Notes under the pieces: model-generated
What the model saw: only the letters and a program-made list of their open reading frames with translations
Database searches by the model: none
What the model was told of the DNA's origin: nothing
Translations under genes and position numbers: made by a program
Shown here: positions 1-64,000 of the stretch, piece by piece
How the letters are laid out: every line of letters begins with the position of its first letter
Numbering within the stretch: position 1 is the first letter of the stretch
DNA from: Acidobacteriota bacterium
GTDB taxonomy: Bacteria > Acidobacteriota > UBA6911
Reading direction: 5' to 3'
Length of the DNA stretch: 64,000 nucleotides
NCBI GenBank assembly: GCA_963664705.1
Contig: OY761556.1
Span: forward strand, 2,944,001 to 3,008,000

Positions 1-399
1 GGCGGTTCCGCCCGTAGCAATCAGGTCATCGACAATCAGGACACGCTGTCCGGGCTGAATGGCATCCTGGTGAATCTCCAGGGAATCGGTGCCGTATTCG
101 AGTTCATAATTGACCTGGAGTTTTGCGGCGGGAAGCTTGCCCGGCTTGCGCACAGGGATGAACCCGGCTTTGAGCGCATAAGCTACAGGCGGGGCAAAGA
201 TAAAACCACGGGCTTCAACTCCCAGCACCAGATCCACCTGCTTGTCCTGATATGGCTCGAGCAAAGCATTGATGGTCTGCTCAAAACACTTGCCCTGCTT
301 CAGCAGCGTGGTGACGTCATAAAAGAGTATGCCTTGCTTTGGCCAGTCTGGAATCTCACGAATTGCAGCCTTGAGGTCTTGAACAGTTTGCGCTTCCAT
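1..399 (-). CDS. apt: Adenine phosphoribosyltransferase (3' end runs off window)
   Basis: Absent from the ORF track. Manual minus-strand translation gives [33 protein letters not shown]...[36 protein letters not shown], with the PRPP-binding motif. Confidence 0.95.
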
Positions 400-400
400 T

Positions 401-682
401 TCACCATCCTTCGATCGAGAAAGTACTGTAGGTATCCTGCACCGGGATATCGACAACATCCATGCGCTCTACTCTGGAAAGGGCCGGCCCTTTTTCAACC
501 TGCTTGACGAATTCCGCAATTTTCTTTTCACTCCCCTGCACGACAATTTCGACCGTGGAGTCGGGGCAATTCCGCACATCCCCAACCACCCCAATCCGAT
601 TTCCGACGTGCTGGACAAAATATCGGAATCCAACGCCCTGCACCCTTCCATGGACAATAATGTGCTTCGCCTGCGTTGCCAT
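401..682 (-). CDS. acyP: Acylphosphatase
   Basis: Signature [11 protein letters not shown] and the GDVRN segment; 1 nt from the apt start. Confidence 0.95.
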
Positions 683-718
683 GCCTTTAACTTAGCGCAT
701 CTCGGACGCGTGCGGCAG

Positions 719-777
719 AAAAAAACAGGAGGGTCGCCTCATTTTCTCAAAAATTGGGGACGTCCCCCGTGTTTTCT
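719..777. repeat. Degenerate REP-like imperfect inverted repeat
   Basis: AAAACAGGAGGGTCGCCTCATTTT faces AAAATTGGGGACGTCCCCCGTGTTTT in a divergent intergenic region. Confidence 0.4.
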
Positions 778-814
778 GTATTATAACGTTCTTTCACAAC
801 CGATCGGGGCTGCG

Positions 815-2446
815 ATGGAAAATCCAAAGAACATCGGGAAATACGAAATTGAAGAATTCCTGGGCGGTGGCATGTCGCACGTATACAAGGCTCGCGACAC
901 GTTGATGGGAAGAACTGTTGCCATAAAGGTACTGACGCAAACCGGCGTCATGGAACCGGAAACAAAAGCTCGATTTCTGCGCGAGGCGCAGATGGCCGGC
1001 AGCCTGTCCCACGAAAATATCATGAGCGTGTACGATTTCGGGGAGGATCAAGGCCAGCCCTTCATGGTTATGGAATTCCTGCGCGGAGAGGATCTGCGCA
1101 GCGCGATGAAAAACGGCAACACCGGCGACACGAACCGCCGGCTTGAAATTGCCCTGCAGGTTGCCAAGGCCCTGGAGTATATTCACCAGCAGAAGATCAT
1201 CCACCGCGACATCAAGCCGGAAAACATTCACATCGGGACCTCCGGGAAAGTAAAGCTCATGGACTTTGGCGTAGCCAAAACGGATGAGCTGAACCTCACG
1301 CGCCCGGGATTCACCATGGGAACGCCGTACTACATGGCACCGGAACAGGTGCTTGGAAAAGACGTGACTTCACTCGCGGACATCTATTCGTTCGGGATGC
1401 TTCTTTTTGAACTGCTTACCGGAAGCAAAGCCATCACGGGCGATACAGTGGAGCAGCTCTTCTATAAAATCCTGAATGAACCGGCAGACCTGACAGCCCT
1501 GCAAACGGCCGGAGTTCCGGAATCGATCAATGCGATCATCGCCCGATGTGTAGCCAAGAATCCCGCCGAGCGGCCGAAAAGCATGAGCGAAGTGCAGGCC
1601 TCGATCGAGAAGGCGCTCCGGCCGCAGCCGCAATCCGCGCCCCCGGTTGCCCAGGTTACGCCGGGCAGGAAGTGGATAATCCCCGCCGCCCTCATCGGAG
1701 TAGTGATTCTGGCGGTCATCCTTTATGCACTGATCCCGTCCAGGAATGGCAAGGATGTCGCGCAAAACACGGAAAAGACCTTGCAGAATAAGCCGCAGCC
1801 ACCCGCGACGCTGTCGACCGCCACGAGCGAAATGGTTCTGATTCCGGCCGGAGCCTCCAGGGCTTTCTATATAGATCGAACGGAGGTTTCCAATGAAGCC
1901 TATGGACGCTTCTGTACGGAAAAGGGCCGTCCGTTACCCTCGGGATTTCCCCAATCGCAACCGGAGCTTCCGGTCGTGAATATTACAATTGTGGATGCCC
2001 AGGAATTTGCCAAGTGGGCGCAGAAGCGCCTGCCGAGCAAAATCGAATGGGAAGCGGCCGCGCGCGGCAGCGATCAGAGAACCTACCCATGGGGAAATAC
2101 GCACGATCCTTCGCTTGCGAATGTGTCCGACAACACCGGGCTCAGCACCCATACTCTCATGGCAGCCGACGCATTCAAACAGGGAGCCAGCCCGTACGGC
2201 GTGCAGCAGATGGCGGGAAATGCGTGGGAGTTTGTCGATGAGTTGATTGCACCCAGTCCCGGAGCGTTGCAGGCCTTCGCCAAATTGATGACGCCGCCGC
2301 CGGCCGCGGATGAACCATGGTATACGATACGCGGGGGAGCCTTTGACACGCCCCTGGTTAAAAATGCCGCCTTCGAATGGAGTGCCGTGCCCGCGAGATT
2401 CAGAGCACCGGATATCGGATTCCGCTGTGCCAAAGATATTCCCTAA
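815..2446 (+). CDS. Membrane Ser/Thr protein kinase with C-terminal FGE-sulfatase (SUMF1-like) domain
   Basis: Kinase motifs LGGGMSHV, VAIK, HRDIKPEN, DFG and GTPYYMAPE; a TM helix; then FYIDRTEVSN, RLPSKIEWEAAARG, YPWG, MAGNAWEF and IGFRC. Likely start MENPKNIG at 815. Confidence 0.92.
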   Translation: MENPKNIGKYEIEEFLGGGMSHVYKARDTLMGRTVAIKVLTQTGVMEPETKARFLREAQMAGSLSHENIMSVYDFGEDQGQPFMVMEFLRGEDLRSAMKNGNTGDTNRRLEIALQVAKALEYIHQQKIIHRDIKPENIHIGTSGKVKLMDFGVAKTDELNLTRPGFTMGTPYYMAPEQVLGKDVTSLADIYSFGMLLFELLTGSKAITGDTVEQLFYKILNEPADLTALQTAGVPESINAIIARCVAKNPAERPKSMSEVQASIEKALRPQPQSAPPVAQVTPGRKWIIPAALIGVVILAVILYALIPSRNGKDVAQNTEKTLQNKPQPPATLSTATSEMVLIPAGASRAFYIDRTEVSNEAYGRFCTEKGRPLPSGFPQSQPELPVVNITIVDAQEFAKWAQKRLPSKIEWEAAARGSDQRTYPWGNTHDPSLANVSDNTGLSTHTLMAADAFKQGASPYGVQQMAGNAWEFVDELIAPSPGALQAFAKLMTPPPAADEPWYTIRGGAFDTPLVKNAAFEWSAVPARFRAPDIGFRCAKDIP

Positions 2447-2548
2447 CCAATATCTCCGCACCGGATAATGACGCAAGTCACTTGTTGACGCCGGGGTTCC
2501 ACTACCTCCCGGCGTCTCGCCTGACACGATTTACTTCACGGGCGTTTT

Positions 2549-2890
2549 TCTTTCGCCCCTTCAGGGCTCCTATTTATTCGCTATTCTACCAGGGGTTCGC
2601 TCCGCTCACCCCTGGCTACTTGCTTTCGGCCCTGCCGGGCCTGGTGCCGCACTCGCATCACCAGGGCCCAGAACAATTGGTATTGGCATGAACCGTCCCG
2701 GCGGCATCCGTGCCATAGTAGCAAATACGCCCTTGCCGGCGAGACGCCTAATGCCATTTACTATTTTACAGCGCGTTTTTCTTTCGCCTCATCCAGCCCC
2801 GGCAGGGGCGATCAGAAAGTAGCCAGGGGTGAAGCGAAGCGAACCCCTGGTAAAGACAAGCGCGAGAAAGAGCCCTGAAGGGGCGAAAGA
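2549..2890. repeat. Inverted pair of ~96-bp REP-like palindromic units (REPIN-like)
   Basis: TCTTTCGCCCCTTCAGGGCTC (2549-2569) is the exact reverse complement of 2870-2890. The CCAGGGGTTCGCT..CACCCCTGGCTACT hairpin occurs in both orientations. Confidence 0.8.
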
Positions 2891-2979
2891 TCCGGGCCTG
2901 GTGCCTCACTCGCGTCGCAGGGCTCAGAACAAATAGTATTAGTATGCAGCACTACTCGGGAGGGCGGCGTTCCCAGGAG

Positions 2980-5049
2980 TTATTTCCTGAGGGCGGCATC
3001 GATGCTGGCAATGTTCTTTCTCGCGTACTCCGCTTCCGCCATATCACTGTTCAGCTTCAGCATTGTCGCGAAATGCTGTCGTGCGGCGGGAAGGGTCTCA
3101 ATCTGGCCCGTTGCCTGCGCCTTTCGGGCATACACAAGTCCGAGAGCGTAATGAACGTACGGGTCTTCGGGATCATAGGACAGCGCACGCTGGCAACTAA
3201 CGATCGCAGCATCGAAGTTGGAAAGCTTGCGTTGGCTGTCGCAAACCCCGAAATGCGCCAGGCTGCGCAGGTCTTTCCAGATGTCCGGTTGAGCGGCACG
3301 CTTCTTCTTGCCAAAACCCGCGAGGAAACCGAGGACATAGTAATTCATCTTCCCCGCAAGCTTGCTGTTGTAATCGCTCAGCCGCAGATACTCATTGTAC
3401 TCGACGATGCTTTTATCATAGGCGCCTGTCAGTCTCAGGCTTTCAGCCAGCCAGAAATGCGGCTCCGGATTCGAAGGATTCAGCTTTATCGCCGTTCCGG
3501 CCGCTTCTATGGATGGGGCATACTGATCCTTGATGCGGAACGCCTGCGCCAGCAGATACTGGGCCATGGAATCCCGGGAGTCTCTCTGGACGACAACGGT
3601 CAACTGCCGTATCGCTTCATCGGTGTTGCCGATATCCAGCAGCATCCCTGCAAAACTGGCGCGCGCCTCCAGGTAATCCGGGTCGATGCTGATCGCTTTC
3701 CGAAAGGCCTGCTCCGCCTTCTGTTCTTCAAATAGAGCATTATAGGTACGACCGAGATAGAGCGCCGCCTGGCTGTAGGCAGGATCGGCTGCCAGCGCCT
3801 TTTCAAAACTCTCCGCGGCCTTTCGGTAGTTGTCCTGATACCCCTTCGTATAAAATTCCATCCCTTTATCGAAGGAATCGACCGCGGATTTGTTGCGCCG
3901 GCGAAGAATCAGAATCTTGATGCTGACCGTCTTTTCCTGCCCGGGGTACACCATTTCATCGCGCGGGCCATCGGGCTCATACCCCATCTTGACCCCTTGA
4001 ATGGTGTGGCTTCCCGGCGTGAGCCCCGGAAGCCGCAGAGGCTGCACCTTGTTGACGATGCCGACCGACTTGCCGTCCAGGAAAACCTCGACGGAATCGG
4101 CATTCGACTCGATGATCAGGGCGCCGAATTTGGGCGGGGGAGCATCGGCCACGGACGCCCTGGTCGGAACATAGGCGAGCAACATGCCCGGATCAAAACT
4201 GCTGCGGTCGGATGTCGGGTTCTGCTTGCTGTCGGTTGCTTCCCGAACATTGCTCCGTACATATTCGCCGAGCTCATCGGCGGTGACGAGACCGTCCCTG
4301 TTGTGATCCGCCTCGCCTTCAAGCCCCCTCACGACATAATAGGTAAAGATGCCGTGACCTCCGCCCCAGTCCGGACTCTCAAACGATCTCTCGCGGTCGC
4401 GGCTCGCTGTCAGGGAAAATACCGATCGCGACAAATCGATCAACGACCGGTTGATTGTCTGGACATCCGCATCAGGCGCAACCGCGCCGCTGTGGCAGGA
4501 ATCGGTCAACAGCACCTTCCACTTTGCTTTGACCTTCCCGAAGACCGATCCGAGCGTTGCCATCGGATATGCGGTTTGCGCAATCCGATTGAGCTCAATG
4601 TCGTAAGGAGCCAGGTATGCCTGCCCCTGCGCCACAAACCCATGGCCGGCGAAATAGACCAGCACACGATCCTCTTCTTTCGCCACGGAAGGCAGCCACT
4701 CTTCCATCTCCTTGCGTATCGAGGCCAGCGTGGCTTTGGCTCCGACCAGGGTATGAACATTCTCCGCCCGGAAATTGCCCCCTTCGGGGCTGATCAGAAC
4801 TGAATACACGGCCTCGGCATCTCTTTCGGAATATTGGAGCTGCTGCTGCGCCGAGAGATTTTTATATTTGGCAATTCCAATCACCAGGGCATAGCTGCGC
4901 GGGATCTGCGGCACGGCGCCGCCCTTATTTTCAACGGCGGACGGCACATCCTTTTCTATTTTGAGATCACGCTCGGATTTCGGTTTCTGTTGAGCGAATG
5001 CCAGAACTGCCATGGAGAAGGCGATAACCAGTCCGATTTTTCGCATCAT
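2980..5049 (-). CDS. Exported caspase-family (peptidase C14, metacaspase-like) protein with PEGA-like domain and TPR repeats
   Basis: Signal peptide; YALVIGIAKY; catalytic His in FAGHG and Cys in DSCHSG; GHGIFT; a PEGA-like segment (VEVFLDGKSVG...GSHTIQGVKMGY); about 8 TPR-like repeats. Confidence 0.92.
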   Translation of the reverse strand: MMRKIGLVIAFSMAVLAFAQQKPKSERDLKIEKDVPSAVENKGGAVPQIPRSYALVIGIAKYKNLSAQQQLQYSERDAEAVYSVLISPEGGNFRAENVHTLVGAKATLASIRKEMEEWLPSVAKEEDRVLVYFAGHGFVAQGQAYLAPYDIELNRIAQTAYPMATLGSVFGKVKAKWKVLLTDSCHSGAVAPDADVQTINRSLIDLSRSVFSLTASRDRERSFESPDWGGGHGIFTYYVVRGLEGEADHNRDGLVTADELGEYVRSNVREATDSKQNPTSDRSSFDPGMLLAYVPTRASVADAPPPKFGALIIESNADSVEVFLDGKSVGIVNKVQPLRLPGLTPGSHTIQGVKMGYEPDGPRDEMVYPGQEKTVSIKILILRRRNKSAVDSFDKGMEFYTKGYQDNYRKAAESFEKALAADPAYSQAALYLGRTYNALFEEQKAEQAFRKAISIDPDYLEARASFAGMLLDIGNTDEAIRQLTVVVQRDSRDSMAQYLLAQAFRIKDQYAPSIEAAGTAIKLNPSNPEPHFWLAESLRLTGAYDKSIVEYNEYLRLSDYNSKLAGKMNYYVLGFLAGFGKKKRAAQPDIWKDLRSLAHFGVCDSQRKLSNFDAAIVSCQRALSYDPEDPYVHYALGLVYARKAQATGQIETLPAARQHFATMLKLNSDMAEAEYARKNIASIDAALRK

Positions 5050-5053
5050 AGGA

Positions 5054-5737
5054 TCACTTGTGAGCCAGCCGGAACTGGTAGATCACAGGCCCCGTCAGGG
5101 GGACCGGAGAAGAAACCAGGGAGCTGTCTTCCTTACGCATGATGATAAGTTCACGGGATTTTGCCCGCGGTATGCTCTGCAGGTTTTCCGGCAATTCGTC
5201 GGAATCAGGAATGCTTCGCACGCCGGCACTCGAATCAATGCAATCCCCACGGGCGCGCATCATTGTGTCGTCGCAGCGCGGCAGCAGCGTTTTGGGCGGC
5301 ATTTTGGGTTTTGGAAGCGGAGCGATGCTCCCATCGCCAATCCCTAACGGAACAGGACTGACCATCCAGTACACGACATCATGTCCCGGAGGCCCGTCGA
5401 CACGAAATAGAGCGCGGGTTGCAGGAACCTGATAATCCCGGCCGGCAACGATGCCATTTTCCTTGCCGGTCTCCTCCCTTGGGAAGAGCATGGTGTAGCT
5501 GCCGCTGGTTCCGTAATCCATCACATAAAGGTATCCGTTGAAATTCGCCCGGAATCGAAATCGGACATGATCGCCTTTAGAAAAGATGTATCCGGGATCG
5601 GCTGACTTCCAGGAATTTTCTTCCTGCCGTTCCAGGGTGATCTCCATTCTCTGCGACTGTCCGGGCTTTGGCGCATCAGTCTGGGCACACAGTCCGAGTG
5701 AAAACAAAAGTGGAAGAACCGTCAGTATCGGTTTCAT
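5054..5737 (-). CDS. Exported DUF4384-domain protein
   Basis: Signal peptide; FSKGDHVRFRFRANFNGYLYVMDYGTSG..MLFP pattern typical of DUF4384. Confidence 0.82.
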   Translation of the reverse strand: MKPILTVLPLLFSLGLCAQTDAPKPGQSQRMEITLERQEENSWKSADPGYIFSKGDHVRFRFRANFNGYLYVMDYGTSGSYTMLFPREETGKENGIVAGRDYQVPATRALFRVDGPPGHDVVYWMVSPVPLGIGDGSIAPLPKPKMPPKTLLPRCDDTMMRARGDCIDSSAGVRSIPDSDELPENLQSIPRAKSRELIIMRKEDSSLVSSPVPLTGPVIYQFRLAHK

Positions 5738-5739
5738 GT

Positions 5740-6642
5740 CTATTGATGTGTGAGAGTCAGATCGGCAACCACGCGAGCATTTGCCGACCGCGAGGGATTG
5801 ACAATATATACCGCCTTCTCTTTCTCAGGAGCAGAAGGAGTGGGCGGCGCCGTTTCATCAACTTTCTCAATCACCAGATCCCTAGCCGAAATGTTGCGCA
5901 GTCGTTCGATCAGGTTGTCATGAATGTTTGCCTGGGCCAGTAAGACTTTGCCGCTGTCCGGACGGGCATTTTCCTTGGGCTTGGCTTTCTGCCCATCCGA
6001 CAAGGAATAGATCAGTTCTTCCAGATCGCTTACCGGCTGTCGTGAAAAGACAATGAAAAGCTTCTCTTTTCCAGGCTGTTCGTCAAAGGTAAACACATAC
6101 CCGGATGGGATGTCATATTGGGTCCCCTTCAACACATGGTTGTCGCCGCCGGCAATTTCTGAAGATGGGAACAGCGGCTTCCAGTTTCCGCTGGAACCAC
6201 GGCTGATAATGTACAGGTAGCCGGCCGTATTCACATCCACGCGAACGCGTATCCTGTCTCCTGAATGAAAAACCGTGTCGGTATCCACCTCCACCGAGGC
6301 TGAACCGGTCTTTTTGAGGAGGCTGTATCGAATCCCGAGCGGACCGGATTCACCCGGATTGAAGGCGACCTCCATCATGTCTCCGGATGATTTGGCCGGA
6401 ATGCCTGGCCTGGATTCCGGGGCTTTGGCCTCGGGGGCCTTGGCTTTTGCCACTTCGACCGGCTGCTTTTCTTTGGTTTTTGCTGACTGGGATGTCGTCT
6501 TCTTTGCGGGAGGCTCAGCGGACGGAGCGGAATAAAAAATCTCGCGGGCGCTGAGGTTCTTTGATGTCTGGCCAAAAGCCTGTACCGCACTGAGAACTAA
6601 AAGTAAAATCCAAAACGGGGATTGGATTTTGCATGATCGCAT
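5740..6642 (-). CDS. Exported DUF4384-domain protein
   Basis: AGGAGG RBS before ATG at 6642; signal peptide; FHSGDRIRVRVDVNTAGYLYIISRGSSG..LFP...FDEQPGKEKLFIVFS. Confidence 0.82.
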   Translation of the reverse strand: MRSCKIQSPFWILLLVLSAVQAFGQTSKNLSAREIFYSAPSAEPPAKKTTSQSAKTKEKQPVEVAKAKAPEAKAPESRPGIPAKSSGDMMEVAFNPGESGPLGIRYSLLKKTGSASVEVDTDTVFHSGDRIRVRVDVNTAGYLYIISRGSSGNWKPLFPSSEIAGGDNHVLKGTQYDIPSGYVFTFDEQPGKEKLFIVFSRQPVSDLEELIYSLSDGQKAKPKENARPDSGKVLLAQANIHDNLIERLRNISARDLVIEKVDETAPPTPSAPEKEKAVYIVNPSRSANARVVADLTLTHQ

Positions 6643-6790
6643 GGGTAGCCTCCTGAACGCACCCAGAATACCCCGAAGAATTCTAATAGTGCAAGTCCGC
6701 CCTGAATCGGGAGAATGCATGGCAAAATGAAAAAAGAGCTTTAAGTAGGTATTTGCTTTGGTCGATAATAGCCCGCAAAAAGGAGCTGAC

Positions 6791-7381
6791 ATGATGCATA
6801 GGTCTTTGCCGGTACGAATTGCTGTTTCAGTTGTTTTGATTCTCATGCTCGCGGTTCCCGATGCGCTGCGCTCTGCTTTCGCCGAGCCGCCGGCCGCCCC
6901 GGGACTCAATCTGGTGATTATTGAAGGAGAGGGCGCCATCAACAACGTAAAGCAGCGAACCGCGCGTGAACCGGTGGTGCAGGTGGAGGATGAAAATCAT
7001 AAGCCTGTTGCCGGCGCTGCTGTGCTGTTTACACTTCCGGATGGCGGGCCAAGCGGAGTTTTCGGAAATGGAGCAAAGACGCTTAAGGTCATGAGCGACG
7101 CTCAAGGCAGGGCTGTGGCCAAAGGACTGCGCCTTAATGACGTTTCCGGAAAATTCCAGATCAAAGTGGAAGCGTCCTACCAGGGAGCCAATACTTCCAC
7201 AACAATCAGCCAGACCAATGCAGTTCTATCAACCGTCGCCCACGCCGGGACGACATCGGCGCAGATTGCATCCATCGCACTGGCAGTCGGTGCTGCTGTG
7301 GCTGCCGTTGTGGTCGTTGCGACCCAGAAGAAAACGACAGCATCTCAAAACAGCCTGGGCTCACCGACCGCAGCGAAATAA
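6791..7381 (+). CDS. Exported Ig-like (Big_1-like) protein with C-terminal hydrophobic helix
   Basis: AGGAG RBS; signal peptide; VVQVEDENHKPVAGAAVLFTLP...SDAQGRAV; hydrophobic C-terminal anchor. Confidence 0.65.
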   Translation: MMHRSLPVRIAVSVVLILMLAVPDALRSAFAEPPAAPGLNLVIIEGEGAINNVKQRTAREPVVQVEDENHKPVAGAAVLFTLPDGGPSGVFGNGAKTLKVMSDAQGRAVAKGLRLNDVSGKFQIKVEASYQGANTSTTISQTNAVLSTVAHAGTTSAQIASIALAVGAAVAAVVVVATQKKTTASQNSLGSPTAAK

Positions 7382-7467
7382 GATTTCAAACTCTGCGGGC
7401 TGCTTTCAGGCAGCCCGCAGACCACGATCGATCAGATACACGCTGATAGTACGAACGGATTCCTCCT

Positions 7468-8172
7468 ATGAAAGCATCAAAACGTGAGTTTAACGAATTG
7501 GCCTCCGGGGAAACGCCCTCCGGTCTGAGCTCGAGGGACAAGCTGCTGAAATCCGCTGAGGAGCTGTTTGCGGAAAAAGGCTTTCGTGAAGTGTCCGTTC
7601 GGGAGATTGCGGCGCACGCGGGCGTCAATTCAGCCCTGGTAGGATATTATTTTCGCGGAAAGCAGTCTCTGTTCAACGAGGTTTACCGGACCCATGCAGC
7701 CCCCCTGGCCCAGGAGCGTATCAAGCGACTGGCAGCCATTACCGGGAAGAAACGAAAACCCACGCTTGAAGACTTGATGCGAGCCTGGATTATTCCATGG
7801 CTTCGCATCGGTACAGACTTGGACAAAGCCCTTCATGTCCGGTTTACGGCCAATCTTTCTGAAGAACGATGGGAAAATACGACCAAGGCATTTCCTTTGA
7901 CGCAAAAAGCCAATAAGCTTTTCTCGGAAGCTCTGCACAAGTGTCTGCCGCAACTCTCCAAAGAAACGGTGCAGTGGCGTTTGCATTTCATCGTGGGAGC
8001 CATTACGTTTGGATTGAGAGTGCCGGGCCCCCTGCTCGCCTTTTCGAGAGGCCGATGCAACCCGCGCGATCTGGAAATGCTGTTTGCCGAGATTCTCCCG
8101 TTTGCGGTGGCCGGCTTCGCGGCCCCGGAACCCGATGTTTCGCAAAAAGACCAGGAATACGCAGGCAGGTAA
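7468..8172 (+). CDS. TetR/AcrR family transcriptional regulator
   Basis: N-terminal HTH LLKSAEELFAEKGFREVSVREIAAHAGVNSALVGYYFRGK. Confidence 0.93.
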   Translation: MKASKREFNELASGETPSGLSSRDKLLKSAEELFAEKGFREVSVREIAAHAGVNSALVGYYFRGKQSLFNEVYRTHAAPLAQERIKRLAAITGKKRKPTLEDLMRAWIIPWLRIGTDLDKALHVRFTANLSEERWENTTKAFPLTQKANKLFSEALHKCLPQLSKETVQWRLHFIVGAITFGLRVPGPLLAFSRGRCNPRDLEMLFAEILPFAVAGFAAPEPDVSQKDQEYAGR

Positions 8173-8333
8173 GTCAGTTATCGATACGGTGAAGCAATTC
8201 ATCTGCGACGAATTACTCGACACCGACTGGGAGCGCCGGCTCTCAGTCGGATCTTTTCGAATCAATCCGAACAAAAACCTACCTTCCCAAAGCCGGAATC
8301 CCGAATCTTGAGTTTTTGAATGATGCCTGCGGA

Positions 8334-8915
8334 TTATGCTTCAGCGCGCCGCTTCAGGGTACGAACCAGAATGGCGAGCAGAATACAGCCGATCAGGATT
8401 AGCGATATGGTGGGATACTGTCTTTTGAGGACTTCGGCAGCCTGATCTCCAAAGTGAGCGGCAAGATAGCCCATCAGCGCATAGCGAATCAGCCGCCCGA
8501 TAAACACGCCGCCGGCCAGACGCATCTGCCCGATCCGGAGAACGCCGGACGCAAGGATAACAAGCTTGGTAGGAAACGGCGGGGGGGCAAGGACAGAGGC
8601 GATAATCGCCCACAGGCCGTACTTCTGCATCTTCTGTTCGACCCAGGCGATTTTCTCCGGGTTGAATCGCGACAGCGCTTTTTCCCCGCCCTTCTTGCCG
8701 ATTCCGTATAAAACCATGCAGCCCAGCGTGGATCCGATGGTAGCAGCCAAAACGATGAGATACATGACAGCCGGTCTCTTCCAGGCAAGTAGCAAAACCA
8801 GCGCATCCGGTCCACCGGCGAGGGGAACTGCGGCAGAATCCAAAAATGAGATCACCAGCAGGCCGGGGATGCCCATCAGGAGAAGAAAACCATTCAAGCG
8901 CTTCAGCACGTACAC
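8334..8915 (-). CDS. VTT/DedA (YqaA-like) membrane protein
   Basis: Hydrophobic profile; GSTLG..LY.IG, PPPFPTK and GRLIRY motifs. Confidence 0.82.
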   Translation of the reverse strand: MYVLKRLNGFLLLMGIPGLLVISFLDSAAVPLAGGPDALVLLLAWKRPAVMYLIVLAATIGSTLGCMVLYGIGKKGGEKALSRFNPEKIAWVEQKMQKYGLWAIIASVLAPPPFPTKLVILASGVLRIGQMRLAGGVFIGRLIRYALMGYLAAHFGDQAAEVLKRQYPTISLILIGCILLAILVRTLKRRAEA

Positions 8916-9102
8916 TCCAGTCTTTCAGTCCATTGCGGAATCGTACATAGTAGAGGTTTATGCGTCGACTCTCAACCGCAAAATGGCAGCGCACCTTTCT
9001 GTTCCTCCAAAATAGGTAGCGCCCCCTGATTTTCTATGCTTCTATACTGGCATACCCAAAAACGAGTCCGAGAACCAACCCGAGGAAAGAAGGAACGACA
9101 TT

Positions 9103-9567
9103 ATGGCCGATTTAAAGTATGCGAAATACATTGTCACGGAAGACCTGATGCCCCCCCAACCCGCTGCCGCCGTAAAAGCGATGGAGGATCAGGCCAAGGA
9201 AGGAAAAATACTCGACAGGACTATGCTGCTCGGCATCCAGGATTGCATTGTGCCGGGCTGTTCGCTCTTTGCCGGCTGCGAAATCCTCTGGGGGCTTCCG
9301 GGTGGCAAACCCGTGGCCATAGAAATCGAACACAGCCATGACTTCGATGAGGTTATAGGGTTCGGCGGCACCAATCGCAACTATCCCCGCGAACTTGGCG
9401 GCGAAATCGAGTTCCTCATTGGGGGAGAAAGACACATCATTACAAAGACCTGCCTTATCTTTGTCCCGAAAGGGGTGCTCCATTGTCCGGTTATTTTTAG
9501 GCGGATCGATACGCCGATTTTTATGTTTGAAGCGGCCAATAATCCCAATTACATCAAGGTGCTGTAA
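9103..9567 (+). CDS. Cupin-fold hypothetical protein
   Basis: HSHDFDEVIGF...FVPKGVLHCP cupin metal-binding motifs. Confidence 0.7.
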   Translation: MADLKYAKYIVTEDLMPPQPAAAVKAMEDQAKEGKILDRTMLLGIQDCIVPGCSLFAGCEILWGLPGGKPVAIEIEHSHDFDEVIGFGGTNRNYPRELGGEIEFLIGGERHIITKTCLIFVPKGVLHCPVIFRRIDTPIFMFEAANNPNYIKVL

Positions 9568-9617
9568 TGCGCATCTGTGGGATTCGCAGCTTCCTGTAAA
9601 GCCGCGAATCCCACACA

Positions 9618-10127
9618 CTAGATCTTCCGGCTGTCATAAGCCCAATTCAACAGGGCCTGCCTCTGCCTCGGCCGGCAACACAAATCTCCCGGCCTGCAGT
9701 TCTTCACGAGCTGCGCAATGTGGCGGCGGATCGCTTTCCATCGCCTGATCTGCCGCTCGTCATCGGGACATCGTCGCCCCATGAAATACCGGCAGTACCA
9801 TTGAAACCACCCGCGAGGATCTTCGTGATAGATCCATCCCTTCTTGCGCCAGATTGCCAGCGATTGGGATGCATTGACTCCGTAGTAATTCATCTTCGGA
9901 TCGTGCCGCTCGGGACAGAGCCTGGCATGGGTAAACCAGTCCCGGGGAAACTCGCCGCGGCAATCGGTCATATACCTGCCGCCAAAAACTCCCATTCCCA
10001 GCATTTCCTTTGGCGTCAACTCAGGTAGAAATTCGGGATGAAAATTCCGGCCGACCGGTTCGACCCGGTAATATACGTAATTTTTCTGCATTCTATCGTT
10101 AACGACCACTTGTCGAGTGTTCTTCAT
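9618..10127 (-). CDS. Conserved hypothetical protein (DPRGWFQWYCRY type)
   Basis: Protein-like ORF with LTPKEML..GVFGG, NYYGVNASQ, WFQWYCRY and QRQALLNWAYD; function not recognised. Confidence 0.75.
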   Translation of the reverse strand: MKNTRQVVVNDRMQKNYVYYRVEPVGRNFHPEFLPELTPKEMLGMGVFGGRYMTDCRGEFPRDWFTHARLCPERHDPKMNYYGVNASQSLAIWRKKGWIYHEDPRGWFQWYCRYFMGRRCPDDERQIRRWKAIRRHIAQLVKNCRPGDLCCRPRQRQALLNWAYDSRKI

Positions 10128-10166
10128 CTCGGAGCCTGAATTCAGGGGATACAGGATCGTCCCGCA

Positions 10167-11507
10167 TTAGTCGCCAATGCAGAATAGCGTTCCGTCACTT
10201 CTCATAAAAATGTTTCTGTTCGATATCGCCGGAGATGCAAGGATGCGCTCATCCAGTTCATTTTTTGCCAGGATTTCCGCGGTGCGGCCCGCGCGCAGGA
10301 CATAGGTTTCGCCGGTCTCACTTACCATGTATACCTTCCCGTCTCCGGCCACCGGCGATGCAAAAAAGATCCCGCCAAGGCGCTGCTTCCATATCGTTTT
10401 CCCATTCGAAGCGTCGGCGCACGTAACAATCCCCACCTCGCTGGTCACATAAACCAGCCCATCATAATACAGAATCGATGGCACATAGGACGCACCGTTG
10501 GGAACGCGCCATAGGATATTGGATTCGGAAACATCTCCGCTTCCACCTGGACGTAACGCCAGGAAATCGCTATTGCGGTACCCGCGGCTGATATAGATGA
10601 TTCCGTCATGAAAAACCGGAGTCGGAATGGGAGTCTGGCGCTGCGTCCCAGCATGCCACAGGAACCGGCCCGTCGCGGGATCGTAGGCATCGATGCGTTC
10701 GCTGGAGTTGATGATCATCTCATCCCTTTCCGGCCCCCGGACAATTAAGGGAGTGCTGTGGGAAATGCGCCCTTTTCCCCGATCCACCTTCCAGCGTTCC
10801 TTGCCCGTGGCTTTATCCAGGGCAAGCAGGTAGGAATTCTCCGAGTGGTCACACAGCAGAATGATCTCATTTTTATAGAGAGCCGGCGATCCGCCATGCC
10901 CCCAGGGAGTGAGAAAACTCCCATATTCCAGGCCAAGGTGGCGAGTCCAGACCAGCCGGCCCTCCATATCCAGCATAAAAAGTTGACCGTTTCCAAACCA
11001 GGCGAAAACATGATTCCCATCAGTAACAGGGGTTGGCGTCGCGAGATTGTGCTTTTCATGAAGCTGTGGAAAATTGCCGGTCGCCTTACTGCTGAACTTC
11101 CACAGACGAGTCCCATCCGATCGACGGAAAGCTTCAACAATCAGGGTCACGTCCCTCTTTAAATCCTTTGCCTGGTTCTGGCGTCCGCCGATCGGATTTT
11201 CGTGTCTGGACAGGTCGTCGTCATCGCGCGCAAGCAGCGGCTGAACGCCCTGCACAACCGGAACGATTCCTTCCTGGGAGGTCACGAATACGCGGTCTCC
11301 CGAAACGATTGGCGAGGAGGCCCCAAGCCCCGTGAGCGCAGCCTTCCACTTCACATGAGCACCCGCACTCCAGCGAACCGGCAGATCGGATTCATCGGAA
11401 ATGCCGTTGCTCGAAGGACCGCGCCACTGTGGCCAGTCGCCGGCATATGCGGCCGGAGTCACAAGAAAAACAAAAATAATGATGCGAGGGAGTATTGAGG
11501 GAATCAT
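10167..11507 (-). CDS. PQQ-binding-like beta-propeller (BamB-like) exported protein
   Basis: Signal peptide, DWPQWRGP, and repeated ALDKATGKERW-type blades. Confidence 0.88.
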   Translation of the reverse strand: MIPSILPRIIIFVFLVTPAAYAGDWPQWRGPSSNGISDESDLPVRWSAGAHVKWKAALTGLGASSPIVSGDRVFVTSQEGIVPVVQGVQPLLARDDDDLSRHENPIGGRQNQAKDLKRDVTLIVEAFRRSDGTRLWKFSSKATGNFPQLHEKHNLATPTPVTDGNHVFAWFGNGQLFMLDMEGRLVWTRHLGLEYGSFLTPWGHGGSPALYKNEIILLCDHSENSYLLALDKATGKERWKVDRGKGRISHSTPLIVRGPERDEMIINSSERIDAYDPATGRFLWHAGTQRQTPIPTPVFHDGIIYISRGYRNSDFLALRPGGSGDVSESNILWRVPNGASYVPSILYYDGLVYVTSEVGIVTCADASNGKTIWKQRLGGIFFASPVAGDGKVYMVSETGETYVLRAGRTAEILAKNELDERILASPAISNRNIFMRSDGTLFCIGD

Positions 11508-11613
11508 GCCGGAAGAATGGCAGGACCTTAAAATTCAGTCAACAGAATAACACCGCCGTTGTCGCCGTCCGGCTTAATGGGAATTGTGCGCTCGGAACGC
11601 AGCCGTCACGGTG

Positions 11614-12207
11614 TCAATCCGGCGTTTTCAGCAACGAGGTCTTGGTAACACGGATGGCTTGATAGCGGTGCAAGGCTTCCAGCAGGCCGTCGACTCTTTT
11701 GTTGACAAGAATCTGTGACTGGTGCTCTTCCTGAAGAAATTTCTCAGCCACGGCATGTTGAAAAAACCGGCAAACCAGATCGAAATATCCGCAGACATTC
11801 AGCAATCCCATGGGCTTTGTATGAATCCCAAGCTGCGACCATGTGGCGATTTCAAAAAACTCCTCCATCGTGCCCAGTCCTCCAGGCATCGCGATGAAAG
11901 CATCCGAAAGATCCGCCATCAGTGCCTTGCGCTCATGCATGCTTTCCACTACGCGGAGTTCCGATAGACCCGGATGCGCCAGCTCGAGCTGTTCCAGTTG
12001 ACGGGGGATCACTCCAATCACTTCCCCGCCGGCCTGTAGAGCCGCATCGGCCAGTTCGCCCATCAAACCACGTTTCCCGCCCCCATAAATCAAGCCAATA
12101 CCGCCTCCGGCGAGCAGGCGTCCCATCTCCCGCGCCGAGTCTCGATATTCAGTCCGCATCCCCGCACTGGAACCGCAAAAAACACAAATTCTGTTTAACT
12201 TGCTCAT
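11614..12207 (-). CDS. LOG-family (TIGR00730) nucleotide phosphoribohydrolase
   Basis: ICVFCGSS, YGGG..GLMG, MHERK and PGGLGTMEE signature. Confidence 0.93.
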   Translation of the reverse strand: MSKLNRICVFCGSSAGMRTEYRDSAREMGRLLAGGGIGLIYGGGKRGLMGELADAALQAGGEVIGVIPRQLEQLELAHPGLSELRVVESMHERKALMADLSDAFIAMPGGLGTMEEFFEIATWSQLGIHTKPMGLLNVCGYFDLVCRFFQHAVAEKFLQEEHQSQILVNKRVDGLLEALHRYQAIRVTKTSLLKTPD

Positions 12208-12349
12208 CAAAGCTCCGCAAACGGGGATCTTTTCCCTGCTTTTGCCCACCATCCCACGCATATCAGCTCATGGTACCTGGGCACCAAAAATTTTCCAAAC
12301 TTTTGGTGAGCGGAATTCGTCTAAAGCAGCATCAGACAAAGGACGGGAC

Positions 12350-14578
12350 ATGATTCGATTGGCTATCATCTGCATCATAGTAGTTCTCTGCTCACCGCTT
12401 TCCCTTCTTCTCGCAGGACAAACAAAGGAAACACCCAAGCCGGCTGCAGGCAGGGGAATCGCTTTTTCCGAAATGGAACTGCATCGAACCGCAAGAAGCC
12501 CTCGGATTGATGGCAAGCTGGACGATCCGGCATGGCAGGAGGCTCCGCTCCCCACAAGCGACTGGTTAAGCTACAACCCGCTATATGGAACGCGGATGGT
12601 GCAGCGCACAAAAGTCTGGGCCACCTACGACGATACCGGTCTTTATTTCGCATTCCATTGCATCGACCCGGAACCGGAAAAGATCAAAACAGCCATCAGC
12701 CGGCGCGACACCATTTTCAATGATGACTGGGTGGGGCTAAGCCTGGATTCGCTCGGAAGCCACCAGAGTTCCTATGAGTTTTTTGTAAACCCCAGCGGAA
12801 TCCAGGCAGATATTTTGAACAGCAGTACGGCCGGAGAAGACACCTCCCCCGACTGGGTCTGGGAAAGTGCTTCGCAGCGAACCAATGACGGATACACTGT
12901 CGAGATCCATGTCCCGTTCAAAACAATCCGTTTCAGAAGCGGCAAAGATGTACGAATGGAAGTTCTGTTCTGGCGCCGCGTCAGCAGGCTGGGCATGTCG
13001 GCTTCCTGGCCGGATATGCCGCCAGGAACATCGATCTTTACGCGGCACGCCCCGCTGATCATGCACGATATAAAGAGGCCACGGACTCTGGAACTGATTC
13101 CCAATCTTACTTATGCAATGACTCAAACGCACACGGAGCCGAATCACTGGGACTCCAAATCGGATCCGGATGGAGGGATCACAGGAAAGTACGGCATTTC
13201 GTCAACCGTCACGCTCGATGGAACCTATCGCCCGGATTTCAGCCAGGTTGAAAGTGACGCATTCCAGGTAGAGGTGAACCAGCGATATCCAATCTTCTAT
13301 AGCGAAAAGCGTCCCTTCTTTATGGAAGGGATGGGCACGTTTGAACTGGCCGGTTCCGGTGGCGACGGCAACATCCTCACCGCCGTTCACACCCGCCGTA
13401 TCATTGACCCGGTGTTCGGAGCCAAACTCACGGGCACAGTGGGAAAGGTCACCTTTGCGGCGCTCTCCTCCTCTGATCGCGCTCCTGGAAACACCGAATC
13501 CACCGATCCCCTGTTCGGCGAACGAGAGTATTTCAATATTGCCAGGGGCCTGTATTCCCTGGGAAAAGGAACCTACATCGGTGGGCTCGTGACCGACACG
13601 GAACTGGCCAGCGGCTACAACCGGGTAGCGGCGGGAGATATCTCGCTGCGTTTCGGAAAAAATCACCAACTGACCGCCACTGCAATAACCACCACTTCCA
13701 GAGATGCCGACGGAAGCAACCGCCACGAGGGAATGGCGGGACAGGCCACCTACTCCTACAGCAGCAAGAAACAGGTGTTCATCAGTCAAACAGAGCATTA
13801 TGACAAGGATTTCCAGATGGATACGGCCTTTTACAACCGGACTGGAATCACATCCAACTGGACCTATTACTCCAGAAACTTTTATCCGGACGAATCGCGC
13901 TATGGCTGGTTCAAAAAAATCGCTCCCTTCGTCTGGGTCCACAACGACCGCGATCGTATCCAGGGTGGGAACGAGCGCTTCATCCTTGGGGGCGTGAGGC
14001 TTAATTTTACCCGCCAGGGTTCTTTCCGCCTGGATTATGGCGGCGGCACTGAAGCCTGGGCCGGAAAACGCTTCGATATCCACCAAACACGCTTCATGGG
14101 CGGCGCCCAAATCCTTCGCTGGCTCAACTTTTTCGGAATTGTCAATTTCGGGAGGTCCATCTATTACGATCCCGAAGAGCCGTTTTCCGGCAACAGCCGG
14201 GCCGTTCACCTTGAATGCAGGATCCAACCCACCAACAACCTGAGGCAGGAAATCAGCTATGATCGTGCCCTCTTCAACAGTGCATCCGACGGACATCGCG
14301 TCTACACCGTCGATATCATCAACACAAAGACAACCTACCAATTCAACAAACACTTGTCGGCCCGCGCCATTGAACGGTATGACAGTTCACGAAAAAACGT
14401 GTTGATGGATTACCTGGTTTCCTATGAGCCGGTGCCTGGCACCGTTGCCTATGCAGGGTATGGCACGCTTTTTGACAAACAGGACTGGGACGGAAATCAC
14501 TTTATCCACGATATTGGCAGGTATCTCAACTCTCAGCGCAGCCTGTTTTTCAAGCTCTCGTATCTCTATCGATTTTGA
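12350..14578 (+). CDS. CBM9-like/DUF5916 outer-membrane protein
   Basis: Signal peptide; PRIDGKLDDPAW; PDFSQVESD and EKRPFFMEG; C-terminal FFKLSYLYRF. Confidence 0.82.
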   Translation: MIRLAIICIIVVLCSPLSLLLAGQTKETPKPAAGRGIAFSEMELHRTARSPRIDGKLDDPAWQEAPLPTSDWLSYNPLYGTRMVQRTKVWATYDDTGLYFAFHCIDPEPEKIKTAISRRDTIFNDDWVGLSLDSLGSHQSSYEFFVNPSGIQADILNSSTAGEDTSPDWVWESASQRTNDGYTVEIHVPFKTIRFRSGKDVRMEVLFWRRVSRLGMSASWPDMPPGTSIFTRHAPLIMHDIKRPRTLELIPNLTYAMTQTHTEPNHWDSKSDPDGGITGKYGISSTVTLDGTYRPDFSQVESDAFQVEVNQRYPIFYSEKRPFFMEGMGTFELAGSGGDGNILTAVHTRRIIDPVFGAKLTGTVGKVTFAALSSSDRAPGNTESTDPLFGEREYFNIARGLYSLGKGTYIGGLVTDTELASGYNRVAAGDISLRFGKNHQLTATAITTTSRDADGSNRHEGMAGQATYSYSSKKQVFISQTEHYDKDFQMDTAFYNRTGITSNWTYYSRNFYPDESRYGWFKKIAPFVWVHNDRDRIQGGNERFILGGVRLNFTRQGSFRLDYGGGTEAWAGKRFDIHQTRFMGGAQILRWLNFFGIVNFGRSIYYDPEEPFSGNSRAVHLECRIQPTNNLRQEISYDRALFNSASDGHRVYTVDIINTKTTYQFNKHLSARAIERYDSSRKNVLMDYLVSYEPVPGTVAYAGYGTLFDKQDWDGNHFIHDIGRYLNSQRSLFFKLSYLYRF

Positions 14579-14587
14579 TCCGGGGAT

Positions 14588-14636
14588 GATTCTGGATTTG
14601 GAATGCCGGATTCCGGATTTCAGATTTCGGATATTT
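14588..14636. repeat. Degenerate heptamer tandem repeat (GATTYCR-like, ~7 units)
   Basis: gattctg gatttgg aatgccg gattccg gatttca gatttcg gatattt directly after a stop codon. Confidence 0.65.
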
Positions 14637-14696
14637 GACGGGAACGATTTTCGATATCACTTCGTATTCCGACCATAGTAAGCTGAGGCAAATACT

Positions 14697-15566
14697 ATGG
14701 GAACACTGGACAGAACCTGGAGTCTCTACAAGCAAAGCTTCAATATTTTGAGCGCTGACCCGGAAATCGTCATTTTCCCGGTATTGAGCGCCCTATCGGC
14801 CGTGCTTATTTCCATCGGCTTCTTTTTTCCGCTGTATCAAAACGGCTTGATCCAGCAATTTACCAGCCGCAATCCCGACTGGCAGGTCTACGCCATCCTG
14901 TTCGCGTGGTATTACCTGAACTACCTGGCCATGATCTTTTTCAACAGCGCCTTAGTGGGCTGCGCCAATATCCGTTTATCCGGCGGGGATCCGACGGTGC
15001 GCGATGGCTTGCGCATAGCAATCCAGCACATCGGTACCATTGCCTGCTGGGCTTTTGTTGCCGCTACGGTCGGCGTCATCCTCGATTCCCTGAAGAACAA
15101 AAGCAACAAGCTCATTGGCCGACTGGTCGCCGGGGGGCTTGGGCTCGCATGGACTTTGATCACCTATCTGATAGTTCCCGTCCTCATCCTGGAGCACCGT
15201 ACGATTTATGAATCCATGCAACGCTCATCCGAATTGTTTCGCAAACAATGGGGCGAACAGATTGCCGGAAATTTCGGCTTCGGCTTACTGAATCTGCTGC
15301 TGCTTCTCCCCGCCGCCGCGGTTGGCCTGCTCCTGTTCAAGCTGGATCCTGCCCTGGCCGCCATTATGGTTATCTGGTACATCATCATCCTGGCCGCCAT
15401 CAGTTCAGCAGTAAAAGGAGTCTTTACGGTAGTGCTGTATCGATTCGCCAGCACGGGTGAACTCCCGAAAGGGTTCTCGGGACGCGAGATTGATGGAGCG
15501 CTGGGAGTGCAGAGGCAGCCTTCACCCTGGGATATTCCCCCTCTGGCTGGAAGCGACCGGCTCTGA
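14697..15566 (+). CDS. Multi-pass membrane protein (DUF6159-like)
   Basis: About 6 TM helices; FFNSALV, GGDPTVRDGL and RSSELFRKQWGE. Confidence 0.75.
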   Translation: MGTLDRTWSLYKQSFNILSADPEIVIFPVLSALSAVLISIGFFFPLYQNGLIQQFTSRNPDWQVYAILFAWYYLNYLAMIFFNSALVGCANIRLSGGDPTVRDGLRIAIQHIGTIACWAFVAATVGVILDSLKNKSNKLIGRLVAGGLGLAWTLITYLIVPVLILEHRTIYESMQRSSELFRKQWGEQIAGNFGFGLLNLLLLLPAAAVGLLLFKLDPALAAIMVIWYIIILAAISSAVKGVFTVVLYRFASTGELPKGFSGREIDGALGVQRQPSPWDIPPLAGSDRL

Positions 15567-15573
15567 TGGTTGG

Positions 15574-16260
15574 CTATTCGGTTTTCAGCCGATCCTTGAA
15601 GATTTTTTTAAATTTCTCGATTTTGGGAGTAATAACAATCGCACAGTAACTCTTCGAGGTATGGGTATTGTAATAATTCCGGTGGTAGTCTTCCGCAGGC
15701 CAGAATTTTGTAAAGGGAACGATTTCGGTAACGATCGGATTTTTCCAGATCTGCTCCGCTGACAGCTTGCTCTTGTAGGCCTCTGCAATACGCTTCTGCT
15801 CGGGATCATGATAAAAAACCACCGATCTGTACTGGGTTCCGACATCCTCTCCCTGCCGATTCAGCGTTGTGGGATCGTGCGTTTTCCAGAAAACCTCGAG
15901 CAGTTCGTCGTAGGAAACCTTTGAAGGATCATAGGAAACCTGGATCGACTCCGCATGTCCCGTGGTCCCGGTACAAACCTGTTCATAGGTCGGGTGATCG
16001 ACGCGCCCGCCGGAATATCCGGGCTCCACTTTCACCACACCCTCGAGTCTTTGAAAGATTGCCTCTGTGCACCAGAAACAGCCGCCGCCAAACGTTGCCA
16101 ACTTGATTTCGGGCTTACCATCCATAGGCTTTCTTGTGACCCCTTTGGAGCTATTCTGCAGGTTTGCAGAAATGTCTTTCTCACGAGAGGAAATCGAACC
16201 GCCGCATCCGGCGCTCAGGAAAAGAAGCAACCAGACTGCACACGCTGCCGACTTTTTCAT
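15574..16260 (-). CDS. msrA: Peptide methionine sulfoxide reductase A with lipoprotein-like signal
   Basis: GGGCFWC active site, GYSGG, HDPTT.NRQG.D.G.QYRS and AEDYH; N-terminal LFLSAGC lipobox-like. Confidence 0.95.
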   Translation of the reverse strand: MKKSAACAVWLLLFLSAGCGGSISSREKDISANLQNSSKGVTRKPMDGKPEIKLATFGGGCFWCTEAIFQRLEGVVKVEPGYSGGRVDHPTYEQVCTGTTGHAESIQVSYDPSKVSYDELLEVFWKTHDPTTLNRQGEDVGTQYRSVVFYHDPEQKRIAEAYKSKLSAEQIWKNPIVTEIVPFTKFWPAEDYHRNYYNTHTSKSYCAIVITPKIEKFKKIFKDRLKTE

Positions 16261-16523
16261 AACTCTCCCTACAAAACTATACCACCGCACCCGGCAACTG
16301 CCCATCTCGCGGTGTCCCGGCCGGAACCGTCAATGAATCTCTTTCCTATCCTCTTACGTATTATTTAGCTCGGGGGCTCCCCGTCTCCTGCCGATAAACT
16401 CTGCTGGAAAAAGGGAACCTTGTTGTATTCTTAGGCATCAGGCAATGCGGAGCGATTCCACTCGAGCGGGCAGTCTCGCACTGGCTCACCCCGCAACCCG
16501 GACATTAAAAAGGAGCTGTAACC

Positions 16524-17633
16524 ATGGGCATCTGGGATAAGGTACGTGGCGAATTCATTGACATCATTCAATGGATTGACGACTCAAACGACACAATGGT
16601 GTACCGGTTCGAGCGGTACAACAACCAGATCAAGTACGGGGCACAACTGACGGTGCGTGAAGGTCAGGCGGCGGTATTCGTCAATGAAGGCAAAATTGCG
16701 GATATCTTCCAGCCCGGAATGTACACCCTGGAAACCAAAAACCTTCCGGTGCTCTCCACGCTCCAGGGATGGAAATACGGATTCAATAGTCCGTTCATGG
16801 CAGAAGTTTACTTCTGTTCATTGCGTCAGTTTACCGACCTGAAATGGGGCACCATGAATCCGATCATCGTCCGCGATGCAGAATTCGGTCCCACACGTTT
16901 GCGTGCCTTCGGTACCTATGTGATGAAGGTAAACGACCCCGCGGTTCTGATACGACAGATTGTGGGAACGGATGGCCATTTCACGGTCGATGAGGTCGTC
17001 AATCAGCTGCGAAACCTGATTGTTTCGCGCTTTGCCGAAATCGTGGGCCAGAGCAAGATTCCGGTGCTCGATATGGCGGCCAACTACAGCGAATTGGGAG
17101 ACTTTCTCACCAAACGGATTGCTCTCGAATTCCAGACCTACGGCCTTGAACTGACCAAGCTTTTGGTCGAGAACATTTCATTGCCGCCGGCCGTGGAAGA
17201 AGCGCTCGACAAGCGCACGAGCATGGGAGTTGTCGGCAACCTCGCAGCGTTCACACAATTCAACATCGCAAACTCGATACCGGATGCCGCCAAAAATCCG
17301 GGCGGCCTGGCTGCTGCGGGAGCGGGACTGGGCATGGGAATGGCAATGGCTGGGCCGATTGGACAGGCAATGGCCGCCCAGCAACCGTCAGCCGCGGCTG
17401 CGGCCACGCCTCCTCCTATTCCGGGCGCCGTAACCTATTTCGTCGCGATGGACGGGAAACAGACCGGCCCCTTCGACCTGCAGACGCTCACCTCACAGGC
17501 ATCGATGGGCCGCCTCACAAGAGAGACGCTCGTGTGGACGCAGGGAATGGCGCAATGGACGGCTGCAGGGCAAGTCCCTGCGCTGGCCGGGATTTTTGCA
17601 AACGTTCCTCCGCCACTGCCGCCGACTCAATAA
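16524..17633 (+). CDS. SPFH/band-7 (YdjI-like) protein with C-terminal GYF_2/DUF4339 domain
   Basis: LTVREGQAAVFVNEG, LKWGT.NP, ENISLPPAVE; C-terminal QTGPF...TLVWTQGMAQW. Confidence 0.88.
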   Translation: MGIWDKVRGEFIDIIQWIDDSNDTMVYRFERYNNQIKYGAQLTVREGQAAVFVNEGKIADIFQPGMYTLETKNLPVLSTLQGWKYGFNSPFMAEVYFCSLRQFTDLKWGTMNPIIVRDAEFGPTRLRAFGTYVMKVNDPAVLIRQIVGTDGHFTVDEVVNQLRNLIVSRFAEIVGQSKIPVLDMAANYSELGDFLTKRIALEFQTYGLELTKLLVENISLPPAVEEALDKRTSMGVVGNLAAFTQFNIANSIPDAAKNPGGLAAAGAGLGMGMAMAGPIGQAMAAQQPSAAAAATPPPIPGAVTYFVAMDGKQTGPFDLQTLTSQASMGRLTRETLVWTQGMAQWTAAGQVPALAGIFANVPPPLPPTQ

Positions 17634-17639
17634 ATAATC

Positions 17640-17681
17640 GGGGCGCTTCCCCTTCCTTTTCCATCGGGAAGCGCCCCTTTT
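17640..17681 (+). terminator. Intrinsic terminator-like hairpin
   Basis: GGGGCGCTTCCC / GGGAAGCGCCCC 12-bp stem followed by TTTT. Confidence 0.65.
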
Positions 17682-17696
17682 CCCATTTTTCAAATT

Positions 17697-18803
17697 ATGG
17701 AAAACCAAGGAAGCCCGGTTTCTGCGGAACAATATTCATGTGCTCAATGCGGGGCAAAGCTGGATTTCGCCCCGGGCACCACTGCGATGAAATGTCCCTA
17801 TTGCGGCTTTGAATCGCAGATAGCTCCATCGGACGTTCAGGTTACAGAACTCGACTACCGGACCTATCTCGAAAAGTCCGCTGACGAAAAGCAAACCCAG
17901 GAAGCCAAGCGCGTCAAATGCAATCAATGCGGCGCGGAAACGACCATGTCGGCCAATGCCACCGCAGACATGTGCCCCTTCTGCGGAGCCAATCTCGTAT
18001 TTTCCGAAAGCGTAAGCCGCCTCATAAAGCCCGAAGGGCTTCTTCCCTTCAAAGTCTCTCAGCGGGAAGCCTTTGACAAATTCAGACAGTGGATCCAGGG
18101 GCTGTGGTTTGCTCCCGGCGGGCTGAAACAGTATGCCCGCACCGAGGCGAAGCTGGCGGGCGTCTATATCCCGTTCTGGACATATGACAGCGATACCACC
18201 ACCGCTTACCAGGGAGAGCGCGGCGATTACTACTATACCAACGAAACGTACACGACCACGGAGAACGGCCAGACAGTAACCCGCACCCGTCGCGTACGAC
18301 ACACTCGCTGGACACCCACCAGCGGAACCGTCTGGAACAACTTCGACGATATCCTGATATTGGCCGGAAAATCTCTGCCCCGGAAATACGCAGACCGGCT
18401 GGAGCCATGGGATCTGGCCAATATCGTCCCTTATACGGATGAATATCTGAGCGGCTTTCGCGCCGAAAGCTACCAGGTGTCATTGTCCGAAGGATTCGAG
18501 GAAGCGAAAGGAGTCATGGCCTCCGCCATCGATACTTCGATCCGTCAGGATATCGGCGGAGATGAGCAGCAAATCCATTCCAGGCAGACGCAATACGGCA
18601 GCATCACGTTCAAGCATATCCTGCTGCCGGTGTGGTTGACAGCCTACCGGTTCAAGGAAAAGATCTTTCGAATCCTGATCAACGCGCGAACCGGAGAGGT
18701 CCAGGGCGAGCGTCCCTACAGCGCGTGGAAGATTGCGCTCGCAGTCATTGCCGCGCTGATTGCTCTTGGAATTGTGGTGCTGATTGGGGCGTCCCAGAAG
18801 TAA
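17697..18803 (+). CDS. Zinc-ribbon membrane-anchored protein (YdjG-like)
   Basis: Four CxxCG knuckles, GVYIPFW, LLPVW, INARTGEV.G.RP and a C-terminal TM helix; follows a YdjI-like gene. Confidence 0.78.
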   Translation: MENQGSPVSAEQYSCAQCGAKLDFAPGTTAMKCPYCGFESQIAPSDVQVTELDYRTYLEKSADEKQTQEAKRVKCNQCGAETTMSANATADMCPFCGANLVFSESVSRLIKPEGLLPFKVSQREAFDKFRQWIQGLWFAPGGLKQYARTEAKLAGVYIPFWTYDSDTTTAYQGERGDYYYTNETYTTTENGQTVTRTRRVRHTRWTPTSGTVWNNFDDILILAGKSLPRKYADRLEPWDLANIVPYTDEYLSGFRAESYQVSLSEGFEEAKGVMASAIDTSIRQDIGGDEQQIHSRQTQYGSITFKHILLPVWLTAYRFKEKIFRILINARTGEVQGERPYSAWKIALAVIAALIALGIVVLIGASQK

Positions 18804-18815
18804 ATAGCGAAAGCT

Positions 18816-18854
18816 CGCGAAATTCGCGGCAATAGGCACGCCGCGAATTTCGCG
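18816..18854. terminator. Bidirectional terminator-like hairpin
   Basis: Perfect 15-bp inverted repeat CGCGAAATTCGCGGC between convergent genes. Confidence 0.7.
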
Positions 18855-18867
18855 CAGTTTATGGCAG

Positions 18868-20088
18868 TTATGCTGCGGCAGCCATCGTCACAACTTTCTT
18901 GCGTGGACGGGTTTCCTTAAGGGTAAGGGTCAGGAAAGCCGTAACCATCAGAAGTAATGCAGCCGCCAGCATCATCGAAGGCAATCCCTGGGAATCCGCA
19001 ATTTTACCGGCAACAACCGGCCAAACAGCCGCGCCCAGCAAATCTCCCATTCCCTGCACCAGGGCTCCCACCGTCGCCACCAGACCGACCGGCACCGACT
19101 CCATCGGAACCATCGTCATATAGATAGGGATGACCGCGGCGGTAAAGCCAAAAAAGAAGATGTATGCATAAACCGAAATCATCGCGCCGGGGAACAGATA
19201 CATGAACAGCGGCGGGATAATGCTGAACAGCAAGCCGACAAACATCACCGGCTTCCGGCCGAAATTGTCCGCCAGCTTCGGGACAAAAATACAATAGATA
19301 ATATAGAGAATGCCCATGGCCGCCGTCACCCAGCCCATCGACTGCAGATTGAAATGCGAAATGTTGACAAGGTAAACCGAGGCAAACAGCATCATGGTCC
19401 AATACCCGGACAAACCGAGTACACACATGATCAGGCAGATAACGACATTCCGATACTTAAACAAATCGGCAAAGCCGGTGCTCTTTTCTCCATCCGCAAC
19501 CACTTCCTTCTCCACATGAATCTCTCTGACAAAGAAGAGCACGACAAAAAACATGACGAATGTCGGCAGACTGGAAAGGAGGAAAGTCATCTGCCAGGAA
19601 TACCCTACCGCCAATTGCGTGATGAAAACCGGACCGATCGTGGTCCCAAGAGTCCCGATGGACGAGTTGAGGATTCCGCAGTTGCGGCCAAAGCTCTCCT
19701 TATTAACGCTAAAAAGCATGGAGTAAATCAAAGGAGAAACCGGCCCTTCACAGAAACCCACCAATCCGCGGATCATCAGCAATTGAGGGAATGTGTGAAC
19801 AAACACGCCCGCAGCGGAGAAGATGGCCGTTCCAAGAAGAAAGGGAAGCAGAATTTTTTTTCTATAGCCCAGCCGATCGGAGATAAATCCAAATACGATG
19901 GAAGAAACCGCAAAACAGGCGGCAGTCGCAAACCCGACCCACCCGATGTCGGCATTATTCATGTTCAGTTTGGGCGACACGATCGGGGCTAAAAAGGAAA
20001 TCGCCAACCGGTCCATGAAAACGATGCCCCAGGTAATGAAGAATATTGCCAGAAGCTTGTATTCATATCCGCGACTTGTACTTGTCAT
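18868..20088 (-). CDS. MFS transporter
   Basis: About 12 TM helices; motif A GFISDRLGYRK and LADNFGRK. Confidence 0.92.
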   Translation of the reverse strand: MTSTSRGYEYKLLAIFFITWGIVFMDRLAISFLAPIVSPKLNMNNADIGWVGFATAACFAVSSIVFGFISDRLGYRKKILLPFLLGTAIFSAAGVFVHTFPQLLMIRGLVGFCEGPVSPLIYSMLFSVNKESFGRNCGILNSSIGTLGTTIGPVFITQLAVGYSWQMTFLLSSLPTFVMFFVVLFFVREIHVEKEVVADGEKSTGFADLFKYRNVVICLIMCVLGLSGYWTMMLFASVYLVNISHFNLQSMGWVTAAMGILYIIYCIFVPKLADNFGRKPVMFVGLLFSIIPPLFMYLFPGAMISVYAYIFFFGFTAAVIPIYMTMVPMESVPVGLVATVGALVQGMGDLLGAAVWPVVAGKIADSQGLPSMMLAAALLLMVTAFLTLTLKETRPRKKVVTMAAAA

Positions 20089-20470
20089 GGAAGTACCGTC
20101 TCCTAGTGAATGACAGCATCTTTAAGATGCTCTGGATTTTGGCCAAAGAGAAAACTCATCTTTCGTTTTTTTGCGGCAAAAATCAAGGATATCCGACTGC
20201 GGTTCCCATTTTGGGAAATCGGTAACGCCATCTTTGGAAATAACAAGGGCCACCCCCGTGGGTGGCCCGCTATAGGAGAGGAGTAAGTTCGCAAATACAA
20301 TACTGCGTTTAGCGAGCGGACACATCGACTGCCGTGACCTTTTTCAATGGTCGTCCACTGCCGGTTCCGATGGCCCCCGATGGCAGAAATTGGCCATGGG
20401 GCGTAATCATGACACTGCGCACCGCTTTTGGGCATTCCGGTTTAAACCAATACATATCAATAATTTATCG

Positions 20471-20519
20471 TGTGGATAATTTAACTTTCCACAGGTTTTT
20501 CCACAGCTTCTGTGGATTC
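20471..20519. promoter_or_regulatory. Cluster of four DnaA-box-like 9-mers
   Basis: TGTGGATAA (perfect TTATCCACA on the minus strand, 20471), CTTTCCACA (20485), TTTTCCACA (20497), TGTGGATTC (20511). Confidence 0.65.
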
Positions 20520-20695
20520 TGGCAGCTCGATGAAATCGGAAATTCTGTGTAATGTGTGAAATATATGTCCCTCCCCAAGAGGAGATGCCCGCCCAACACC
20601 GGTTCTCCCCATCGGCTCATTTCGGGGTCGGAACCCCCTTGACGCCGGTGGGTGTTGTCGTTAGGCTCTTGAATATTGCCCGGAGGCCCGGTCCG

Positions 20696-22006
20696 ATGGA
20701 AAGAATTCAAATGCCAGACTGGATTACAAGAAAAAGAAACGGTGAAAGCCTTGCGGAGGAGGAAATTTCCGCTTTGATCCGAGCCTACACCCTGGGAGAA
20801 ATACCCGACTCTCAAATGGCGGCCTGGCTGATGGCAGTGTTTTTCCAGGGCATGAATGCCCAGGAAACCCTGGCTCTGACCCGCTGCATGGTAGATTCCG
20901 GGCTCCGGCTGGATCTGTCCGGGCTGGGTTGTCCGCGCGCCGACAAGCACAGCACGGGCGGGGTCGGCGACAAAACATCCCTGGTGTTGGCTCCGCTCGT
21001 GGCGGCGGCCGGAGTTGCCGTGCCGATGATTTCAGGCCGCACGCTGGGATTCACGGGAGGAACACTCAATAAACTGGAGTCCATTCCGGGGTTCCGCGTA
21101 GATCTTACAGTCCCGGAGTTCCAGAGAGTTCTGGAAAAGGTCGGATGCGCGATGATCGGTCAGACAGCCGAACTCGCGCCTGCGGACCGGAAGATCTATG
21201 CGCTTCGCGATGCGACCTCCACCGTTGAATGCATCCCCCTGATCGTGGCCAGCATTCTCAGCAAAAAACTGGTTGAAGATCTGGATGCCTTGGTGCTGGA
21301 TGTCAAGTTTGGCAGTGGCGCATTTATGCCCAGCGCGGAGAAAGCCGCGGAGCTTGCCGGAAAGCTCGTGGAAGTAGCCAACAGTTTCGGCACCAGAACT
21401 TGTGCGCTTCTGACCGACATGAATCAGCCCCTGGGGGCCGCGATTGGAAACGCACTGGAGGTATCGGAAGCCATTGAGGCGCTGCAGGGAGGCGGACCGG
21501 CCGATTTTGTCGGATTATGTGAAGACCTGGCGACTTACATGGTGGTTCTAGCCCTTCCACAGGAGGATCCAGAGAAGGTCCGCCAAAGGATATCCAAACT
21601 TATGAGCTCCGGAAAGGCACTGGAGTACTTCGGACGGATGGTGGAGGCTCAGGGGGGAGATCCACGCATTGTGGATCACGCCGATTTGCTGCCCCGGTCG
21701 CGCCATCAGCACGTGGTTCGGGCGGCAAGCCCCGGATACCTCGCCGAAGCCGGGGCGCGCGGGCTGGCAATTGCATCCATGAATATCGGGGCCGCACTTA
21801 ATGATCCGGCTGTCGGGCTGGTCGTTCATAAGAAGGTAGCCGATCTCGTGGAAAAGGGAGAACCCCTCTGCACCATTCACTATAATAAGGAGGCCTTGCT
21901 TTCGCAGGTTCTGCCCTCCGTGGAGATGTCGTTCCGGATCCGGCAAGAGAAGGTGCAACCGCCGGCCCTTGTAGCCGGAATCATTGGAGCCAAACCGGGA
22001 AAATGA
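20696..22006 (+). CDS. pdp: Pyrimidine-nucleoside/thymidine phosphorylase
   Basis: DKHSTGGVGDK, SGRTLGFTGGT, LAPADRKIYALRD, SILSKK and LDVKFGSGAF; GGAGG RBS before 20696. Confidence 0.95.
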   Translation: MERIQMPDWITRKRNGESLAEEEISALIRAYTLGEIPDSQMAAWLMAVFFQGMNAQETLALTRCMVDSGLRLDLSGLGCPRADKHSTGGVGDKTSLVLAPLVAAAGVAVPMISGRTLGFTGGTLNKLESIPGFRVDLTVPEFQRVLEKVGCAMIGQTAELAPADRKIYALRDATSTVECIPLIVASILSKKLVEDLDALVLDVKFGSGAFMPSAEKAAELAGKLVEVANSFGTRTCALLTDMNQPLGAAIGNALEVSEAIEALQGGGPADFVGLCEDLATYMVVLALPQEDPEKVRQRISKLMSSGKALEYFGRMVEAQGGDPRIVDHADLLPRSRHQHVVRAASPGYLAEAGARGLAIASMNIGAALNDPAVGLVVHKKVADLVEKGEPLCTIHYNKEALLSQVLPSVEMSFRIRQEKVQPPALVAGIIGAKPGK

Positions 22007-22009
22007 AAG

Positions 22010-22426
22010 GTGCGCGAAATGGAAAATGTCGATAGTGCTCTATATCAAGCCGCGGTTGCCTCCCGTGAAAAAGCGCTGGCACTGTATTCTCAGTTTCGCG
22101 TTGGCGCAGCGCTTCAGTGCACAGACGGAACCATTTTCACCGGATGCAATATAGAAAGCGCCAGCTACGGATTGACTATTTGCGCAGAAAGAACCGCCCT
22201 GTTCAAAGCTCTTAGCGACGGTCAGCACAAGTTCAGCCGTATCCTGGTCGTTGCCGATACCCAAGAACTGACTCCCCCCTGCGGTGCTTGCCGGCAGGTT
22301 TTGTGGGATTTCGCACCCCAAATTGAGGTCGTCATTGCCAACCTGAGTGGCGACGCCAAGATCTTTCGGATGACGGATCTGTTCCCTAACCCTTTTGGCA
22401 GCCACCTGTTAGGACCCACCCAATGA
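22010..22426 (+). CDS. cdd: Cytidine deaminase (homotetrameric type)
   Basis: YSQFRVGAAL, GCNIE, CAERTA and PCGACRQ; 3 nt after pdp. Confidence 0.95.
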   Translation: MREMENVDSALYQAAVASREKALALYSQFRVGAALQCTDGTIFTGCNIESASYGLTICAERTALFKALSDGQHKFSRILVVADTQELTPPCGACRQVLWDFAPQIEVVIANLSGDAKIFRMTDLFPNPFGSHLLGPTQ

Positions 22427-22435
22427 TTTCTGCGT

Positions 22436-22590
22436 AAGAACCGGAAGAACCGGGCGAAGAACCGGGACGGAAGAACCGGGACACCCATTATCTGCCGTCT
22501 ATAAGGCAACTGAAACAACCGAAATTGATGGGTGTCCCGGTTCTTCCGGTTCTTTTTCCCGGTTCTTCCGGCTTCCGGTTCTTTCCGGTC
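22436..22590. repeat. REPIN/MITE-like element with 21-bp inverted repeat and stuttered partial copies
   Basis: CGGAAGAACCGGGACACCCAT (22468-22488) and its exact reverse complement (22528-22548), flanked by partial AAGAACCGG / CCGGTTCTT copies. Confidence 0.8.
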
Positions 22591-22771
22591 TTAGGGGATC
22601 GAGAAATAACTTTGTGGCATTTTTTGCACTTTTTTTATTTTTCCGGTAGGCGATTACCGAGGAATTACGTTCTTGCTTAATGTACGGATGGACCAGAAAT
22701 CTGGCATTCGGAGCAGAAATGGAATTCTGTGACAAACCGCCTAGTATTATTCGGGAAGGTGCAATAGAACG

Positions 22772-23086
22772 ATGCCACACTTACCTTTTGTAGCAGGAGA
22801 CATTGTTTCGGTCTTATCCCAAGACGGAAAGTACCGCATATTGAAGATTCTTGTAGTGGATGAACTGGGATTGTATACACAACTGTTTGCGCAACAGTTT
22901 ACGGAACGGCCGCGCCTGATCAACATCAGCAAGCTGAGTACGCCGGCTTTTGGTCCTGTAAATTTTCCCGTCACTCATGAGCAGTTCGCACTTTGTAAAC
23001 CGGAAGTAATTGCTTACCAGCGGGTCAGCGACGAGGATTTGAAAGATTATCGGCTGTGGATCAATGACAAGGGGACATATTGTTAA
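22772..23086 (+). CDS. Hypothetical protein
   Basis: 104-aa ORF with protein-like composition and GGAAGG upstream; no family recognised with confidence. Confidence 0.6.
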   Translation: MPHLPFVAGDIVSVLSQDGKYRILKILVVDELGLYTQLFAQQFTERPRLINISKLSTPAFGPVNFPVTHEQFALCKPEVIAYQRVSDEDLKDYRLWINDKGTYC

Positions 23087-23107
23087 AGAGGGCAGTCCCC
23101 GGGGTTC

Positions 23108-23728
23108 CTAGAACCTGGAGAAACGACCGCGCGGACCCACAAAACGCTTTTCGATCTGGGATAAAATGATTTCGGCTTCCGGTGGATTGCAGCCCTTCTT
23201 CTGCAGAAATGGCTGGAAGCCGACTCCGATTCGATACCGGTATCCGATGCTTTGAACCGGCAAGGCATAGATCACCCTCGCCTCCAGCATCAAATCCTCT
23301 TCACCCAGCGGGAAACAAAGGCCGAGCGATATCTTCTGCCCGGGCTTTTCGGCCTCATCTGCCAAAAAAGCCATCCCGCCCCTGTTAATGTCCAGGATTG
23401 GATACCTCTTCTGGCATTTTGAGAGCCGGCGGCGCCCCCCGGTGCTATAGCGTACCAGCGCACCGGGGATCGTCAACCGCGGATTCGTCCTTTGCTTTTG
23501 ATGTCCTTTGTGATGCGTGGAACCACGAGTCTCCCTGATGGAGTCGAAGGCACGCACCAGCCGGCGACTTTCAGAGTACTCGCGAAAGGTTGCCCCCTCT
23601 GCTTTTTGAACGGCTTTTTCGATATCTGCTACCTTCACATTCAGCGTGGATGCCAGACTTGCGGACGTGATCTCGGGGTAGATGATCAGGTGCGTTTCGA
23701 TATCTTTCAAGAGCTCGCCATAATTCAT
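23108..23728 (-). CDS. AraC-like HTH fragment fused to PilZ domain
   Basis: N-terminal SLASTLNV...KAEGATFREYSESRRL; C-terminal QRTNPR (RxxxR), LDINRGGMAF, LEARVIY and YRIGVGF. Confidence 0.72.
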   Translation of the reverse strand: MNYGELLKDIETHLIIYPEITSASLASTLNVKVADIEKAVQKAEGATFREYSESRRLVRAFDSIRETRGSTHHKGHQKQRTNPRLTIPGALVRYSTGGRRRLSKCQKRYPILDINRGGMAFLADEAEKPGQKISLGLCFPLGEEDLMLEARVIYALPVQSIGYRYRIGVGFQPFLQKKGCNPPEAEIILSQIEKRFVGPRGRFSRF

Positions 23729-23816
23729 ATCGATCTTCTCCCATTAAGCCTGGCTGCAAGCAGCCAGGCTTGCCTCCCGGTAGCCTCAGCGGCTGCCGGA
23801 AAATGAGAAGACCCAG

Positions 23817-24014
23817 CTACCCAAAATTTCGAACCACGGTGGAATGATCCACCATTTGGAAAAACGCCGTCATTCTCTTTCGGCAATTTGGGCACTGTTC
23901 TACATGCATTTCGAGCAGATACTTCATCTCGGGACTCAAACGGCCACATCTCATCTCATAGCATATGAGATCACACAGCAGTTCCTCACAGACCTGTTTT
24001 TCAGAGATTCGCAT
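23817..24014 (-). CDS. Small zf-HC2-like zinc-finger protein
   Basis: 65 aa with C...LEMHVEQCPNC (Hx3Cx2C); GAGG RBS upstream. Confidence 0.65.
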   Translation of the reverse strand: MRISEKQVCEELLCDLICYEMRCGRLSPEMKYLLEMHVEQCPNCRKRMTAFFQMVDHSTVVRNFG

Positions 24015-24056
24015 AAGGTCCCCTCATTTCCTGGAAACTGGACACGCTGTTGGGAA

Positions 24057-24395
24057 TCAAGCTTTTTGCGTCAAACTCTCAGGCAGTGCCCAATAAAGCT
24101 CCCTGGGAGCTAAAGCCAGATCAGCCTGATCAACCGCCCTCTCTGGAAGCAACGCCGGGGTTTCGAATGTCAACAGTTGGGCAATAGGATCGGGGACAGG
24201 CTGTCCCTCCTCAACCGGTGTTATCGCATCGGTATCGACAAGGATGATGAAGGTCCCATCCTCTAACGGCAGCACAATAACCGAGTCGCAGCATGGAGGC
24301 GGTGAATCCTCCTGGGCAAAAGAAGCAACGGGGGCAAGCAGTCCAACCATGAACAACAAACCCAAAAGGACAAGGCTCGATCGCAGAGTTTTCAT
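24057..24395 (-). CDS. Small secreted acidic Pro/Cys-containing protein
   Basis: AGGAG RBS; signal peptide ending ASFA|QEDSPPPCCDS; acidic mature region. Confidence 0.7.
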   Translation of the reverse strand: MKTLRSSLVLLGLLFMVGLLAPVASFAQEDSPPPCCDSVIVLPLEDGTFIILVDTDAITPVEEGQPVPDPIAQLLTFETPALLPERAVDQADLALAPRELYWALPESLTQKA

Positions 24396-24508
24396 TTTTT
24401 CTCCTGGTCTTGAAATCTCGGGTTGCACCTGAAGATAAGGCAAGCTAGAGTAGGCAGTGAAAAGACTACGCCCTCTCGCTCATTCTGTAGCCCGAGGCGG
24501 TTAATGAA

Positions 24509-24637
24509 TGTGAGCGCTCCTGTTGCGGCAACAACGGAGCGCTCTTTTTTTGCTCATTACGAGCTTTCAATAACCAAGAACGCAAAATCTCGAGAATCGC
24601 CTACCGGATTTTAAAAATATTTTTGGGAGCGCTCCCG
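24509..24637. promoter_or_regulatory. Three GAGCGCTC palindromes resembling LacI-family operators
   Basis: TGTGAGCGCTCCTG (24509), ACGGAGCGCTCTTT (24534), TGGGAGCGCTCCCG (24624). Confidence 0.5.
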
Positions 24638-24652
24638 GTTGAATGGAATTAC

Positions 24653-27600
24653 CTACTGAGGATTTCCGACAAGGATGTACGGGACCCAGGATTGGGGGCC
24701 GCCGGCGGAGTGCTTTCGGGCGGCGGCGAGCAGGGTAAGTTGAGCGGTTTGGAGCGCTTTGGCTTTGCCCGCTCCTTGGCGCAGCATTTCATAGAACTGG
24801 CAATCCAGTTTCCTGGTGGCTTCGTCATCCACGGGCAGGAGGCTGGCGATAACCGAAGGCGCTCCGGCATTCAGAAATGCCGGGATCAGCCCCCAGGGCC
24901 CTTCTCCTTCAGCGACCGGACCCGTCGCAGTCTCGCACCCGGCCAGATTCACCAGGCGGTTTGCCGCACATTTCCAGCCGCTGATCGTCTGGCTGTCGAG
25001 ATAAATCTTCTGCGGTATTGTTTGAAGCACCAGCACAGGTTTCCCCTCCGGCTTCAATGAATGGCCGGAAAAATGCACGATGGCAGAATTCTCCGTTTCG
25101 CGGACCAGGGCCGGCCAATCATTGGCGCTGACACTGCGGGCATTCTTTCCAAACAGCTTTGATAGATACGCCAGTTCTTCGCGGGCAAATGGCAATCCTT
25201 GTGTCCCGTCAATCATGACAACACTATTGGACGAGGCCATCCTGTGATTCAGGCAGTAACTGTACACCGTCTGTGAAGGTGCGTAAGCAATGGGCATTCT
25301 CTCGATCAGGTGCCGCCTGTTTGCATCCATCAGCCCGGCAAATGGAAGCGTGTGAAGCGGACCGTCCGGCAAAATGGCCAGCGTCTCGGTTCCCTGTCCG
25401 TCGAGATGTTTTTCTATGGGTAGTATCAGCTCCTGGTAGAGTTTTCCCGCCAATTCTGCAAACCGCCCCAAATTGTTGTGTTGAATGGAGAGGACGAATG
25501 AACGGACCTGCTGGGAAATCTCATCGCGGGTCAGCTTTTGAAGAGAGGCTTCGAGCCGCCCTTGCCCGATGTAAAAGACCAGCAACCCTTCATCGACGAA
25601 AAAATATTCGATCATTGGCGAAGGCCCGGCAACCAGTTTCCTGCGGCTCTTTGCGGAAAGGGTTGCCACCGTAAGATCGTCTCTCAGGGTAGCAGCCTTT
25701 GCCCGGTCAACGAACTCCAGAGCTTTCTCCTTGTCTCCACGGCGAAAGAGCAAAGAAACCACTGCTTTGAATGGATCGTAACGATTATTGTAAAATGAGT
25801 GCTTTAAATCTCCGCGGGGGACCTTCTGACGCATTCGTTCAAGAATCGAAATGGACTGAACGTAAAGCGAGTGCGCCGCTTTCGGCTGATTCGTATATTC
25901 TAAAACTCTCCCTTTCAGAAATTTCGCTTCCCACTCCGTATCCAAATAGCGCCCGGATTGGCTGATCCTGATCGCTCTGTTCAAGAGATCCTTCGCTTCG
26001 GGAAAGCGCTTTTTGCTTAGATATATTTCAGCCACTGCGACGAGAGCGCGAGATTCTGCCTCTTTCATTCCGGCCTGGGCTGTGGCAAGGCTTTCGGAAA
26101 AGGCATTTTCCGCTTTGTCCAGATCGCCAAGGCGCATGGCCAGATTACCCTGGCGCAGCAACAGGTTGACGTGGCGAACGCTCATTTCCTGGACCCGGGC
26201 AGGATCATCGGCAATCCATTCGTCCTGAAGCCGCACGGCTTGAGCATAAAAAGCACCTGCATCCAGGAACCGCTCCTGCTGCTCCATCACTAGCCCTGCA
26301 TTCTCCAACGCCTCCGCCAGCTTAATTGTCTCCCCAATGTGGGCAGCCGCCCCCATGGCAAAAGAATATTCCTTCAGAGCCAAGTCCAACCGGCCCATCC
26401 TGCGATATTGATTCCCCCGGGTCATCGCAACGTAGAGAGGCCATTCATTCAAATGATATTGATCGGCGATGTTTTTAAGTTTCCGGGCGTATGTCAGGCT
26501 CTCGCCGAATTTCCGCTCCTGACCCATTATTATGGCCAGGCCCGCGAGTGCCCTTGCCGTCGGCTCCGGGGCATCCAGATTCTTCGCAACAGTCAGCATT
26601 TCGAAAAATTCACGTTCAGACGCCTGAAATTCCGCCTTGCATGTATACAGGATATTGGCGCGCAGGTGATGCAAATCCGCCAACTTCCAGTAGTCTTTTA
26701 GCTGGGTATACTGCGCTTCCAGATATTTGCTTCGGGTCAATATGCGGTCACAAAGGCGGTGGTTTTGCTGCAGTTTATTGAGTTTCTGGAATTCGTCGTC
26801 CAGTTCTCTCTTGAATCGGCGTTCCGGTGGAGAGAGCCCCACATAAAACTGTATCAGGTTTTTAAGACTATGATCGCCCGTGGCTTCACTATAGGAAGCT
26901 TCCATAGCCTTGGCTGCCCAGACCAGATCATCCGCACTGGGAGGCTCGCTCAAGTCAGAATCTTTCTCCGATTCCCTTCCCAGGCTCCGCCTCATTGAAG
27001 TAATAATGGCTCCTACGGTTTTGTCCGGGAGGAGCCTGGCAAGATCCGATATCGCAGCTGCTTCCCTCAGCCTGGCAGCGTGATCCATCTCCTCTCTGAA
27101 AACGGAGGAACGGCTCATCTGCATTCTCGTTTTGAGCGTCTTCAGTTCTTCCGCCCAGGCGGAATTGGGATCCTGTTTCAGGTACAACTCAATCTCTTTA
27201 AGTGCTTCCTGGTGCAATCCGGATCCGAAAAGCACCATGATTTTGTCATAGCGGGCTTCTACGGAATTGGGATCGAATGCCAGCACTCTCTCAAAATCAG
27301 CTTGCGCAGCCTTCAATTGGTTGATCCGATCGAGAGGATCATTACTCTGCTGCGCCTCCTCATACCAGGCCACTCCGCGCCCGATCAACGCCTGTTTGTC
27401 ATCTTTTTGAATTTTGAGGATTGACTCGAATTCACCACGGGCTTTTCCATACTCCGTCCCGCTCAAATAGATGTATCCCAAGCCTAGTCGCGCTTCGACC
27501 ATGTTTTCCTGGATAGCCAAAGCCTGGTACAGGCGATTTTCTGCGGAACGCAGAGAGCCTTGCTGGTCAGCAGCGCGCATGCCGGACTCTGCACTGAAGG

Positions 27601-28063
27601 GGAGGGCGAGGCGAAGTTTTGACCGACTCGAATCCATGTAGCTTTGGTCGATAATCTTCTTTGCCTCGGCAAAGAACTCTTCCGATCGGCTCCTGTCGCT
27701 AAAATGCCTGAACACGAGAAGGGATGCGGAAATAATGCCGATCGCCGCTGCCGCGGCTATGGGCCAGCGGACCCAGGCAGGAATGCCGGTTTTCTTTTTC
27801 TGTTCGCTGCGTGCAACATTCTGGACCAGTTGCACGGTTTGCTGCAGCTCTGAAGCCGTCGGCTGCGAAACTGGCTCAGAACCCTGGATGTCCTCCGGAT
27901 GCAGCAGCTCAATCAAATCAGCCAGCGCCTTGCGGCATTTCGAACAACCCGCGAGATGCGCCTCCAGTTGAGGGGTTCGCCATCCGCTGCCATTCTGCGT
28001 TAGATACGAATAAAGATTCTCGTCGGTCAGACAGGCTTTATTCGCCGTACCGTTCGTGTTCAT
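24653..28063 (-). CDS. zf-HC2 anti-sigma / TM / TPR / CHAT protease fusion
   Basis: N-terminal CLTDENL...EAHLAGCSKC; TM helix at about aa 97-118; many TPR-like repeats; CHAT motifs ILPDGPLHTLPF, VHFSGH, NLAGCET, AFLNAGA and W.PYILVG. Confidence 0.9.
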   Translation of the reverse strand: MNTNGTANKACLTDENLYSYLTQNGSGWRTPQLEAHLAGCSKCRKALADLIELLHPEDIQGSEPVSQPTASELQQTVQLVQNVARSEQKKKTGIPAWVRWPIAAAAAIGIISASLLVFRHFSDRSRSEEFFAEAKKIIDQSYMDSSRSKLRLALPFSAESGMRAADQQGSLRSAENRLYQALAIQENMVEARLGLGYIYLSGTEYGKARGEFESILKIQKDDKQALIGRGVAWYEEAQQSNDPLDRINQLKAAQADFERVLAFDPNSVEARYDKIMVLFGSGLHQEALKEIELYLKQDPNSAWAEELKTLKTRMQMSRSSVFREEMDHAARLREAAAISDLARLLPDKTVGAIITSMRRSLGRESEKDSDLSEPPSADDLVWAAKAMEASYSEATGDHSLKNLIQFYVGLSPPERRFKRELDDEFQKLNKLQQNHRLCDRILTRSKYLEAQYTQLKDYWKLADLHHLRANILYTCKAEFQASEREFFEMLTVAKNLDAPEPTARALAGLAIIMGQERKFGESLTYARKLKNIADQYHLNEWPLYVAMTRGNQYRRMGRLDLALKEYSFAMGAAAHIGETIKLAEALENAGLVMEQQERFLDAGAFYAQAVRLQDEWIADDPARVQEMSVRHVNLLLRQGNLAMRLGDLDKAENAFSESLATAQAGMKEAESRALVAVAEIYLSKKRFPEAKDLLNRAIRISQSGRYLDTEWEAKFLKGRVLEYTNQPKAAHSLYVQSISILERMRQKVPRGDLKHSFYNNRYDPFKAVVSLLFRRGDKEKALEFVDRAKAATLRDDLTVATLSAKSRRKLVAGPSPMIEYFFVDEGLLVFYIGQGRLEASLQKLTRDEISQQVRSFVLSIQHNNLGRFAELAGKLYQELILPIEKHLDGQGTETLAILPDGPLHTLPFAGLMDANRRHLIERMPIAYAPSQTVYSYCLNHRMASSNSVVMIDGTQGLPFAREELAYLSKLFGKNARSVSANDWPALVRETENSAIVHFSGHSLKPEGKPVLVLQTIPQKIYLDSQTISGWKCAANRLVNLAGCETATGPVAEGEGPWGLIPAFLNAGAPSVIASLLPVDDEATRKLDCQFYEMLRQGAGKAKALQTAQLTLLAAARKHSAGGPQSWVPYILVGNPQ

Positions 28064-28743
28064 AGCACCGTTCCATCCGTTTTGCCTGCAGTGGCAAGCG
28101 TTTGGACTCGAGAAATAAGCCTTTTTAAAAGTTTCTCAACACCGGCCTTGGAAAGATTGACTCCCTTACACTGAGAGATCTGACTAAAGGATAGTCCATT
28201 ATAAAAATGAAGATCAAAAATCAGCTTATCCCGGAGCGAAGTCGGACCGGAGTCGGATTCAATCGTGTTCCTGGTCAGAGACATGAGCTCGCGAATCAAC
28301 ACCTTGCGGTCCAAGTCCTCGATTTCATCTTTATCGGCCAGGGCGATATCGACCTCGCCTCCTCCATCGCGATCCAACGTGCGTTTGACCGCCGCTGTCC
28401 GGCGCAAAGTATCCAACACCGATGATCGGCAGATTACCGCAAGATATGCCAGCAATTCGTCTTCATTTTTTCCGGAGAACCGCTTCATCGCGGCGCACTC
28501 GTTTGAGACAAGACGGATAATGGAGTTTTGAAAAAGATCGCTTTCCTGAACACCACACGCCTGCATGGAGGAGCCCGAGGCGGTTTGACTTGCAAGTTGT
28601 CTCAGGGTGCCACCGATAAAATATTTGATCTTAATGGTATACCGTCGTAGAAATTCGGTCCAGGCTTCCGAATTCCCGGTATCATCCGCACAGATATGAA
28701 ACAACTCCACTGCATCCAATGAGCGCAACTTGAACCTCTTCAC
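28060..28743 (-). CDS. ECF-type sigma-70 factor
   Basis: AWTEFLRRY, DLFQ..IIRL and LAYLAVICRSSVLDTLRR (region 2); RDKLIFDLHFYNGLSFSQIS (region 4); 4-nt overlap with the CHAT gene. Confidence 0.85.
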   Translation of the reverse strand: MKRFKLRSLDAVELFHICADDTGNSEAWTEFLRRYTIKIKYFIGGTLRQLASQTASGSSMQACGVQESDLFQNSIIRLVSNECAAMKRFSGKNEDELLAYLAVICRSSVLDTLRRTAAVKRTLDRDGGGEVDIALADKDEIEDLDRKVLIRELMSLTRNTIESDSGPTSLRDKLIFDLHFYNGLSFSQISQCKGVNLSKAGVEKLLKRLISRVQTLATAGKTDGTVL

Positions 28744-28911
28744 CGCAACTGTCTAAGCCATGAGGAACCCGCCCATTATACACAGTTCTACAAAACCACA
28801 AACAATAGAAGTGAAATAACATGTGGACCGGCATCCCGTTGTCTGCTGCTGCAGGCACATTGAATAGAATTCGATGCCGTTGAAAGGGTGACCTTGGAAA
28901 TGACCGCACCG

Positions 28912-29541
28912 TCAGAGAGTCTTGCTGCGACGAGGATTGTAAATAATGCCGCCGGACTCCCGATATTCTCTTAGGACCGCGGCAGCCTCCTGCCGGCATA
29001 TATCGCGCAGAACGGAAATCCCCCGGCGCTCCAGGGCTTCCACCCAGTTGGGCGGCTTTTCCCCTTCATCGAAGCCGGTATCTTCGGCATCCGAACCGCG
29101 TGCGCCGCAGACCAGTCGCCGGACTCCCGACCACGTGACCGCCCCAAGACACATCGCGCACGGTTCCGTGCTGGTGATCAGCTCATAGTGCCTTGATTCC
29201 GATGCGCTGAAATCGTAGGTGCCAAGTTCCTTCTGCCCGGCCATGATGGCCACAATTTCCCCATGAAGCACGGAGCAGCCGCCGCTCAACACCAGGTTCA
29301 CTCCCGCCGCCAGCAACGAGCCATCCTCGATATGAAAAAGCCCCGCGGCGAAAGGCCCACCCCCGTGGTGGACATTCAGGCGCGAAAGCTCGACTGCAAA
29401 CTGCATTCGCTCTTCAACCGTGGAAAATGCGCGTCTCTCTTTTGAGACAAATGCCTCAAGCCAGTCCGGCAGATTCAGCGAAAAAGATGGTTGATCCACA
29501 AAATGTCTCCGTCCCATGCCCTTCCCCGGGGCAATTACCAA
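28912..29541 (-). CDS. Zn-dependent nucleoside/nucleobase deaminase (TadA/guanine deaminase-like); start uncertain
   Basis: GGPFAA, HGE and EPCAMC motifs; GFDEG. Confidence 0.88.
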   Translation of the reverse strand: MVIAPGKGMGRRHFVDQPSFSLNLPDWLEAFVSKERRAFSTVEERMQFAVELSRLNVHHGGGPFAAGLFHIEDGSLLAAGVNLVLSGGCSVLHGEIVAIMAGQKELGTYDFSASESRHYELITSTEPCAMCLGAVTWSGVRRLVCGARGSDAEDTGFDEGEKPPNWVEALERRGISVLRDICRQEAAAVLREYRESGGIIYNPRRSKTL

Positions 29542-29552
29542 CGCTTCGGAGA

Positions 29553-29951
29553 TCAGTTTACTGCATTATTCGAGGAATTCGTGGCAGATTTGTCCTGCGG
29601 CTTATATTCAAATTCGTCCGGACTGTTGTTTTTCCAGACCACACGCGCTACGTCATAGGAATTTCGGAGATTCGTGTTTGGACTATAAAAGAGCATGGTA
29701 ATCTCACTCTCCGGCTCATTCAGCGTGTTCGAGAGGGTGACCAGCGTGGATCGAACCGCGCTTTCTGAATAGTGGGAAGGCAACGATACTTTGACCAGGA
29801 ATCTCCGGTGCTTTGCCGTACTGGTATTCTGTATCTCCGCAATTCTGAAATCGGGCACACGCCCGGCGCTTTTGCTATCGGAACCTTTGAGTCCGCATCC
29901 GCCCATCAGGAGCATACAGACTCCGCACAAGACCCACGCAACGGTTCTCAT
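29553..29951 (-). CDS. Hypothetical lipoprotein
   Basis: AGGAGG RBS; hydrophobic leader ending LMGGC. Confidence 0.6.
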   Translation of the reverse strand: MRTVAWVLCGVCMLLMGGCGLKGSDSKSAGRVPDFRIAEIQNTSTAKHRRFLVKVSLPSHYSESAVRSTLVTLSNTLNEPESEITMLFYSPNTNLRNSYDVARVVWKNNSPDEFEYKPQDKSATNSSNNAVN

Positions 29952-30178
29952 CCCAGCCTCCTATCCTATTGATCGGCACAGCCAGAGACTTCTTGAGATC
30001 GAGGAAGACAAATTGTCTCAGACACTCTTCCCCGCAAGAGTGATCTTCCGCACAGACATGAAGTCTTTCTTTCCTTTTCTTTTAGAAAAATCGAAATCCT
30101 ATTTTTGCCTGAAACCAAAACCGGACCGGCCCCGTATACAAAATAACGCATAAGAATCCATTCCTGATTCGTAAGGAT

Positions 30179-30218
30179 GGGGGGAGCCGCGTGGATGGTT
30201 CCCCCCTTTGCTTTTTTT
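30179..30218 (+). terminator. Terminator-like hairpin with U-tract in a divergent intergenic region
   Basis: GGGGGGAGCC / GGTTCCCCCC stem followed by TTTGCTTTTTTT. Confidence 0.5.
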
Positions 30219-30365
30219 GCTCGCCGATCTCCGCGGACACAGCCTCCAGATAACATTTTTGCCATCCGCCTTTTTCCATTGAACCAGGTAGTTTTCATTG
30301 AACACAAAAGAGCGCATCATATGCAGGTAATCGAACAACGATCGTCAGGACGATGTCGGTGACAA

Positions 30366-31448
30366 GTGTTCTCCCCGACTTTGTGGCGATCATGCGGGAT
30401 GCGGGAACAGGCTCCGCGGCATGTGAGGAAACCGGCAGTGAAAGAACTGGAATGGATTACCGAAATTCGTCTCGACGACAGAACCGAAGGGCCGAACCAA
30501 GGCCAGAGGGTAATGATGTTTTCAGGGTTCGCCAGCAGCCCCGAAGTATTGAGGGACCTTGGAACCGCGATTCACGAAAGGCTATCGGTAACGGTGCTGA
30601 TGCGCGGCTTGCCGCGACACGACGGTGACAAACACAACTTCTATAGCAGTCGTGCCTGGCATTACTGGCGGGAGGCGGAAGAACCCTTCCTGCGCTTCTG
30701 GAAGGAAAAGGGCACGCCGGTAACACTGATCGGCTATTCAACGGGCGCGAACATCGCCATCACAATTGCGGCGCGCCACCCCAGTAAAGTTGCGGGTATT
30801 GTTTTGCTCAGTCCCTATCTCCGTGCCAGGAGTGCTGCAACCCGGACTTTGAGCTATGGCGTTTCCGGATTGTATTACCTGGCTCTGCCGCTCGGAGCTC
30901 TCGGCGGTCTCGCCTACATCTGCTATAAACGCTATCGTCGCGACTGGACGCCACGACGCACATTCGCCGTGGCCGCAGGATCGCTGCTGGGATTCGCATC
31001 CGCAGCAAAGATTCTGGATCGCGCCACGGTGGGAATCGGCCAGGCACCGGCACTGATGCGAGACGGGGAGGAAGTGCATGCTCCCCACTTCGAGCGGGTA
31101 TCCCTCGTAGGAGGATCCACGCTCGTTCCATTCCAGCTCCTCACTCGATGGATCCATCGCCATACGGTTGTGCCCATCACCTATGTATTCGGCGAAAAGG
31201 ATAGCGTTGTGGATGTGGAGAGCGGCGTGATGATTGCACGGCAGAATCCCAAGGCGGAGCTGTTCGTACTTTCCAATGCCCCGCACCGCATTGTCACAGA
31301 GCCGCGCATTTACGATATCGTCTGCGCGGCCGTTCTCCGCTGCTTTGATGAAAGCGCGGCAAGGCAGCAGGATTTCGAAGATGTGGATATTATTCCATCC
31401 GATCTTGAACTCAGCGACCTGGAAGCAGCGCCCTATATCATGGCCTGA
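30366..31448 (+). CDS. Alpha/beta hydrolase (esterase-like) with hydrophobic insertion; start uncertain
   Basis: GYSTG nucleophile elbow, GEKDSVV (Asp) and APH (His). Confidence 0.82.
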   Translation: MFSPTLWRSCGMREQAPRHVRKPAVKELEWITEIRLDDRTEGPNQGQRVMMFSGFASSPEVLRDLGTAIHERLSVTVLMRGLPRHDGDKHNFYSSRAWHYWREAEEPFLRFWKEKGTPVTLIGYSTGANIAITIAARHPSKVAGIVLLSPYLRARSAATRTLSYGVSGLYYLALPLGALGGLAYICYKRYRRDWTPRRTFAVAAGSLLGFASAAKILDRATVGIGQAPALMRDGEEVHAPHFERVSLVGGSTLVPFQLLTRWIHRHTVVPITYVFGEKDSVVDVESGVMIARQNPKAELFVLSNAPHRIVTEPRIYDIVCAAVLRCFDESAARQQDFEDVDIIPSDLELSDLEAAPYIMA

Positions 31449-31482
31449 TCAGCTCGAAGCAAGGAAGCCCCGCCGGCTGTGA

Positions 31483-32073
31483 TTATTGCAACAGGCTGGC
31501 TACCAATGCATCTATTTCCTGTTCATGTCCCAGCTCGATGAATTTCCCGGCCAGCCTTCCCTGCCGATCGATGACAAAAACGGTAGGGATGGCGGATACA
31601 TTTCCCAACGGCTTCAAATCGATGATCGTTTTGAACTGAAAGGCAGCGACTGGATACGGAACGGCAATGGTGCAACTGATTTCCGGATGCTTTTTGAGAA
31701 ATGGCTTCACCTTTTCCCAACCTTCATCGTCTACATCAACGCCGATGATTTCGACGGGCAGATCGCGATATTTCTTCTGCAAATCGACAATCTTGGGGAT
31801 GCTATGAAGGCATGTCCCACACCACGTGGCCCACACATCCACTACCGCAACCTTGCCCTTGAGATCCGCGATGGTCCGATGATCACCGGCAAGAGTTTCA
31901 TAGCCGAATCCCGTAACATCCGGTCTCTCGGAAGCGCTTGAATAGACCCCTTGCTGCTTGCCTGCCTTTATCAGCGGAGCCACTCTGCCAAAATAGTAGC
32001 CGGCAAGGCTGATCGCGATCAGTACCAGGAGCATGAGAGCCCAAAATGCTGCCTTTAGTGCACGATTTGCCAT
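31483..32073 (-). CDS. TlpA/ResA-family thiol-disulfide oxidoreductase
   Basis: N-terminal TM; LKGKVAVVDVWATWCGTC; IPTVFVIDRQG. Confidence 0.92.
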   Translation of the reverse strand: MANRALKAAFWALMLLVLIAISLAGYYFGRVAPLIKAGKQQGVYSSASERPDVTGFGYETLAGDHRTIADLKGKVAVVDVWATWCGTCLHSIPKIVDLQKKYRDLPVEIIGVDVDDEGWEKVKPFLKKHPEISCTIAVPYPVAAFQFKTIIDLKPLGNVSAIPTVFVIDRQGRLAGKFIELGHEQEIDALVASLLQ

Positions 32074-32287
32074 GTTTTTATCCTGTCCGGGGCAACGGAG
32101 AACGTGACCCTCCGAAATTTTGTCTTGGGAATCACCCGATTGTGGTTTTCCTGTTTATCGATAACCCCAAGGATTCTATTTTATGGCAGGCGCGCCAAAA
32201 TAAAAATCAACGTTCGAAAATTTTGCTATCATCGGATATAAAGTTGGCCCCGGGCATGAAAACATGATCAACCCGGTAGGAGGAGAG

Positions 32288-32878
32288 ATGATGCCGGCAC
32301 TAAAGACTTTTCTGTCGATCGCTTTTCTAATCCTGACAGTCCCTTCATTCGCGCAAAATGAGACAAAGGTGAACATCGATCCATTTTTTGCAACGGTGGA
32401 TGCAAACAATGATGGCGCCCTCAGCATGGAGGAATGGAGGACATTGGGTCTGATGGATATATCCTTCCCTCTATGCGATGCCAACAGGGATGGCAAGATC
32501 ACAAAGGCGGAAATGGGAGCGTGCGCTGTGCCGGAATCGATGGATCCTAAAAAGGAGGGGATTTTGACGGTTTATGCAGGAGGACGCTTCGTGATTCCAT
32601 CCCCAGGAGCCCCGGTTCCCAAGCCGGCAAATGCTCCACCTGGAATTACGCAGGCAACACAAATGGTTTCAGACAGTCCATACGTGGCTGGAGGGCCGAC
32701 CGGTCAGGATTTCATCAGGATGTTCGATACGGATGGCGATGGAAAAATCAGTCATGATGAGTGGGAAAAGCTTAAAAACAACACGGTGTTCAAGCCGTTC
32801 CGCTGGCCGCAGTACAACCGGAATCGCGATGAGTGGATCACGGTGGAAGAAGCGCCAAAGGCACCCACACACCCGTGA
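32288..32878 (+). CDS. Secreted EF-hand protein
   Basis: Signal peptide; DANNDGALSMEE, DANRDGKITKAE, DTDGDGKISHDE and NRNRDEWITVEE. Confidence 0.85.
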   Translation: MMPALKTFLSIAFLILTVPSFAQNETKVNIDPFFATVDANNDGALSMEEWRTLGLMDISFPLCDANRDGKITKAEMGACAVPESMDPKKEGILTVYAGGRFVIPSPGAPVPKPANAPPGITQATQMVSDSPYVAGGPTGQDFIRMFDTDGDGKISHDEWEKLKNNTVFKPFRWPQYNRNRDEWITVEEAPKAPTHP

Positions 32879-33010
32879 TTCGACGCAGACCTGGCGCCGC
32901 GACTGATTTCTCGCAAAGGGACAGCAACAACCTCTATCGCGGGTGTCGCAGCGGATTAGCCGCTGCCGACACCCGAAAATTTCCATTCATCAAATCGACA
33001 AAACCGACGC

Positions 33011-33442
33011 CTACCTGCGGGACAGCGCAATGTCGACGGTTCGGGGAATGGATGCGCGCTGTATAAACTCCCTTTCGGCGCTTGACTTCATCAACTCCTG
33101 CCCCTTGCCGCTGGCACTATTGCACACTTTTGCCAAGAAATAGGACTCCCCATATTGGTTGAAAACCAGTTTGGATACTGACTGGCTCCTTGTCTGGGGG
33201 AATGGGATTGTCAGCAGAAATGCATGCTCGGCGCCCTTCAGGCTTTCAATGAAAATGAGGCCTTTGGCAGCCGAGGGGATTCTGACGAGGTACTGGCCGG
33301 CGGGCATACTGACAGCTCCAGCACGGAAAGCGAACGGAATGTTATAGGCAAAAACGTCCGCATTCTGGGCAAAAGCCTGCCCTGATCCCAGCAGCAGCAC
33401 CAGCAGAACCCCAATCACTAGCTGATAAAAATTCCTTTTCAT
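33011..33442 (-). CDS. Small secreted hypothetical protein (IPFAF..G..MPAG.Y type, common in Acidobacteriota)
   Basis: AGGAG RBS; signal peptide AFA|Q; NIPFAFRAG..MPAGQY and KLVFNQYGESYFL. Confidence 0.75.
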   Translation of the reverse strand: MKRNFYQLVIGVLLVLLLGSGQAFAQNADVFAYNIPFAFRAGAVSMPAGQYLVRIPSAAKGLIFIESLKGAEHAFLLTIPFPQTRSQSVSKLVFNQYGESYFLAKVCNSASGKGQELMKSSAEREFIQRASIPRTVDIALSRR

Positions 33443-33655
33443 ATCGCGCTCCTGATTCAGACCGGGAGTTATTGGATGCAAACTGATCTAAATACTCTGC
33501 CTCAACATCTATATGCGTAAACGGAGCCCATTTTTCTGAATGGCATGAATTTTTGATCGGGCTGCAGGAAATAATCCGGATGCCGTCATGGCTCGGGGGT
33601 ATAATTAACTTCACTTCTGAGCGCATGCTCACATCTCCCACAGGGGGGTGACGCA

Positions 33656-34231
33656 ATGAACTCATGTTCTCCACAGGAAGTTACCCGGTTGCTTCACCAA
33701 TGGTGTGAAGGAGACCAGGCGGCTCTCGGCAGGCTTGCCCCTCTTGTTTATGACGAACTGCATGTCCGCGCCCATCGCTATATGCGCAAGGAACGCGGCG
33801 GACACATTCTTCAAACCACGGCATTGGTGAATGAGGTCTATGTTCAACTGATCGATGCCCCGAAGATGCACTGCCAGGATCGCGCTCATTTCTTTGCCAT
33901 TTCCGCCAAACTGATGCGGCAGATTCTCGTCAACTATGCCCGATCCACGGGATCGCAGAAGAGGGGAGGAGACTGTCGTCGAGTAACCCTGGATGAAGAG
34001 CTCTTTGTCGAAAGGCATGGCTCCGATCTGGTCAAATTGGACGATGCGCTTACCGCGCTCTCTCAGTTTGATCCCCGAAAAGCACGCGTGGTCGAGCTGC
34101 GATTTTTTGGAGGACTAAGACTCGAAGAAATAGCCGAAGTGCTGAAAGTTTCGACGGACACCGTATGGCGAGACTGGGATCTGGCCAAAGTCTGGCTGTA
34201 CAGGGAAATGAAGGGAGTTAAACGGCAATGA
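33656..34231 (+). CDS. ECF sigma factor, TIGR02999-like (kinase-associated)
   Basis: EVTRLL..W..GD, LVYDEL, LQTTALVNE, QKRGG and VVELRFFGGL; overlaps the kinase start. Confidence 0.92.
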   Translation: MNSCSPQEVTRLLHQWCEGDQAALGRLAPLVYDELHVRAHRYMRKERGGHILQTTALVNEVYVQLIDAPKMHCQDRAHFFAISAKLMRQILVNYARSTGSQKRGGDCRRVTLDEELFVERHGSDLVKLDDALTALSQFDPRKARVVELRFFGGLRLEEIAEVLKVSTDTVWRDWDLAKVWLYREMKGVKRQ

Positions 34232-37134
34232 CTCCCGAGCGATGGATGGAGATCGAGCGCCTCTACCATTTGGCTCGGGCCCAGGCTCCCGAAGAACGCG
34301 AGTCTTTTCTGAATCAGGCCTGTACCCATGATGAATCCCTGCGAAAGGAAGTTGCATCGCTCCTGGTCAGCCAGGCTGAAGCCGGAGACTTCATCGAAGG
34401 ATCGGCAATGGATATTGCCGCCAGGGCGATGGCCGCAAAACAGGTGGAACTCAATGCGCGCCTCATCGGACAAACACTCCTGCACTACCGGCTGATCGAT
34501 GTTTTAGGTCAGGGCGGAATGGGAGACGTTTTTCTCGCAGAGGATACACACCTCAATCGGAAAGTGGCGGTTAAAGTCCTGCCCAATACATTTTTCAATG
34601 ATCCGGGCAAGATGGCCCGCTTCGAACGCGAAGCGAAGCTGCTGGCCTCGCTCAATCATCCCGTCATCGCGGCCGTGTACGGGCTCGAACAGGCAGATGG
34701 AAAACGCTTCATGGTCATGGAATGGGTTGAGGGTGAAACGCTGGCACGAAGACTGAGCAAAGGGCCAATTCCATTCGAGAAGACACTCGAAATATGCAGA
34801 CAGATAGCGGAAGGCCTCGAAGCCGCACATGACAAAGGGATCATCCATCGCGATCTGAAGCCGGCAAACATTATGATCACCGAGGGAGACAAGGTCAAAA
34901 TCCTTGATTTTGGGCTGGCCAAGGCACTTGCGGGTGAGACACAGGCCATTGATGCATCGCAATCCCCTTCTCTCACGGCATTGATCACACAACCGGGTGT
35001 TATCTTCGGTACCGCTGCCTACATGAGCCCGGAACAAGCCAAAGGCAAGCCCGTCGACAAACGCGCCGATATCTGGGCTTTTGGAGTACTGCTCTACGAA
35101 ATGCTTACCGGCCGTCAGCCCTTCACGAAAGAAACGGTCGCCGACACCCTGGTAGCGGTTCTGACAAAAGAACCCGATTGGAAAAAGGTTCCTGGAAGAA
35201 CTCAATCACTCCTTCACAGATGCCTGGAAAAGGACCCCAGGCGAAGATTGCGCGACATCGGAGAAGCGATGGCATGGGTCGAAAACACGCCCGACTCCAT
35301 GCTCGCCAAATACCCCCGGCTCGCCTGGAGCCTGGCCATCGTTTTCATAATGGCATTCGGGCTTTTGCTGTTTATATACCTGTTCGACCGGAACAGGAAC
35401 CCTTCATCGGAACCGGTGCAATTGCAGGTCACTCCGGCGGCGGTAATGGCGCCGGAAGGCTCTTTTGCGCTGTCGCCGGATGGCCGCTGGCTTGCATTTG
35501 CAGCCAGGAGCGCCGATGGATTTGAACGCGTGTGGATTCGTGGGCTGCATTCCCTGCAGGCCAGCCCTCTCATGGGGACAGAAGCGGATTACATTCCTCC
35601 GTTGTTCTGGTCTCCTGACAGTCGCTTCATCGGTTTCAGTTCCCGGGGAAAGCTCAAAAAGATCGATATTACGGGAGGGCCTCCCGTTGCCCTGTGCGAT
35701 ATCCCGGGATACACCGTTGGAGGAACGTGGAACCGGGATGGAGTGATCATTATCGGACACCCCAATCGCGGGCTGATGCGACTCTCCGCCGAAAACAAAA
35801 CTGCAATTCCACTCACTCTCCCGAACCAGTCACGGAATGAATCGAAGCACATGTTCCCCACCTTCCTCCCGGATGGAAAGCATTTCCTCTATTACTGCTT
35901 TTCGGGTAAGCCGGAGGGCAGCGGCATCTATGTCGCGTCGCTGGGCGAGACCCCGCAAACACAGACTCCAAGGCAGATACTGTCCACCAATTTCGGAGCA
36001 GTGTATATTCCCTCCCGCGCATCGCATCGTGGACAACTGCTGTTTATGCAGGAGCAGACTCTGATGGCGCAACCTTTCGACGAAAATCGCCTATGCCTGG
36101 TTGGCGAGCCCGTACCGGTTGCGGAAAAGGTCGGCTCTTTCATGGCCTTTGGTTTTTTTACGGCTTCGGCTAATGGCATTCTTGTTTACAGAAGCGGCAG
36201 TGCCGGACAAATCAACCAGCTTACTTGGTTTGACCGGCAGGGGAATCCGTTGGGAAAGGCCGGAGAATCCGGTGAATACTGGGGCCTATCCATTTCTCCG
36301 AACGGAACCCGCGGAATTGTCAGTTGGCTGAATCCCGCCCAAACGCCTTTATCCATCGATTTGTGGTTTCTGAATTTTGCACAGGGCACAAAAACACGAT
36401 TTACTTCCGGAGAAGGCAATAGTCAAAGCCCGATCTGGTCGCCCGACGGAAGCCGTATCGCCTTCATCTCGAACCGCGAGAACGGCGTTTATAACTTGTA
36501 TCAAAAACAGGCCGGTGGTCTGAAAGAATCGGAGGCGCTGCACAAATCCGCAGAAGAACAGGATGCCAACAGTTGGTCGCGAGACGGCCGGTTATTGATG
36601 TATACCACGCAGAATATCAAGACCAGGGCTGATCTCTGGATTCTTTCAATGAACGGATCGCGCGATGCCATTCCTTTTCTACAGACTGAGTGCAATGAGT
36701 TTGACGGCCATTTTTCTCCCGATACGAAATGGGTTGCCTACACATCCGATGAATCGGGAAGCAATGAAATCTATGTTCGGCGTTTCGATTCTTCCGGCCC
36801 GAGAGTTTCCGAAGAGGAAGGAAAATGGACGATATCGAAAGGAGGGGGGACGGCACCGCGCTGGAGAGGAGACGGCAGAGAACTGTACTATCGCACTCCC
36901 GACGGAAAGATCATGGCGGCTGAGATCGCGCCGGAAACCGCGTTCCGCATAAAGGCAACCCGCGCCCTTTTCCATGTTCCTTCGATTGCGCCAAAGATCT
37001 TTGGGAGCTACACCTATTTTTATTGGGATGCGACCAGGGACGGCAATCTATTCCTGATACCAACTCCGGCGGTGGAAACATCTCCTTCGCCGTTCACCGT
37101 TATTCTCAACTGGGCCGCTTTGCTGCGACATTAG
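34228..37134 (+). CDS. Ser/Thr protein kinase with TM helix and TolB/PD40-like beta-propeller
   Basis: LGQGGMGDV, HRDLKPAN, LDFGLAK and GTAAYMSPEQ; repeated W/FSPDG blades. Confidence 0.93.
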   Translation: MTPERWMEIERLYHLARAQAPEERESFLNQACTHDESLRKEVASLLVSQAEAGDFIEGSAMDIAARAMAAKQVELNARLIGQTLLHYRLIDVLGQGGMGDVFLAEDTHLNRKVAVKVLPNTFFNDPGKMARFEREAKLLASLNHPVIAAVYGLEQADGKRFMVMEWVEGETLARRLSKGPIPFEKTLEICRQIAEGLEAAHDKGIIHRDLKPANIMITEGDKVKILDFGLAKALAGETQAIDASQSPSLTALITQPGVIFGTAAYMSPEQAKGKPVDKRADIWAFGVLLYEMLTGRQPFTKETVADTLVAVLTKEPDWKKVPGRTQSLLHRCLEKDPRRRLRDIGEAMAWVENTPDSMLAKYPRLAWSLAIVFIMAFGLLLFIYLFDRNRNPSSEPVQLQVTPAAVMAPEGSFALSPDGRWLAFAARSADGFERVWIRGLHSLQASPLMGTEADYIPPLFWSPDSRFIGFSSRGKLKKIDITGGPPVALCDIPGYTVGGTWNRDGVIIIGHPNRGLMRLSAENKTAIPLTLPNQSRNESKHMFPTFLPDGKHFLYYCFSGKPEGSGIYVASLGETPQTQTPRQILSTNFGAVYIPSRASHRGQLLFMQEQTLMAQPFDENRLCLVGEPVPVAEKVGSFMAFGFFTASANGILVYRSGSAGQINQLTWFDRQGNPLGKAGESGEYWGLSISPNGTRGIVSWLNPAQTPLSIDLWFLNFAQGTKTRFTSGEGNSQSPIWSPDGSRIAFISNRENGVYNLYQKQAGGLKESEALHKSAEEQDANSWSRDGRLLMYTTQNIKTRADLWILSMNGSRDAIPFLQTECNEFDGHFSPDTKWVAYTSDESGSNEIYVRRFDSSGPRVSEEEGKWTISKGGGTAPRWRGDGRELYYRTPDGKIMAAEIAPETAFRIKATRALFHVPSIAPKIFGSYTYFYWDATRDGNLFLIPTPAVETSPSPFTVILNWAALLRH

Positions 37135-37160
37135 GTCCGTGCGGAATCCATTCGTCTGGT

Positions 37161-37652
37161 TCAAATAAACTTCTGCATCCAGATAATGTCGAAATCCCGG
37201 CCAAATTTCTGTCCAACTCTCCGGAACCTGCCACATTCCTCAAACCCATGCTTTTTCTGGAACTCCAGGCTGGGTTGGTTGAGAGACGAAGCCCCTCCGA
37301 TGATGGTATCGATTCCAAGAGTTTTTGCGTCCTGCTCAAGCCTGGAAAGCACTTGCCCTCCCAGTCCATGGCGGGTGTGTTCGGATAGAATGAAGATCGT
37401 GACTTCCGCGCTTCGGGACAGCGTATCCGCGAGGTGCACGGGTCGCAGGCCGGCAAATCCAATAACTTGACCATTCGGAATTTCGGCCACGTACAGAGGA
37501 AGCCTTCCTGCCAATGATTGCAGCCGGTGAAGGAAGCCGGCATCCACAGGCAAAGAGGGATAAGCCGCGAAGGTATTCTGAGCAAAATGGTTGAAAATCC
37601 CTGCGAGGGACTCGGCATCACTATCCTGAGCTATTCGAATGCGATACTCCAA
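37161..37652 (-). CDS. GNAT N-acetyltransferase (YncA/Pat-like)
   Basis: AAGGAG RBS before TTG at 37652; TRHGLGGQVL, NQPSLEFQKKHGF and VGQKFGR..D..W.Q. Confidence 0.85.
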   Translation of the reverse strand: MEYRIRIAQDSDAESLAGIFNHFAQNTFAAYPSLPVDAGFLHRLQSLAGRLPLYVAEIPNGQVIGFAGLRPVHLADTLSRSAEVTIFILSEHTRHGLGGQVLSRLEQDAKTLGIDTIIGGASSLNQPSLEFQKKHGFEECGRFRRVGQKFGRDFDIIWMQKFI

Positions 37653-37674
37653 TTGGCTGCACTCCTTTGTTGGG

Positions 37675-37704
37675 AATTCCAGATTCCGGATTCCAGATTT
37701 CAGA
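37675..37704. repeat. Heptamer tandem repeat (GATTYCR, ~4 units)
   Basis: aattcca gattccg gattcca gatttca; same unit as at 14588. Confidence 0.55.
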
Positions 37705-37795
37705 CCAAGACCTGGGCGCAAGCAGTGGCGCGCTCGCCAGCGGGACGCGGGCTCTCCCAGTCGTTGGCGACCGTTATGCCCTGCCTGGGCCTGAA

Positions 37796-38944
37796 CTAGA
37801 ATTTTACGCCGAGCCGAATGCCCCACTCACTGGATTTATTGGCCGGTTCCTGCCCCTCCGTAATATAGCCACCGTAGGAGAAGCTGCCGATCTCGGATTC
37901 CTTGATGTCCCAGTACCTGAAAACCGGCTCAATGAGAATCTCCTTTCCCCCAAATTTTTTGCTGATTCTCAGCGCTCCCCGGCCGCCCCATCCATTGTTC
38001 TGGACAGTCATCAGAGTTGGCAGCTCAGGGTTGGCATCACCATATTCACTGTGCATCCACCCGCGCCAGAAATGATCATACTCTGCCGATGGGTTCAGCG
38101 ACCAACCATGCCCCAAACCAACCGTGACGCCCACCCCGATCGGGCTATATAGGAAATGGGACTTGCGATCCCAGAAATAATCCCCCCATCTGTTCCTTTT
38201 CCCACCCATGCCATCATACAGATATCTGTATCCAATACCTGTGACGGGAGTCAGATAAAGTCGTTCCGACAGGCTGATATTGCGGCCGAAAAGCAATCTT
38301 GTTTCAATGGTATATTCCCGTATGTCCTTGACATAATCCGGATAGGTTAAATCAGGATGGAAGTAATCGGTATTCGCAAAACTAAATCTGCCCTCCATTT
38401 CTAAAGTAAATTTTCTGGGGTGGAAGGCATAATCGCCATATACACCAAACTGGACGCCGCTTTGTTCCATGATCTCTTCTTTGAGTATTTCGGCGTAGTT
38501 GAGGTACTGCTGGTATTTTTGCGGCGAGACTTCAATGCCCAATTCCAACCCATGGACCGGATTCCCCTTTTTGGTTGACTGCGGTTTGGTCCTTTCGGAA
38601 GATGCCACAGGCGCCCTGCTTGGAGCCGGCAATTCCGCGCGTGGTGTTGCCCCTTCCCTTCCGGCAGAAGGTAAATTGCTGCCCACTTCCTGGATACGAA
38701 CGAACCTGGATTCAACAAATGCCGTTGCAGCACCATCGCCGATCCGTATTTTCACGTAATCCTGATCTGCACTCAACACCTCAACGCTATCGCCACACGA
38801 AAACTGCTTCACTTGAACAATACTGCGTGGCTTTTCCCACGCGGGCACACCCAGCTTATCCTGACACTCGATCAAACCTCTGGTTTGCGCAAAAGCCGAA
38901 ACAGTGAAGAAGAAGAACAAGACAAAGAGATTGAGAATTTTCAC
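37796..38944 (-). CDS. Outer-membrane beta-barrel protein with N-terminal SH3-like domain
   Basis: Signal peptide; GDSVEVL...YVKIR...AFVESRFV; low-complexity linker; amphipathic strands; terminal RLGVKF. Confidence 0.72.
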   Translation of the reverse strand: MKILNLFVLFFFFTVSAFAQTRGLIECQDKLGVPAWEKPRSIVQVKQFSCGDSVEVLSADQDYVKIRIGDGAATAFVESRFVRIQEVGSNLPSAGREGATPRAELPAPSRAPVASSERTKPQSTKKGNPVHGLELGIEVSPQKYQQYLNYAEILKEEIMEQSGVQFGVYGDYAFHPRKFTLEMEGRFSFANTDYFHPDLTYPDYVKDIREYTIETRLLFGRNISLSERLYLTPVTGIGYRYLYDGMGGKRNRWGDYFWDRKSHFLYSPIGVGVTVGLGHGWSLNPSAEYDHFWRGWMHSEYGDANPELPTLMTVQNNGWGGRGALRISKKFGGKEILIEPVFRYWDIKESEIGSFSYGGYITEGQEPANKSSEWGIRLGVKF

Positions 38945-39132
38945 GGTAGCCTCTTCAGTATGGTTTGGTTGTAGCCATCTGCTGACTTATCGGCGTGCTG
39001 ATTTTGGCGGTTAAGAATTTTGAATCGTAGTAACGATTGGATTGGGTTGGGTTGGTTGATTATTGGATAAAAATCCCCGCCGCACGGCTGCTTGCATGGC
39101 GCTGATGCGCCGGAACAGCGGCGCGCCCAGGG

Positions 39133-39687
39133 CTAATCGGGAACAACATATCGTTCATACCATCGCTCCACAGTGGAACGATGAAGCGACATCCATGCTT
39201 CATATACCGAAAGAACATACTGGCTGCGCGTTGCGGGAGTGACGACACCCCCGCCCGGGAAAAGATGCCGGATCGTCAATGAACTCCCGAGTTCGGGAGG
39301 ATCCAGTTTATGAAAAACACCGCGAGAGCGGAGGGCACGATCAATCGGCCATCTGGGCCGTGTCGTCCTGCCACTGATGATCCCATACAGATTCAGGATA
39401 TGCACGGCCACGGACTGAATAGCCTGCGGAGAGTCTTCACCATGGTGCTGCACGCCATACGCGTCTCCCCAAATTGCCTCCAGCAGGGAGTCATTCCGCT
39501 GCGCCGGAGGCTGCGGGGAATTCGGAGGAATCCTCGACTGTTCAACCAGAGCAGTCGAATCGGAATCAGCATTTGCAACCATGCAATTAAGCAGGGTCCA
39601 ACAGCCGGCGGAGGCGCCGACATACCGATGAATAGGCCCATCCATTGGGGGGAACAGAGCTCCACAACCCGGACAAGGCGTCAACAC
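39133..39687 (-). CDS. DUF5946-like hypothetical protein
   Basis: AGGAGG RBS; CPGCGA...HRYVGASAGCW, DAYGVQH and QSVAVH. Confidence 0.72.
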   Translation of the reverse strand: MLTPCPGCGALFPPMDGPIHRYVGASAGCWTLLNCMVANADSDSTALVEQSRIPPNSPQPPAQRNDSLLEAIWGDAYGVQHHGEDSPQAIQSVAVHILNLYGIISGRTTRPRWPIDRALRSRGVFHKLDPPELGSSLTIRHLFPGGGVVTPATRSQYVLSVYEAWMSLHRSTVERWYERYVVPD

Positions 39688-39869
39688 GACCAGCCTCCTA
39701 TCGAACCCAGATGCTTCTGCATTTTAAAAACTGCGCCAGTAATCCGCATAAATCTTAGCCAGCCTTTTCGATTTGGCTGCTCTGCGTTATCATACTTCCA
39801 TAAATTAAGCCAACAGCGGAAAAGTTCTTCATTGCATTTCACGGCCGTCGATGTGGAAGAGGCGCTCTC

Positions 39870-40895
39870 ATGATCGGCAAAACTCCGAATCATCATCCAA
39901 ACCCACGTAGCCACAGATTCATAACAAAACTCCTGCAGGTCAGCGCGCGGTTCAGCATCCTGGCCACTCTTGCGGCCGCCGCATCCTGGCAAGCCCGTCC
40001 CGCATCCGCTCAATTACCGGCCGATACAAAGCCGTCCTTTGAGGTTGCATCGATAAAACCTGCACAAGATTGCAACAGCACCATGCCCCTTCCGGGAGGC
40101 GGGACCATGAAAATGCGAATGCCGGTTTTCGGCTTCAAACCCGCCCGCTACGAAGCCTGTGGGGCGCTGAAGGACTTCGTCATGGAAGCATACCAGGATG
40201 AACGAGACGCCGAAACAATTGCGGGCGGTCCGGACTGGTTTGACAAAACAGATTTCCAAATTGAGGCAAAAGCAGAAAACGCCGTCGCCAGGCAGCAGAT
40301 GCGCCTGATGCTTCAGTCGCTGCTGGAAGAGAGATTCAAGCTGAAGCTGCATAGAGAGTCGCGCGAAAGGAAGGTGTACTGGCTGACCGTTGAGAAAAAT
40401 GGGCCCAAATTCCGGCAATCGAAAGACGATGCGGGGAATCCGATTACCCAGCGCCCTCCCCTTCCACTCAAAGTGACCGCCGATGAGCTGAAGAAAGGAG
40501 TCCCGGGCCTGCTGATGCCGAATATTTCCTTCGCGGACAGAACGGAAGAGCTTCGAGGGAAAGCGGTTACTCTGGCCAGCCTGGCCGCATCATTGCGAAC
40601 CTATGTTGGGCGCAAAGTTATCGACAAGACCGGTCTTGTCGGATTCTATGATTTTGAGCTGCGATTCACATCCGATAGATTGGCGAATCTGCTGTCCCCA
40701 GCCTCATCCGGCATCGCGGGCCCGGGCCCGACCGGTTCTTCCGCAGGTTCCTCCCCGATTCAACCACCGGCTGAAGCCGGAGGCCCTTCAATTTTCGGAG
40801 CCCTTCAAAAGCAGCTTGGCCTGAAACTGGAGGAGAATAAAGTATCTCAGGATTACATCGTTATTGACAGCGCGGAGATGCCATCGGAAAATTAG
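39870..40895 (+). CDS. TIGR03435-family protein
   Basis: FEVASIKP, GGPDW, MLQSLLEERFKL, VIDKTGL.G.YDF, SIF.ALQ.QLGLKLE and VIDSAE.PSEN. Confidence 0.92.
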   Translation: MIGKTPNHHPNPRSHRFITKLLQVSARFSILATLAAAASWQARPASAQLPADTKPSFEVASIKPAQDCNSTMPLPGGGTMKMRMPVFGFKPARYEACGALKDFVMEAYQDERDAETIAGGPDWFDKTDFQIEAKAENAVARQQMRLMLQSLLEERFKLKLHRESRERKVYWLTVEKNGPKFRQSKDDAGNPITQRPPLPLKVTADELKKGVPGLLMPNISFADRTEELRGKAVTLASLAASLRTYVGRKVIDKTGLVGFYDFELRFTSDRLANLLSPASSGIAGPGPTGSSAGSSPIQPPAEAGGPSIFGALQKQLGLKLEENKVSQDYIVIDSAEMPSEN

Positions 40896-41103
40896 GGCGA
40901 TGCATTTTCCAAGGCAGCAGAATTCTCCATTCAGAATCGGGTTTCACACTTTTGCACTCGACTCCTCAGACTCACGTTCAACGGCATTGAGCCCAGATGG
41001 AAATTGCCCGCTCCAATCCCGTCCTTTGCCGCACTTCGGCAATGGGGCCCATATCAGGGATTGTGCTAAGATAATTTAGTTATTTAATAGGCTCTTCTGG
41101 GGA

Positions 41104-42066
41104 ATGATGAGAAGCCTGACCCGAATCAAATCTCGATCAATCCTCATTACCCTGCGCATTCTGTGCTGCCTTATTCTGATCCCTGGAACGGGAGTTGCGC
41201 AGGAGGAATCCAAGTCTCAGCCTGCGAACGTCAAGCCAGTCCAACTGCTTGTCGATATGAGCGCCGAAGAACTGAGGCAAAATTATCCATACGAGTTTTC
41301 CGATCTTGTATTCGACTCAAATCAGGACAGTCTTGCCGCATTGCTGAAAAATGCCGGGAGGAGGGTCGAGGACTTCTTTCGTGATCTATCCAATACTTCA
41401 TCGAGAGAACAGGTTGTTCTGCAAATCCTGGATTCCGGTGAAAAGCCTCAAGCTACTTCCAGGCAGGAGTTTTATTATCTCATCTCTCAATCCGGATCCG
41501 CCTGGAAAGAAGACCGGGTCGATATGGAAGGGCAACCCGCCAGCCTGAACAATGGCAGAGGGTATGTTCTGACATCCGGATTTGCCCTCCTCTGCGTCTA
41601 CCTTCATTTCAGTCATCAGCCCGGGTCTCGGTTTCGTTACCTGGGCCGCGACGACTCCGGAAACGGATCCTACGTTATTGCGTTCACGCAGAAGCCCGGG
41701 CAAGGGGACTATTTGGTGGACTATGTTGATCCCTCAACTCATATCCAAACCCATTACCTTCTCCAGGGATTCGTGTGGCTGCAGCCGGACAGCTATCAAA
41801 TCCGGCGAATACAAACCAGCATCATTGTTCCCGCGGGATCTTTGAAAGACCAGGTGACCAGAGTCGATTATCAGGAGTTCCATTTTGAAGGAGCGCCGCA
41901 TTCGCTCTGGCTGCCCTATGAAGCGACCGTGAATCTAAAGGTGGGGAGCAGGATATACCGCAATAAGCACCAGTATTCCGACTACAAAGTGTTTGATGTT
42001 CAAAGCAATTACGCTATCACCAAGCCTGGCACAGCCGACAACGGATCATCCGAGCCTGCGCAATAG
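41104..42066 (+). CDS. Exported hypothetical protein
   Basis: 320-aa ORF with signal peptide; GFVWL....QI.R and WLP...V...N.H.YSDY pattern. Confidence 0.7.
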   Translation: MMRSLTRIKSRSILITLRILCCLILIPGTGVAQEESKSQPANVKPVQLLVDMSAEELRQNYPYEFSDLVFDSNQDSLAALLKNAGRRVEDFFRDLSNTSSREQVVLQILDSGEKPQATSRQEFYYLISQSGSAWKEDRVDMEGQPASLNNGRGYVLTSGFALLCVYLHFSHQPGSRFRYLGRDDSGNGSYVIAFTQKPGQGDYLVDYVDPSTHIQTHYLLQGFVWLQPDSYQIRRIQTSIIVPAGSLKDQVTRVDYQEFHFEGAPHSLWLPYEATVNLKVGSRIYRNKHQYSDYKVFDVQSNYAITKPGTADNGSSEPAQ

Positions 42067-42277
42067 CCCGATGCCCGCGACTCTGCCTGCGGGCTGGTGC
42101 CGGGAAACTCATGCTTTGGGGAATTCACCGCGGATTCCCGAAAGATGCGCCGTACCCGCTCCGTCCCGCGCGCGGCCGTGCTTCTGTATTGAATCACTAC
42201 CGCGGGGCTATGCTACAATAATGCCCATTATTGCATTTTTGATATTTTACAAATTTTAAAGGCGGCTTGATAAGGGA

Positions 42278-42466
42278 GTGCCGGCTATGTCTTTGACACG
42301 CTCGCAAATTTGGAGACTGGTCCTTTTTGCAGCGACCATTACTTGCGCCATTTTGGCCAGGATAAATGCCGGGCAGCGGCTGTTGTTCCAAATTGCCGGC
42401 GGCATTTTGGTTTTTGCCATAACGGCGCTGTGGCTTATGGCAAACCATCGTGATCACAGCGCATAA
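42278..42466 (+). CDS. Small two-helix membrane protein
   Basis: GGGAG upstream; two hydrophobic helices. Confidence 0.45.
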   Translation: MPAMSLTRSQIWRLVLFAATITCAILARINAGQRLLFQIAGGILVFAITALWLMANHRDHSA

Positions 42467-42496
42467 ACTATCCCGCCACCGAACGGAACCTCACTC

Positions 42497-42598
42497 ATGG
42501 GAAATCTCTCGACTACTGAATTGGTAATTATTGTTGTCCTCGCAATTGTACTTTTGCTGGGGCTCCGCATATTCCTCACAAAAAGAGGTGACAAGTAA
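42497..42598 (+). CDS. 33-aa single-helix micro-protein with TatA-like N-terminus
   Basis: Below the ORF-track cutoff: MGNLSTTELVIIVVLAIVLLLGLRIFLTKRGDK; weak RBS. Confidence 0.4.
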   Translation: MGNLSTTELVIIVVLAIVLLLGLRIFLTKRGDK

Positions 42599-42769
42599 TC
42601 TGCACCTGGCGATATAGAGAGCGCATCTAATTTAGTCGAAGACGCCCTTTCCCCTCATCCGAACCGCAATCATTTTTGTTTGGATCGAACCGGCTCCATA
42701 ATTTTATTGCATACCTCCTACATATGTAGTAGATTTATCTACAATCGTAGTATTCATGGGAGACCCCGA

Positions 42770-43201
42770 ATGACCAAACGCAAGCCAGTGGCACTGACCA
42801 GATTCGAACTCGAAATCATGCGTGTGTTATGGAACCTCGAACGTGCATCCGTTCGGGAAATACACGAGAACATCCTGGACCGGCGGCGTCCTGCCTATAC
42901 CACGGTTCAAACGATCGTTCACAGGCTCGAGGAAAAGGGAGCGGTGCGACGGCTCAGAAAAATCGGAAATGCGCTGATCTTTGAGCCGGCCATTGCACGC
43001 AGTGCGGTCCATGGTCGGCTCATCACCGAACTGCTGCACCTGTTTGGCGGCTCCGCTCGTCCGTTGATGGCCTATCTGGCGGAAACAGGGAAACTGAATC
43101 TGGAAGACCTGCGCGAGCTGGAGGCTCTGATAGCCCGGCAACGGGAAATATCATCGGATGATTCCCGGCGGGAAGGAGGCAAGAACCATGACAAATCATG
43201 A
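42770..43201 (+). CDS. BlaI/MecI/CopY family repressor
   Basis: LTRFELEIMRVLW, AYTTVQTIVHRLEEKGAV and LFGGS..LMAYL. Confidence 0.93.
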   Translation: MTKRKPVALTRFELEIMRVLWNLERASVREIHENILDRRRPAYTTVQTIVHRLEEKGAVRRLRKIGNALIFEPAIARSAVHGRLITELLHLFGGSARPLMAYLAETGKLNLEDLRELEALIARQREISSDDSRREGGKNHDKS

Positions 43202-45047
43202 CTGGCTGATACGGTTCTCCACAGCACTCTGGCCGGCCCTGTCGGACCATCTCTGGCAGGCATCCATTGTGGCAGCCCTCTGCCTTCTGGCGCTTCCCGC
43301 ATTCCGAACGGCAGAGGCCAAATCCCGTCACCTGCTATGGTCGATAGCCTTTGCACGCTTTGTATTCCCTCAATCACTCGTGGCACTTCTGGCCGGATTG
43401 CTTCGCTTCCCCGATACCAGCTCTGGCAGTGCGCTGCAGGGAGTTGCGGCGAAAATGGCAACGGTAACGCAGCCATCTGCATTGGTAGTTGAACACCAGT
43501 CGTCCGGTATGGATGCCATGCAGGCGAGTCACTCCGAACTGCTCTGTATCCTGACGGTATTATGGATCGCGGGCTTTGCGTTTTTCCTGGGAAGATGGTG
43601 GCTTCGCCAGCACAGGCTGGCAGTCTCCATTCGAAACTCCCCCGAAGTCGAAGCGGATATCGCCCGCACGATTGAATCGCTGAAAGGACGGCTGGGATTG
43701 GGCCGGAACACAAGGCTGCGGGCTGTATGGCGAGGCTGTGAACCGGGCGTGTATGGCGTCCGACGCCCTGTGCTTGTTCTGCCGGAAGAACTGCAATGCC
43801 GTTTGCGTCCGGCTGAAGTGGAAGCGGTTATCGCCCACGAATTGGTTCATGTGCTTCGCAGGGATAATCTCTGGAGCAACCTTCAGATGCTCGTCTGCTG
43901 CATCTTCTGGTTTTATCCGGTTGTCTGGCTCATCGATCGTCATCTGATTGCCGAACGGGAACGTTATTGCGATGAACGAGTGATTGATGTGCTGGGCAAT
44001 CTCCAGGCCTATGTTTCCGGCCTCATCAAAATAGCGAGTATCGGACTTGGATTCCGACTGGCCGGAGTTTCCCCGATGACTGGGGCAAATTTGAAAGGGA
44101 GAATAAGGAACATGATGAATACCAAAAAGAAGACAGGCTTGCAGGCAAGGATTCTTTTGACTTCCATCGCCATCCTGGTTTTCCTTCTATACCTGATGGC
44201 GGCACCGCTTCCGAAAGGCATGAGCCAAACCGCTCAAAACAGCCTCAAGAGCGAAAATTCAGAGGACTCTCCACTACAGATAATATCCGCCTACGCAGAG
44301 GACATTGCGGTGCCGGCCCGGGGTGACACGAAGGCAAGGCCCCGCATAGTCAAACCCAAAATTGTTGTCAAAAACAGCTCGGATAAAGCGATCGCAGGGT
44401 ATGAACTTGAAATCAAAAAGTCGGGCTCAGATTCGGTGTTTCTGGTCCGAAATGAGGCCGGCCTGGCGGCAAAGGCGACAGAGGTTTTTGACCAGGGGAC
44501 AATGGAGAAGCCGGCAACCACCGTTTATGCCTCCTCGCCCGCTGAAAAAAGCGGCGGCGGAGTTGGCGGAATGTGGACGGTTCATGTCATCGTCGTACGG
44601 TTTGAAAACGGGCAGGTAGCAACGATCCACCCGATGCCGATTCCTCCCCCGACGAAAAAGCTGCCCGGCGGAATGATCGCGGGAATGCAAAACCGCCGGA
44701 CAGGCGGCCCGGTGCCGCCACCGCCCCGCCCCCAGCCGTTTAAACAATCATCCGAGACCGGATCCATCGATGTCGGCGGAAAATTCCCGGAATCGAAGCT
44801 GATCAGACGGGTCGAACCAATCTATCCGGATCTGGCTTTGGAAAAACGCGTACAGGGACGAGTAACCCTCGTAATCCATGTTGATGATGAAGGAAATGTC
44901 ACGGAAGCAAAGGTAAAGCAAGGACACCCGGTCCTCAACGACGCGGCAATTGCGGCAGTGAAGCAGTGGAAATATACTCCGACACTTCTCAATGGGAAGC
45001 CGGTCCCGGTCATGGCGACGGTAACGGTTGATTTCAAGCTCAAATAA
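43188..45047 (+). CDS. BlaR1-like M56 metallopeptidase with C-terminal TonB domain
   Basis: HLWQ, PGVYG..RP, HELVHVLRRDN, FWFYP and ERE..CD; C-terminal RVEPIYP..A....VQG.V...AVKQWKYTP. Confidence 0.92.
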   Translation: MTNHDWLIRFSTALWPALSDHLWQASIVAALCLLALPAFRTAEAKSRHLLWSIAFARFVFPQSLVALLAGLLRFPDTSSGSALQGVAAKMATVTQPSALVVEHQSSGMDAMQASHSELLCILTVLWIAGFAFFLGRWWLRQHRLAVSIRNSPEVEADIARTIESLKGRLGLGRNTRLRAVWRGCEPGVYGVRRPVLVLPEELQCRLRPAEVEAVIAHELVHVLRRDNLWSNLQMLVCCIFWFYPVVWLIDRHLIAERERYCDERVIDVLGNLQAYVSGLIKIASIGLGFRLAGVSPMTGANLKGRIRNMMNTKKKTGLQARILLTSIAILVFLLYLMAAPLPKGMSQTAQNSLKSENSEDSPLQIISAYAEDIAVPARGDTKARPRIVKPKIVVKNSSDKAIAGYELEIKKSGSDSVFLVRNEAGLAAKATEVFDQGTMEKPATTVYASSPAEKSGGGVGGMWTVHVIVVRFENGQVATIHPMPIPPPTKKLPGGMIAGMQNRRTGGPVPPPPRPQPFKQSSETGSIDVGGKFPESKLIRRVEPIYPDLALEKRVQGRVTLVIHVDDEGNVTEAKVKQGHPVLNDAAIAAVKQWKYTPTLLNGKPVPVMATVTVDFKLK

Positions 45048-45062
45048 ACAAGAGCGGTCCAA

Positions 45063-45126
45063 CCTGAAACGGCATCCAGAGGGATCTCTCCTTGAATGTC
45101 AGATCTTCCCTGGATGCCGTTTCAGG
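45063..45126. terminator. Long hairpin between convergent genes
   Basis: Perfect 17-bp inverted repeat CCTGAAACGGCATCCAG plus an inner imperfect stem. Confidence 0.7.
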
Positions 45127-45150
45127 CTCGCGCGCGTATCAAAAATCCTT

Positions 45151-45543
45151 TTATAGCTCCGCGCACACGACTTTTACGAATTTTCCATTCACCAGGTGAT
45201 AATGAATGAATTGCGGAATCACCGCTATCTGGCCAACAGTCAGAGGCTTGAGTTTCGGAAAGTCCGAGGCGGCTACCGCTTCAGCCGATAGTTCCTTCAC
45301 TCCCTGAATCTGCACCCTGGCTTCAAGCGCGATGGTATGCGCATCCGAGACAAAACGGTCCACAATCACCGTTTCTTTAATATATGCATGAAGGAACTCA
45401 TAAAATTTCATCACTGATTCGCGGGTCTTAAACGAACCGCCGACATGTATCATTTCGAATTCGTCAGCGAAATAATCAAGAAACCCCTGGTAATCCCTGC
45501 CGTTGAATTTCTTCAGGTAAAGATCAAATTCCTCACGGTTCAT
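45151..45543 (-). CDS. SnoaL/NTF2-like protein
   Basis: FDLYLKKFNGRDY..FLDYFADE...HYHLVNGKF; GAGG RBS. Confidence 0.78.
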   Translation of the reverse strand: MNREEFDLYLKKFNGRDYQGFLDYFADEFEMIHVGGSFKTRESVMKFYEFLHAYIKETVIVDRFVSDAHTIALEARVQIQGVKELSAEAVAASDFPKLKPLTVGQIAVIPQFIHYHLVNGKFVKVVCAEL

Positions 45544-45633
45544 AGACGCCTCTCTATTCAAGAATATCCTTTTATTAAAAAGCCGATTATAGGATCACAG
45601 CCGGTAATGTCAACAAAGCCCCTGCTCCATCAC

Positions 45634-47718
45634 CTATATGGCGCGACCAATGTCCGAACCATCTCCGATAGCATCGATGATCAAAGAGGAATTCCCACAG
45701 TCTCCGATCTGATAAATCTCAGGAGCTGTTCCTTTCAGGCTTTTGACGAACTCCGTGTCCGGAACCATGGGCAACGCGGGTAAGATGGTATCGGCAGCCA
45801 GGAACTTCTTCTCGCCTTCCTGGGTCGTGATCATCAATCCCTTATTTGTTATCTCTTCATACTTCACGCCGGACAACAAGGGCACTCCCTTTTGCTCCAG
45901 CCACCAAAACAGGCGCAACTTGTAAAACTCAACCAGTCCATCCCCCATTCTCTCCGCTGCGTCGACGACAGTGACCTTTCTGCCGCGCTTGACCAGAAAC
46001 ACGGCCAGCTGAAGAGCCTGGATAGCGCCACCGATGATGACGATATTTTTGCCGATGGGCATCCAGAATTTTGTGGCCGACGACAGCATTCCGGGACCCG
46101 CAAACCTCAGATAATTTTTCAGCCGGCGGTTCAGAACGGCAGCCTTGACCACATTGCCCGAATCGATTCCAGGTATTTTCGGAATGGAATATTGCCCGCC
46201 TGTAGCCAAGACCAGCACATCCGGATTCACCTGCTCAACCGTCGTCTTGTTAACCTCTTTGCCGAGGTGAATTTTAACGCCCAGCTTGGCAATCTGGGTG
46301 CTGAGATAGCGCACCAAAGCGGGAAGGTCTTCAATAGCAAGCCCCTTAATAGTGGCCGCCACGGGCATGGAACCTCCCAGTTGCGGTTCTTTTTCATACA
46401 GGATTACTTCGTGTCCCCTTAAGGCCGCTACCCTGGCCGCCTCCATTCCCGCCGGGCCGCCGCCGACTACCATAACCTTTTTCTTCTTAAGCGCCGGTTT
46501 GATTTCGTATTCCCGTTCTCTTGTCAGGGAAGCATTGACGCGGCAGCATGATCTCCCCGGAATAGGATGCGCATGTATCCTGTCGAGGCAGGAGAGACAG
46601 CGCGTGCATGGGGCAATGTCTTCCAGTCTTCCCGCTGCAATCTTGTTGGGAAGTTCCGGGTCAGCCAACAGGCGCCGGGTCATGCCAATAAAATCCGCTT
46701 TACCCTGTTGCAGGATTTTCTCCGCCAGTTCGGCATTGATGCCGCCGGTGGCAATCACCGGTATGGAAACGGCCTGCTTCACTGACGCGACGAGCGGCAC
46801 CCAAAATCCAGTCCCGCTCCCGCTTCCATCAAGTCCCTCCGGCAAGGGAACCGGGACCTCCGGATAGCAGACCGTATCGGGCCAGTTCATTAACTTATAG
46901 ATTGGACCCAAACCATCGCCTTTGGGATGCAGATTATCGGCGCCGGCAGCTTCGAAGATGCGCCCGAATTCCCGGCCCTCCGCGGGAGTTATGCCATCGT
47001 CTATCCCATATTCGGCGGCGTTATAATGAACGCCGATCGGGAAGTCTTTACCCAGACGTCGCTTCATTTCCTGCAGGATTTCAACCATGAACCGGGCCCG
47101 GTTTTCCAGGCTTTGAGGGCCGTATTGATCCTGGCGCTTATTCCAGTGACGCGACATAAACGTATTGCCCAGGTGCTGGGTAGCGCAATGTATTTCCAGA
47201 TGGTCAACCCCGGCCTGTTTGAAACGCTCTGCTGCCTTTACAAACTTTTCCTGAATTTCTTTGATATCGGCAACGGTTGCTTCCACGGTTTCGTCGCCCC
47301 AGTGTTTTTCGTATATCTCCACTTTCATAACCGACGCCGCGATGGGCGGGCGTCCGGAAAGCGCCGTGGGACACCAGGGGCCGGCATGCATCATCTGCAC
47401 GGATAACTTGCAATCATGTTTGTGGATGGCATCTGCCAGTTTACTGAAGCCTGGAATGTATTCGTCCGCATCGATACGCAACCCATCGGGCATCCTCGCG
47501 CCTAAAGGATAATCGACATAGGCATCCCAGAGAATAACCATGCCCGCGCCACCCTTGGCCACCGCTTCCACATAGTCGATGGTCCTCTGGTTCATACGGG
47601 CATCGTGGAGGTCATGGGTATTCATTTCGGCGGCGGTCTTTATGATTCGGTTTTTAACCCGCATCTTTCCTATATTAAAAGGTGAAAATAGCTTTTCAAA
47701 CTGTGCCTTCCCGCTCAT
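45634..47718 (-). CDS. NADH:flavin oxidoreductase, OYE-like TIM barrel with 4Fe-4S and FAD domains (FadH/BaiCD-like architecture)
   Basis: KNRIIK, NKRQDQYG..LENRARF, CTRCLSC...C.VN and VVGGGPAGMEAA; GGAGGAGG RBS. Confidence 0.92.
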   Translation of the reverse strand: MSGKAQFEKLFSPFNIGKMRVKNRIIKTAAEMNTHDLHDARMNQRTIDYVEAVAKGGAGMVILWDAYVDYPLGARMPDGLRIDADEYIPGFSKLADAIHKHDCKLSVQMMHAGPWCPTALSGRPPIAASVMKVEIYEKHWGDETVEATVADIKEIQEKFVKAAERFKQAGVDHLEIHCATQHLGNTFMSRHWNKRQDQYGPQSLENRARFMVEILQEMKRRLGKDFPIGVHYNAAEYGIDDGITPAEGREFGRIFEAAGADNLHPKGDGLGPIYKLMNWPDTVCYPEVPVPLPEGLDGSGSGTGFWVPLVASVKQAVSIPVIATGGINAELAEKILQQGKADFIGMTRRLLADPELPNKIAAGRLEDIAPCTRCLSCLDRIHAHPIPGRSCCRVNASLTREREYEIKPALKKKKVMVVGGGPAGMEAARVAALRGHEVILYEKEPQLGGSMPVAATIKGLAIEDLPALVRYLSTQIAKLGVKIHLGKEVNKTTVEQVNPDVLVLATGGQYSIPKIPGIDSGNVVKAAVLNRRLKNYLRFAGPGMLSSATKFWMPIGKNIVIIGGAIQALQLAVFLVKRGRKVTVVDAAERMGDGLVEFYKLRLFWWLEQKGVPLLSGVKYEEITNKGLMITTQEGEKKFLAADTILPALPMVPDTEFVKSLKGTAPEIYQIGDCGNSSLIIDAIGDGSDIGRAI

Positions 47719-48035
47719 TATCCCTCCTCCTTCTGTGTTGCGTTTCAGACATAAATTGCAGGGAAGCAGCAATCCGAGATTCATCTCTTTCTGCAGAGCT
47801 TGCTACGCAAGAGAGTGATTGCGGGCGCCCAGGACTCACTGAAATCAAACGGACAGGGAAAACCAGCCCCGACAATAAAAATGCTTCCTGTTCCAGACGG
47901 CCCTCTGTTTCCAATGAAATCCGTTCTGCACACTATTCCCGATTTTAAGCTGGCAATTTTACTACCGTATGCGGCAGATTGATGCAAGAAACGGATAATT
48001 TGCGGAGATCCCCTTATTCAAAGGAATCCTGCCAT

Positions 48036-48551
48036 ATGAATCAGAACGGTCTTCCCTGTCTGGACCTGTTGAAAGCTTCGCCGGACATCCTGCGCGGTTT
48101 GATGTGTGAACTCTCAAGCGAGGACGCACGATGGAAACCCGCCCCGGACCGATTTTCCGTGGCGGAGGTGCTGGCCCATCTCTCGCACAGCGAGATTTGC
48201 TGCTATCGACCGCGTGTGGACCGGTTCATGACCGAAGTCATGCCGGAGCTGGAGCCCGACGATGCGCAGATGTACCTGGATTTGTATCGCGGGCGCGATG
48301 CGGAAGAAGAATTTGCGCATTTCGAAGAGCAGCGCGGAATAAACATACAGTATCTTCGGGGACTGCCGGCGTCCGCGGCAGACCGGCGCGCATTCCACAA
48401 GCAAGCCGGAGAAATCACTCTGGCGCAGATGCTCCACGAGTGGGCTCTGCACGACCTGGGGCACATCCGGCAAATCGCAGAACTGATCCGCGCACGGCGC
48501 TATCGGGAGGGCGCCGGCCCGCTCGGCGAATCCTATCAGCTCAAACCGTAA
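48036..48551 (+). CDS. DinB-family protein
   Basis: WKPAPDRFSVAEVLAHL and W..HDLGH..QI. Confidence 0.88.
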   Translation: MNQNGLPCLDLLKASPDILRGLMCELSSEDARWKPAPDRFSVAEVLAHLSHSEICCYRPRVDRFMTEVMPELEPDDAQMYLDLYRGRDAEEEFAHFEEQRGINIQYLRGLPASAADRRAFHKQAGEITLAQMLHEWALHDLGHIRQIAELIRARRYREGAGPLGESYQLKP

Positions 48552-48703
48552 GTCCTGCGCGGCAGGTCGAACGCAAATCTTTCCTTTAATGCCATCTTCA
48601 TGAATTTCGAGCATTTGGCCGGAACCCCAAAGCCATGCTTTAGGGTTCTCTAATCGTCCTGGCCTGTGCTACATTCGCTCCAACTGGAAAGAGGTCCTAC
48701 CAT

Positions 48704-49852
48704 ATGACAGACAAAGATTCACTCAGGAACGAGCTGAAGATGTCGTTTCTCGAGCATCTCGATGAGCTTCGCAAACGTCTGATTTACTGTGCCATCGCGG
48801 TGGGAGTCGCATTTTTTATCGGATTCGGGTTTTCCGGGCAGATCTATGACTTCCTCTCCATCCCCGTGAAAGTGGAAGCCAAAAAGGCACGGTTGGCTCG
48901 GGAAGAAAAACTGCTTGGACCTGATACGCGACGCGCATTAACTCAAAATCTCAAAGAAGCGGACACACTGCTTTATACCTTTGCGCTGGATGCTGTCATC
49001 GAAAATGTCAAGGTGCCGGCGGGGACGACGATTCCAATCAGAATTGTGAATAAAGGCGGCAGGATCAAGGCGGTAATGGCCTCAAACTGGATTTTGGGCA
49101 AAACTGTCATTCAGCAAGGAAGAGAGATCCTTGAAGTCCTGGGTGAAGCGGCAGTGCTGCCGGGCTTCGACATCCGCGATGAATTGGTTTTAACCAAGGT
49201 TTCGGGAGGCTTCACGCTGCGCATGCAGGTGGCAATCTATGCCGCCATAGCCCTGGCCATACCATTTTTGCTATATCAAATTTGGGCTTTTGTATCTCCC
49301 GGCCTATACCAGCATGAGAAAAAGTACATTTTCCCGGTAATCGGGATGGGCTCCATTCTGTTTTTCCTGGGTGCGGTCTTCGCATACAAAATTGCATTTC
49401 CTATAGCATGCAATTTTCTATTGAGTTGGCAGGAGGGGTTTCAAACTCTATTGAACGCCGAAGAATACCTGGATTTGATCCTGTTCCTGATGTTGGGGCT
49501 TGGATTCGTATTTCAGATCCCGACGGTTTCATTCATACTTGGCCGTATTGGCCTGATTACACCCCAGTTCCTATTGCGATACTGGCGTCACGCCATAGTC
49601 GCCATTGTCATTGTAGCTGCGCTGGCTACTCCCACACCGGATGCGTATAACCTGATGATTGTGGCCATTCCGATGTGCCTCCTCTATCTGTTCAGTATTG
49701 TCATTGTATGGCTTTTCGGGAAAAAACGCAGATCAGACCAGGAAGTAACCACCAAAGCACACCAGGAAAGCTGCCTTTTGGTCGGATTGCTCCTTCATTC
49801 AAGACTGATATTAAGAAAGAGAGCGCCCGTCTCCCACAATGCAGCATACTAA
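48704..49852 (+). CDS. tatC: Twin-arginine translocase subunit TatC with large loop insertion
   Basis: MSFLEHLDELRKRL, YQIWAFVSPGLY, FQIP and A..TP.PD. Confidence 0.93.
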   Translation: MTDKDSLRNELKMSFLEHLDELRKRLIYCAIAVGVAFFIGFGFSGQIYDFLSIPVKVEAKKARLAREEKLLGPDTRRALTQNLKEADTLLYTFALDAVIENVKVPAGTTIPIRIVNKGGRIKAVMASNWILGKTVIQQGREILEVLGEAAVLPGFDIRDELVLTKVSGGFTLRMQVAIYAAIALAIPFLLYQIWAFVSPGLYQHEKKYIFPVIGMGSILFFLGAVFAYKIAFPIACNFLLSWQEGFQTLLNAEEYLDLILFLMLGLGFVFQIPTVSFILGRIGLITPQFLLRYWRHAIVAIVIVAALATPTPDAYNLMIVAIPMCLLYLFSIVIVWLFGKKRRSDQEVTTKAHQESCLLVGLLLHSRLILRKRAPVSHNAAY

Positions 49853-49865
49853 TTGTGGGCTGGGC

Positions 49866-51410
49866 AAAACCCACGGAAAACCTGAGAAAACCTGGACACC
49901 CATGATTTGTTCGTCTGACCGAATGAGGAGTTTCGGAAAGGTCTTGGCGGAAATTCCCGACCGATGATTCATGTTGCTGAGGAATACGGGAAGAAAGCTT
50001 GTAATGGGCTTAGCTGTTACTACTTGAGGCGAGTAAACAAGCCTGTTGCGAGGAGAGATGCGAAGTCTGGAGGGGCGCGTAGTTTAGGTTCGGAATAGAT
50101 CCGGTTGAGCTGGAATGCAATTGGCCTTGAGGCTATGTAAAAGCAGACCGAGCGGCCGACAAGCCCTTTATCCAATGCCGGTTGAGCCGTCCCGCGAATT
50201 CACGCATGTGCGTCAGGCTGCCGGCGGCCACCTGGAATGCGGAACCAAAATGCGACACTGTTTCAATCCATTCCTTGGGAATAACTCCAATTCGATTCAG
50301 GATCGGGGCAAGACGGCTATCAATGAACCCGCGCTTGTCAGAGCGAATCATGCGTCCCGATCGGTCGACCAAATCAAAATACTCGGCTGTGGATGTGTCG
50401 AGGATACCACGCCGGCTCGGGGTTGATTGAATTGGGGCCAACCAACAGTCTGCAGAATCCCGAAGAGAAGAGCTCGAAGCAGTTCCGGGTGTTGAGGGAG
50501 CATTAATCGTGTCATCAGTTTGACAAGGAGAACAATCGAAAGCCGGGCCCGAATCACTGGGTTGAGGGGCTGGTTGCTGGGACAAGGATTGGCGATGCCA
50601 GGCGCGGATACGCTCCTGAATGCTGGTGAAGTCGCTGTCTTCGGGAGTGGAGGCAGCGCCGGCCCGAACCATATTCAGATCCACATAGACCAAGCAAGCT
50701 GTAATGGCAGAAGCATCCAGAAGCACCAGGCATTTAAAGCGAGATTCCCAGAAGCGGCCCTTGACCTTATCTTCCTTGTTAGCCTTGCGAGCGATGAATT
50801 CACTGAGTTTGGCCACGAACCAGCTCAGGCTGCCCAGCCGCTTGCGCAGAACAGTAATGTGTTCCGGACAATCTGCTAATGCCTGGATCTGTTCGACCCT
50901 AGGAGGAAGAGGCTTTTTGCTGGTGCGCGGTTTTCGGGGGCAGAGTTCTAGCCATCGGGCGGCGACGTCGAGATCGGACCAGGACTCAAGAATGTCGGGT
51001 CGGGTTCGCAAGATGGAATGCACGTGGTTTTCCATGATGGCATAACCGCACACGTCAATGGCGAAGATGCCGGCAAGTTGTTTCAAACGATCGAGAATCC
51101 ATTTTTTGCGATGGGAGAAATCCCGGCCGCTAAGAGGGTCATACCCGCAAAGAAAAGATCTGCGGACACATCGACTGATGCAATGATAAACGCCTTCCTC
51201 CCCTTCGATGACATAGATGTTTCTTGCCAATCCCATGGTTTGCCTCCTTGCATAGTAACTAATGGCGAACCTTGGGAATTGAGCGAAGAAAAATTGGAGG
51301 CAATCGAACAAAACAATGGGTGTCCAGGTTTCCCCAGGTTTCCCTAGGTTTCCCTCCCCAGGTTTTCCGTGGGTGTCCAGGTTTCTACTCCGTGGGTGTC
51401 CAGGTTTTCT
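49866..51410. mobile_element. RAYT locus bounded by inverted GGACACCCAT repeats
   Basis: AAACCTGGACACCCAT (49888-49903) and its exact reverse complement (51316-51331) flank the transposase, with further partial copies outward on both sides. Confidence 0.75.
50133..51236 (-). CDS. REP-associated tyrosine transposase (RAYT, Y1/HUH family, long type)
   Basis: YHCISRCVRRSFLCG, YAIMENHVH (HUH), GRFWESRFK and YVDLN (catalytic Tyr); AGGAGG RBS before 51236. Confidence 0.92.
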   Translation of the reverse strand: MGLARNIYVIEGEEGVYHCISRCVRRSFLCGYDPLSGRDFSHRKKWILDRLKQLAGIFAIDVCGYAIMENHVHSILRTRPDILESWSDLDVAARWLELCPRKPRTSKKPLPPRVEQIQALADCPEHITVLRKRLGSLSWFVAKLSEFIARKANKEDKVKGRFWESRFKCLVLLDASAITACLVYVDLNMVRAGAASTPEDSDFTSIQERIRAWHRQSLSQQPAPQPSDSGPAFDCSPCQTDDTINAPSTPGTASSSSLRDSADCWLAPIQSTPSRRGILDTSTAEYFDLVDRSGRMIRSDKRGFIDSRLAPILNRIGVIPKEWIETVSHFGSAFQVAAGSLTHMREFAGRLNRHWIKGLSAARSAFT

Positions 51411-51441
51411 TTGTTTCTCCGATTGCGAATGCTTGGATGCG

Positions 51442-53049
51442 CTAGGCTTCCATGGATTTTGAAGCTTTTTTGCTCTCGACTTCGCCAATAGCGTTCTTTG
51501 GGATCGTACTGATGACAAAGAATGCAAGCAGCATCGCGATGGCGCCGATCAGAAAAACGCTTCTTATCCCGCTTTGCATGGAACTGCGAATCGCCTGCAT
51601 TGTCGGCTGATAGAGCGCCTTCCCTGCCTCGCCTTTTGCTTCGAAGGCTTTCTTTAACTCATTTCGGGCCGATTCATTCAGCAATACCTTCTGATCGCTG
51701 AGAGCGGCCAGCGTCTGCTTATCCGCGATCTTCTCCAAACCTTTGGGAAGCGATTCCGCCAAAGCGTTTTCATACCCTGAAGTCATTGCTGATCCGAGCA
51801 GGGCTGGGGCGATTGCGAGCCCCATCGAAAAAGCGAAGAAGAAAGCACCCATCGCCACCCCTAGCAGTCTTTTGGGAACCGCATTCTGAACTACGAGCGT
51901 ATTGATCGTTGGAACCGCGCCCATCCCAATGCCTGCAATGGATGAAATCGCCAGGCTCCATCCGATGTGGGTTTCCGCCGACAGGAATAGTATGGCAAAC
52001 AGGTCAGCCGTCAGCAGGCCAAAGCCGACAACATACATCCATTTGAACCGTTTGGATCTGGAAAGTAGGAAACCAACCGGCACGCCGATAAAAGACATCA
52101 GAAAGCTGCACGGAATGACCACATAGGAACTGTGTAATGTTGAAACGCCCTGGACTCCCTGCAGAAACATCGGGAAATACATACTCAATCCTGTTTGCCC
52201 GATAAATGACAAAAGGGTTGCAATGGACACGGTCAGGAACGGCCGGTTCCGGAGCACTGCGGGATCCACGATGGGCTCCTTCACCCGACCTTCTACGCGG
52301 AGGAAGATAACCCAGAATACCAGGGAAATTCCCAGCAACGCCAGAACCTGTGGGGAGCCCCATCCACGCGTCCCGGCAAAGGAAAGGCCGACAATGGCGG
52401 TAGAGGAGGCAATCGCCACCAGAATGCATCCCAGGAAATCAATTCTGGGTTTTGCCTCGCGATTTGCAATAGAAGGAATTCCGGTTGGAATTGTCAAAAC
52501 ACAGACCGCGAGAAGAGGCAGTGCCAGCAGATAGAGATAGCGCCAACTCAGATTGTCGACAAACCATCCACCCAGGATGGGCCCGACCAGCGCACAGGTT
52601 CCAACCGGGATATTGAGCAGGCCGATCCATTTACCGCGCTTTTCCGGTGGGAACAGATCGCCTATGGCTGCGAAAACCAACGGCATCATGGCTCCGGAGC
52701 CGAATGATCCGACGACGGTTGCGGCAATCAGAAATACAAAGGTTGGAGCGCTGGCGCACATTATTGCGCTTAGCAGTGAAAAGCTCACGGCAATCAGCAA
52801 CATCTTCCGGCGTCCATATAAATCCGACAGCTTTCCATAAATGAGGGTTGCAAATGCGCCGACCAGCGCGGGAATGGAAACCGCAGCGGCATAAAGCGAC
52901 ATCCCGTTCAATTCTGCGGCCATTTTGGGACGGGCAATGGAAAGCGATTGTACGAAATAGGCCATGGTTCCGTAGACGGCAAAAATGGCTATCAACCCCA
53001 TGGTTATTTGTCTTTTGGGGAAATTATACTCAGCTGGCAAAGTCGACAT
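51442..53049 (-). CDS. MFS transporter (14-TM, DHA2-like)
   Basis: YGKLSDLYGRR, DLFPPEKRGKW, GPILGG and E.RVKEPIV. Confidence 0.92.
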   Translation of the reverse strand: MSTLPAEYNFPKRQITMGLIAIFAVYGTMAYFVQSLSIARPKMAAELNGMSLYAAAVSIPALVGAFATLIYGKLSDLYGRRKMLLIAVSFSLLSAIMCASAPTFVFLIAATVVGSFGSGAMMPLVFAAIGDLFPPEKRGKWIGLLNIPVGTCALVGPILGGWFVDNLSWRYLYLLALPLLAVCVLTIPTGIPSIANREAKPRIDFLGCILVAIASSTAIVGLSFAGTRGWGSPQVLALLGISLVFWVIFLRVEGRVKEPIVDPAVLRNRPFLTVSIATLLSFIGQTGLSMYFPMFLQGVQGVSTLHSSYVVIPCSFLMSFIGVPVGFLLSRSKRFKWMYVVGFGLLTADLFAILFLSAETHIGWSLAISSIAGIGMGAVPTINTLVVQNAVPKRLLGVAMGAFFFAFSMGLAIAPALLGSAMTSGYENALAESLPKGLEKIADKQTLAALSDQKVLLNESARNELKKAFEAKGEAGKALYQPTMQAIRSSMQSGIRSVFLIGAIAMLLAFFVISTIPKNAIGEVESKKASKSMEA

Positions 53050-53427
53050 TCCGGAAGATCCTCCCTGCACAGTTCAACAGTATGATCCATTCCTGGATGC
53101 ACAAGGGATCATAGCAGATGAGCTGCATCGAATAGTGCCCCCTATCAAGCCAGAATCGCCCGTCCGTTGCAACATATTTGCCAATTCCAGCCCAGGATTT
53201 CCTGTCCGTGGTATCTTTGGCAACAAGCCTGCCCTCGGCTCTTCCGATTACGTCAACCGGCTCTGAAAACCTTCTTTGTTTTATTCGGAACTTGTCTGTT
53301 CTAAAGTGTAGGACCGTACCGGTATGAATTAGCGAACATCTGTATTTTAAATGTTGAAAATCTGGCTTTTTTGAGACGTAATTCCCCTCAGGGATATCAG
53401 CACCAACCAATTACGGAGGAATCGCGC

Positions 53428-55140
53428 ATGAAATTGCGTATCGCGGTGATTACAGTTTTATGCATCGGCCTTGCCTGCGGTGTTTCAATGCAGAGCAGTC
53501 AGACCTTTGCAAAGGAAAAGAAAGCGGCCGCATCCGGCCGGCCGGTGGTCATGCCCAAAATAACGGTATACAACCCTATGGGCACGCCGCCGCCGATCGC
53601 GCTGGTACCGCAGGCTCCTCGCCTGAACACGCTGGACGGCAAAACTATCTATTTTCTAAATACCGGCTTCATTGGAACCGATCGGCTGATGGCGGAAATG
53701 ATGGATTGGTTTAAGGCCAACTATCCAAAAACCAACATCGTATACAAGGATGGCAAAAGCGGCGCCGGATTAGCCGAATTGAGCAAACCTTTGTGGACGG
53801 AGATTGAGCAAAAAGGGGACGCCGCGATTGTCGGGCTGGGGCACTGAAGCCTCTGCGCTCCAGGGGCGGTCCGCCTCTCTTTTGATATCGAATCCAAAAT
53901 GAAAAAACCCGCAGTACCTCTGATCCTGAACGATTTTGCAAAGCAGGAAAAGGAGGTTTCCCTTAACCTCGGGATGCCCAACCTTCGCATTCAGTATTTC
54001 CGCGGCCCGGTTTGGGGGAAAACAAATGAGCAGCTCAGGAAGCAAATAGTAGAAGGCAACAATCCAATAACGGGAAAACCGGCAATGCCCGAACTGGTCC
54101 AACTGTTGACCAAACCGCTGACGGCCGAAGAACAAAAGACCGGAGCGGTAAAACAGGACCTGGGGCCAAAGACATACACGGGCACTCCAGACGAGCTTCA
54201 GAAGTTGTTTCTTGAAAAAAGATATACAGACTTTCTGCCCGTGGAATTGCCCACAGAACAGAAGGTGGCCGAAATGTTGAAGGCCACCAGTCACCAGCCG
54301 ACCGAGGTTCTTGGAAAAATGAATCCTGGGTCTGAAGCCGGTGAAGCCTGGTCCTACACCGTGAAGGATGCCGCTGTTAGCGCCGTCATGGCCGGCGCCA
54401 AACCGGAATATTTCCCGGTCATTCTGGCCCTGGGATCAACCGGCATCACCGCAGTCAATGTGTCCGACAATGGTTTCATGGCGGGCGCCGTTATCAACGG
54501 CAAGATTCGCGATGAAATCAGCCTTAACTACGAAGAAGGCGCGGTCGGTCCCTATGCCCATGCCAACACGACGATTGGCAGAGCCTGGAGCCTTTTGTCC
54601 ATCAACGGCGGGAACTGCGGCAAAGTCGGAACGACCTATATGGGAACAATCGGAAATCCCATGAACCTGATCGGGATTATCATGGCCGAAAATGAAGGGA
54701 AATCCCCCTTCAAACCGCTGTCCGTGAGACGAGGCTTCAAAGAAGGGGAGAACGTGGTCACGCTGTTCATGGGATGGGGCATACTCTCCGCCAAGAACTG
54801 GGCTGCGACCATTTGGGGCCCCAACATGAATTATCCAGAGATCATCAAGGAAATCTATAACACGCAGGACGGTCACCTGTTTGGAACCTGCGCGGTCCTG
54901 AGCCCGCCGATTGCGAATTTCGTCAAAGATGGCGGATATGACTCCGTGGAAAAATTCACGGAATGGGTGACCGGACAGGCTGCCGGCGCCAAGCTGGACA
55001 ACCGTATGACGATCAACAGCGGTGTCCGCAAGTCCGGTGGAGTATTCACGGTCGTCGTCACCGGAGGATCCAACAACAACTACTTCAGCATGGGCGGAAT
55101 GGTACCTTCCCAATCCATCCAGATTGACAAGTGGCGATAG
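53428..55140 (+). CDS. Exported UGSC-family selenoprotein (in-frame TGA 53845-53847 read as Sec, UxxC motif)
   Basis: ORFs 53371-53847 and 53899-55140 are in one frame, separated only by TGA: AAIVGLGH-U-SLC-APGAV. UGSC-like motifs APRLNTLDGKTI, TDFLPVELPT..KV.EML, AVMAGAKPEYFPV and ANTTIGRAW. Confidence 0.85.
53862..53878 (+). promoter_or_regulatory. Putative bacterial SECIS hairpin
   Basis: AGGGGC-GGTCC-GCCTCT stem-loop with a G-first apical loop starting about 20 nt after the TGA. Confidence 0.65.
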
Positions 55141-55154
55141 CGCTTTGAACCTAT

Positions 55155-55186
55155 AAGGGGGCATGAAGAAATCTCCATGCCCCCTT
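55155..55186. terminator. Terminator-like hairpin between convergent genes
   Basis: AAGGGGGCATG / CATGCCCCCTT 11-bp stem. Confidence 0.7.
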
Positions 55187-55211
55187 GAGGTTGTGAACCA
55201 CTCCGGCTGAA

Positions 55212-56105
55212 TTACCGAATAAGGTTTTCGTCAAGCATCCCGCTATAAGCCAGCTGCGCCGGGCCGGTCATAAAAACGTGGTTGTTCTCCGCCCAGCGTA
55301 TATGCAGCGTACCGCCGCGAAGGATCACTTTTGATTCGCGATCGGCGCGCTTCGTAACGGAAGCCATGACCGCAGTCGCGCAGGCACCGGTACCGCAGGC
55401 CAGCGTTTCCCCGCATCCGCGTTCGAATACGCGCATGTGAATTCCTTCCGAATCGATAACCGCGAACTCAATATTGCACTTTTCGGGGAATGCATCGTAA
55501 CGTTCGAGATAGGCCCCGGGCCTGTCGATGTCCATCGACGCAAGCTCGGCCGCGGTGATATTGAGAAATGTTATCGCATGGGGATTCCCCATGGACACGC
55601 AGTTGAACTCAAAATTTCCATAAGGCGTCCCGATCTTTGCATCGACGACAAAACCATCACTGTTCTGGGCTAGCGTTGTCGGGATTTCCCTGGCCGGAAA
55701 GATCGGCTGGCCCATATCCACGGTGCAGCTGGCGAGCTTTCCATCCTTGCCCAGTTCGCATACGAGCGGGCGCAGTCCCGCGAGCGTATCGGCGACGAGC
55801 TTACATGTATTGTTCGACTTATCGAGCTTTAGAATACTGTTGTCGACGATGAACTTGGCGAAGCAGCGGACTCCATTCCCACACATTTGGGCAAGCGATC
55901 CATCAGAGTTTATGTAGTGCATGTAGGCATCTGCCCCGGTGCGTTTGGGCGGCCGCACCAATATGATGCCGTCAGCCCCAACCCCCATATGGCGATCGCA
56001 GATGCGAGCAACCTGCTCTGCGGTGAACTCGATTTTGTTATCCAGGTCATCGATGACGACGAAATCGTTGCCGGCCCCATGGATCTTCTTGAACGGTATC
56101 TGCAA
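55212..56105 (-). CDS. dapF: Diaminopimelate epimerase
   Basis: HGAGNDF, GADG, NSDGS.AQMCGNG.RC, SMGNPH and ERGCGETLACGTGACA. Confidence 0.97.
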   Translation of the reverse strand: MQIPFKKIHGAGNDFVVIDDLDNKIEFTAEQVARICDRHMGVGADGIILVRPPKRTGADAYMHYINSDGSLAQMCGNGVRCFAKFIVDNSILKLDKSNNTCKLVADTLAGLRPLVCELGKDGKLASCTVDMGQPIFPAREIPTTLAQNSDGFVVDAKIGTPYGNFEFNCVSMGNPHAITFLNITAAELASMDIDRPGAYLERYDAFPEKCNIEFAVIDSEGIHMRVFERGCGETLACGTGACATAVMASVTKRADRESKVILRGGTLHIRWAENNHVFMTGPAQLAYSGMLDENLIR

Positions 56106-56212
56106 AGCTCCTCCTTAATGCACGGTATTATCGCTTCGATAATACCGTATATTGAAAGCAGATGCGCTCTTTGTTTGCCAGAAACTTGTCGGCATCCGCG
56201 CAATTCCGTGGA

Positions 56213-56611
56213 TTATCTTTTGGCTTTGGACTTGTTCAGAGTTACAGCATCGCGTACGAGTGCCCTCAGCGCCTCCTCGTCAATCGCCTCCCCTTCGTGG
56301 AAGTCAATAGCGCGCCGGGTATTCCCTTCAAGGCTGGAGTTGAACAGGCCGGATGGATCCTTCAATGCCGCTCCCTTGGCAAAGGTCATTTTTACAGTGT
56401 TCTTGTAAGTTTCGCCGGTGCAGATCAGCCCATCATGCGCCCATACCGGGACTCCCCGCCACTTCCACTCTTCGACGATTTCCGGATCGGCTTGCCTCAC
56501 CAAAGCGCGCAGGCGGCTCAGCATCCTGCCGCGCCAGTCGCCCAACTCCTCGATTCTCGCGTCAATCTGCTGCGAGGGAGACTTGCTATTCTCGGACAGG
56601 CTTTTCTTCAT
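56213..56611 (-). CDS. DUF1801 (YdhG-like) protein
   Basis: DWRGRMLSRLR, EEWKWRGVPVW and FAKGAALKDPSGLFNSSLEGNTRRAID. Confidence 0.88.
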   Translation of the reverse strand: MKKSLSENSKSPSQQIDARIEELGDWRGRMLSRLRALVRQADPEIVEEWKWRGVPVWAHDGLICTGETYKNTVKMTFAKGAALKDPSGLFNSSLEGNTRRAIDFHEGEAIDEEALRALVRDAVTLNKSKAKR

Positions 56612-56656
56612 CTTCGTATCTTCCTCGTGAATCACGTCGAGTATTCGCGCCGGTAT

Positions 56657-57570
56657 TCATTCCCCCCTATAGGCTTTCTCAAGGTCTGCAATCACAAATT
56701 TTTTCATTTTCAGAAATGCCTGGGTAACGCGCTGTCTCTGCTCTTCGCTGCCTTTGCTCATCATGTCGTTCATTGCCGCAGGGATGATCTGCCACGACAC
56801 GCCATATTTATCCTTTAGCCATCCGCACTGCTCTGCTTCCGTTACCGCCGACAGTCCATCCCAGTAATGGTCGATCTCCTCCTGCGTATCGCAATTCACC
56901 ATAAATGAAACGGCTTCGTTGAACATAAAATCGTGGGGATGGGCGCTGTCCATTGCAGCAAACCATCTTCCATCCAGCCTAAAGTCGGTGAACATCACAC
57001 TACCTTCCTGATCCGGCTCCATCCCGGACGGATAGCGGGCGATTGTGCCGCGTTTAGCATGTCGAAATATCGAAAGATAAAGATCCGTGGCTTCTTCAGC
57101 CTTGCCGCAGTTGTCCGCGACAAAAAGCAAGGAAGGAATAATGGCCGGCCGCTCGTCGCCCGCCGGACTCGTCAGAATCAGTTGCCAGGAGAGCCCGTAT
57201 TTGTCCTGTATCCATCCGTAGCGTTTGCTGAACGGGTACTCCTGGATGGGGGCATCAAAACAGTTCCCCCTTCAGCCAGCCTTCCCCATACACTGTCAAT
57301 ACGCCGCGCCGCGTCCGCATCCCGCATCGGGTCAAAATTGATCATGAAGGAAATGGAGGGATTGAATGTAAAATACGGCCCGGCGCTGATGGCCATAAAT
57401 GGCGTCTTCCAGAGTTCGAATGAAACGATATCGCAATCGCCCGAAGGCGTGCCGGTGATCGTGCTTACGTTTGTGACTCTCGAATCCGGCAGGATCGACA
57501 CATAAAACGCGGCTGCTTCCTTTGCTTCCCGGTTGAACCATAGATGCGGCACTATCCTATTCATATCCAT
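56657..57570 (-). pseudogene. Two-domain VOC/PhnB (3-dmu-9 methyltransferase-like) gene, frameshifted at a C5 run
   Basis: The first frame reads IVPHLWFN...GGTVLMP. A different frame continues QEYPFSKRYGWIQDKYGLSWQL into ORF 56657-57130. The break is at G5, 57248-57252. Confidence 0.8.
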
Positions 57571-57670
57571 AGTGTAGCAAACCTCTCGCGCGGCTCTGTT
57601 GTCCACGCAATTTGCGAAATTGGCTAAAAAAAGAATCCCGCCACCATCACACGGCCTATTGGAGAGATGC

Positions 57671-57709
57671 AACGTCCGTGAAGTGCGACTGTTGCACTTC
57701 ACGGACGTT
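57671..57709. terminator. Hairpin downstream of TonB-dependent receptor
   Basis: Perfect 16-bp inverted repeat AACGTCCGTGAAGTGC; no clear U-tract. Confidence 0.6.
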
Positions 57710-57717
57710 CGAGTGTC

Positions 57718-60700
57718 CTAGAACTTATATTTCAACCACATGCGAATCTCGCGATGACCAAATCGTGTGATCTCGTTGTTGTTGAAGTCCGGGTTCAGCG
57801 CATCCAGAGTCGGGATACCCCGATTGGGATGGTTGAAAGGATTGAAAAGCTCGGTGCGGAACTCGAGTTCCTGTTTCTCGACGAAGCGCATCGGCATTTT
57901 GAAACGCCGCGTAACGCCCACAGTCCAGTCGTTCCGTCCATTCGCTGTAACGGTGTTGCGTCCGACGTTGCCCACACCAGATTGAACCAGGAAGTGGAAA
58001 GTATCCGCCGGCTGCGCGGCATTGCAGGGGATGGTCACATCGTCGCAATTGAGAAAGTTTTGAATCTCGAAAAACTGTCCCGCGGGAGTCGGCACACCGA
58101 ACAGAGAGCCGTCAATCCCAATTGAGTTGAATGGTGCCGAGAGATTGCCTATGTTCGGTCGCCCATTGGCGGCATTGCCGTCGTTGTTTGTATCAATACC
58201 CCCCACAAAGATTGTCTCCGGCGCGCCAGACTGATATGAATAGGTCCCAGAAAGCTGCCAGTCCCGAGTCAACGCTTTGACCGGAGCCCAACCCGAACCC
58301 TGGCTCCTGATAGTCGGGATTTCATACAGGTACGTGATCGAAAACCGGTGTTTGCGATGAAACGCCGAGAGACCTTTATCCAGGCCGGGGTTGAGGAAGT
58401 CCTGAATTCGCGTCGATCCACCGCTTGTAGTAAAGACCTCCGATCCGTTATCCAGGGTTTTGGAGAATGTATAGGACGCCCTCAGCAACAAGCCGGCGGC
58501 CATCCGCCGCTCCGCACTGAACTGAGCCCCGTGATAGGAAGAGTGCCGTCCATTGTCCCTGGCGGTTACTGCTCCCCGCGCGGTGTTGATGCGGACCCCG
58601 TTAATGCGGTAGTTCAGTTCGTCATTGCCGAAGAGCCTCACACCGGCCGTGCCGACATAAGCGGCCGTGAACACAAAGCCGCCCGGCACTTCCCGTTGTA
58701 TATCCAGATTCCACTGATGTGTCACAGGACTGGCAATATCGCTGACGACGGAGGTGACGGCAAGCGCCGGATTGAGAGCCGAGGGTGCAATCGTGTCGAC
58801 CAGCGCACTGGCATTTGCCGTGCCTCGACCGGTGGACGGCGCAATGATAGAACCGCCAACCACATTCGGCGGCGACGCAGCCGAGTTCACAAGGATGTTG
58901 TTGAACAGGCCGTCATAGAACATGCCATACCCGCCACGGATGACGGTTTTGTCTTTGCCAAACAGCCATTGAAGCCCACTCGGCGTGTAGGCGAAGCTCA
59001 ACCTCGGAGCCCAGTTGTTTTTGTCCTGCTTCTGCAGGATCCGTGTCGGATAGGGTCCGGTGAATTGCCCCAGCTCGGGGAGAACCGTAGGATAGGCCAG
59101 TACATTCAGCGGCGTACCTGCATACTCATAGCGCACGCCCATTGTGACCGTCAGTCTCTGATACACGCGCCACTGGTCCTCGAAGTAATAGGCCTGGAGC
59201 GTTTGATCCGGCCTGGCGAGCGGGCTTCCGAACACCTTTGCCGCGCTTCCGGCCGAGCCCGTAAAGTCATCGATATAGTTTGCCAGGGCTGTGCAGGGAA
59301 CGCCGCCGCAGTCGCCGCCCGAATTGTAGGTGATGGTTCCCCTGCTGTTGAACGGCACCGCCTGTTCGGCGGTAATGTTAGCCAGGTCAAATCCCAGTTT
59401 TATCGTGTGCCTTCCCACACTGGCACTGACCATGTCCTGGATTTGCCACGTCTGGTTATTGCGCCCCTGTGGAAAACCGGAATCCACGCCAATGCCTGCA
59501 CCGGATAAAAAGCCATTCCCATTAATGGTTGCGGTCGGTCCGGCAGCCGCTGGGTTGGACGCCGTGGATGGAAGCAATCCGAATTGGAAGTTGATAAAGT
59601 TCCACGTAAACCGGGTCTCATTGACAGCCCGTGGGCCAAACTGGTGGGTCCAGCTCGACCCGAAAAATCTGGATGGGCCTCCCTGCTGAGTCCGGAAACC
59701 AGGCAACTGTCCCGGATTGGCAAAAGTGTCCGGGGCAAAGGTTTGGGCACCCTGCCAGTACCGTGCCGAAATCGTGTCCTTGTCGGTGGCAATGTAATCG
59801 CCACGGACAAGCGTTTCATACGAGTTTTGAAACTGAGAAATCCCGGAAGGCGTCACCAGGCCTGTTTGCACGGATGGCCGTCCAAATCCAAGGCTGATGC
59901 TCGACGGGCTCGAATTTGGATCGCCCCTGAGATCGCCGATTCCCGAAAGCAGTGCGGCGATTCGCGCATTCTGAGGAAGCGATTGCAGCGCCGCCACGCC
60001 GGCGGCTGTGGGAATTCGCAGAGCTTCATCGGTCGCAGTGCTTCGTGTGCGATCCCACTGTGCGGTTCCGAAGAAAAACACCTTGTTCTTCAGGATCGGC
60101 CCGCCGAAGGCAAATCCAAAAGTGTTCTCTACGGAAACCGCCTTTTTATCCAGAGTGCCGGCCGGAGGTTTGTCCGCTGCATCCATTGAATTCAAAGCTG
60201 AATTGCGAAAGAGATTCCAGGCGGACCCGTGGAATTCATTGGTCCCGCCTCGCGTAATCACATTCGTTACGGAACCTCCCCCTTTGCCGAACTCTGCACT
60301 GTAAGCATTGGTCAGCACCTTGACCTCTGAAATTGCCTCCAGGTTTTGGGGCTGGAAGGCCTGACCGGTAATGGACAGGTCGTTGTTGTCCTGACCGTCG
60401 ATAAGGAAATTGTTGGCGCGGGGCCTTGTCCCATTAACTGAAAACCCGACTCCGTTGGTGAAATCATCTCGGGATGCCGGCTGGGTCACTCCGGGAAGCG
60501 TCAGCGCCAGGGAAATTGGATTCAATCCGATGATTGGGATATCACTGACCTCTTTCTGTGTGATTTCTCCACTCAATTCTCCCGATTGCCTCTCCACCTC
60601 CTGAGTCGTACCCGCTTCAACAACCACCACCTCCGAGCGCGGACTCACCTTGAGCGTGACGTCGACCGTCACGATGGTGGCCGCATGCACCTCCAGTTTA

Positions 60701-60981
60701 TTGACCTCGACGGTAGTCAAGCCCGGAGCCGACACCTTGACTTTATATGTACCCGGTACCAGCGCATCGACATAGTAAACGCCAGAATCGTTGGTTGTGG
60801 TCTCACGCGTAAAACCCATATCCTCATTGGTCACGGAGACACCCGCACCAATAACCACCGCCCCGCTGCTATCTTTGACAGTCCCAGCTACGGATCCCCT
60901 GCTGGTTTGGGCTGTCGCAAAGCTTGCCGCCGCCATAACGGCCAGGGCAAGCAAGCCCGTAATCAGCACTTTTCTATCCAT
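57718..60981 (-). CDS. TonB-dependent receptor, Oar-like, with carboxypeptidase-regulatory-like N-domain
   Basis: GGAGG RBS; signal peptide; GTVKDSSGAV..A.V, SVNGTR...NNFLIDG.DN, YSAEFG and DKNNWAPR; terminal LKYKF. Confidence 0.93.
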   Translation of the reverse strand: MDRKVLITGLLALAVMAAASFATAQTSRGSVAGTVKDSSGAVVIGAGVSVTNEDMGFTRETTTNDSGVYYVDALVPGTYKVKVSAPGLTTVEVNKLEVHAATIVTVDVTLKVSPRSEVVVVEAGTTQEVERQSGELSGEITQKEVSDIPIIGLNPISLALTLPGVTQPASRDDFTNGVGFSVNGTRPRANNFLIDGQDNNDLSITGQAFQPQNLEAISEVKVLTNAYSAEFGKGGGSVTNVITRGGTNEFHGSAWNLFRNSALNSMDAADKPPAGTLDKKAVSVENTFGFAFGGPILKNKVFFFGTAQWDRTRSTATDEALRIPTAAGVAALQSLPQNARIAALLSGIGDLRGDPNSSPSSISLGFGRPSVQTGLVTPSGISQFQNSYETLVRGDYIATDKDTISARYWQGAQTFAPDTFANPGQLPGFRTQQGGPSRFFGSSWTHQFGPRAVNETRFTWNFINFQFGLLPSTASNPAAAGPTATINGNGFLSGAGIGVDSGFPQGRNNQTWQIQDMVSASVGRHTIKLGFDLANITAEQAVPFNSRGTITYNSGGDCGGVPCTALANYIDDFTGSAGSAAKVFGSPLARPDQTLQAYYFEDQWRVYQRLTVTMGVRYEYAGTPLNVLAYPTVLPELGQFTGPYPTRILQKQDKNNWAPRLSFAYTPSGLQWLFGKDKTVIRGGYGMFYDGLFNNILVNSAASPPNVVGGSIIAPSTGRGTANASALVDTIAPSALNPALAVTSVVSDIASPVTHQWNLDIQREVPGGFVFTAAYVGTAGVRLFGNDELNYRINGVRINTARGAVTARDNGRHSSYHGAQFSAERRMAAGLLLRASYTFSKTLDNGSEVFTTSGGSTRIQDFLNPGLDKGLSAFHRKHRFSITYLYEIPTIRSQGSGWAPVKALTRDWQLSGTYSYQSGAPETIFVGGIDTNNDGNAANGRPNIGNLSAPFNSIGIDGSLFGVPTPAGQFFEIQNFLNCDDVTIPCNAAQPADTFHFLVQSGVGNVGRNTVTANGRNDWTVGVTRRFKMPMRFVEKQELEFRTELFNPFNHPNRGIPTLDALNPDFNNNEITRFGHREIRMWLKYKF

Positions 60982-61600
60982 GTTGTTTCCTCCCGTTCCA
61001 ATCGCACGTTGACCTTCATATCCGGTGAAGGTGAAAGAAGGAATTTTCCCGTTGATTTTGAGGCCAAGGCTTATTGCTCTGGAGCCAAAGGAAGCAGGCA
61101 TCTCCTCGAGATGTGCCAGGAAGACCCTCTGCGTTCGCATGCCTCATGTGGGATCCTCCAATGGAGATATTCGAAAAGGAATACCCACCAGAGTAAGAGG
61201 GGGGACAACCTTGTTCGTAATTATATCAGATCGCTGCAAGAGTCCACGAAATTGGATTTCATTTATCGTCTATCCGGCGGGACGGATAATGCTGCATATT
61301 ATTTATCGAGGGCAAGGCACTTCGAAGTGCCTTGGCTTGCCACCGTCTTCGGCTTTATGGTTTTAAAGGGCGGCAGCACCGGTTTCCATCCAATTGGGCC
61401 AAACGCCGGTGCTCCCGGTGGGCCCGGCTTCATGCGCGGCATAAGTGGCGATATGGTTGCCGTACGGGACAGATTTTTGTTCTCTGAATCGGTGGCGTGA
61501 CGCGGAGGGGCAGATCGATTCTACGTCCTGGGGCCTGCGGGATTTTGCAAATAAAAGAAACCTCCAGGCTCCAGGACTTGAAAAGGATGCGACTTCAACC

Positions 61601-62296
61601 TTATTTTTTCTTCGGCGGAGGGCCAAAGGTTTTCAGATTCACCGGGCCACCCCAATCAAACTTCGTCAGATCAAAATCCTTGATGGTGTTCTCCCGATCC
61701 AGCGACGGGCCAAGGTAGAGCGCGTGGAACAGAACCGGCTTTCGGATAGCCCTGAAATTCAGCGGGCTGTGCATGACGCCTTTAGGAATGAAGATGATGG
61801 TTGTTGAAGTAATGGTGTGCTTCTCCATTTCCTCCCCCATCCAGAAATCGATCTCGGCATCAAAGCTCTTGCAAAGATCCGGCAGTTGAGCGCCGAGGAA
61901 AATCAGGAACTCATCGTATTTGTGCGTGTGCGGAGTCTCCCAGCAAACCGGCGCGGTAAATACCTGCCATCCTATTGTGGCAGTGGCTCCGGGCAATGCC
62001 GAAGCGCCGCGAAAGTATGTCTGCGGGCTGGCTATTTCCGGGAATGGCGGAATGCTGTTGAGGGAAACAAAATCATTCGCCTTCGGCGGCTGGTGGTTGT
62101 CGCTTAAAAAATATTTTCCATATTTTGTCCCATCCGGCGACGGTGCCGCCTCCGGAGCTGCAAATAATTCGCCTTCGCTGGGGTCTAAAGCTCCCCGCAA
62201 CGAGCTTGCGAGTGCAATGCCGCCCGCGCCGGCGGTGATATTTTTTACGAATCCTCTGCGCGTGGTACCCTTTTTCCCGGTGCCGACAAGACTCAT
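61601..62296 (-). CDS. Tat-exported cupin-fold protein
   Basis: TTRRGFVK twin-arginine signal; HTHKYDEFLIF...FIPKGVMHSP. Confidence 0.78.
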   Translation of the reverse strand: MSLVGTGKKGTTRRGFVKNITAGAGGIALASSLRGALDPSEGELFAAPEAAPSPDGTKYGKYFLSDNHQPPKANDFVSLNSIPPFPEIASPQTYFRGASALPGATATIGWQVFTAPVCWETPHTHKYDEFLIFLGAQLPDLCKSFDAEIDFWMGEEMEKHTITSTTIIFIPKGVMHSPLNFRAIRKPVLFHALYLGPSLDRENTIKDFDLTKFDWGGPVNLKTFGPPPKKK

Positions 62297-62688
62297 GGCT
62301 GTCTCTCCTTTTTATGGATTCTCATCAGTAAAATCGAATGAATGATGATGTCATCCTAGCACAATGCGAGGCCGGCGAAGCAGCGAAACAGCGGATGTGT
62401 CTTTCCGAAAATTTGAGGGGGGCTTCACGGCACAAAACGGAGGTGAAGCCCTCACGAATTCCACCAATCGAACCATGCCGGGGGCACAGTCTGTAAAGTG
62501 AATTGAATTCGTGGCATTTAATTAGCCGTATTTTCCACTATTGCCACTCCCATAAATTGTGCCCAATCTGTAAAAGACAGTTTTGTTTATCTCCATCAAA
62601 AAGCTGTCGATATGGACATCGTGGAGATAAAAACAGGGATGTGCTTGTGTAGCAAACCCTGATCTGAGATATATAAGGAAATACCCTC

Positions 62689-62925
62689 ATGAATTGTCCA
62701 AAACTGAGCCTATGCCCTTTTTACAACGACAAAATGCCGATGGAAAGCGGTCTTGGCGCCATCTACAAGAAAAAATATTGCATGGGCAGCAATAAAAACT
62801 GCGCCCGATGGCTGGTGCTTCAGAATCTTGGACCGGAACATGTACCTGCCAACCTCTATCCCAGTATGCTTGATGTTGCCAGCCAACTCATCGAATCCGG
62901 GGGAAAGCTTCCTAGCAACGAGTAG
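62689..62925 (+). CDS. Small four-Cys hypothetical protein
   Basis: TAAGGA RBS; C-x5-CPFY...YC-x6-CAR...VP.NLYP. Confidence 0.7.
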   Translation: MNCPKLSLCPFYNDKMPMESGLGAIYKKKYCMGSNKNCARWLVLQNLGPEHVPANLYPSMLDVASQLIESGGKLPSNE

Positions 62926-63187
62926 GCCTGTGGCGCTCAAGCTCCCGGTGTGAATTTGCCAACCATCGGCTATCTCGAACCAAATCCATAATTCCCTCTT
63001 GTACCGCCCTGGCCGCGCCACGATAATTATTGAGTTCCTAATTTGTATAGCAGCTTTTAAAGGCTTATTCATTCAATCGTTCACTCGGCAGCGGCGCATG
63101 ACAGAGGCCCTTCCGGTGTTCGTTTCTGAGGCCGTCGTGCTAGCGCATCAAACGACGCGATTTCGCGGGTAATGAGCGAGCATTCCT

Positions 63188-64000
63188 ATGGGTAGCAAAA
63201 GCAAACTAGGAAAAAATCACACCCAAACGATTGAAGAACTTCGGGTTCGTCGAAAAAATGCCAAGGCAGTCCCGCGCCGCAGCAAAGGCCTGGCCAAGCC
63301 CGATACCCGATCAACGGCCGGAGAGGAAAGGCTTTCCCCACTAATCGACAGCATTCAGGATGAAGTATGGTTCGTTGATTTGAACGGCAAGCTTATTTTG
63401 ACCAACCGTGCCGTCAAGGAGGAATTTGGCGCGGACCTTACGGATGAAGAGATTCAGGAAATTGCCTCCGGCTTTGAAGTATACCGTCTCGACGGCACGC
63501 CTCGTCCTATTGACGAGGCACCGCCACTGAGAGCGCTCAATGGTGAAATCGTAAAAAACTGCGAGGAGATTGTCCGAACACCGGCAAATGGAGTCTTGCG
63601 CCATCGGCAGGTGAATGCAGCCCCGGTCAGGAACAGCAACGGTGAAATCATCGGCTCGGTATCCGTGGTGCGCGACGTTACGAGTCAGAAGCAGGCAGAG
63701 GAATCCTTGCGGCAGAGCGAGGAACAATACCGACTGCTCTTTGCAGCCAATCCCAATCCCATGTTCGTGTTCGATGAGGAAACGCTGCAATTCCTGGCAG
63801 TGAACGATGCTGCCATCAAGCACTATGGCTGGACCAAAGAAGAGTTCCTTGCCATGAGCATCCTGGATATCCGTCCCCTCGAAGATCGGCCCATAGCCCT
63901 GGATGCGATCCGGCAATACATGGGCGCACGCGAGGCTCGCATCGGAGTACTCCGACATTGCCGCAAAGACGGTTCGATAATGTTCATGGAGATCAGCGTC
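63188..64000 (+). CDS. Multi-PAS sensor protein (3' end runs off window)
   Basis: Absent from the ORF track. Manual translation gives LIDSIQDEVWFVDLNG...VVRDVTSQKQAEESLRQSEEQYRLLFAANPNPMFVFDEETLQFLAVNDAA. Confidence 0.9.
   Translation, partial: MGSKSKLGKNHTQTIEELRVRRKNAKAVPRRSKGLAKPDTRSTAGEERLSPLIDSIQDEVWFVDLNGKLILTNRAVKEEFGADLTDEEIQEIASGFEVYRLDGTPRPIDEAPPLRALNGEIVKNCEEIVRTPANGVLRHRQVNAAPVRNSNGEIIGSVSVVRDVTSQKQAEESLRQSEEQYRLLFAANPNPMFVFDEETLQFLAVNDAAIKHYGWTKEEFLAMSILDIRPLEDRPIALDAIRQYMGAREARIGVLRHCRKDGSIMFMEISV

Follow-up and report, generated by a model that had tools for sequence, protein, structure and literature searches.

A candidate autoinhibitory and self-cleavage motif of an acidobacterial caspase-like protease with copies in co-encoded DUF4384 proteins

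Background

Autoinhibitory motifs (AIMs) have been described in the type II metacaspases AtMC9 (AtMCA-IIf), as ITSR183↓ALP, and AtMC4, at Lys225 (PMC10235996, 10.1101/2020.03.09.983940). In AtMC9, the AIM Leu occupies a hydrophobic S2' pocket, no clear S1' or S3' pocket is present, and the substrate signature combines a basic P1, an acidic P1', and a hydrophobic P2' residue (PMC10235996). The protease analyzed here shares with both enzymes the C14 fold, an acidic S1 pocket, a basic residue followed by x-Leu, and a motif of its own that looks like the substrate motif, and the R↓D-L of its operon matches the AtMC9 signature R/K↓[DE]-hydrophobic. However, the AIM of AtMC9 and AtMC4 lies in the p20-p10 linker, whereas the motif here is on an N-terminal tail. 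Unlike these enzymes, the protease is bacterial and likely exported, carries PEGA and TPR regions, and has its presumed substrate encoded in the same operon, with the seating of its motif predicted.

Two further C14 enzymes offer partial parallels. In the type I metacaspase TbMCA2, an N-terminal region is able to block the Arg/Lys-specific active site, as proposed here, but its gatekeeper is Tyr31 rather than a substrate-like Arg motif, and it has no motif-bearing partner (PMC4357240). The paracaspase MALT1 likewise has an Ig-like domain after its caspase domain and an Asp/Asp/Glu S1 pocket, whereas the protease here is bacterial, is 13-17% identical, lacks a death domain and N-terminal Ig domains, and ends in a TPR tail.

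Among bacterial systems, LcCaspase of Lysobacter capsici cuts the product of a neighboring gene, LcHydrolase; the putative sites are conserved R↓G motifs, one of them at the end of a helix (10.1101/2025.11.14.688446). Both loci pair a caspase-like protease with conserved Arg motifs in a neighbor, where cleavage in ours is predicted. LcHydrolase acts as a death effector in the cytoplasm and has R↓G sites, whereas the proteins here have R↓D-L, are likely exported, include no enzyme effector, and carry the motif on the protease as well. In type III-E systems, some Csx30 substrates of the caspase-like TPR protease Csx29 have a DUF4384 C-terminal domain (10.1101/2022.08.17.504292), but Csx29 is a CHAT protease that is controlled by CRISPR and has a sigma factor as its output, and genes of this kind were not found in the operon here. 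Published work already links DUF4384 (PF14326) as an accessory domain to orthocaspases and kinases, and the passages on it in these sources list the domain only, with no motif or role (PMC7475262, PMC6426788, PMC8283722, 10.1101/2025.01.12.632604). Few bacterial caspase homologues have an established substrate or activation route, and a 2017 review names one characterized orthocaspase.

Results

Operon and encoded proteins

We analyzed a window of 64,000 nucleotides of acidobacterial DNA in which a caspase-fold protease is encoded with a small and a large DUF4384 protein (Table 1). The 3 genes form a conserved Acidobacteria operon (80 related loci), with the small DUF4384 gene in 76 loci and the large one in 69. 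The protease comprises a likely signal peptide (residues 1-18), a disordered tail, a Peptidase_C14 domain (PF00656, residues 51-282, E 5e-17, 62.7 bits against a cut-off of 21.4), a PEGA-like Ig domain whose match was weak (E 0.007), and TPR repeats, which were also matched. MALT1 was the nearest caspase-fold match to its model among the Foldseek matches listed (E 3.5e-10). A single-sequence PDB search with the caspase domain gave no match, and the full-length profile search gave TPR proteins only among the 60 matches listed. Both partners exceeded the PF14326 cut-off of 27 (50.3 and 56.7 bits), and the DUF4384 clusters given by an atlas search were all from Acidobacteriota. All 3 proteins are likely exported, judging from signal peptides assigned by eye.

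Table 1. Coordinates of the operon genes, motif copies, and active-site residues in the window
Feature	Position	Strand	Remarks
Caspase-fold protease gene	2980..5046	-	688 aa; in-frame ATG also at 5049
Glu205	4378..4380	-	Aligned to MALT1 'AFE' Glu (S1, loop L5), weak, E 0.07; 59/60 orthologues
Asp164 (S1) and catalytic Cys166 (DSCHSG)	4495..4503	-	Aligned to AtMC4/Yca1 DSCHSG; 60/60 each
Catalytic His117 (AGHG)	4642..4644	-	60/60
Asp58, first acidic S1 residue	4819..4821	-	Mature numbering; aligned to metacaspase CVND/CIND Asp; 60/60
Caspase tail motif RDLKIEK	4951..4971	-	Mature residues 8-14; Arg codon 4969-4971
Small DUF4384 protein	5054..5737	-	227 aa, likely exported; invariant Cys pair PRC...RGxC
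Small DUF4384 motif RELIIMR	5135..5155	-	RELII at 5141-5155
Large DUF4384 protein	5740..6642	-	300 aa, likely exported; Ig-like beta-sandwich; AGGAGG ahead of ATG
Large DUF4384 C-terminal motif RDLVIEK	5863..5883	-	6/7 identical to the caspase tail copy
Large DUF4384 N-terminal motif REIFY	6532..6546	-	A-[RK]-x-L-F-Y type; related, looser

We found no known death effector beside the protease: the 3 neighbors tested had no PADLOC or NCBIfam match, and NF047832, used as a test for a protease-effector anti-phage module of the caspase-EACC1 or caspase-hydrolase kind, scored 99.4 bits, under its cut-off of 140. The divergent upstream gene encodes a conserved REPxVQV segment, which carries Pro where the motif has Leu and was excluded from the motif counts.

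Protease active site

The protease has 3 features of Peptidase C14B (metacaspase-like/orthocaspase), namely the caspase fold, the His/Cys dyad, and acidic S1 residues. The S1 residues were located through HMM alignments to AtMC4, Yca1, and MALT1, which were weak. The aligned S1 acids of metacaspases and MALT1 are credited with Arg specificity (PMC4357240), and by this alignment the protease is likely Arg-specific. The equivalent of TbMCA2 Cys92 (position 55) is Ser in 29, Pro in 19, and Ala in 12 of 60 orthologues, and the second pocket Cys is absent; a non-Cys residue at this position can reduce activity (PMC5756287). A linker AIM of the type II metacaspase kind is absent, the segment after Cys166 being short and devoid of such a motif in this protease family.

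Motif copies and their conservation

The sequence-only reading had placed a shared R-[DE]-L-x-I motif in the protease tail and both DUF4384 proteins, and RDLKIEK, RDLVIEK, RELII, and REIFY were all present, on the minus strand. In its strict form, RDLxIEK occurs twice in the genome, both times in this operon (7,033 six-frame ORFs of at least 150 aa, 2.46 million residues). Different synonymous codons are used at 5 of the 6 shared residues, so recent copying at the DNA level is ruled out. Matches to the loose form, R[DE]Lx-hydrophobic, numbered 509, amounting to a 5-13% chance per protein of such size, so for the small DUF4384 and REIFY copies the evidence is their conservation. The C-terminal motifs of the 2 DUF4384 proteins, which are paralogues, align to each other (hhalign probability 99.8) and thus have one origin, ruling out 3 independent copies. 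We found no paper describing a motif common to a caspase tail and DUF4384.

Aligning orthologues, as that reading had suggested, bore out the conservation of the motif. In the caspase tail, R and D were present in 114/114 and L in 113/114 aligned orthologues amid variable flanking columns, and R-D-L was found in 79 of the 80 tails from related loci, the remaining one being truncated. The large DUF4384 C-terminal RDL was present in 68/69 unselected close orthologues, 120/120 profile matches, and 61/61 rows of alignment A1, which was picked on the N-terminal motif. The distance from the tail Arg to the domain was 15-33 residues and never below 15 (65 loci), and 14-19 residues in a distant family; this minimum fits a tether with a minimum reach.

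The other copies are looser. Small DUF4384 orthologues retained Arg in 60/73 and Leu in 70/73; all 13 cases lacking Arg came from loci also carrying the large DUF4384 gene, and Arg was present in 7/7 loci with a single DUF4384 gene. N-terminal AREIFY was found in 65/69 close orthologues (again unselected), with a basic residue in 14/19 distant relatives and Lys or a non-basic residue in some; it is helical in the model (helix 8-13) and was kept only in part as the same motif. The idea of a common Arg-specific signal is supported in part, by the conservation of the motif and by the aligned S1 residues, but the 4 copies are not one signal.

Distant relatives and co-change

Within the same phylum, a distant family had R-x-[ILV]-x-[ILV] in 21/21 caspase tails, with K, G, S, N, A, R, or E after the Arg, and 27/27 query-like DUF4384 matches (counted by eye) had R-x-[IV]-x-[LIF]. 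Arg and the hydrophobic residues are thus fixed and the neighbor free, as expected of a constant P1 combined with a hydrophobic P2'. One distant DUF4384 protein (L146) has Lys instead of Arg at its C-terminal site, and 2 (L122 and L146) have it at N-terminal sites. Against a shared site, caspase and DUF4384 of one genome frequently carry different residues next to the Arg on its C-terminal side. Further, 14 of the 22 genomes with a DUF4384 match had no caspase match at a strict cut-off.

Several loci showed matched changes in tail and partner, including an RDM-x-LVFE insertion (L165), FT (L129), RDLKF (L049 and L070), RDLVLA (L157), and, in the clade of the window, replacement of an aromatic residue by Ile/Val; mismatches, with caspase Leu/Met and DUF4384 Phe/Tyr, occurred in 22/102 loci. 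A formal co-evolution test at position +4, which was underpowered, gave 2.7 same-way and 0 opposite tree-independent pairs (median p 0.25), and the other positions gave p about 1, so none was significant. The trees had 67 and 103 rows; the larger set was restricted to loci with RD[LIM] in both proteins, duplicates were removed, and L165 did not enter the counts.

Structural models

In the AlphaFold2 monomer, the protease tail was disordered and undocked (motif pLDDT 35-38). The large DUF4384 model had a helix at 218-231 and a strand at 233-236 (pLDDT 57-75), so that the Arg ends the helix and the short strand follows. Conservation reaches +5/+6 (E-K), beyond the pockets reported in AtMC9, whereas residues on the non-prime side vary, which is atypical of caspase sites.

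Discussion

On balance, and with moderate confidence, we favor the reading that the motif is a tethered autoinhibitory and self-cleavage site of which a dedicated substrate or competitor carries a copy. Points against it are the undocked tail of the monomer model, conservation past the AtMC9 pockets with a variable non-prime side, the non-significant co-change, the mismatches within loci and genomes, the missing pocket Cys, and caspase orthologues that keep the tail motif with no DUF4384 match in the stretch examined (L233-L235). R-[DE]-L-x-hydrophobic would be the recognition site of the operon's protease, with predicted cuts after Arg at Arg8-Asp9 of the protease and Arg230-Asp231 of the large DUF4384 protein. 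We infer an order of events in which the tail copy would be seated in the protease's own acidic S1 pocket, inhibiting it, and would then be removed by self-cleavage, comparable to the linker motif in type II metacaspases of plants. In the large DUF4384 protein, the copy between helix and strand would serve in the periplasm as a dedicated substrate or as a bait that competes. Since the final strand is part of the beta-sandwich, cleavage at this point would nick a loop and free no fragment. The small DUF4384 protein would likely be a non-cleaved partner in loci where its Arg is lost and the large paralogue is present. A bolder version makes DUF4384 the dedicated substrate and signal domain of exported bacterial caspases, with one Arg-x-hydrophobic-x-hydrophobic code on tether and partner that is co-tuned in every lineage. 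In this periplasmic switch, the partner would displace the tail and be nicked, and its new N-terminal strand would bind a motif-less DUF4384 receptor; we hold this version to be doubtful.

The strongest competitor, to which we give a real though clearly smaller chance, is a docking beta-strand that is never cut, the protease tail mimicking a DUF4384 strand and competing for a groove in DUF4384, PEGA, or TPR, so that the 3 proteins are tethered. The strand in the large DUF4384 model, where the motif may be structural, agrees with docking, as do the conserved alternating hydrophobics after Arg, the L-x-F retained by small DUF4384 proteins that have lost the Arg, and the position of the tail outside the active site in the monomer model. 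However, docking does not account well for an Arg that is invariant across distant families while its neighbor varies, for its replacement by Lys in some distant copies, or for the Arg-type S1 pocket that the protease retains by alignment, and the tail motif persists in caspase orthologues (L233-L235) with no DUF4384 match in the stretch examined.

Cleavage might instead expose an N-terminal D-L-x-I strand that inserts in a partner, either DUF4384 or a DUF4384-kinase receptor, for signaling or strand exchange. All conserved residues lie C-terminal of the Arg, LcHydrolase requires exact junctions after cleavage (10.1101/2025.11.14.688446), and DUF4384 genes of the distant family are paired, one with the motif and one without. 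Further, a C-terminal basic-x-hydrophobic-x-hydrophobic pattern, picked post hoc, was found in 30/54 non-kinase and 0/12 kinase-fused DUF4384 ORFs from 40 other stretches (background 10.5%). We nevertheless consider strand exposure unlikely: D-L-K-I-E-K would stay on the protease with no acceptor known, a kinase gene adjoins the operon in just 7/80 loci, and the fold search with large DUF4384 gave generic Ig-like sandwiches (Z 5.4-7.7, the best being 7.7) and no prominent pilin-like match.

Arg residues near mature N-termini are common maturation sites, and the lack of self-docking in the monomer model would also suit a site that a different envelope protease processes or an export factor uses for processing or sorting, with the caspase as a mere co-client. 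A housekeeping enzyme would not explain why the strict motif has no match in the genome outside this operon, or why its copies change together within a locus, and we regard this reading as improbable. Chance resemblance or local DNA duplication, for which the frequency of the loose pattern speaks, is contradicted for the caspase-tail and large DUF4384 C-terminal copies by their invariance amid variable flanks, the 2 strict matches genome-wide, and the differing synonymous codons, and its probability is negligible.

For the favored reading of a self-cleavage site copied in the partner, the operon offers exact predicted bonds in both enzyme and partner, together with natural variants in which motif residues are exchanged in enzyme and partner alike. 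It provides a first functional hypothesis for DUF4384 and a first candidate substrate for this likely exported caspase-like enzyme from soil Acidobacteria. If true, a metacaspase-type autoinhibitory motif would have moved to an N-terminal tether and been copied into a co-encoded cell-envelope partner, and the operon would represent a non-death use of caspases.

Motif copies and genomic context

The sequence-only reading had placed four copies of an Arg-centered motif in the caspase and both DUF4384 proteins, and each was found at its position in the minus-strand operon genes (see table). RDLxIEK occurs twice among the 7,033 ORFs of the organism's own genome, both times in the operon, with different codons at 5 of the 6 residues common to the copies. 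The genome has no further DUF4384 match beyond the operon pair and 1 C14 match besides the operon caspase. By eye, a hydrophobic, signal-like N-terminal sequence is present on all 3 operon products.

We fetched 80 loci around the best caspase matches, all but one with a title naming an Acidobacteriota taxon. A small-type DUF4384 match was present in 76 and a large-type match in 69, nearly always directly upstream of the caspase and in the same order; several of the missing matches fall at contig ends. The divergent upstream gene encodes a conserved QRxAREPxVQVEDEN segment. No R-D-L motif was seen in the aligned juxtamembrane part of the kinase-FGE protein, and NCBIfam and PADLOC gave no defence assignment for the operon's neighbors. 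The inverted-repeat region includes a REP-like unit in 2 copies of opposite orientation (by eye).

Features of the operon and its surroundings (window positions)
Feature	Position	Strand	Remark
Ser/Thr kinase, transmembrane segment and FGE-sulfatase domain	815-2446	+	convergent on caspase gene; relative in 7/80 loci
Intergenic inverted-repeat elements	~2500-2930		between kinase and caspase genes; by eye
Caspase-PEGA-TPR protein gene	2980-5046	-	tightly packed three-gene group
Insert in TPR repeats	~3295-3365		KLAGKMNYYVLGFLAGFGKKKRAAQ
Caspase tail motif RDLKIEK	4951-4971	-	
Small DUF4384 gene	5054-5737	-	tightly packed three-gene group
Small DUF4384 with PRC...RGxCxD segment	5057-5683		
Small DUF4384 motif RELII	5141-5155	-	
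Large DUF4384 gene	5740-6642	-	tightly packed three-gene group
Large DUF4384 C-terminal motif RDLVIEK	5863-5883	-	
Large DUF4384 N-terminal motif, REIFY of AREIFY	6532-6546	-	
Divergent gene, likely exported membrane-anchored protein, weak carboxypeptidase-regulatory-like domain	6791-7381	+	beside operon in 36/80 loci

Conservation in the caspase tail and the DUF4384 proteins

The tail motif was identified in 118 of the 120 best caspase protein matches, the other 2 having no N-terminus. Of the 80 loci, 79 have it and the remaining one is truncated. Across 114 aligned tails, Arg and Asp never vary, Leu is present in 113, and the commonest residue in flanking columns reaches only ~20-60%; for this tail, the motif is constant amid variable flanks. 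Caspase residues 1-24 have pLDDT <50 in the AlphaFold2 monomer; the motif is thus an invariant stretch inside a tail predicted to be disordered. Elsewhere in this protein, the conserved basic-hydrophobic insert interrupting the TPR repeats (mature residues 543-566) also has pLDDT <50.

RDL was present in 68 of 69 large DUF4384 ORFs, the exception looking frameshifted, and in 120/120 profile matches, a count leaning towards RDL because the profile itself contains the motif. In the model, the motif Arg closes helix 218-231, followed by strand 233-236 (pLDDT 57-75), and the last strand is part of an Ig-like sandwich. The small DUF4384 copy sits at the homologous position. Its Arg is kept in 60 of 73 orthologues; all 13 losses fall in loci also holding the large protein, and it is kept in all 7 loci lacking the latter. 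The AREIFY motif occurs in 65 of 69 close large-DUF4384 orthologues (the other 4 truncated or frameshifted) and is helical in the model, with Lys in 11, Arg in 3, and a non-basic residue in 5 of 19 distant relatives at the basic position; AREIFY is possibly a second, looser site. The 4 copies therefore do not make up one common signal, those of the small DUF4384 and AREIFY being the weaker 2. The small DUF4384 also carries an invariant PRC...RGxCxD insertion with 2 cysteines, likely a disulfide loop, replacing a disordered stretch and helix of its large paralogue.

Matched variants of tail and partner motifs occur in separate lineages, including RDMGLVFE/RDMELVFE and RDLKFT/RDLVFT within single loci (L165 and L129, respectively), RDLKF in both proteins (L049, L070), and PRDLVLA in both (L157); in the window's clade, both changed from aromatic to Ile/Val. 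At the fourth position after Arg, across 102 loci, an aromatic caspase residue always pairs with an aromatic partner residue (50/50) and Ile/Val with Ile/Val (19/19), and in 22 loci the partner residue is aromatic and the caspase residue is not. Tree-independent pairs for this trait gave 2.7 changes the same way and 0 the other (median p 0.25), with p near 1 for the remaining motif traits. These comparisons do no more than suggest that the 2 motifs change together within loci. For the distant family described below, the post-Arg residues agree in one genus (RKI in both proteins) and not in others, and co-occurrence of the 2 genes is not strict under the cut-offs applied.

Distant relatives

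A more remotely related clade (36-42% identity) retains both motifs. In a further family, R-x-[ILV]-x-[ILV] stands 14-19 residues ahead of the domain in all 21 caspase tails, and the residue following Arg is K, G, S, N, A, R, or E; by eye, all 27 query-like DUF4384 matches carry R-x-[IV]-x-[LIF], and the motif is missing from the DUF4384 gene beside each. In a set of 66 DUF4384 ORFs drawn from 40 other stretches of related genomes, a pattern chosen post hoc (basic-x-hydrophobic-x-hydrophobic near the C-terminus) occurred in 30 of 54 non-kinase versus 0 of 12 kinase-fused ORFs, against a 10.5% background. From these forms, the family-wide constant is Arg (sometimes Lys) with alternating hydrophobic residues, and Asp is lineage-specific.

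In 2 genomes (G031, G110; loci L114, L116, and L117), DUF4384 matches are clustered, 8 and 11 of them, alongside several caspase genes, many with R-G, R-S, or R-D motifs. Loci L130-L145 repeatedly pair a motif-free kinase-DUF4384 fusion with a soluble DUF4384 often ending R-[GAS]-L-G-L; the two may be receptor and ligand. In distant-family caspases (L237-L257), the loop that follows the catalytic Cys bears another Arg motif, SRG; the window caspase's family has none there.

Enzyme and proposed mechanism

Catalytic His117 and Cys166 (mature numbering) are invariant, and the protease classes with C14B rather than with the type II metacaspases. In weak alignments (E 0.002-0.07), the aspartates of metacaspase CxND and DSCH fall opposite Asp58 and Asp164, and the glutamate of MALT1 AFE opposite Glu205; among the Foldseek matches listed, the one with a caspase fold is MALT1. 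PMC4357240 names Asp365, Asp462, and Glu500 as MALT1 P1-Arg determinants, with Asp95 and Asp211 as TbMCA2 counterparts. The second pocket Cys is absent at the aligned position, an absence about which PMC5756287 cautions; that paper also states that characterized non-caspase C14 enzymes cleave after Arg/Lys.

In the literature searched, we found no description of a motif shared by caspase and DUF4384 proteins; supplements and subscription papers could contain one. In published passages on caspases, kinases, or Csx30, DUF4384 is listed among their domains, with no motif mentioned. The AtMC9 self motif ITSR/ALP (slash, cut) seats its Arg in S1, a hydrophobic S2' pocket takes the Leu, and AtMC9 substrates have basic P1, acidic P1', and hydrophobic P2' (PMC10235996); AtMC4 self-inhibits likewise via Lys225 (10.1101/2020.03.09.983940); maize MC9 shows few constraints besides P1 Arg (PMC13450427); and a bacterial caspase cuts the product of its neighboring gene at putative R/G sites (10.1101/2025.11.14.688446). 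The operon's R/D-L, with its predicted cut after Arg, fits this template of self motifs and neighbor cleavage, and the tether measures at least 15 residues in all 65 loci measured. On these 2 grounds, we lean towards a reading in which the tail motif would be a tethered autoinhibitory or self-cleavage site and the large DUF4384 copy a substrate or competitor of the caspase. Two other routes keep some weight because the monomer model leaves the tail undocked, conservation reaches positions +5/+6 after Arg, and the partner motif is a modeled strand: the motif may act as an uncleaved docking strand, which appears rather unlikely, or, more doubtful still, a cut may create a new N-terminus for strand insertion.

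The shared motif is real and strongly conserved. By analogy, the tethered-site arrangement would work like a metacaspase autoinhibitory motif that has shifted to the N-terminal end and has a copy in an operon partner.
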